Source of the DNA: Kondoa subrosea
Lineage: Eukaryota
NCBI GenBank assembly: GCA_039545335.1
Contig: BCIN01000008.1
Location: 300,363 to 320,362, forward strand
Reading direction: 5' to 3'
DNA: 20,000 nt
This document shows, piece by piece, positions 1 through 20,000 of the stretch. The number at the start of each line of letters is the position of its first letter. The stretch's first letter is position 1. Both the position numbers and the translations under genes were made by a program. The notes under the pieces are model-generated. The model saw nothing but the letters and a program-made list of their open reading frames with translations, made no database searches and was not told where the DNA came from.

Positions 1-1821
1 TGTCCCTGTCGAAGCGAGTCTTCGTACAGGTAGAGACGGCACACCATTTCCGCAGGGTTCCCGGAGTCTCCACCAGCTGATTCAAAAGCTTCGTCCGCTC
101 CTGACACTGATGATAGCGATCATGGCATGTCCAGATGTGGTCGTGGATTAAGCTATCGGTAGCGGAGAGAAACCAACAGTGAGGGCAGCCCTTTGCTTTC
201 CTTCTGTTCCGATCGCGAAGATCGATTCCACGGTTCACTATGGACAAATTCTCCTGCTTGAGATGCGCAAGCTTGAAATGCTGCTCCAATATCAGCCAGG
301 CGGGATCATCGATAGCGCGTGTAGGGTAGCAAGGTGTGACATAATCACAAAGTGTAGCTGTAAGCTGTCCTCGTTTGTCTAGATCCTTCTCTTCCGCATG
401 GCAATGGTATCCTACGAAGGGCGGCGTTGTATGCTTTGTAGCAAATGCGTGATCTTCTATCTCCTTCCTACTTGATGAGAATTCTCTACAGCCTTGACTA
501 GAACAGTACCATATTTGCGTTGGTCGATCGTGTATCAGAGCGTGGAGGGCCGAAGTAACAGTGCTCTCCGATTTGAGAGAATGCTTTCCGTAGACGGCTG
601 GCGCGAAGTATGGGTGAGCAGCACCTTGATTATCTACCAAATGCATGAGCTTGGGGACATAACACAACTCCAGACCATACAGGGCGGATGTGGATGCTCG
701 ACAGAGGCCCCACGGAATTGCTGATGATCTGCAAAATGCATCAGTCTGCGAACATATTAATCAGCAAGGCTTGAGATCCGAAGACACACAAGGGAGTTCT
801 TGCGAATTGCGGACGTTTTGATTTTGGACGTGCTGAGGAGGCTGAGAGATGTGTGATGCTGAAACCGAAGTTAAGAGACATGCAGTCGCAATTGCAGAAA
901 AGAAAACAAACGTTCAGGATGAGATCCAGCTGAACCATGATCATGATTTTCGAGATGGCCTCTAGGCTGGAACGTGACTGGAGGATGGATGGGCTGGGTG
1001 CTAGAACCAGCACCGCCTGGATAGTTTGACAATTGTCAGCGGGGAAAGTGAAATCCGAGGCCCTAATACCTGCTGTGAAGCTTGAGTACTGCGACTGTTT
1101 ATTCGAGCTTCAATTTCGGACTATAGCCAAAGTATATGCATACCTGAGCAAGGGTGGCTATTGATCATTCCTCAAACGTTATCCTCATATAAAATTGACC
1201 TTCACGTACTAGAAGTTGCATCCGGACGACAAGTCAGCGCTCCGATATCTTGAAGATTGGAAAATGGATGTCCGAATGCGTCAGCAGCCCCTATTATTCG
1301 ATACGACATCGTGATCGGCATAAGTTTCCCAAGCCCGCGATCAACCTACCTGCTGCATATTGCTGATATGAATGCTAACCATGCAGTATTAGCTCTTTAA
1401 TTCAATATACAACAGGCCTACAGGAGCCGGTACACCTTTCGGAAGAACATGTCAGAAGCAGTCATCCTGGTATCAAATCCGACTAACCAGAATTTCCACC
1501 ATTGTGAGTATTCATTGGACTCATGGAGCGAATGTTACTGGGCGCGACATGTCCAGGTTTGTCAGCACCGCCTCCAGAACAAATGGTAAGTATCCATCTT
1601 CGGGAACGGATTTCATTCTACCTGTTTGGAATTGATGATGCTCAGGTTGATATTGAGGCTATTGCCGGTTAGCATCATCATATAGAGGGTTCTAGTAGAA
1701 GAGGCATACCGGAGGTTGAACTATCGATATCACAATAACTCAGAAGTCATCTTCGAGCAAAATAGCCCGACTCACTAGCATTGCCATGTTTGTCGTGAGT
1801 TGATCCTTGGGCGTCGTTCAT
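1..1821 (-). CDS. C2H2-type zinc-finger protein with a Q/P/H-rich, micro-exon-encoded N-terminus; 3' end runs off the window
   Basis: Manual splicing gives exons 1821-1776, 1720-1710, 1658-1622, 1571-1488, 1435-1422, 1374-1350, 1290-1210, 1157-1144, 1094-1070, 1016-912, 858-790, 728-681 and 633-<1, all GT-AG and in frame. The last exon is open to the window edge. It encodes CSSQGC-x12-HAFATKH, CPHC-x12-HIWTCH, a degenerate YHC...LCDY...HFKLAH finger and a further CAVSTC at the edge. The ORF track misses it because there is no stop in the window. The start codon and small exons are less certain than the finger exon. Confidence 0.7.
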
Positions 1822-2455
1822 ATTGACTGATTCGATTTGAAAGTTGAAGAAGACAGTGGTTGGAAAAGAAGAACAGAAGAGAAGAAGAAATGCAAGCGAC
1901 AACAAAGGATAGCTTTCGAAAGATCTTGAGCCTTGAACATCATCTCAGAGCAACTAAAGCATGCTTGCTACAGCCATGAAGCAGACATACTCATTCCATG
2001 CAACTTCCTACAGCATCACATGGGTCAATCGTCTGAGCAACTGAGTTCAGGTTCTCTAGCTTCGCCTTCATATCGCAAAGAGGAGGCAGTGGTAAGATGA
2101 CGGAATATATCAAATCAATACGGAAAACGAATAAGCACAGCGAGGTTCTGTTACATCAGTAAATCTGCCCAAAGCGTGTAAGCGTCGCAAGTTGGATTTG
2201 TTCCACGCAACAGCGCTTGCGTGAGCCATGCTTGCACAAGAATAGCCAAGAACAGGAAATGCGACAGGAAATCAGCGAAACGAAGCAGGGTATAAAGAAC
2301 AGCATCTGTATTGCAAGTCCGTTTTTGCGATCGAGAATTGCTTGCCGAATCATCCATCATTGCATATACAACTCCATGCTCATCCAATAGCAGCCCTTGT
2401 GACAGGTCGAGTAGATTGGTTGTAAAGGCGGAATGATGTTCAAGGGTTTATGCGA

Positions 2456-3109
2456 TTAGATGAAGCCAATCTATCAGCCATCGTCAGTGTCTACTTCTTC
2501 AATCACAAGTATAAACCAACCTTGTTAGCGACATCCAAAGCATCAACGTCAGGTAGCAGTCTAATGAATGCCTTTTTCTTTCCATCCGGGCTGTACATTC
2601 GCTTGTGATCAGGCTTGTCAAGCTTTACGAGAACAAGGCCGCTCACCGAATGAGAGTGTTGATTGAAGCAGCCTCAACATCGTACAACTTCTTGATGGCC
2701 TGCTTGATGTGCCTCTTGTTTGCTTTGATGTCGACAAGGAAGACGAGGGTGTTGTTGTCTTCGATCTTCTTCATTGCGCTTTCAGTGCAAAGAGGTTGGA
2801 CAATAGTCCTGTAACATAACCAGCACATTGAGCTCTCGTACTCTTGAATTGCCTGCAAATTTCATTTTTGACAAACCTGTACTGGTCCATTCTTGGTGCA
2901 TGAGGAATGCTCTTTCGTGGGTACTTGGGTTTACGAGCAAGGCGAAGAGTAGTAGGGCGGTGGAAAGTGGTGCTGGTGCGAACCTTTCGCGAAGTGTGAG
3001 ATCCTGTTCCCTTCAAAGCGGCCTTCTTTGCTGCTTTCGCTTTGGCATCTTGTGGTTTAGTAGCAGAGCTCTTGCCCTTGGAGCTCTTGGTATCAGCCTT
3101 GCTGGACAT
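2456..3109 (-). CDS. RPL25: 60S ribosomal protein L25 / L23a (uL23), 159 aa, 4 exons
   Basis: Exons 3109-2877, 2808-2647, 2590-2521, 2470-2456. Family motifs: [74 protein letters not shown]. Confidence 0.97.
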
Positions 3110-3679
3110 ATTAGGGAGTTCGAAGAGTTTCTCGACGAGGGGAAATTGCTCTTTGAAATCCGTCGGATTTGCCGGGACTTGATGCCGGTCGCTCTGTAGG
3201 AGAGTGGAAGAGGCTCTTCCCTTCCTGCCTCTCTCTCCATCTCTCTTTAAGAGGGTCTTCGCTGGATCTGGCTCGCACACAGAGCGCACTCTAGAGTTCT
3301 CAATTTTCTTCACTTTATGCTACAGTATAGGCTTTTGTCAATTCCGCAAGCAGCGCTGCTCTATATGTTTGCTTCTCTCCTCCTTCTCATCCTTGTCTTC
3401 ATCATGTCACCGCCCTCGAGCGAAAAGCTTTACTTTGTTTTCTGTCACCTACCTTGTAAAAGCGCGTCGCATGAGCTGTCAAATGCGTTACGTAGTTCTC
3501 ACTCGTCATCACTCTGTATCATACGGCGGATCTTGCTCAAGATGCTTCTCACATGTTAACCTTACTAATTGTGGTTATGTTATTTTTGGTCACTGATCAG
3601 TGATTAATAAACAATCACGCCTATCCGCTCAAGCATGCTTTGCCCCTGTACAACCACTTCTTCCAGTAGTGAAATCAAT

Positions 3680-4495
3680 ATGTCTGACGCATTCTACGAG
3701 TTTGTTGAAGCTCGCCGGAGTTACTACGGAATCAAGAAAGAATCGACTCTCTCCGATGAAGAGATCGTAGAGTCAGTCCGAGCATGGTCCGAAGTATATC
3801 TAAGGTCCTCATCTGTTTGCTGTGTCAGGCTGGTTCGAAAAGCGGTCAAACATTGTCCAACTGCTTTCAATATGCAATCCACTCGAGCTGTGGTTTTCTT
3901 GGGTGATGAGAGTGTCAAGGTAGAGCTATATTGAAGTCCTAGATTGCTCACATGATGCTGAGCAGTAATAACTTGATTATAGCTCTGGGACATTGTTGAA
4001 GAAGAATATGCCAAAACTTTAAACGATGACAAGGATAAGATTGAGACCAACAAGAAACGTATGGATTCTTTCAAAGCAGCATACGGCACTATTGGCTTCT
4101 TCGAAGATCAATCCGTTCTTGATTCTTTTCGACAGAAGATGACTCAATTCCCTAAAGAAGCTTTCGAAGTCTGGTCAGAGAACTCTACTGGTATCTTACA
4201 ATACATCGTTTGGACTGCTCTCAAAGCAGAGGGGATGGGCGCTAGGTAAGAAGATCAATTATCTTCACTCGCGTATTGCCTTCCGCTAATCTTGGTTCCT
4301 CTCGTGCACAGTCTCCAGCATTACTTCTCTTTCTCTCCTGCTATTCCCAAAGCAGCCAACAAGACATTCAATATCGACGAGAACTGGAAATGCACCGCTA
4401 TTATGCCTTTCGGTGTTCCTACTGGAGGTCCTGGTCAACCCGGTCGAGAAAAGACCTTTGACAAGGTTGAAGAAAGGGTTAGAGTCATCCAATAG
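3680..4495 (+). CDS. Nitroreductase-family protein, Frm2/Hbn1-like, 209 aa, 4 exons
   Basis: Exons 3680-3771, 3829-3919, 3983-4245, 4312-4495 (630 nt, in frame). Motifs ARRSYY, KHCPTAFNMQSTRAVV, FKAAYGTIGFFED, VWTALKAEGMGASLQHY and MPFGVP are typical of this subfamily. Confidence 0.9.
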
Positions 4496-4638
4496 ACGTC
4501 AAGCCCAGCGATAGTAAAGAAAGTGTTATACTTTGTACCGACTGTTTATAAGCGTTAGATAATCGATAATTGATAAGCCAGAGACATTTCCGACTTGACG
4601 CTTTCGAAGTTCATATATCCCTTCATCTGTTAGTAACG

Positions 4639-5415
4639 ATGGCCTTTGACAAGTCTGCGAATCAGTTGCTGGAAGCAATCTTTGGCTGTATAGAAGACGA
4701 CATTATACCCAAGACTAGAGAACGCGTCAAGGCCGGGTGCAAAGTGTTTGGAGCGGCAATCTTGCGAAAGAGTGATCTAGGACTAGTACGTTGTCATGAA
4801 CGATGCAAAGATCAAAAGATCATCTCTACACAGGTGATTGCAGAAACCAACAATGAAATCACTCAGCCGCTCTTTCACGGAGAGGTCCATTGCATCTTCT
4901 GCTATAACAACTTACCTAATCGACCCTCTCCAAAAGACTGCATCTTCGTAACAACGCATGAACCATGCAGCCTTTGTCTATCTGCAATCACTTGGTCTGG
5001 CTTTGATAACTTTGTTTACCTGTTCTCGTCAGTGATATCCTCATTCTCGATTCGACTTGAGCTGATATCGTAGTCCAGATACGAAGACACTAGAGATGCA
5101 TTTCAAATACCATACGATATTCAAGTCAGTCCGTCGCCAGGTACTTAAAGGCAATCACTGACGAGGCAGCAGATACTCGAAGCGGTATACAAAGTGCAAG
5201 GGAAAGAAGAGAAGGAAGACTTCGATCAACGACTCTTGTACAATAGAGAGAACGCTTTCTTCAAAGCGTTGAGCGTAGCGGATTTGATAGCGAAGCTGGA
5301 ACCTAAAGAGCAAGAACGTTTTCAAAGGAGGAAAGCAAAGCTGAATGAAGAGTATGCAAAGTTGTCCGAAGTGTACCAGAGCAGCAAAGGAAATGCTGGC
5401 ATTCCACTAGCGTGA
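4639..5415 (+). CDS. Zn-dependent cytidine-deaminase-fold nucleoside deaminase, 209 aa, 4 exons; substrate unknown
   Basis: Exons 4639-4785, 4834-5027, 5079-5124, 5173-5415 (630 nt). The last acceptor is a CAGCAG NAGNAG. Catalytic motifs HGE and THEPCSLC (HxE...PCxxC), with an upstream FGAAIL. Confidence 0.9.
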
Positions 5416-5885
5416 AATCGCGTATGACAAGTTGCGAGGAAGAAATGGAGCATGATCAACTGAGTTGAGAAGAACCTGATCAAAGACCTCGTCGACTGTT
5501 TGCTACGCGTTCAAAGTGACAGTAAGGCGAGTCAGTGTCATCGGAAGGGAATTCATGATCAAGCTGAGTTTGCGAAGAGGCTTAGTGAAGCATAGTGAAG
5601 CGCAAGTCGATTAATTCGAACGAAGGGAAAAGGTCGGGCAGAGTGGTAGAGGAAGGCTTATCCCTGAACTTATGCAATTGAGACCAGTAGACCATTGCTT
5701 AAGTAGTTCGGTAGCCATACACAGTATAGGGACTAAGAAGAGCGACAGCGTATATACGAGATGCAAAGATAAAAAGGCTGCAGACAAAGCCAAGAAGACA
5801 CATTCGAAACAGTACAGCAGTAGCAAGACAAGGCATAGCAGAGCATAGCGAGCATAATTTACAGAGTGACAGCCATGAGAATGCT

Positions 5886-6951
5886 TTAGGGAAGCCTCTT
5901 TCCATCATCGCCATATACAAGTACTCCAGCGCATCGTTTCTGTTCTGTCAGTGCTGCACGTAATTCGATCAATCGGGACTTCCCATCGTGCTGATAATAG
6001 TGTCCTGATAGCCAGGCATATTTGACCACATTGTTCTGATCGACATAATGCAACAAAGGCACTTCCGAGACCTTTTCTATGCCATCTTTGTCCTTGATGA
6101 TGATCCGACGAGGCATTTCTAGAGCATGACCGCGCAGGTAAGGATCGGTAGGCGATGGATAACGAATTATCGTAACATTCTCTCGGGGTTGACCTGCGTG
6201 TTTGTAGTCGTGAACTTCGAAATAATCGATCTGTTGGCCTCCTGATACAATGCTATCGTGCCTATAGCAGAAGCGCTGATGAGGTCCAGAAGGTTCAATG
6301 ATGGTTGGCCAGTGTTCGGGTTTATTGATAAGATCCTTATGCTGTTGATGAAAAGCTTCCGAATTCTGCAAATGACTTTACTGACAGTGATTGAGCACAC
6401 AGAGAGAGATACTAACTCTAGGCTGCATGCCCTGGGCTTCTTCCAATTGCTTTCTGTTCGAACGCAGCTCGTCAGGGAATTTGCCCTGCGGTACAATTCA
6501 GCTGTATCGGTGCAGATTGGAAAGGGCTTACATCCGGGAATAGCTGATATATGCTTTGCCATTCTTGATCGTGGCTATACGCAGAAGCAGTATGAAGTTG
6601 GGCCAGGCTAACAGGGTTCTGCTTGTCTAGTACATTGATTTGAGTCCTTGCTGGCGTGTATGGATTGTTCTCGTCCATCAAGGACCTTTGAGGAGCATGA
6701 GCAGACTCATCTAAAGGCGTATCGACAGGCAGATTACGGATACGGCGCATAGTCTCTGAAGATACTGTTGAAGAAGGCGAGATGGCCCGGGCAGGTTGAC
6801 CAAAGTTATGGACAGGAGAAGGCCCGACGTGATGAGAGAAGTCATCTTCCAAGTTCATACGTCCTCGGCGAGCGCTATATCGTTGGTAGTCGTGAGCACC
6901 AGGGAAGTCAGCATCAGGAAAGTCGCCATATCCGTGATAAGGTAAAGGCAT
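5886..6951 (-). CDS. Hypothetical protein, about 322 aa, 3 exons
   Basis: Exons 6951-6532, 6485-6417, 6365-5886. Introns GTAAGC...CAG (46 nt) and GTTAGT...CAG (51 nt) join two ~160-aa ORFs in frame through GKFPDELRSNRKQLEEAQGMQPR. No domain recognised; start codon uncertain. Confidence 0.65.
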
Positions 6952-7713
6952 GCTGAAAGCTAGATCGTCGAGATGAGAGAAAGCAAAAGCCGAATGAGCA
7001 ATCTCCAGATAGAGAAGAAAGGGAAAGCATGATCGCCTATCGTGGCCGTAGATCGAGTCAGAGCGTTTGTATAGTGAGGGAGCGAGGCATCAGTACTGTC
7101 ATACTGGAGGAGCATGAGTTGTCGAAAGGGGGATCCAAACAATGAGTCGAGTCTTCAGATCAAAATTAGTAGGGCGTCAATTCGTATGCTTCATGGAATG
7201 AAGAACAGGACCAATAGACGGCAGGCATCCGACAATGAGACAGGCCAGCTCTCCAAACCAAGAATGAGCATCTGACCTCGCCAGCGATTCGCTCCTTCGA
7301 GGATTTGAGACTTGATGATGACTGTTTTGCATTGGGACGGTCTGAAAATTACAATCCACGATTCGCAGCAGCATGCAAGACCAATTGGACAGGAAACTTA
7401 TTGTTCGAGAAACTCCAGCTGCAGTTCGAGAATGGTGATCTCCAGAGCGATTAGTCTGCACCACCAGCGATCATAAAGCGAGACGATCAGCGACTCAACC
7501 TGGCAGCGAAGGCGACAGCATAGTCACGGCTTTCAACAAGCATTGCAATGCCAAAACTTGGTCAACCTGTATCAACGACTATCGCGCCCGATGACCACGC
7601 TAGACACGCGACTCTCAGCCTTGAGCTTGGATCCTGAAGGCAGCAGCAAGCTCCAGTCCAAAGTGAGCGAGATCTCATCCAAAAGTAAACACAAGAATTG
7701 TGTTTGACTTCGT

Positions 7714-9087
7714 ATGTCACAGTTTCGAGCTGGAAAGACTAATGAAGCAGAAAGCAGAGCCCCTCTGACTAAGATCCAAACGACTTCGCAATCGAAAACT
7801 ACTACTTTCAAGCCTACTCGGCCTGCCTCCAATGCTGTCCCTTCCTCTTCCACTTCTCGTTCTGTTCCATCTTCCCAATCTTCTGTCGCATCTTCTTCTC
7901 AGCCTGTTGCGGCTCCTTCGTTAGATTTCGGTCGGTATGACGGAGGCTTGGAAAGGGATGAGGCAGCTGCTAGAGGTGATGTGATTGAAGGTGAAGCGGC
8001 AACGGAATTGGCATTGGATTCTAGCTCTTCAAAGTGTGTCACTTCACTGCTCTTGTCTTTACCGAACTAATTGTACAAAAAGATTGACTCGCCCAACGAA
8101 ACCTTGGAAATTTTCAGATTTCGAACTAGGTCGTGCTCTAGGCAAAGGCAAATTCGGCAGAGTTTATATGGTCCGAACAAAACATACAGAACCTCAATAC
8201 ATTCTCGCTCTGAAGTGCTTATACAAATCAGAACTCGTCAAGGATAAAGTAGAGAAACAGACACGAAGGGAAATCGAAATCCAATCGAATCTTCGACATC
8301 CTCATATCCTTAGACTGCATGGTTATTTTCATGACGAAAAGCGGATCTTCTTGATGCTTGAGTTTGCTGGAAAGGGAGAACTGTATAAGCAATTGTCGAA
8401 ACATGGCAAGTTCAGCGAAAAGAGATCGTCAAGGGTCAGTGCAGGTCATAAGCTCTATCAGTCTATCGCTGATTCAAAGGTTACCGCATCTGACAGTACA
8501 TCGCGCAAATGGCCGACGCCTTGCAATATTTGCATAAGAAACATGTCATTCATCGAGACATCAAACCTGAGAACATTCTGCTTGGCCTGAATGGTGATTT
8601 GAAGATAGGCGACTTCGGTTGGTCAGTGCATGCTCCGTCAGATCGGTGAGCTATTTCCCATCTGATCGAGGTCGAGCTGAAAACATTGATAGTCGATCAA
8701 CACTTTGCGGAACTCTCGATTACCTACCTCCGGAAATGGTCGAGGGCAAACATCATACAAGAGAAGTCGATCTTTGGGCACTAGGAGTATTGACGTATGA
8801 ATTCTTGGTCGGCGCTCCACCTTTTGAAGAGCTCAGTGGGGCGCAAGCGACCTACAAGAGGATAGCGAAAGTCGATTTGAAGATCCCCGAGACTGTTTCG
8901 GCTGAAGCAAAGGATTTGATAAAGAGTGTGAGTTGAATATCATACGGATAAGACGTAGGCTGATGTGATGCAACAGCTCTTGCGACATGATCCTGAAGAT
9001 CGCTTGCCGATAGCAGATGTATTGAGGCATCCTTGGATACTAAAGTATAAGAAGACGAAAGACTCGCAACAGCTGGAAGCAATCTAG
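7714..9087 (+). CDS. IPL1: Aurora serine/threonine kinase (Ipl1/Ark1-like), 388 aa, 5 exons
   Basis: Exons 7714-8033, 8083-8434, 8497-8645, 8693-8927, 8977-9087 (1167 nt). Motifs [62 protein letters not shown]. Confidence 0.96.
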
Positions 9088-9366
9088 CGTCGCGTTTACT
9101 TATTGTGATAATGTACATTTGTCGGTAGCACAGTTCAGTTTGCATTCCAATCACATGGCATAGAGCATCTTTTAGCCAGTCTTTGCAAGTTCGAAGTCTA
9201 CACTTCGACGTGTATAAGATTCACTCCTTGTTCCGGACTTTCACGTTGAATCGGTCGAGAATTGCTCAGATACCACACAAAGCTCCTTATCACTGATCAG
9301 AGCTGTGATATCGCGTAGGAACAACCGCACTTGGCTTCGTGTTAATCCAGAAATACGTGATACATT

Positions 9367-11281
9367 ATGAGCGCCGTCAAAGAAGCCACTGCGGCCTCCA
9401 AGAAGCAGTCTGATGAAGTGTTCAAGATTCTCAGAGCTCAAAAGGCCAATAAGGTTAGTCTGCCACGCTTGAAGCATGCTGTCCATGCTGAATTATCGAA
9501 TTCGCCAGATGTGCTTTGATTGTAAGTCTACATGCATCTAACCATTTGCGGGCCTAGCTAAAAGGATACTTACAGGCCAAGCAAAGAATCCTACTTGGTC
9601 CAGTGTTACTTTTGGCGTTTATATCTGGTGAGCGCGACAGATAGTCAAAGTCTTGCTCGAGCTAAGCTTTCCTCTAGCTTGGACTGCTCAAGCAATCACC
9701 GCAATTATGGTGTCCATGTATCCTTTGTCAGGTCGACCAATCTCGATCTATGGCAGTACCAACAACTGCGCACGATGAAAGTCGGCGGCAACGCTTCTTT
9801 TAGCGAATTCTTAGCTCGTCATCCTGGCAGCGCTAGTAGTGGTAACGTCAAAGACAAATATACTTCAGCAACAGCTACCAAATACAAGGAGGAACTAGGC
9901 AAAAGAGCAGCTGCTGATTTAGCGCAATTTGGTATCGGTCACGTTGTTTTAGCGGACAGCGGTGTAGATATCGGCGGAGCTCTGGTAGTGGACGACAAGG
10001 ATGGAAGCAAGGATGATTTCTTCGAATCTTGGGATAAGCCAGCAGTACCAAAACCACTCAAAAACGATGCGACTGCTCCTCCTCCTCAAATCTCTCTTAC
10101 GCCAAATTCTTCTCGTCCTGCAACACCCAGAGCTTCTTCACCTGCTCCTCCTACTCCTACTGAAGCAACTAAACCAGTTGCACCTACAGCTCCCCGAACG
10201 GTCTCTTCTTCCGCTTTACGAAACGCTACACCAGCTACCGCAGGTGGTCGAGCAAAACTTGGTTCTCGTCTCAACTCAGCATCCAGTATCACAGGCTCAA
10301 CTACTTCCACAAACGCAGTAGGAGGTTCTAAATCGAAACTAGGAGCAAAGAAAGCAAACGTGACTATTAATTTCGAAGAAGCAGAACGAAAAGCTAAAGA
10401 AGAAGAAGAAAGGATCAAGAAGTTAGGATATGATTCGATCAGAGAAGCAGAGGAAGCTAGCAAGAAACAAAAAGAAGCTCAGAATGCTGCTATGGCTCAA
10501 GCGGCTAGAGATAATGCTGCTGCTTCTGCTGCTGGAAAACATCAGAGAAAGACTAGCGATAATGAACGATTGGGGATGGGCATGGGACGATTAGGGTTTG
10601 GTCAGACTATGGGTGTTAGTGGAGAAGAAAGCGCGAGGTTGGCTGCTCAAGCCAAGAAAGCTGCGGATAGAAAAGCTGCTGGATATGATGATGGTACGTC
10701 AAGACCGCTCACATGCGATGAGGATCGCTCATCAGCACCGACTGTTTCTCGCACAGATGCGCCTGCCGATATTCCTACTTATGCAAGAGAGAAGTTTTCA
10801 GCTCAGAAGGGCATATCGTCGGACCAATACTTTGGTCGCAACTCCTATGATCCCGAAGCTGCTCGAAACGCTCAATCTCGTTTAGCGCAATTCGCAGGAG
10901 CTACATCGATCTCTTCTAATCAAGTTAGTTATTCTATAGAAAGTTGCATTTTGTGCTGAGCCTCTTTTGCAGTACCATGGCATCAATGAAGATGAAGCCG
11001 ATTTGGAAGAGTCTATATTGAACGGAGATTCACTAAGTAGTCTAGAACTTGGAGCTAGACAATTGGCGAAGACAGCAATGCAAAGCGCTGGATATGAAGA
11101 TATCAACCAGTTGAAGGATGCTGTAAGAGATGGAGCACTCAAAGTGAGTATACTTGTCCACATAACTATTATCAGCGCTGATCTTGTTCATTTATCAGCT
11201 GGGCGATTTCTTGCAGCGAGTAAGTCTGAAACTGTTTATGCCAGGAATTTGCTAATCTCTGCGCGATTGTAGTATGCATAG
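9367..11281 (+). CDS. GLO3: ADP-ribosylation factor GTPase-activating protein, Glo3/ArfGAP2-3 type, 511 aa, 8 exons
   Basis: Exons 9367-9453, 9509-9521, 9576-9627, 9678-10693, 10757-10923, 10973-11143, 11199-11219, 11273-11281 (1536 nt). Zinc finger CFDC-x16-CLDC followed by HRNYGVHVSFVRSTNLD. C-terminal Glo3 motif KGISSDQYFG...ATSISSNQY. Confidence 0.93.
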
Positions 11282-11486
11282 AGTGTTGCAGATATAGGAT
11301 GATAGAGGAACATATTGCATATCGTATCTCGTTTCAGTGACAGCACGTTCCGAAAATCTTTACAAGCTTGTTCTGCATACGCGAGGTTTCTTTCACTAAA
11401 CTTTAAGAAAATCTGCCTTGTCGCTCTCTTTGGCTTTCTGTATTTGGAAAGAAGAGGGATGAGCCTGTTCTGGCCTTTGGGTGTGC

Positions 11487-12473
11487 ATGGAAGTCGAGCA
11501 GACGCGCACGAGTGAATCAGATGAGAATCGAAGACAACTGGATTCAGCCAAAGAACAGATCGCTCTGGCGGCTGCGGGCTCCCACACAGCTGCACACACA
11601 GTCGTTGTGCCCAACACAAACAATGCAAGCACAACTTCAGCTGGAGGCAGCAATAGAAGACCATTCATTGTTCCAACAATTATACATACAGATGGCATCA
11701 AAGAAGTACCTCGACGCTTCGAACAGTGTGATATAGAAGAATTGGTTGTACTCATAGGTGAATCCAAGTATCCATCGTTGGTTCGGCTCTTAAAGCTAAA
11801 TCTGTTCGTGAAAGCTGGCATGCTAGACAGACTTATCAAGCACAACGATCAAATTCCACTCACTCAAACTTCTCTCACTCGCTTTCATTCACGCGCACCA
11901 CCTGGCATTTCAGTGCATGATTATCTTCTTCGCATCACTCGTTATACAAATGTCGAAGCATGCTGTCTCTTGATTCTCCTACACTATATCGATAAGATCA
12001 CTGAACGACTAGCGGCCTTTACCATCTCAAGTTTAACAGTACATCGGTTTCTGATTGCGGGAGTCGCTTGTGGAAGTAAAGCGTTAAGCGATAGTTTTTG
12101 CACCAATGGAAGATATGCAAAAGTAGGAGGTGTATCCTTAGCGGAAGTCAATCTATTAGAAAAGGAGTTCTTGGCTGCTATAGATTGGAGATTGACAGTA
12201 AGCTTTCTTTTATCCCTCCTTCTCAAAGTAACACCGCTGACTTATGCATTGATTTAGACAAGTGGAACACTTCTTGCCCAGTATTATACATCACTCGTCC
12301 AATCTAATCCGGCCTTTCGACTAGCAGAAGTCGAGGTCACGCAGCCACCAAATTCATCAGGAATCGATCCAGACACATTATCAACTGCAGGAACTTTGGC
12401 AAACGGTCACACAGAAGGAAAAGAGGATGGCAGGCAGGAAAAAAGAGAAACAGACAAAGAGGGTTGGGAATAA
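11487..12473 (+). CDS. Pho80/Pcl-family (Preg-like) cyclin, 289 aa, 3 exons
   Basis: Exons 11487-11757, 11815-12197, 12258-12473 (870 nt). Cyclin box motifs LTRFHSRAPPGISVHDYLLRI, SLTVHRFLIA, KALSDSFCTNGRYAKVGGVSLAEVNLLEKEFL. Confidence 0.9.
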
Positions 12474-12694
12474 GGGTGGAAGAAGAGTAATGTATCAAGC
12501 TATCATAGGGACAATGTAGAAACTAAGTTATATTGGAACTGTATACGAACAACTCTTGAACTAAAACCTGTCCAACAATCTATAAACTCTAAAGCCAAGC
12601 GATCACTACCCCTGCCCACGCTTTGCAGCGAAACCCTTTTTGCGAATCTGACCCTTTTTACAAAGCACAAACCGAACCCTTGCAGCCGCTCACT

Positions 12695-15600
12695 TCAATA
12701 AATGGGTAGCGGTGTAGGAGTGAAGCCAACAGGTATAACGTAGTGCTTCTCAGGTGCTGGAGGCTTGGTACTGTTCCGTTGGTTGAAGGGGATGACTAGC
12801 GCAACAAAATTAGCCGAGCGAACACCAACAGTAGTAACAGCTGCGACGAACTAGATACCGTTACATTAAAGCCTGGAGTTCCGTTATCGCTTGTTCGCTC
12901 TGGGTGGGACGCGTTGAATGCCAGCGGTTGGAAGCATGTCATGCCATAGCAATTGCCAACGATACTTGAATTCGCACCAAAAGGAACGCTAAGGGTGACG
13001 TTGTGAGAAGAAGCTGCGATTAGCCAATCCTTCATCACGGCAGGTGTAGGGTTGCCATAGAGTGAAATCAGATATGCTTTCATGCCGGCAACTACAGGAG
13101 TAGCCACTGATAGACAGTAAAGTCAGTTCAGTTTATTCCGAGCATTGGCAAAGAGAAGACGTACTGCTGGTTCCGGACAATTCAGCGCCAATGTCTGGAC
13201 CACCAATCCAATCGGAGAAGATACCAGATCCAGGAGCCCAGATATCGACAGAGCCACCCCAATTCGAAAAGGGACTTGAGTCATCTTTCTGAGTTATTGA
13301 TCCGACAGTAGTAACTTCAGCGACTCGACCAGGCGAATAAAGTGAAGCATCATCGGCGTTATTGCCAGCAGCGATCGTACTTTCGGTAGAAGACCGTGAG
13401 CATCATCAATATATAGTCATGGAAAGTGAGGAGACATACACGTGAATGCCTTTTTTGGTCAAAGCTCTACAGGCAGCGTCCAGTCCAGAATTGGGCGGTC
13501 CAGAGAAAGACAAGGAGACGACTGAAGGTTTTTTAGTCTTCCTTGCTACCGTTGCGACACTGTCAAACGTAACTTCAGCAGAGGCCAGTGCGCAAGTACC
13601 GAATACCCACTAATTCAGTCCTTTGACAATGTCAGCGCTTGATCCTCCGCCGTCATCGCCAAAGACTTTGATACCGAGGATTCTTGCTTTCTTAGCGACA
13701 CCATACTTTGTTCCAGCTGCCACACCAGCACAGAAAGTCCCATGACCGTTTCCGTCTTTTAGCTAATGGTAGGTATTTAGAAATCTGCCGAAGGCTCAAA
13801 GAATATGATGTCCTACTGCATAACCACCAAAGGCCTTTAAAAACTTCACTCTGCCACCAAAATCTTGGTGACCTGTGTAGATTCCAGTATCGCTACAGCC
13901 AGGAATATCAGCAAACGGATTCAAGAAAGAGATACAGAGAACACACAGCAAAAAGATATCAACACCTGCACCGGCTGTTCCATTGTAGTAGTAATTCGGG
14001 GTACTCTTGTTCGTGACAGTGACATTTGACGAAGCGCGGATCAGGTGCCATGGAGCTGCTTTTTGGGTCAGGATGGGCTGCACTGCACCAGCAATGAACC
14101 CAAGAGAATCAGCGCTGATGCTCTCGACTTCTGCTTTGGCAGTGACAGCATCGAGAATGACACCACGGAGAATTGCCTGAATCTTGCGTCAAGTAACGTA
14201 GAAACTTGTTTCAAAAGGGAGACTTACAGTGTAGATACCGAAACCAGGATAGACATCAACAGGTCCAGAACCACTTCCACCGTCGGTTGTTCCAGCCGGA
14301 CCATCATATGCATCGTGCGGGACGTAAGCTGTGGGAACAGGTGGTGGTAGATCTGGTGCAAAGGGATCAGCGGCAGTCGGGTCATAGCCAGGGGATCCGG
14401 GTCCAGTATAAGGTGTGCCACTGTAGCAAGAAGTCAGGATCAGCGTATAATAGCGCAAACGGGACAACCAACTCTGCGTTGATCTTCGAAGGAGTTCCGT
14501 CAGGATTCACTGGACCTGGAACACACTATCAGCTCCGTAATGTCTTCTCAGCGAAGTGACCAACCTGGATAGGGTGTGCCTAGCAGGGTTATGGATTAGT
14601 TTGATGTCTAGCAAAGCAGATAAATTCGTACCATCGGGTAATGTGGGCACAGGCTGAAAAACGAGTAATCAGCACAACCGCTTTACTAGCTGAAGAGGTG
14701 AGACATACTGGAACATAGGGCGTGCCGCTGTTTCATAATCAGCCGAGTGCCGGGTAAGATACTCAGAGACACCTACTCGTAGTTGAGCTTTGAAGGTGTT
14801 CCACTGTTGCTTAAAGGTCAGCACTTATACAGATGAGGATGAAAGGAGGACAACGAACTCCTCGTTTGTCGGTCCAGAGTACGTAGTTCCCTGTTGAAAG
14901 CCAGTTCAGTCTCCAGAAATTACTGGATGCAAGCAAGACCGACATCTGGATTGAGGAAAGGGACCGGAACATAGGGCGAGCCACTGCAATATGACTCAGC
15001 TTAAAAGTGAAAACATTGTATTGATCGGCTTACTCTGCGTTGACTGTACTCCAAGTACCACTGTTCATGAAAAGGTCAGCAATCTGGTGTTTTGGCATCA
15101 GACGAAGCTGCGTACTCTGCGTTCAAAGGACCTGCAAAGGTTGTGTTAGCTACTGTTCTGAGCACACGAGGAAGTTAGAGCTTGCCTGTGTAGGTACTTC
15201 CCTAAATATAAATCAGAGCGTCAGCTTTCTGAGTATAGGTAGATGGAGAGGTTGCTTACATCTCTGTTCGTCTTTGGGATAGGCACAAATGGAGTTCCGC
15301 TAGAGAGAATCTTAGCAACAACTAGCGGGATCGCAATAGAATACCTACTCAGGATAGGTGGCAGAAGGGTAACCATCTGCAGTGAGAGGACCGCTGTATA
15401 CCGAACCATCTCCGTTACGGTATATGCCATCTGAAAGCGATATATTAGATTCCCGGTCAAATCGCTAGTACGCAAGGCAAACTGACCAACACCCATACCA
15501 GGACCATATACTACTGGTGCAGGTGGAATGGAAGATGCTATAGTTATTTGCTTTATTCAGCGAGAGGTTTGATACTGCATGAGCGGAGAGCAACTCACAG

Positions 15601-18057
15601 CTCCCATCTGTAGTCGTGCTGCCATCTGCTGGCGTGCTACCATCTGCTGTCCCACTTCCGGAGTCAGTCGTAGAATCAGAAGCTGTAGTGCTTCCATCAT
15701 CTGTTGTTGAACCAGAAGCCGATGTGCTACCAGAAGCTGGAACATCTGAACAGAAGAATCAGCACCTACTCTGCAAGAAATCAAAGCAACTTGCAGCCTG
15801 GATAGTAGTAAGGTGTTCCATCGCTGAGAAAATATCAGCGATTTGCTTCAATATATTTTAGAGACGGACTCACGGGTTGAGAATAGCGATAGAACCATCA
15901 GGATTCACCGGACCTTCACAGGAGGAATATAGAATCAGTATCGGTTAATGATCTGCATAAGAATCGACTTACCAGTGTAAGGGGTACCATCCGCGTTGTA
16001 AGCTGGAGGTGGCACATATGTTGTTCCGCTGCAACGATACTTCAGATACAAAGAAGATATCAATTGAGATATCGCTCACTCATCGTTGATCTTGGACGGG
16101 GATCCCTGTATTCATTGAGCGTGTCAGATGCGAGGAAGGAGATTTTTTTTGGGCCGGAAACGTACATCTGCATTCAACGGGCCTGGAGGACGGGAAAGAC
16201 CAGTTCAGCTACTTATTTCTTCATCAAGTCAACGCTACATACCAGCATATGTAGTTCCCTGAAGGAAAAAGAAATATCAGTAACGCAATATAGTTATTAC
16301 AAAGATAACGAACATCAGGATTCAGTGCGACTGGTGGCGTATAGGGTGATCCACTGTGCTTAGGGATCAGAATAGGAGGTCGCATTCGATCGGGAAGAGA
16401 GCACTGACTCAGCATTGACCAATGAGGGCGTTCCGTCTGGGTTGACAGGTCCTGCGAGAGCAGTTCAGCTTGTGGTATACAGCAGAAGCAAGGCACAAGA
16501 CTGACCTCCATACAAAGTGCCGTCTCTGTTGAGCGCTGGAGTTGGCACATATGGTGTTCCGCTGCAACGATACTTCAGATTGAAAGAGATATCAAGTGAG
16601 ATATCGCTCACTCGTCGTTGATCTTGGACGGTGATCCCTAGAGTCATGAAGCGTGTCAGATGTGAGGAAGGAGAATTTTCGGCGGACACGTACATCTGCA
16701 TTCACTGGGCCTGGAAGACGGGAAAGACCAGTTCAGCTACTTATTCTTCCACCAAGTCAACGCTACATACCGGCATACGTAGTTCCCTGAAGGAGAAAGA
16801 AATATCAGTAACGTAATATAGTTGTGACGAAGGTAACGAACATCAGGGTTCAGTGCAACTGGGGGCGTATAGGGTGATCCACTGTGCTTAGTGATCAGAA
16901 TAGGAGGTCACAATCAATTCAAAAGCAAGCACTCACTCAGCATTGACCAATGAGGGCGTTCCGTCTTCGTTGACAGGTCCTGCGAGAGCAATTCAGCTCG
17001 TAGCATACAGCAGAAGCAAGGCACAAGACTGACCTCCATACAAACTTCCATCTCTGTTGTACGCTGGAGGACTAAAGCAGATGTAAGTACAAAGAATATA
17101 GGTCAGAAAGTCAAACAAGACTTACGGAACATATGGATCGCCAGAGGCATCCACTTTGGACATTGTACCATCAGGGTTCTATGTATTGAGCGCATGTGTC
17201 AGACGGTGTCCATCAGAAAGGACTATTGACTGACAACTGGACCAGTGTAAGGCGTTCCTGTTGACACAGATTAGTGCAGTCAAATAAAACTTGATAGGAA
17301 GATACGGACCATCTCTGTTCATTGGCACCGGTCTGTAAAGAGGAATATCAGCGTCCGTTAATTGTTACCAACCAAGTTCACAAACGGAATGTATAACGAG
17401 CCGCTGAACAGGAAGTCAGCGACAGCCTAGAGCAACATCAGTGCCACGTACTCTGCGTTGTAAGCTGATGGAGTGCCATCGGGATTAAGAGGACCTGTAT
17501 GAATGTGTGAGCGTTGCTCAACAAGATATGCCAGCGAATGATGAACCTTGATACGCAGAACCATCTGGATTCGTGAACGGAACTGCAAGAAAGGTTTAAG
17601 TGACTGTCGCCAGAGAATGGCTGAAGAACCCACTTGGAGCTGGGTAAGGGCTTGGAGGTCCTCCATTGGCAGCAATAGCATCTACAGAGCTTCTCAGCAC
17701 TTTGATGCCGGGTCTTGTGCCAAAAGACTGACCGTATAGCCATGCCAAATGCTTGTCCATATCAGAACCTCCAGTTAAGACGACTAAAAACAAATCAGGT
17801 TGACCAGGTCCACCGACTGCACGAGTTGAAAGATGATGATGGCTTGCAGTTGTTGAATTGGCATAGTATTCTTGAGATTTATACTCTTGACTGAAAGTTG
17901 GCGCAGCCACTACAGGTTCCGAGTAGCTGGCCAGCAGCACAATGACAAAGAGTGGTCCCAAGAGCTGGTTGAAGACACATTGCAAGACCACAAAGAGAGC
18001 AGTTCGACTGCACTTTGGCGCGAGCATTTGAGGGCCGGCCCTCTTGTAGTAGTCCAT
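12695..18057 (-). CDS. Proteinase K-family subtilase (peptidase S8A) with a repeat-interrupted I9-like propeptide; about 996 aa, 45 exons
   Basis: Exons: 18057-17733, 17681-17634, 17582-17547, 17494-17452, 17403-17386, 17332-17310, 17257-17235, 17178-17126, 17071-17034, 16979-16937, 16881-16842, 16786-16771, 16710-16694, 16637-16612, 16561-16506, 16451-16409, 16353-16314, 16258-16243, 16182-16166, 16105-16080, 16028-15973, 15913-15874, 15823-15795, 15745-15599, 15537-15487, 15430-15349, 15299-15260, 15201-15186, 15131-15116, 15060-15034, 14983-14944, 14890-14859, 14803-14777, 14727-14709, 14653-14632, 14579-14565, 14515-14473, 14420-14228, 14176-13947, 13892-13817, 13762-13611, 13559-13440, 13379-13165, 13106-12852, 12795-12695. 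Total 2991 nt with all phases consistent. Catalytic triad LDTG (Asp 13891-13889), DGNGHGTFCAG (His 13744-13742), SGTSMATP (Ser 13168-13166), plus oxyanion AAGN. Mature start resembles TQKAAPWHLIR. The frame of the last exon and the start codon are less certain. Confidence 0.85.
14390..17571 (-). repeat. Protein-level tandem repeat: 11 copies (7+4) of a 33-aa unit NxDG(S/T)xYxGP(V/L)-NxDGTPSxx-NxDG(S/T)PYxPPxxx
   Basis: Visible only after splicing, e.g. NRDGSLYGGPV NEDGTPSLV NADGSPYTPPVAL and NPDGTTYSGPT NEDGTPSKL NYDGTPYVPPVPT. The 11+9+13 aa spacing holds in all copies. Confidence 0.88.
16011..17070. repeat. Direct tandem DNA duplication, two copies of about 530 bp (16011-16543 and 16544-17070), covering six exons and six introns
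   Basis: Near-identical segments offset by 528-533 bp, e.g. ccgctgcaacgatacttcagat (~16026 and ~16559), cgggaaagaccagttcagctacttatt (~16191 and ~16719) and cagcagaagcaaggcacaagactgacctccatacaaa (~16480 and ~17008). Confidence 0.95.
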
Positions 18058-20000
18058 CCAGTGAACAGTGTATAGCTAACACGCGGGTATGAGTTGGACT
18101 GAGCCTTGAATGGGAAAGGGGGAAAAGATACAGAAGGCAACAGAGAGTCGAGAGAAAGCACCGGTCAATAACGAAACCGGTATAGGATGATCAGACAACA
18201 TTGTCCGATTCTCGAATGCGCGTATTGCAATCGTGACTGAGATCTTCTGTGTGATCTTCGTGGACACTTGCAGTCCCCCATTACATCAAGATCATACATG
18301 AGAACCAGTTGCAATGTATAGCAGGCAGATTCTCATCCAAGCATATTGATAAAGGATATTGATAGAGAGCTCGAGAACGGTAGATCTAAAGCTGCTGATG
18401 CCGTGGCTTATGGCTCGATTAGCAATAGTGTATTCTCGCGTCAATGCAGGCATGTTGGTATGCGGATGTTGCGAGAGAAGTGAATTCGAAACAAGCTTGT
18501 CTTCTAGGAGCGACAGACTGCCATGGTCTACCAGCGCGCTTACTGTGCTAGCCTATCTTACATCTCCATCTCTCTAGTAGCGCTATCCAAAGTCTTTCCA
18601 CTTCGCTGTCAATCATCTGCTTGATTGCCTGGGACATTTTTGACTTCCGCCAACTAATAAAGTGGCTGCTTTCTGCTCTCTTCTCGTTCCTTGAGACTTT
18701 TTTTCGCTTCGCTGAAGACTGTTATACTATTCATGTCTGGGCATCGGAAGTGCATGTGTGAACAGATCGACAAAATCGCTCGTGCATTCTGCTGATATCT
18801 TTCTGACTCTCTCTCCGAGTCAGCTCCGAGATTTAGGCTGTCAGCAATGCATTGCGAATCACAGGAAGGCGTAGAAACTGTCGCTATTTGATTACAATCA
18901 GCTACCTCGGCGATCTATTTTCGCGTCCATCAACTTCTTTGGAGCAGCGCTTTTCTGTAAAGTAACAGCTACATGGATTCATAAAAACCCTCTGATTATA
19001 ACAGAAGAAGTCTCGCATTCGAGAACTCCGGCATTACAAACTCCTCATCTATTGTCTCAATGGCTGGTGCAATAATGGTATCTGGGCTTTGTGGGGTGCT
19101 CTATATCTCAGAGCATTTGGAACAGTCACTTCGATTCGATCAGATCAATGCCGAGGGCTCCCTCATCTGTCTTTAATGTCTTTGCACTCGAATAAGTGGT
19201 ACGTACTGCCTTGCTTAGGTGTATACCGAACAATCCTAATAGCATTACAGCACACGTTTACACATTGGTCTTCGGCTACATTGGCTCTGAAGCTATCTTG
19301 GTATACAATCAGAGACAAGCGCGCTCAGTAGCTCAACTTGCATCTCCCATGCAATGCCATGAAGCACCTCTCTGAAAGCTCTGAATATTGACACTGGTTC
19401 TACTTGTCCCATCAGCTATACCTGAAGTTTCTGTCTTCGCGCGATCAAGAGATGGGTTCAAGGTTTTTGCTTGACGCATGAAACAGAGAAGCGGCTTTCT
19501 GTCTGCGTATGCAACGTACCTCCTTCGGATATGTGGCTTTGACAGCTTCGCATTCTTTCGTATTGTGCCTTGCAATCCTGGTACTGCTCGCTTCGATTAT
19601 GCTCTATTGACTCTCGTTTGACCATCCCATGACTATCTATCCATTCGGTTGCTTGTTCTGTCTGACTTTCCCTCTGTGTCATTTCATTGCGCGTAGACGC
19701 TATTCTCAGCTTCAATTGTGTTGCAAGGAATCTGCCACGTCACATAGGTCCAATCTAGGACTTTACATTTCTGCCTTTCTCTGTTTTTCTGCCACTCAAG
19801 TCCCTTTCGTAGGTGCAGAGCTTGCTGCTCCGCTGACGAACGGCCGACTATAGGCTATACCTCGATTATACAGCCACTTCCTGCCTGTGGAAGCTGCTGA
19901 GCAATGCCTGAAGGAAATCCGCAGGTGGGAGCAAGGTTTTCCAGCATGAAATGTGACGATGTAGAAAGCCAACTTGGTTTGTGATTAATGCTTGTTGCAA

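Follow-up and report, generated by a model that had tools for sequence, protein, structure and literature searches.

The propeptides of pro-subtilisins act as intramolecular chaperones and as temporary inhibitors, and are removed by self-cleavage (cf. PMC10580911). Canonical fungal subtilases follow the order signal peptide, propeptide, a mature start of the form TQ..APW and the catalytic D/H/N/S residues, and their propeptide is a single block of about 80 aa that is recognized by Pfam. For example, the basidiomycete protein P0014 (400 aa, PF05922 and PF00082) carries a contiguous I9 domain (31.9 bits). PCSK9 is a eukaryotic subtilase of the proteinase K clade, the prodomain of which remains bound to the enzyme. 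This prodomain includes an acidic, disordered stretch that modulates function and is located at its N-terminal end, outside the fold.

We analysed a 20,000-nucleotide stretch of a Kondoa subrosea contig (hereafter, the window). It probably contains one intron-rich fungal gene, in all likelihood from the Pucciniomycotina and related to the Sporidiobolales yeasts, encoding a secreted precursor of a proteinase-K-type subtilase in which the I9-type propeptide is split (Table 1). The order of elements and the S8 core are those of canonical fungal subtilases and proteinase K (1ic6). However, helix 1 and strand 2 of the propeptide are separated by about 470 aa, the His motif is HGTFCA instead of HGTH, and downstream of the core there are a GNC....TCF loop and a tail rich in Pro.

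Table 1. Features of the split-propeptide subtilase gene (positions are those of the window; aa, residues of the predicted product).
Feature	Position	Strand	Remarks
Whole gene	12695..18057	-	45 exons, 44 introns of 48-61 nt (two GC-AG), predicted 996-aa product
Presumed signal peptide (aa 1/11 to ~37)	17947..18057	-	hydrophobic N-terminus, read from sequence
N-terminal I9-type half (stub), aa 79-125	17634..17823	-	end of exon 1, intron 1 (17732-17682), exon 2
Insert, ~470 aa of acidic repeats	14318..17582	-	35 short exons and first part of exon 38
Tandem duplication inside insert	15914..16979	-	two units of ~528-538 nt, each 66 aa in six exons, introns copied too
Ser/Thr/Asp/Gly-rich linker exon, mid-insert, aa 358-407	15599..15745	-	holds 18-nt tandem repeat
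C-terminal I9-type half, aa ~585-650	14069..14317	-	interrupted by intron 14227-14177
Proteinase-K-type S8 domain, aa 651 to ~930	12852..14068	-	exons 39-44, then conserved Cys-loop GNC....TCF
Catalytic D692	13891-13889	-	intact
Catalytic H723	13744-13742	-	intact
Oxyanion N813	13363-13361	-	intact
Catalytic S878	13168-13166	-	intact
Last exon, Pro-rich C-terminal tail ending PLPIY and stop	12695..12795	-	splice-site dynamic programme only

The hand-curated model joins all exons, across short canonical introns, into a single frame that opens with the ATG at 18057-18055 and closes with the stop codon at 12697-12695. A second in-frame ATG is present at 18027. The N-terminus aligns with the MLAS...hydrophobic leaders of relatives from the Sporidiobolales, and the start of these relatives coincides with the second Met. 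Thus, translation more likely starts at 18027 than at 18057. Exon 1 ends at 17733 (...PDLFLVVLTGGSDMDKHLAWLY) and is followed by the donor GTCAGT; removal of intron 1 yields HLAWLYDAIAANGGPPS, which shows a gap-free alignment with HLAWLSQGIAENGGPES of relatives. The model is least secure at the last intron (12851-12796) and in the C-terminal tail. Pro-rich tails also occur in relatives, with no alignment to that of the window protein.

The exon chain exceeds chance. Under a fixed intron rule (45-65 nt, score of at least 7), a stop-free path extends over all 3074 nt of the repeat region on the real strand, versus only 139 nt on the opposite strand and at most 515 nt in every one of 30 shuffled sequences. 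Retention breaks the frame for 42 of the 44 introns, 33 of them by in-frame stops and nine by frameshifts.

Of the 35 short exons that encode the insert, one has 147 nt and the others have 15-82 nt. Its units, encoded by exons of 15-56 nt, are 9-13 aa long and begin with DG (DG.PY.P.P..N., DG..Y.GP.N. or DG.PS..NA), a regular motif in which Tyr, Pro, Asn and Asp keep fixed positions and which is restored across exon junctions; 21 of 36 junctions are within two residues of a DG. The insert consists of acidic Pro/Gly/Thr/Asp/Tyr repeats (19% P, 13% G, 11% T and 10% D), and its net charge is -39. Tandem Repeats Finder reports 2.8 copies of a period of 18 at 15600-15649. The array includes a recent duplication, identified as repeat families D1-D3 (83-89% identity, spacing 528-533). 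The copies are 85% identical in exons and 83% identical in introns, and all 28 gap columns between them are in introns, none in exons. Differences between the 66 codons of the two copies are synonymous in 14 cases and non-synonymous in eight. Restriction of indels to introns and the excess of synonymous changes constitute a coding signature of the repeats, the peptide sequence of which seems to be under some constraint. Each 9-13-aa sub-repeat would have its own micro-exon, and the array probably expanded by tandem duplication of exon-intron units.

The stub, with its strand-helix portion at aa ~79-116, comprises RAVGGPG, strand 1 (LFLVVL) and helix 1 (DKHLAWLYDAIAANGG). The C-terminal half includes the conserved YDGPAGTTDG, strand 2 (PVDVY), strand 3 (GIYTAIL), helix 2 (VILDAVTAKA) and strand 4 (VESISAD), followed by a linker to the presumed cleavage site. 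The segment VDVYPGFGIYT followed by AILRGVILDAVTAKAEVESISADSL begins at aa 604, 497 residues past L107, and TQKAAPWHLIR begins at aa 651. The segments quoted in the preliminary description were all recovered on the minus strand, as were their spacing, the mature-type start TQKAAPWHLIR and the intact D/H/S triad. Its placement of the inserted module at residues ~109-603 agrees with our independently built model, and thus implies identical splicing in that part.

In an unsupervised MAFFT alignment, the stub falls on the first strand and first helix of canonical I9 domains, up to the conserved GG turn, and matches the canonical YIV.LK...H; the C-terminal half covers the remaining elements, from strand 2 through strand 3 and helix 2 to strand 4. 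Comparison by hhalign is also collinear (stub, P = 1.5e-3; C-terminal half, P = 1.2e-3; joined halves, P = 5e-4), although these are pairwise and modest values. Pfam searches with E up to 10 called PF05922 on neither half of the window protein nor on five insert-bearing relatives; a fragment from a further relative, P0004, has a weak C-terminal match (E 0.05). A purpose-built I9 HMM gave 0.3-8.5 bits at the match positions expected (27-46 and 66-96), with 0.3 bits for the stub alone. In a shuffled-stub control with this HMM, the real window sequence scored 5.2 bits versus a shuffle mean of 4.8 and a maximum of 6.0. Shuffled stubs score about the same, so that the contribution of the real stub to the window's HMMER score is close to nil. 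Among named Atlas clusters, those closest to the stub are all PF05922, with scores of 0.76-0.78 against the tool's bar of 0.9, which provides a lead only. Overall, the sequence tests for an I9 domain are collinear but weak, with no single strong score. The preliminary description had read the two segments as halves of one I9 domain; the hhalign values are in line with this, and Pfam makes no I9 call.

Structural evidence comes from P0010. The AlphaFold model of this protein shows a strand and a helix, 130 disordered residues, then strand-strand-helix-strand, which is the I9 topology; both halves reach pLDDT of about 85-92. The stub consists of a strand at residues 61-67 and a helix at 73-88 (10-residue pLDDT block means of 92, 89 and 65 over residues 61-90), residues 89-218 have pLDDT below 50, and the C-terminal half consists of strands at 221-226 and 231-236, a helix at 238-246 and a strand at 250-255 (pLDDT 85-90 over residues 221-261). 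The run used alignment A1, in which canonical I9 sequences were pre-aligned to the stub, and is thus not fully independent. An ESM Atlas model of P0010, which is independent of A1, aligns over 83-86 residues (54/59-269) to I9-bearing clusters, below the tool's bar.

The AlphaFold model superposes on mature proteinase K (1ic6) over residues 276..559 (277 aligned, Z 45.9, rmsd 1.4). With proforms, superposition starts from residue 59, and about 58-68 more residues are aligned than with the mature enzyme. The proforms include unprocessed pro-subtilisin E (3whi_B; 335 aligned over 59..562, Z 43.1, rmsd 2.5) and pro-Tk-subtilisin (2e1p and 2z2z; 340-344 aligned over 59..564); overall, these proforms match the model from 59 to ~562 with 335-345 residues aligned and Z of 39-43. 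Unlike P0010, they are bacterial or archaeal, about 25% identical, and have continuous propeptides; 3whi carries an insertion, IS1, that is engineered according to its title. Single chains of PCSK9 (5vlh and 5vlp) align from 25/60 to 555 (324-325 aligned, Z 41-42), although PCSK9 is not a degradative protease and its acidic stretch, unlike the insert of the window protein, is not within the fold.

The architecture is found in five Sporidiobolales proteins, each annotated as one protein with stub, insert, C-terminal half and S8 domain: P0010 (Sporobolomyces pararoseus), P0025 (S. carnicolor), P0026 (S. koalae), P0027 (S. blumeae) and P0013 (S. johnsonii), named by database labels. The sequence of P0028 (Rhodosporidiobolus), a partial protein, begins part-way through the stub, and its insert is 137 aa long. 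Shared with the window protein are the flank before the insert (RAV.GPG...VVL..G....H.AWL...IA.NGG), that after it ((W/Y)DGP.GT.DG...G.Y.A.L.G) and an S8 core that is about 50% identical. Relative to P0010, the window protein is identical at 20 of 38 residues in the stub, 26 of 61 in the C-terminal half and 136 of 274 in the S8 domain. The stub is thus the best conserved part ahead of the S8 domain, whereas the inserts are unrelated. Those of the five proteins are 87-132 aa of Gly/Asp/Ser/Glu/Ala low complexity without DG...PY repeats, and no propeptide is annotated in any of the five. The preliminary description did not recognize this architecture. We likewise found no description of it in the literature searched, but it exists in deposited proteins labelled 'hypothetical' or 'S8 family peptidase' (the latter for P0026).

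PF00082 was matched on three exon pieces of the window protein (33.8 and 33.7 bits, above the cut-off of 21.8, and 16.5 bits, below it). With the triad and oxyanion Asn intact, the subtilase is predicted to be an active enzyme.

Alignment, hhalign, the P0010 model and conservation fit the proposal that the two segments together make up a single I9-type propeptide, a variable loop of which carries a large module. This reading is well supported and probable, with the fold predicted for P0010, a relative 43-53% identical, rather than for the window's own protein. As part of this best explanation, the insertion point is probably just past the GG turn at the end of helix 1, ahead of strand 2. It is unlikely that the stub is outside the propeptide fold, with only half an I9-like segment next to the S8 domain and the stub and repeats forming an independent N-terminal extension (e.g., a wall-anchoring or adhesive region) that shares the YIVVL...H..W-like motif by chance. 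Such an extension would explain the lack of an I9 call in the Pfam search, the window stub scoring no better than shuffled sequence and the low Atlas scores. However, the stub is the best conserved pre-S8 part despite unrelated inserts, it falls in the right order and register on strand 1, helix 1 and the GG turn, its strand and helix in P0010 are predicted with pLDDT of ~90 next to 130 disordered residues, and the proform superpositions begin at residue 59 and include more residues than those on the mature enzyme. We know of no precedent for a lone three-stranded half I9 domain.

That the locus comprises two genes (a secreted repeat protein upstream and a subtilase downstream) or a mis-joined model, or that the array is largely non-coding and removed as one or a few large introns, is highly improbable. 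Fungal genes seldom have as many as 36 micro-exons in a row, and the model depends on the splice-site rules chosen. However, the spliced frame is without stops, neither the opposite strand nor any of the shuffled sequences has such an open path, the repeats have a coding signature and a motif that is restored across junctions, and relatives keep the stub and S8 domain in one protein. There is also no Met in frame just upstream of the C-terminal half, thus the S8 part alone would be without its own signal peptide. Very unlikely, too, is that the I9 domain is split as proposed but the insert is cargo, a repeat polypeptide freed by the protease's own processing to give an adhesive, matrix, cross-linkable Tyr/Pro-rich or metal-binding product. 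The apparent constraint on the repeat peptide, its regular motif, and an array that exceeds the inserts of relatives four- to five-fold in length are in line with cargo. Against it, the Gly-rich inserts of relatives differ in composition, so that the family shares no specific peptide, and no dibasic or other recognizable processing sites were seen on reading the insert sequence.

For the split propeptide, we envisage that after entry into the ER the stub and C-terminal half would pack as one I9 domain on the S8 core, as in the P0010 model, while the insert would loop out as a flexible, solvent-exposed and probably glycosylated tether. The assembled domain may chaperone folding. Self-cleavage would then occur near ...AGAVQPIL/TQKAAPW, and the propeptide would remain bound as a transient inhibitor and later be degraded. 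Cutting of the insert would split the I9 domain in two and could hasten release of the active enzyme.

The architecture is unusual, not unique, and is a variant of an ordinary protease precursor. Our best guess is that the insert is a tolerated loop expansion that is lost with the propeptide, and that its bulk properties (acidic, disordered and protease-accessible) are what matter. As relatives carry inserts with no sequence relationship to it, neutral expansion would fit too.

The longest open frame over the gene region is 159 aa in an open-frame scan of the window, so the gene must be spliced. A gene model was obtained with a splice-site dynamic programme, followed by curation by hand. The curated model joins 45 exons across 44 introns of 48–61 nt; 42 introns have GT-AG and two GC-AG boundaries. 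Both GC-AG introns have good branch sites and normal lengths, and the repeat frame closes without them. The second in-frame methionine (18027) is the more likely start because relatives begin at that position. The model matches the residue numbering of the preliminary description, with exon 1 ending in ...HLAWLY at aa 108, VDVYPGF from aa 604 and TQKAAPW from aa 651. Adjacent open frames match PHO80-type cyclin (PF08613), ArfGap, protein kinase, cytidine/deoxycytidylate deaminase and ribosomal L23 N-terminal domains. The surroundings are an ordinary eukaryotic (fungal-type) housekeeping neighbourhood, and a domain scan of the neighbouring open frames of the window revealed no second protease or repeat gene.

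Features of the subtilase gene and of its neighbourhood (nucleotide positions in the window, or residues of the predicted protein where marked aa)
Feature	Position	Strand	Details
Coding frame	ATG 18057 to stop 12697-12695	minus	2991 nt, 996 codons + stop
Hydrophobic leader	aa 1/11 to about 37	minus-strand gene	from sequence
Stub	aa 79-116	minus-strand gene	RAVGGPGQPDLFLVVLTGGSDMDKHLAWLYDAIAANGG
C-half	aa 586-650	minus-strand gene	YDGPAGTTDG...PVDVYPGFGIYTAILRGVILDAVTAKAEVESISADSLGFIAGAVQPIL
GC-AG intron	15794-15746	minus	49 nt, donor GCAAGT
GC-AG intron	15185-15132	minus	54 nt, donor GCAAGC
Tandem copies of 528-nt unit	15984-16447 and 16517-16975		identity 83-89%
Cys-loop GNC....TCF	12934-12951	minus	just past S8 core
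Neighbouring open frame	11463-12257	plus	domain match
Neighbouring open frame	9562-10959	plus	domain match
Neighbouring open frame	7985-8590	plus	domain match
Neighbouring open frame	4570-5073	plus	domain match
Neighbouring open frame	2771-3319	minus	domain match

After the leader, the predicted protein carries a short segment that we call the stub, a long repeat insert, a second segment (the C-half) and an S8 subtilase core. As the preliminary description had it, the C-half lies directly ahead of the mature-type start (...VESISADSLGFIAGAVQPIL, then TQKAAPWHLIRAS) and the catalytic triad is intact: D692 in LLDTG, H723 in GHGTF and S878 in GTSMA, with the oxyanion N813 in AAGNN. Against PF00082, with its cut-off of 21.8 bits, two pieces lie above the limit (33.8 and 33.7 bits) and a third lies below it (16.5 bits); all three are exon pieces. 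The PF00082 score, the D-H-S order with DTG/HGT/GTSMA and the oxyanion Asn place the protein in the proteinase K subfamily of S8. A proteinase-K-like fold was found for the relative P0010 (Sporobolomyces pararoseus), whose core is 50% identical: after re-alignment of Foldseek matches, mature proteinase K (1ic6) covers residues 276..559 of the P0010 model with 277 of 279 residues aligned, Z 45.9 and rmsd 1.4. The window protein and its Sporidiobolales relatives have HGTFCA as the His motif, in place of the usual HGTH, and share the Cys-loop. The Pro-rich tails after this loop are unalignable between the window and the relatives.

The insert of about 470 aa is rich in P (19%), G (13%), T (11%), D (10%), S (9%) and Y (7%) and has a net charge of -39. 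It is built of units of 9–13 aa with DG at each start (DG.PY.P.P..N., DG..Y.GP.N., DG.PS..NA), with 39 DG motifs in 507 aa, and a Ser/Thr/Asp linker exon lies at mid-insert. Essentially, each repeat unit has its own micro-exon (36 exons, median 36 nt), and most introns fall between the D and the G or after Y.G of the repeat unit (14473-17582, minus strand). These recurrent intron places suggest growth of the array by duplication of units of exon plus intron, each of roughly 70–110 nt. For a fungal gene, this tandem duplication of micro-exons with short introns is an unusual route to a repeat. Frame-preserving skipping of micro-exons, as in schistosome micro-exon genes, was considered and rejected; the majority of the exons have a length that is not divisible by three, and single-exon skipping would therefore disrupt the frame.

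The splicing of the array was compared with chance under a fixed rule (introns of 45–65 nt, scoring no lower than the poorest of the 34 model introns in the repeat region). On the real strand a stop-free path crosses the repeat region from end to end (3074 nt), as against 139 nt on the opposite strand and 26–515 nt in all 30 shuffles. Read-through would meet in-frame stops in 33 of the 44 introns and shift the frame in a further nine; only two are neutral. The two copies of the 528-nt unit are 85% identical in exons and 83% in introns, all 28 gap columns between them are in introns and none in exons, and their 66 aligned codons differ by 14 synonymous and 8 non-synonymous changes. The repeat array thus bears a coding signature, for which this one copy pair is the basis, and the repeat peptide looks constrained in this genome.

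A full HMMER scan of the exon 39-40 piece (120 aa) against 1.84 billion representatives gave 24 matches; a protein search with exon 39 yielded 277 candidates, of which not one reached E ≤ 0.001. The best full-length relatives are Sporobolomyces and Rhodosporidiobolus proteins, which word searches show to be deposited as ‘hypothetical protein’ or as ‘S8 family peptidase’. Five of these, P0010, P0025 (S. carnicolor), P0026 (S. koalae), P0027 (S. blumeae) and P0013 (S. johnsonii), each hold leader, stub, insert, C-half and S8 core in a single protein. The consensus of the five is RRAV.GPGP.ATY.VVLA.G.NLASH.AWL..GIA.NGG for the stub and WDGP.GT.DG...VSWSD...GMYVAVLQGV...V..VATDDD for the C-half. 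Their inserts are 87–132 aa of Gly/Asp/Ser/Glu/Ala low complexity, and that of the partial Rhodosporidiobolus relative P0028 is 137 aa. The window protein matches P0010 at 20/38 positions in the stub, 26/61 in the C-half and 136/274 in the S8 core. Thus, the flanks are conserved and the insert has been swapped for a compositionally different sequence. Only the place, the length class and the mostly acidic, flexible character of the insert persist across the family, and it would therefore fit a tolerated, fast-evolving loop.

Other matches call for separate comment. Seven (P0007, P0029, P0032, P0002, P0004, P0009 and P0023) open at a Met just ahead of or inside the C-half (MSGPWDG..., MGIYTA..., MYVA...) and look like truncated gene calls without stub and insert. 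In two top-scoring or multi-stretch proteins, P0001 (4941 aa) and P0003 (3519 aa), the 120-aa query matched in 15 and 10 stretches, respectively, at 25–29% identity; a repetitive or multi-domain make-up without kinship to the present family is the probable reason. Two metagenome loci were rejected as relatives, as tblastn with the model found a single match of 11 residues in L001 and nothing in L002. The stub starts with RR before AV.GPG in the five insert-bearing relatives (residues about 50-55) and with TR in the window protein (aa 78-80). The RR of the Sporidiobolales proteins could be a dibasic processing site.

At the level of sequence profiles, PF05922 (the I9 propeptide) was absent at E up to 10 from the window stub, the exon-38 piece and the exon 39-40 piece, and a Pfam scan likewise found none at E up to 10 in the relatives P0010, P0013, P0007, P0021 and P0017. 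The window pieces thus fall short of the Pfam gathering score of 21.2, which the canonical basidiomycete relative P0014 exceeds (31.9 bits); the fragment P0004 reaches 14.7 bits over profile positions 49-78 only, the C-terminal third. The profile cannot span an insert of 90–470 aa, so annotation reports S8 only and the propeptide is missed. An in-house I9 HMM built from 23 canonical propeptides matched the stub over its positions 27-46 and the C-half over 66-96, in the expected order, with a maximum of 8.5 bits. The joined halves of the window protein scored 5.2 bits, versus 4.8 ± 0.15 with shuffled stubs, and by HMMER score the window stub is indistinguishable from noise. Comparison of six-sequence family profiles with the canonical profile by hhalign gave pairwise P values of 1.5e-3 for the stub (template 36-53), 1.2e-3 for the C-half (69-101) and 5e-4 for the joined halves (36-101). 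When 55 proteins were aligned with MAFFT without supervision, TYVVVLAAGVNLASH fell opposite the canonical SYIVKLKDGVEKSAH, ENGG opposite the ...YGG turn of canonical propeptides, and VSWSD...GMYVAVLQG... opposite PEWES...GFAGTFN.... In the ESM Atlas, the three best named clusters for the 39-aa window stub are all PF05922 (0.76–0.78), which we treat as a lead only.

The AlphaFold2 model of P0010 is not fully independent of these alignments, as the stub and canonical I9 stood paired in the alignment from which it was made. It shows a strand (61-67) and a helix (73-88), with mean pLDDT of 92, 89 and 65 in 10-residue blocks over residues 61-90; a disordered stretch at 89-218 with pLDDT below 50; and strands 221-226, 231-236 and 250-255 and helix 238-246 at pLDDT 85–90. 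As modelled, the P0010 propeptide has the I9 strand-helix-strand-strand-helix-strand topology with a disordered loop past helix 1. In the model this fold is docked on the S8 core, and at 43–53% identity the window protein would be expected to share the arrangement. Unprocessed pro-subtilisin E (3whi) aligns over residues 59..562 (335 aligned, Z 43.1, rmsd 2.5) and pro-Tk-subtilisin (2e1p, 2z2z) over 59..564 (340–344 aligned, Z 39–40). The 58–68 additional residues aligned in these proforms begin exactly at the P0010 stub. In the single-sequence ESM Atlas model, 83–86 residues over 54/59-269 align to I9 clusters, below the bar of the tool. AlphaFold with 10 family sequences only gave a mean pLDDT of 33, with the S8 core also unfolded, and a complex prediction of P0010 residues 50-100 with 215-560, in which no alignment was used, scored 0.09 against a mark of 0.34; these two runs count neither for nor against the split fold.

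Taken together, we consider it likely that the gene encodes a proteinase-K-type subtilase precursor in which a long module, acidic and of low complexity, splits an I9-type propeptide past the GG turn of helix 1. The I9-type assignment rests on fold and collinear alignment and not on the Pfam score. The preliminary description had proposed the two segments as halves of one I9 domain; the topology of the P0010 model and the collinear MAFFT and hhalign order fit this, whereas the PF05922 score and the HMMER gain of the window stub do not. The weightiest alternative is that the stub is unrelated to I9, in keeping with a HMMER score no better than that of shuffles. The strand and helix in the P0010 model and the proform alignments that start at the stub argue against this, and we regard it as unlikely. 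It is improbable that the repeat is itself a delivered product: its apparent constraint in this genome would suit such a role, but the inserts of the family differ in composition. The least weight falls on two genes or a non-coding array, likewise an improbable reading in light of the long stop-free path on the real strand, the restriction of gaps to introns and the synonymous excess between copies.

If the propeptide is indeed a split I9-type domain, it would, as in the family generally, help folding and, following self-cleavage near ...QPIL/TQKAAPW, inhibit the enzyme transiently. As a working guess, the exposed insert loop might be the first cut site of the bound propeptide, and the inhibitor would fall in two. 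A broader and doubtful proposal is that, in a clade of Pucciniomycotina proteinase-K-like subtilases, acidic repeats that evolve fast and differ between lineages have repeatedly been accommodated at the I9 helix 1-strand 2 turn as a hot spot, here as a selected micro-exon DG/Pro/Tyr array. This might act either as a proteolytic fuse, in which one loop cut halves the inhibitor and sets when or where the enzyme becomes active, or as a repeat product of the zymogen that is released or tethers to the wall.

Among the listings and abstracts of the literature on such architectures, none described an I9 propeptide with an interruption, and at the same level no micro-exon repeat array in fungal genes was matched. 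The passages of PMC5371821 on Inhibitor_I9, propeptide and architecture describe only the canonical N-terminal I9. The 963-aa protease of Glaciozyma antarctica was rejected as a precedent, since in the parts of PMC4100274 consulted its conserved glycines (142-327) put the catalytic domain near the N-terminus; as described there, this large protein has a pyrolysin-like architecture, unlike the split propeptide of the window. The architecture, which the preliminary description did not recognise, is thus undescribed in the literature found at this level. It is not new to the databases, as judged from the five deposited Sporobolomyces proteins, in which it appears to have gone unremarked.

I9-type propeptides are textbook intramolecular chaperones. 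For genes such as this one, truncated or split calls from annotation pipelines and gene finders are likely; P0007, P0029 and P0032 start just ahead of the C-half. The practical consequence is modest. A natural I9-type propeptide with halves 90–470 disordered residues apart, as the P0010 model suggests, would mean that the helix 1-strand 2 turn can accommodate a very long tether without loss of the fold. The split propeptide would then be a natural test of whether propeptide continuity affects folding, inhibition and release.

Follow-up and report, generated by a model that had tools for sequence, protein, structure and literature searches.

The window, a 20,000-nucleotide stretch of Kondoa subrosea DNA, contains on its reverse strand a predicted protease gene in which 36 consecutive, mostly very small exons (exons 2-37) encode tandem copies of a 33-residue repeat. 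The layout of this array is real and extreme, but it appears to have arisen through DNA duplication and not to be a splicing device for variable proteins. The explanation that, taken as a whole, we regard as probably correct is that the gene encodes a secreted proteinase-K-type subtilisin (S8) pre-pro-enzyme, that the array was built by DNA duplication in a loop of its propeptide, and that the array introns are constitutively removed. The array would have grown by tandem duplication of exon-plus-intron modules, from a sub-repeat to the 33-residue unit and then to a 66-residue double unit of 528 bp, equivalent intron phases recurring by descent. The splicing machinery would recognise each short intron as a unit (intron definition), which on this proposal is why exons of 15-27 nt would be workable, and repeat number would change in the DNA and not through splicing.

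The gene model (Table 1) was obtained by a dynamic-programming pass and then built from coordinates, independently of those of the original prediction. Its predicted coding sequence comprises 2976 nt (991 codons plus a stop) and is stop-free through the 45 exons. The two models agree on a 36-exon array at 17681-14473, on the position and size of its smallest exon, on the phases at its borders, and on catalytic exons of 76-255 nt, which are the sizes of exons 40-45. The original count of 1324 coding nt with 17 exons of 30 nt or less shifted slightly, to 1309 nt and 16 exons, or to 1321 nt and 17 exons with the alternative GC-AG form of intron 23.

Table 1. Predicted features of the protease gene (positions in the window)
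Feature	Positions	Strand	Description
Whole predicted gene	12695..18057	-	45 exons, 44 introns of 48-64 nt; coordinate-built model
Exon 1	17733..18057	-	325 nt, ends in phase 1; N-terminal hydrophobic segment and first I9 strand-helix
Intron 1	17682..17732	-	51 nt; retention keeps the frame and adds no stop
Sub-array 1	15791..17681	-	exons 2-23; about seven and a half 33-residue NxDG units
Copy A	16543..17069	-	six exons and six introns, 66 codons
Copy B	16010..16541	-	second copy of the 528-bp tandem duplication
Intron 23	15727..15790	-	64 nt, ambiguous; weak GTTGCT donor; GC-AG alternative 15797-15746
Exon 24 (linker)	15599..15726	-	128 nt, Ser/Thr/Asp/Gly-rich; composition like orthologue inserts
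Sub-array 2	14473..15537	-	exons 25-37; about four 33-residue units
Intron 28	15132..15185	-	54 nt; sole GC-AG intron in the model
Exon 36 (smallest)	14565..14579	-	15 nt
Exon 38	14228..14420	-	193 nt, starts in phase 2; last degenerate unit, Pro-rich linker, beginning of second propeptide half
Exon 39	13947..14176	-	230 nt; I9 C-terminal half and start of S8 domain; aligns to P0003, P0004 and P0014
Exons 40-45	12695..13892	-	76, 152, 120, 215, 255 and 101 nt; proteinase-K-type catalytic domain, Asp/His/Ser motifs

Exons of the array are predicted to measure 15-128 nt (median 34.5 nt) and its introns 48-64 nt, typically about 54 nt; intron density is 27.5 per kb of coding sequence in the array and 5.2 per kb elsewhere in the gene. 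The size limit of 30 nt or less given for micro-exons in a passage of PMC7821500, applied to internal exons, takes in 16 of the 36 predicted exons, or 17 with the alternative intron 23. Together the exons encode a 33-residue unit of three sub-repeats (13, 11 and 9 residues), each ending in NxD followed by G, and this register is exact in both sub-arrays. Tandem Repeats Finder reports one array only in the region, of 18-nt period, at 15600-15649 within exon 24, and in single-exon Pfam searches with a limit of E=10 neither exon 26 (26 residues) nor exon 38 (64 residues) matched a family. Array phases are mixed (0, 1 and 2), and introns occupy at least 10 distinct positions within the 33-codon unit, some of them one base apart (5.67/6.0/6.33; 10.67/11.0). 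The phase-2 intron originally noted in the third NxD of nine repeats is confirmed: of the 12 third sub-repeats, nine have it in the final Asp codon (introns 4, 10, 14, 16, 20, 26, 30, 33 and 37). Neighbouring members of this set stand 99 or 198 coding nt apart within the sub-arrays and 390 nt apart across the linker. The accompanying 99-nt arithmetic is confirmed as well.

Strict fungal-type introns (GTNNGY, CTRAY and YAG within 45-65 nt) number 26 on the gene strand of 14473-17681 and none on the opposite strand, against a mean of 1.5 and a maximum of 7 in 200 shuffles; the intron signals of the array region are far above chance. Base composition separates array exons from array introns (GC 51.9% vs 43.8%; thymine 22% vs 33.5%) much as in the rest of the gene (GC 50.0% vs 43.8%; thymine 26% vs 36%). 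Splice signals in the array match those elsewhere in the gene in strength, with G at +5 in 35 of 37 array introns and 7 of 7 others, and a CTRAN branch motif in 35 of 37 and 5 of 7, respectively. The 17 residues that retention of intron 1 would add are absent from all five Sporidiobolales orthologues compared on this point. Orthologues, which lack the array, support the flanks of the model (exons 1-2 and 38-39) and not the 35 predicted exons between.

Duplication is directly visible in sub-array 1, where copies A and B have an identity of 91.4% over their exons and 89.4% over their introns, with all five indels (5/5) in introns. A repeat-family search also recovers this 528-bp duplication (family D1), and a 478-nt DNA contig, whose sample is possibly the source of the window DNA itself, spans its junction. 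For 12 introns the recurrence of phases follows directly from this event, in which six exons were duplicated along with six introns, and the only strongly similar intron pairs, six of 946, all derive from it. Counting against the overall explanation, exon and intron identity between the copies are almost the same, and divergence is higher at synonymous sites (0.22) than in introns (about 0.11), a difference from a small sample for which we have no explanation. Older units have introns at equivalent positions without clear sequence similarity outside the six recent pairs, and their descent by duplication is therefore argued from position and phase alone. The spread over at least 10 positions per unit implies some gain, loss or one-base shifts besides inheritance, and the array may be a record of unusually fast intron turnover.

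The enzyme that surrounds the array is identified by several lines of evidence. Among six single exons compared with Pfam, exons 41 and 43 pass the Peptidase_S8 cut-off of 21.8 bits (33.8 and 33.7 bits), exon 44 matches below it (16.5 bits) and exons 1, 38 and 39 do not match. The catalytic Asp, His and Ser motifs of the predicted protein lie in exons 40, 41 and 43 and, linked through BLASTP, fall in invariant or nearly invariant alignment columns (D329, H359 and S514 in the numbering of orthologue P0029). The AlphaFold model of P0029 has the proteinase K fold, with Foldseek TM scores of 0.93-0.95 to 2prk, 1ic6 and 6ruk. The best relatives come from the Sporidiobolales (Pucciniomycotina), with nine orthologues at E=1e-134 or better; these carry the names S8 family peptidase or hypothetical protein.

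The position of the array within the propeptide is read from its two flanks. Exon 1 matches orthologue P0015 (BLASTP, E=3e-7) and the N-terminal half of the I9 domain of P0014 (E=0.001), which Pfam places at residues 40-110. Model residues 600-917 align to residues 76-390 of the same protein, 600-634 covering the C-terminal half of I9. Pfam Inhibitor_I9 itself was not detected on any single exon tested, nor in P0011, P0015 or P0008. In P0029, the AlphaFold model is confident for a strand at 60-66 and a helix at 72-85; residues 93-226 are disordered, and a strand-strand-helix-strand series (234-268) then precedes the S8 domain, an order that fits I9 with an insertion behind the first helix. At the place of the array, P0011 and P0015 carry a low-complexity insert of about 100-150 residues rich in Gly, Ser, Asp and Glu, while the N-terminal part is missing from P0008 and of a different kind in P0025; the NxDG array is absent from all four of these Sporidiobolales sequences. 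Judging from these alignments and models, the array appears to be an insertion of about 490 residues in the I9 propeptide, in the loop that leads from its first helix to its second strand. As part of the propeptide, the array would be removed by cleavage during maturation and be absent from the finished protease.

The introns could matter in themselves, as an expression throttle in which each is obligatory and any retention leads to a premature stop and RNA decay, tuning the amount of precursor. Retention of any of introns 2-37 (36/36) would break the frame or add a stop, and retention dominates alternative splicing events in other fungi, at 61% and 67.5% according to passages of PMC3925392 and PMC12230235; a passage of PMC5006051 describes it as a way in which Cryptococcus regulates its genes. 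Selection, however, acts on what the array encodes. Across nine complete units the mean pairwise difference at codon positions 1, 2 and 3 is 0.33, 0.24 and 0.61, and the duplicated 66-codon blocks differ by 10 synonymous and 8 non-synonymous changes (dN/dS 0.255, Fisher p 0.009); on codon-position divergence and a dN/dS of 0.26, the array reading frame is under selection. Such purifying selection on the repeats shows that the peptide itself matters, not the introns alone, and the orthologues manage without such an array, which leaves the throttle an unlikely explanation.

It is less likely still that the array is partly mis-modelled or decaying, with some micro-exons unused, or the gene silent or a recent pseudogene. 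Three predicted junctions are weak or unusual, namely the GT donors GTTCAT (intron 3) and GTTGCT (intron 23) and the GCAAGC of intron 28, near which a GT donor preserving both frame and repeat register was sought and none was found. No array-bearing protein emerged either, a search with the exon 38 protein returning no matches and none of the 99 fetched proteins having at least four NxDG motifs, but this absence from protein collections is weak evidence because unspliced open-frame callers cannot predict micro-exons. Against decay stand a frame intact over 45 exons with its catalytic Asp/His/Ser motifs present, a third-position excess and dN/dS that hold in frame, and the exact 13/11/9 register across both sub-arrays.

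The original prediction had instead seen in the array a possible means of varying repeat number. On that reading, micro-exon blocks between same-phase introns would be skipped in a regulated manner, the in-frame isoforms differing in how many 33-residue units they carry, much as schistosome micro-exon genes (MEGs) yield protein variants. The arithmetic stands: among donor/acceptor pairs of introns 1-37, 224 of 666 are in frame and 37 of these remove exact multiples of 99 nt, and the phase-2 intron recurs in the last codon of the unit as noted above, but the sequence gives no sign that these pairs are used. Symmetric exons amount to 8 of 36 (255 of 1309 nt), the 36, 18, 27, 27 and 15 nt exons named originally plus others of 48, 33 and 51 nt; the remaining 28 are asymmetric, and skipping any one of them therefore shifts the frame. 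Removal of a unit needs an excision of 258-1633 nt, whereas all 44 introns of the gene measure 48-64 nt, splice signals are strong and uniform, and inverted repeats of at least 16 nt able to loop out units were not found. In other fungi that have been studied exon skipping is rare, making up 3% of alternative events in a set of 23 species (PMC3925392) and 0.5% in the long-read data for Coprinopsis (a passage of PMC12230235). As the array lies in the propeptide, isoforms would leave the mature enzyme unchanged, and DNA duplication directly accounts for part of the phase recurrence. Low-level skipped isoforms may exist, but it is very improbable that whole units are skipped so that a single gene yields a ladder of propeptide lengths; if true, this would mean that several exons are skipped together under regulation in an organism that otherwise recognises its introns singly, and would amount to splicing-based tuning of the folding, inactivity or anchoring of a protease precursor.

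The array can be set beside several known systems. The Sporidiobolales orthologues, such as P0029 of Sporobolomyces koalae and P0011 of S. pararoseus, share 43-48% identity in the S8 domain, common motifs flanking the insert and an insert at the equivalent place in the propeptide, but that insert has no NxDG units (P0011, P0015). Members of the proteinase K family with an I9 propeptide (P0014; 2prk, 1ic6) are alike in the S8 match, in fold (TM 0.95, through the orthologue) and in propeptide halves that align; the ordinary I9 is contiguous over about 80 residues, whereas here it is split by about 490. In splicing, the constitutive micro-exons of Coprinopsis cinerea are similar, passages of PMC12230235 describing very short internal exons, short introns, omission that breaks the frame and near absence of skipping, with about 9% of gene models containing at least one internal exon no longer than 15 nt, so that micro-exons are common in this basidiomycete. 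Those passages describe neither a series of 36 small exons nor a connection with tandem repeats.

Schistosome MEGs, the loose analogy first drawn for this array, resemble it in their rows of very small exons, N-terminal hydrophobic segment and in-frame variants that are arithmetically possible. Passages of PMC4350168 describe MEGs as genes whose coding region lies mostly in very small symmetrical exons and variation by splicing as documented (DeMarco 2010, as cited there), and a passage of bioRxiv 10.1101/2023.06.21.545858 gives long introns, up to 5 kb. The likeness fails on both exon symmetry and intron length, since few of the array exons are symmetric and its introns are tiny, and the array is a regular tandem repeat inside an enzyme precursor. 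Repeat arrays of animal genes that arose by exon duplication, for example in collagen, have mostly symmetric exons and long introns recognised by exon definition. They share with the present array one or a few exons per repeat unit and recurring phases, and differ from it in that here the phases are mixed and the introns very short.

Within the propeptide of a subtilase, the array of 36 small exons codes for a lineage-specific tandem repeat that is under selection, and its layout is best explained by duplication at the DNA level together with constitutive splicing of short introns. The minus strand was read for splice signals and frame between 18300 and 12100, where stretches of coding sequence, once the short intervening GT...AG introns and their fungal branch motifs are removed, connect in a single long frame; the window is eukaryotic. 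The gene model was obtained by dynamic programming across all GT...AG intervals, after which junctions were set by coordinates and repeat register, giving a predicted gene from an ATG at 18057 to a stop at 12697-12695 with 45 exons, a coding sequence of 2976 nt and 44 predicted introns of 48-64 nt (mean 54). The model reproduces the layout in the original prediction, namely 36 exons within 17681-14473 (predicted boundaries), an exon 1 ending in phase 1 and an exon 38 starting in phase 2, a smallest exon of 15 nt (exon 36), and catalytic exons of 76-255 nt. The totals proposed there, 1324 coding nt and 17 exons of 30 nt or less, were approached rather than matched, the model having 1309 nt and 16 such exons; intron 23, the sole ambiguous junction, gives 1321 nt and 17 when read as a GC-AG intron at 15797-15746 in place of 15790-15727.

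Two of the 44 introns, intron 1 (17682-17732, 51 nt) and intron 39 (13893-13946, 54 nt), are the only ones both in frame and stop-free, and retention of either would yield a slightly longer protein rather than a broken one. If intron 1 were retained, the protein would gain 17 residues that all five orthologues in an N-terminal alignment lack, which supports the originally proposed start of exon 2 at 17681. Retention of any of introns 2-37 (36 of 36) breaks the frame, so that retention followed by RNA decay could throttle expression, a possible role suggested by general knowledge of fungi, which would be compatible with duplication and constitutive splicing as the source of the layout. An in-frame TAG at 13611-13609 was considered as a truncation of the catalytic domain and rejected, being removed by the 51-nt intron 13610-13560; the junction spliced across this intron agrees with the usual subtilase motif at that site, as in proteinase K. 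An ORF-based reading of 13560-13611 on the minus strand would wrongly give a truncated protease.

Predicted exons of the protease gene and positions of neighbouring genes in the window
Feature	Positions	Strand	Status or type
Exon 1	18057-17733	minus	predicted
Exon 2	17681-17634	minus	predicted
Exon 3	17582-17547	minus	predicted
Exon 4	17494-17452	minus	predicted
Exon 5	17403-17386	minus	predicted
Exon 6	17332-17310	minus	predicted
Exon 7	17257-17235	minus	predicted
Exon 8	17178-17126	minus	predicted
Exon 9	17071-17034	minus	predicted
Exon 10	16979-16937	minus	predicted
Exon 11	16881-16842	minus	predicted
Exon 12	16786-16771	minus	predicted
Exon 13	16710-16694	minus	predicted
Exon 14	16637-16612	minus	predicted
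Exon 15	16561-16506	minus	predicted
Exon 16	16451-16409	minus	predicted
Exon 17	16353-16314	minus	predicted
Exon 18	16258-16243	minus	predicted
Exon 19	16182-16166	minus	predicted
Exon 20	16105-16080	minus	predicted
Exon 21	16028-15973	minus	predicted
Exon 22	15913-15874	minus	predicted
Exon 23	15823-15791	minus	predicted
Exon 24	15726-15599	minus	predicted
Exon 25	15537-15487	minus	predicted
Exon 26	15430-15349	minus	predicted
Exon 27	15299-15260	minus	predicted
Exon 28	15201-15186	minus	predicted
Exon 29	15131-15116	minus	predicted
Exon 30	15060-15034	minus	predicted
Exon 31	14983-14944	minus	predicted
Exon 32	14890-14859	minus	predicted
Exon 33	14803-14777	minus	predicted
Exon 34	14727-14709	minus	predicted
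Exon 35	14653-14632	minus	predicted
Exon 36	14579-14565	minus	predicted
Exon 37	14515-14473	minus	predicted
Exon 38	14420-14228	minus	predicted
Exon 39	14176-13947	minus	predicted
Exon 40	13892-13817	minus	predicted
Exon 41	13762-13611	minus	predicted
Exon 42	13559-13440	minus	predicted
Exon 43	13379-13165	minus	predicted
Exon 44	13106-12852	minus	predicted
Exon 45	12795-12695	minus	predicted
Neighbouring gene	2771-3319		ribosomal L23 N-terminal domain
Neighbouring gene	4570-5073		cytidine/dCMP deaminase
Neighbouring gene	7985-8936		protein kinase
Neighbouring gene	9562-10959		ArfGAP
Neighbouring gene	11463-12257		Pho80-type cyclin

The insertion consists of two arrays, at model residues of about 117-349 and 420-545, whose 33-residue unit combines sub-repeats of 13, 11 and 9 residues, each beginning with Gly and ending in NxD, in a register that is exact through both arrays; between them, exon 24 encodes a Ser/Thr/Asp/Gly linker similar to the inserts of orthologues. 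Single-exon pieces of the repeat matched no known repeat family, plus-strand ORFs inside the array had no Pfam match, and the 99-nt unit went unreported by Tandem Repeats Finder, to which it is invisible because introns interrupt it. A limited literature collection yielded no description of NxDG/NPDG repeats, of fungal micro-exon arrays in repeats or of subtilase propeptide insertions.

Among six exons submitted singly, Pfam Peptidase_S8 was found above the cut-off in exons 41 and 43 and below it in exon 44, the other three being without a match. Nine S8 proteins from Sporidiobolales (Sporobolomyces, Rhodosporidiobolus), retrieved with one of them, P0011, as the query, are the best relatives and share 43-48% identity with the model across the catalytic part; the AlphaFold model of the orthologue P0029, itself a predicted structure, fits proteinase K with a TM score of 0.95. 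Searches against longer proteins gave a single match, a fragment, for exon 43 at an overly strict threshold, and 244 candidates for exon 38, none at E <=0.1. A representative search gave 27 matches, from which P0002 and P0005 were left out; P0002, a predicted protein of 4941 residues with xylanase-inhibitor domains throughout, was rejected as an unrelated chance match. A single metagenome locus matching over only 11 residues was likewise judged unrelated.

The end of exon 1 aligns with the beginning of the I9 propeptide in P0014, an ordinary relative in which this propeptide is contiguous (Pfam I9 at residues 40-110), and P0014 residues 76-390 align with model residues 600-917, which together would place the 490 intervening residues in the loop after the first propeptide helix. 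The predicted structure of P0029, with a confident strand and helix at 60-85, a disordered stretch at 93-226 and a strand-strand-helix-strand at 234-268 before the catalytic domain, shows the same modelled arrangement, the insert following the first helix. Two orthologues with both flanks readable carry low-complexity inserts of 100-150 residues at that site, Gly/Ser/Glu/Asp-rich in P0011 and Gly/Ser/Asp/Thr-rich in P0015, and comparison of the orthologue sequences points to a probably fast-evolving insert region. The NxDG array was present in none of the four orthologue sequences read, and no protein with it was found in the collections searched. The orthologue P0017 has a Pro/Ala/Ser-rich stretch behind the common N-terminal flanking motif, and P0025 a different, Ala/Leu/Val/Pro-rich N-terminal region.

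The intron pattern of the array exceeds chance. When a strict fungal intron was defined as GTNNGY, a CTRAY lying 10-40 nt before the intron end, YAG and a length of 45-65 nt, 14473-17681 contained 26 donors of such introns on the gene strand and none on the opposite strand, while 200 shuffles of this stretch gave a mean of 1.5 and a maximum of 7 strict introns. Array exons are richer in GC than array introns (51.9% against 43.8%) and poorer in thymine (22% against 33.5%), a contrast that the gene also shows outside the array. At codon positions 1, 2 and 3, pairs of the nine complete 33-codon units differ by a mean of 0.33, 0.24 and 0.61, the pattern typical of a translated frame that purifying selection maintains, and the copies of the youngest duplication differ by 10 synonymous and 8 non-synonymous changes (dN/dS 0.255, Fisher p 0.009). 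The intact frame and this selection signal make it unlikely that the array is decaying or partly mis-modelled, as three weak junctions (introns 3, 23 and the GC-AG intron 28) might suggest. It is a real, extreme micro-exon array, within predicted boundaries, where each kb of coding sequence is interrupted by 27.5 introns, compared with 5.2 for the remainder of the gene. The neighbouring genes are of housekeeping types with much longer exons and include unbroken frames of 465 and 264 codons, so the density of tiny exons is local to the array. Scans for Rfam families and for tRNAs were both negative.

Six exons along with their six introns were copied by a tandem duplication of 528 bp (17069-16543 and 16541-16010), the copies being 91.4% identical in exons and 89.4% in introns, with all five indels intronic; among all 946 intron pairs, strong similarity is confined to the six of this duplication. 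A 478-nt DNA contig, from what is probably the window's source sample, spans the duplication junction, and DNA contigs from the two runs of that sample show no differences from the window and break within the duplicated region. Synonymous divergence of the copies (0.22) is about twice their intron divergence (0.11), in a small sample. The array would have grown stepwise by duplication of such exon-plus-intron modules, through which intron phases would recur by descent. As originally claimed, nine units carry a phase-2 intron in their third NxD; it splits the final Asp codon, and neighbouring members of this set are 99 or 198 coding nt apart inside each sub-array; in exons 30-33 of sub-array 2, one exon corresponds to one sub-repeat. 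Intron sequence common to the old units gave only weak scores, no higher than 14 where shuffles reached 11 at most. Module duplication alone cannot account for the whole layout: at least 10 intron positions fall inside the 33-codon unit, with two to four introns per unit and some positions one base apart (5.67, 6.0 and 6.33; 10.67 and 11.0), so introns were also gained, lost or shifted. The one-base-apart sets suggest that introns shifted, or were gained repeatedly, inside a single gene. Derivation of the introns from repeat coding sequence (intronisation) was rejected, since only 1 of 37 array introns resembled the array coding sequence more closely than shuffles did at p <=0.05.

The originally proposed mechanism, in which skipping varies repeat number through splicing, is sound in its arithmetic, as 37 donor/acceptor pairs would excise exact multiples of 99 nt, but is unsupported by the sequence and very improbable. 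Such excisions would span 258-1633 nt, far beyond any intron of the gene; 28 of the 36 array exons are asymmetric, array splice signals equal in quality those elsewhere in the gene, and no inverted repeats of >=16 nt offer RNA pairing elements. Because the array lies within the propeptide, the isoforms would leave the mature enzyme unaltered.

The gene, with 36 small exons in succession, is an extreme case of a habit known in basidiomycete genomes. It is a test case for annotation, a single missed 15-nt exon ruining the protease frame, and material for studies of splicing, in which short introns make chains of tiny exons possible, and of intron evolution, the paralogous units of one gene carrying differing introns. 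The I9 propeptide tolerates inserts of hundreds of residues in one loop, wholly different among related fungi. A new route to protein diversity is not indicated by present evidence. Exon skipping is rare in the fungi studied, making up 3% of alternative events in one study (PMC3925392) and 0.5% in another, based on long reads from a basidiomycete in which constitutive exons of tiny size occur commonly (PMC12230235). The suggested likeness to schistosome micro-exon genes fails on two defining features: symmetrical exons, which define those genes (PMC4350168), account here for 8 of 36 (48, 36, 18, 33, 51, 27, 27 and 15 nt, including all five sizes originally listed, 36, 18, 27, 27 and 15 nt), and schistosome introns are long (bioRxiv 2023.06.21.545858), whereas those of the Kondoa gene are 48-64 nt.

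Follow-up and report, generated by a model that had tools for sequence, protein, structure and literature searches.

An eleven-unit triple-turn repeat array in the pro-region of a predicted secreted subtilisin of Kondoa subrosea

NPDG-like hairpin-turn motifs are known mainly from model peptides. Fungal proteinase-K-like subtilases (PF00082 and PF05922) carry a leader, an I9-like pro-region, a D-H-S triad and an oxyanion Asn, and the usual view of I9 propeptides is that they are small, compact chaperone-inhibitors (~80 residues) that can be discarded. The I9 domain is described as an intramolecular chaperone and inhibitor (PMC5371821). The Glaciozyma PI12 protease has 963 aa and 18 introns, and the available part of its description (PMC4100274) makes no mention of repeats. 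Hairpin repeats with aromatic residues are described as multivalent wall anchors (PMC4929436).

The locus reported here lies in a 20,000-nt stretch of Kondoa subrosea DNA (the window; contig BCIN01000008.1 of GCA_039545335.1). Its product shares the leader, the triad and the oxyanion Asn with the fungal proteinase-K-like subtilases, has a candidate I9-like pro-region, and differs from them in an insert of ~510 aa in the pro-region, an I9 region diverged below Pfam detection on single exons, a Phe after the catalytic HGT in place of the listed H/S/A/V-type residue, and a 66-aa C-terminal extension. Over the longer segments it reaches 35-41% identity with two S8A genes of basidiomycete type in L022, and one intron position is common to them. 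The insert carries a repeat that, as a functional analogy, resembles the choline/glucan-binding CW_binding_1 units in being a short tandem hairpin unit with Asn/Asp-Gly turns and conserved aromatics on an extracellular enzyme. The CW_binding_1 consensus is a Trp/Tyr-rich (Trp-Tyr-Tyr) hairpin of ~20 aa and has 0 matches here (no Pfam match for the homologous fragments P0008 and P0005 or for exon 25), whereas the present unit is 33 aa long, has three turns, is Pro-rich and lies in a removable pro-region.

Gene model and mature protease

The predicted model runs from 18057 to 12695 on the (-) strand and comprises 44 exons and 43 introns of 48-61 nt in a single 1013-aa frame, with candidate start Met codons at 18057 or 18027. 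Splice donors are GT in 41 introns and GC in 2, acceptors are YAG in 41 and AAG in 2, and a branch-like site (loose pattern) is present in 42 of the 43. Exons 2-36 have a median length of 32 nt, with 17 of the 35 at 30 nt or less. Exon borders were hand-picked from a candidate list, with the repeat already known to the analyst; the splicing model is backed independently by intron offsets kept at nt 68 in nine of the eleven units and at nt 25 in eight, by pN/pS, and by homologous fragments that break at identical places. The features are as follows.

12695..18057 (-): whole gene, predicted secreted proteinase-K-like subtilisin precursor of 1013 aa (spliced gene model and Pfam S8 on three exons)
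17905..18057 (-): N-terminal hydrophobic leader, aa 1-51 (hydropathy windows >1.6 starting at aa 19-36)
17737..17802 (-): I9-like N-half (strand 1 and helix 1), ~aa 86-107 (weak in-register I9 profile alignment)
15741..17571 (-): repeat block 1, units 1-7, aa 146-376 (spliced gene model)
16003..17063 (-): recent two-unit block duplication with introns, units 3-4 versus units 5-6 (period ~530 nt)
15417..15740 (-): Ser/Thr/Gly/Asp-rich linker, aa 377-445 (composition; 18-nt tandem repeat at 15600-15649, Tandem Repeats Finder)
14390..15416 (-): repeat block 2, units 8-11, aa 446-577 (gene model; unit 8 and lead-in matched by P0005 and P0025)
14261..14389 (-): Pro/Asp/Gly-rich linker, aa 578-620 (composition)
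14090..14260 (-): I9-like C-half, ~aa 621-660 (fungal I9 profile), split by intron 37 (14227-14177)
12952..14089 (-): mature S8A domain, ~aa 661-947 (Pfam, structure-chain ranking, gene model)
12695..12951 (-): C-terminal extension, aa 948-1013 (spliced gene model)

At the level of the predicted protein, the gene product is shown to be a proteinase-K-like S8A subtilisin zymogen, probably secreted. The triad is intact within family motifs (Asp709 at 13891, His740 at 13744 and Ser895 at 13168), with Asn830 as the oxyanion residue; Pfam Peptidase_S8 matched two exons above the cut-off and a third below it, and the nearest solved chains in the PDB ranking were proteinase K, the serine protease 3f7o and aqualysin-1. 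The mature enzyme is basic (pI 9.1). Word-indexed protein searches returned one match among 99 candidates for exon 42 (P0001), and 0 of 638 for exon 1 and 0 of 277 for exon 38, both weak negatives. The leader would be a long signal peptide with a presumed cleavage site, or possibly an uncleaved signal anchor. The C-terminal extension is Pro-rich when intron 43 (12851-12796) is spliced and ends in a hydrophobic tail when it is retained. The original prediction described the repeat by itself, and its position in the pro-region of a subtilisin was not mentioned there.

The repeat array and its homologues

After splicing, all eleven predicted units were reproduced letter for letter, starting on the (-) strand at 17571, 17319, 17058, 16850, 16530, 16322, 15997, 15416, 15268, 14952 and 14641, with the array ending at 14390. 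Because they are interrupted by 33 introns, the units escape ORF calling, and the original prediction had listed them as hidden from the ORF track. The spacing of the turn motifs (11/9/13 residues) is exact in every unit. Among the 363 residues of the units there are 29 N-x-D-G motifs; 2000 shuffles gave 0.40 on average and never more than 3. Counted with a relaxed turn motif, the total is 33, three per unit. Mean identity between units is 59% (range 39-94%), and each 33-aa unit has two conserved Tyr positions; Cys is absent and Trp occurs once. Pro makes up 19% and Gly 14% of the units, the net charge over the eleven is -28, and the insert is acidic (pI 4.05). No dibasic sites were found in the array, and a charge-hydropathy plot puts both repeat blocks slightly to the disordered side of its boundary (0.424 vs 0.443; 0.415 vs 0.438). 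The Ser/Thr linkers are probably O-glycosylated. Tandem Repeats Finder, run over the array, reported the 18-nt linker repeat only. Since 32 contiguous blocks of exons sum to 99, 198 or 297 nt, array length could be tunable by skipping of whole units.

The duplicated blocks are 88.6% identical in DNA over 533 columns, and their six intron pairs are 87% identical. Between these recent copies pN was 0.055 and pS 0.212 (pN/pS ~0.26); for the full set of 55 unit pairs the values were 0.304 (pN) and 0.756 (pS). The units are under purifying selection, and this selection on unit residues argues against an inert spacer, in line with the suggestion that the repeat is more than one.

Four fragments from other assemblies carry the unit, three of them apparently with identical intron positions, and the 33-residue repeat is kept in related organisms. 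They were accepted as homologues from 27 profile matches at 28.7-42.7 bits per unit, versus at most 14.6 bits for the 20 other proteins listed, and they keep unit-specific features of the array. In this array and in P0008 alike, unit 2 has an irregular third turn, with a loop longer by one residue in P0008, which is a variation that would be expected for hairpin loops. In P0018, the motif ends a Thr-rich stretch behind a signal-like segment. The other 23 matches were rejected on per-unit score and include FG-GAP, Ig/cadherin, propeller and cuticle repeats. P0023, an S8 protein, has differently spaced turn motifs (9.4 bits). The extracellular structural protein P0010 of Cimex lectularius ('CPR type cuticle protein', UniRef) contains a short stretch of the form Tyr-x-Gly-Pro ... 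Leu-Asn-x-Asp-Gly, but differs in having one turn per ~60-aa helical unit and scored 6.6 bits against the unit profile.

In Pfam-A/NCBIfam, P0008 (one full unit and flanks), P0005, P0018, P0025 and exon 25 were all below cut-off. No PDB family was matched by the testable pieces of the repeat, the ESM Atlas gave no usable match for exon 25 or P0008, and consensus patterns for MORN and RHS/YD repeats had 0 matches, with no Pfam match. Neither a DNA search nor two short patterns turned up a second array elsewhere in this genome, the eight pattern matches outside the locus being isolated motifs without an array; a search with P0008 found neither a second copy nor the known locus. More than one N-x-D-G-[ST] was present in 0 of 41 metagenome S8 loci, and relatives of P0008 were absent from 52 viral candidates and from plasmids. 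No description of the repeat or of a large I9 insert was found in the literature searched, which left out most subscription papers. For the pieces scanned and the literature searched, the three-turn 33-aa repeat is undescribed and uncatalogued, and its listing as unrecognised stands.

A possible split I9-like propeptide

The C-half scored 10.6 bits at positions 52-76 of an 82-position fungal I9 profile (3 sequences), and its joined score was reached by 0 of 300 shuffles. The N-half aligned in register with positions 4-22 of the same profile, weakly (domain score -1.1 bits); its shuffles reached the joined score in 5/300 and 2/300 cases, and it had no match to one of three fungal I9s (1352/2000 shuffles). 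Pairwise scores were 30 and 34 for the halves and up to 37 for unrelated windows taken from this protein. With an I9 profile built from 74 bacterial sequences alone, no score exceeded 1 bit, and Pfam Inhibitor_I9 matched neither exon and, in the genome, found the paralogue alone. This vacuolar-type paralogue has a variable stretch at the same place. The distance from the I9 start to the mature Trp is 584 aa, versus 71-86 aa in 64 other precursors (measurable in 64 of 84 loci). The insert of ~510 residues apparently occupies the variable loop that follows helix 1 of the I9 propeptide, a placement that the alignments support moderately for the C-half and weakly for the N-half. The autocleavage site would lie near the end of the C-half.

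Proposed role of the array and alternatives

The preferred reading, given a probability of about 0.4, is that the array is an acidic, extended string of mini-hairpins within the I9 propeptide that tethers the latent protease through putative binding. The insert would be a Pro/Gly-rich extended chain with 33 mini-hairpin loops, which were modelled at modest confidence. The two I9 halves would fold with each other while the array loops out, serve as chaperone for the enzyme, undergo autocatalytic cleavage and remain bound as inhibitor. The array would be covalently part of that inhibitor and therefore might act as a multivalent, low-affinity tether, with Tyr stacking on a cell-wall or matrix polysaccharide or a surface. 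In this way the repeat may fasten the inactive enzyme to a surface, and the latent protease would be held until degradation of the propeptide and release of the basic mature enzyme. Exon-intron block duplication would account for growth of the array. A wider version, in which an undescribed fungal repeat family forms a multivalent binding module in the I9 loop and converts a chaperone-inhibitor into an anchor that parks latent protease on cell wall or substrate, at a length perhaps tuned by unit skipping, is considered doubtful.

Structure prediction and Foldseek, proposed as checks, were run on the homologue P0008 (69 aa). The AF2 model had pLDDT 61 and pTM 0.32, from a shallow and partly mis-registered alignment. 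A single beta-bridge closes each of the four complete turn motifs (pLDDT ~67 there), and the repeat part has no strands of three or more residues. Foldseek and VIA-align found no fold match for it, and the P0018 model was of low confidence (pLDDT 58). The P0008 model shows hairpin loops with one bridge each and not a globule. The hairpin element of the original prediction was retained, and a small folded module of globular kind was disfavoured by the 33% Pro and Gly, the position on the disordered side, the pTM and the lack of a fold match.

The array might instead be a selected but ligand-free spacer or activation timer, a largely disordered, glycosylated, protease-resistant acidic chain that aids secretion or slows destruction of the propeptide and so delays activation. 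Its Pro and Gly content, charge, predicted disorder and lack of dibasic sites agree with this, as do the low pTM and missing fold match, but the 11/9/13 spacing, the Tyr columns and the unit features common to homologues exceed the needs of a spacer, and the reading is judged unlikely. It is improbable that the likeness of the N-half to I9 is due to chance and that an uncleaved leader anchors the array as a stalk, carrying a truncated propeptide and the protease across the wall until autocleavage frees the enzyme. The weak N-half match and an unusually long leader with two hydrophobic stretches would suit such a stalk; against it, the N-half aligns in the right register with the beginning of the I9 profile, and the C-half alone would lack strand 1 and helix 1 of the I9 fold.

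A compact repeat fold, as degenerate beta-propeller blades (7 + 4) or a beta-hairpin solenoid, is slightly more improbable. P0008 and the exon profile match designed PQQ-like Cake/Bagel propellers (PDB 6TJx/8PRx), which have NPDG-type turns at partly similar spacing, and the 7 + 4 grouping might suit ring sizes. However, each blade contributes only 5.5-8.5 bits, the low E-values arising because identical blades are summed, and a natural PQQ-type protein scored 9.6 bits versus 28.7-42.7 for true homologues. The unit also has three turns per 33 aa versus four per 40 aa, with Pro at would-be strand positions, and the AF2 model has single bridges and no long strands.

Canonical motifs for the suggested Ca2+ binding are absent, and an array for Ca2+ or another cation that governs zymogen stability or mineral attachment is very improbable: the 33 Asn/Asp-Gly turns and strong acidity favour it, but four patterns (Dx[DN]xDG, EF-hand, RTX and DxDxDG) had 0 matches in the array, and a canonical site would need more than one acidic residue per turn. 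Calcium-binding repeats of the Dx[DN]xDG, EF-hand, RTX and TSP3 types are marked by an acidic residue two positions ahead of the N/D-x-D-G turn or by the GGxGxD nonapeptide. Neutral expansion, in which unequal crossing-over lengthens a tolerant loop discarded at maturation and for which the visible block duplication and the variable paralogue loop speak, is equally improbable and already disfavoured by the pN/pS of the duplicate at an intron divergence of 13% and by the unit-specific features kept in homologues.

If the array were a spacer only, the architecture would be odd but minor. The repeat is a candidate new family and a natural array of hairpin-turn motifs, which escapes Pfam and gene callers of the prokaryotic type owing to its division into micro-exons. 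Its insert loop would mark a site for cargo engineering in industrial proteases, and a natural I9 with room for ~510 extra residues under selection would mean that a propeptide can take on a second job, in localising the zymogen or in timing its activation.

Predicted gene and its surroundings

The window holds intron-rich fungal DNA and belongs to an assembly of 18.9 Mb in 27 contigs. On the minus strand, candidate donors and acceptors were enumerated and exon borders were then picked by hand, the splicing being predicted from sequence. The features are as follows.

18057-12695 (-): predicted subtilisin precursor gene, 44 exons, one open frame, 1013 codons
18057-17905 (-): leader with in-frame ATGs at 18057 and 18027, unusually long, with two hydrophobic stretches; either a signal peptide or a signal anchor
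15794 and 15185 (-): GC-AG introns 22 and 27, required for the frame
14227-14177 (-): intron 37, 51 nt, phase 0, one stop codon, interrupting the I9-like C-half
12851-12796 (-): last predicted intron; donor, branch site, and acceptor all usable
9370-11250 and 11463-12473 (+): ArfGAP and Pho80-type cyclin, housekeeping genes (Pfam), the cyclin gene convergent with the subtilisin gene
2490-9090: labeled by eye, presumably a ribosomal protein L25/L23a gene (-), nitroreductase-like, deaminase-like, phosphoribosyltransferase-like (-), and Aurora-like kinase genes; no secretion or secondary-metabolite cluster seen by eye

All 43 predicted introns are 48-61 nt long (median 54), with GT donors in 41 and GC in 2, YAG acceptors in 41 and AAG in 2, and a branch-like site (loose pattern) in 42. 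Within the repeat units lie 33 introns, dominated by two recurring offsets, nt 25 (8 units) and nt 68 (9 units). There are 32 contiguous exon blocks whose length equals one to three whole units, a pattern that permits length variation by splicing. Splicing of the last intron would give a Pro-rich tail, and its retention a Ser-rich spacer with a hydrophobic, GPI-signal-like C-terminus; such hydrophobic read-through is frequent by chance in T-rich introns.

The predicted protein runs from a hydrophobic leader and a start resembling the Inhibitor_I9 (I9) propeptide through units 1-7, a Ser/Thr/Asp linker, units 8-11, a Pro-rich linker, and an I9-like end to the mature domain and a 66-aa tail. Peptidase_S8 (Pfam) matched three downstream exons (two above cut-off, one below), the triad (D709/H740/S895) is intact, as is Asn830, and among solved chains proteinase K, serine protease 3f7o, and aqualysin-1 came closest; the predicted gene is an intact S8A gene of a well-known family. 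It shares a phase-0 intron directly before the catalytic-His exon with two tandem, ordinary fungal I9+S8A genes at a comparison locus (L022:1297-3037 and 4637-6560, +). At least five S8 loci were found in the genome, this gene included; from reading translations, the other four look like a kexin, a tripeptidyl peptidase II, a vacuolar-type proteinase-K-like, and a pyrolysin-like gene, so this one appears to be the sole secreted proteinase-K-type enzyme among them.

Repeat array and its relatives

The eleven units of the original prediction were present letter for letter, and where it had placed them, in the spliced model; its fixed turn spacing is exact (11/9/13), and no Cys was found in the units. 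N-x-D-G occurs 29 times in 363 unit residues (shuffles, n=2000: mean 0.40, max 3), and mean unit identity is 59%. Pro makes up 19% of the unit residues, Gly 14%, and Tyr 8%, and the net charge is -28. The array grew by duplication of exon-intron blocks. A segment of ~530 nt with six introns was duplicated recently, as seen in units 3-4 and 5-6 (DNA identity 88.6%, introns 87%), and unit residues are constrained because pN is 0.055 against a pS of 0.212 in the spliced frame of the duplicate (8 non-synonymous, 11 synonymous differences); over all 55 unit pairs, which are not independent, pN was 0.304 and pS 0.756.

A profile from 16 exon pieces gave 27 matches among 1.84 billion representatives. 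On rescoring with a full-unit profile, four fragments stood apart (P0008, 42.7 bits per unit; P0025, 37.4; P0018, 32.7; P0005, 28.7) from the other 20 proteins listed (≤14.6). P0005 and P0025 match unit 8 and its lead-in up to the start of intron 25, and the last part of P0005 is a middle-turn exon with borders at both recurring offsets. P0008 runs uninterrupted through more than a full unit, has the irregular third turn of unit 2, and seems to start and stop inside introns, again at these offsets; intron positions in these three were deduced from protein read-through. The Logan contigs carrying P0005 and P0008 are both 3651 bases long and may be one and the same. P0025 lies on a contig of 25,988 bases, and P0018 was drawn from ENA, as was P0001, which is on another contig; P0001 is closely related to the catalytic domain and breaks at matching places. 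At the sequence level, the unit is conserved in other assemblies, in which it was found on fragments. The duplication, with its constrained residues, and these fragments lend independent support to the spliced model.

The P0018 fragment combines a signal-like segment with a Thr-rich stalk and carries the same turn motif two to three times, with no S8 or I9 part within it; other secreted proteins may use the motif as well. P0023, another S8-family protein, has four turn-motif repeats of ~45 aa ahead of its catalytic domain; it is probably unrelated because the spacing differs. In P0010, an arthropod cuticle protein, a short Tyr-x-Gly-Pro...Asn-x-Asp-Gly stretch recurs 17 times; the resemblance is faint and may have arisen by convergence.

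NPDG turns have been studied in model peptides. The AF2 model of P0008 (13-row alignment; mean pLDDT 61, ~67 over the repeat; pTM 0.32) has single beta-bridges at 26/32, 37/43, 46/53, and 60/66 (read from the DSSP string), pairing the residue before the turn with the residue two past the turn Gly. Of the small folded hairpin module first proposed, the hairpin loops were retained; the model suggests a string of mini-hairpin loops, not a globule. A type I turn with a G1 bulge is a common component of 3:5 hairpins (PMC8301185).

The proposed fold search, run on the P0008 model, returned no match. Pfam and NCBIfam gave nothing above cut-off for the scanned pieces (P0008, P0005, P0018, P0025, exon 25), and consensus patterns of Ca2+ loops and of MORN, YD, and cell-wall-binding repeats had 0 matches. 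A PDB sequence search matched designed propellers at 5.5-8.5 bits per blade. Neither the repeat nor the pro-region insert was found in the scanned libraries or in the mainly openly readable literature, and the repeat is a candidate new family.

Probable split propeptide and possible role of the array

Between the first I9 strand and the Trp that opens the mature domain lie 584 aa, versus 71-86 aa in the 64 of 84 loci where this span was measurable; the pro-region holds a large, selected insert. With a profile built from three fungal I9 domains (82 positions), the C-half (residues 637-661) scored 10.6 bits at positions 52-76, and 0 of 300 shuffles of this half attained the joined score. The N-half (residues 89-107) fell in correct register at positions 4-22 and added little score; its shuffles attained the joined score in 5 of 300 cases (2 of 300 with a mixed profile). 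No match was obtained with a bacterial-only I9 profile in the host protein, with Pfam I9 in single exons, or between the N-half and one of the three fungal I9s, and in pairwise I9 tests unrelated windows scored above both halves. The array probably splits an I9 propeptide.

Several other readings were weighed. A ligand-free spacer or timer is unlikely, though plausible; in its favor, charge-hydropathy analysis places both repeat blocks marginally on the disordered side, and against it, ~22 Tyr are conserved. An anchor-and-stalk protein lacking a true I9 N-half is improbable; the leader may be an anchor, and the N-half does keep its register. A compact propeller or solenoid, set beside the predicted string of loops, is slightly more improbable. 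Cation binding is very doubtful: the insert is acidic (pI 4.05, against 9.1 for the mature part), but no Ca2+-loop pattern was matched. Neutral expansion, equally so, would fit poorly with constrained unit residues.

In proteinase-K-like subtilases, the I9 propeptide is both chaperone and inhibitor (PMC5371821). In pneumococcal choline-binding modules, hairpin repeats bind with avidity (PMC4929436), an analogy only for the array as a multivalent binder. In the preferred reading, the I9 halves would assemble with the array looped out, and autocleavage near residue 660 would leave the pro-fragment bound as inhibitor. The array, whose short hairpins display the conserved Tyr and whose linkers could be glycosylated, would bind a repetitive ligand with avidity and so keep the latent enzyme parked until destruction of the propeptide. 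We put this whole mechanism, in which the array may tether a latent protease through its propeptide, tentatively at about 0.4.
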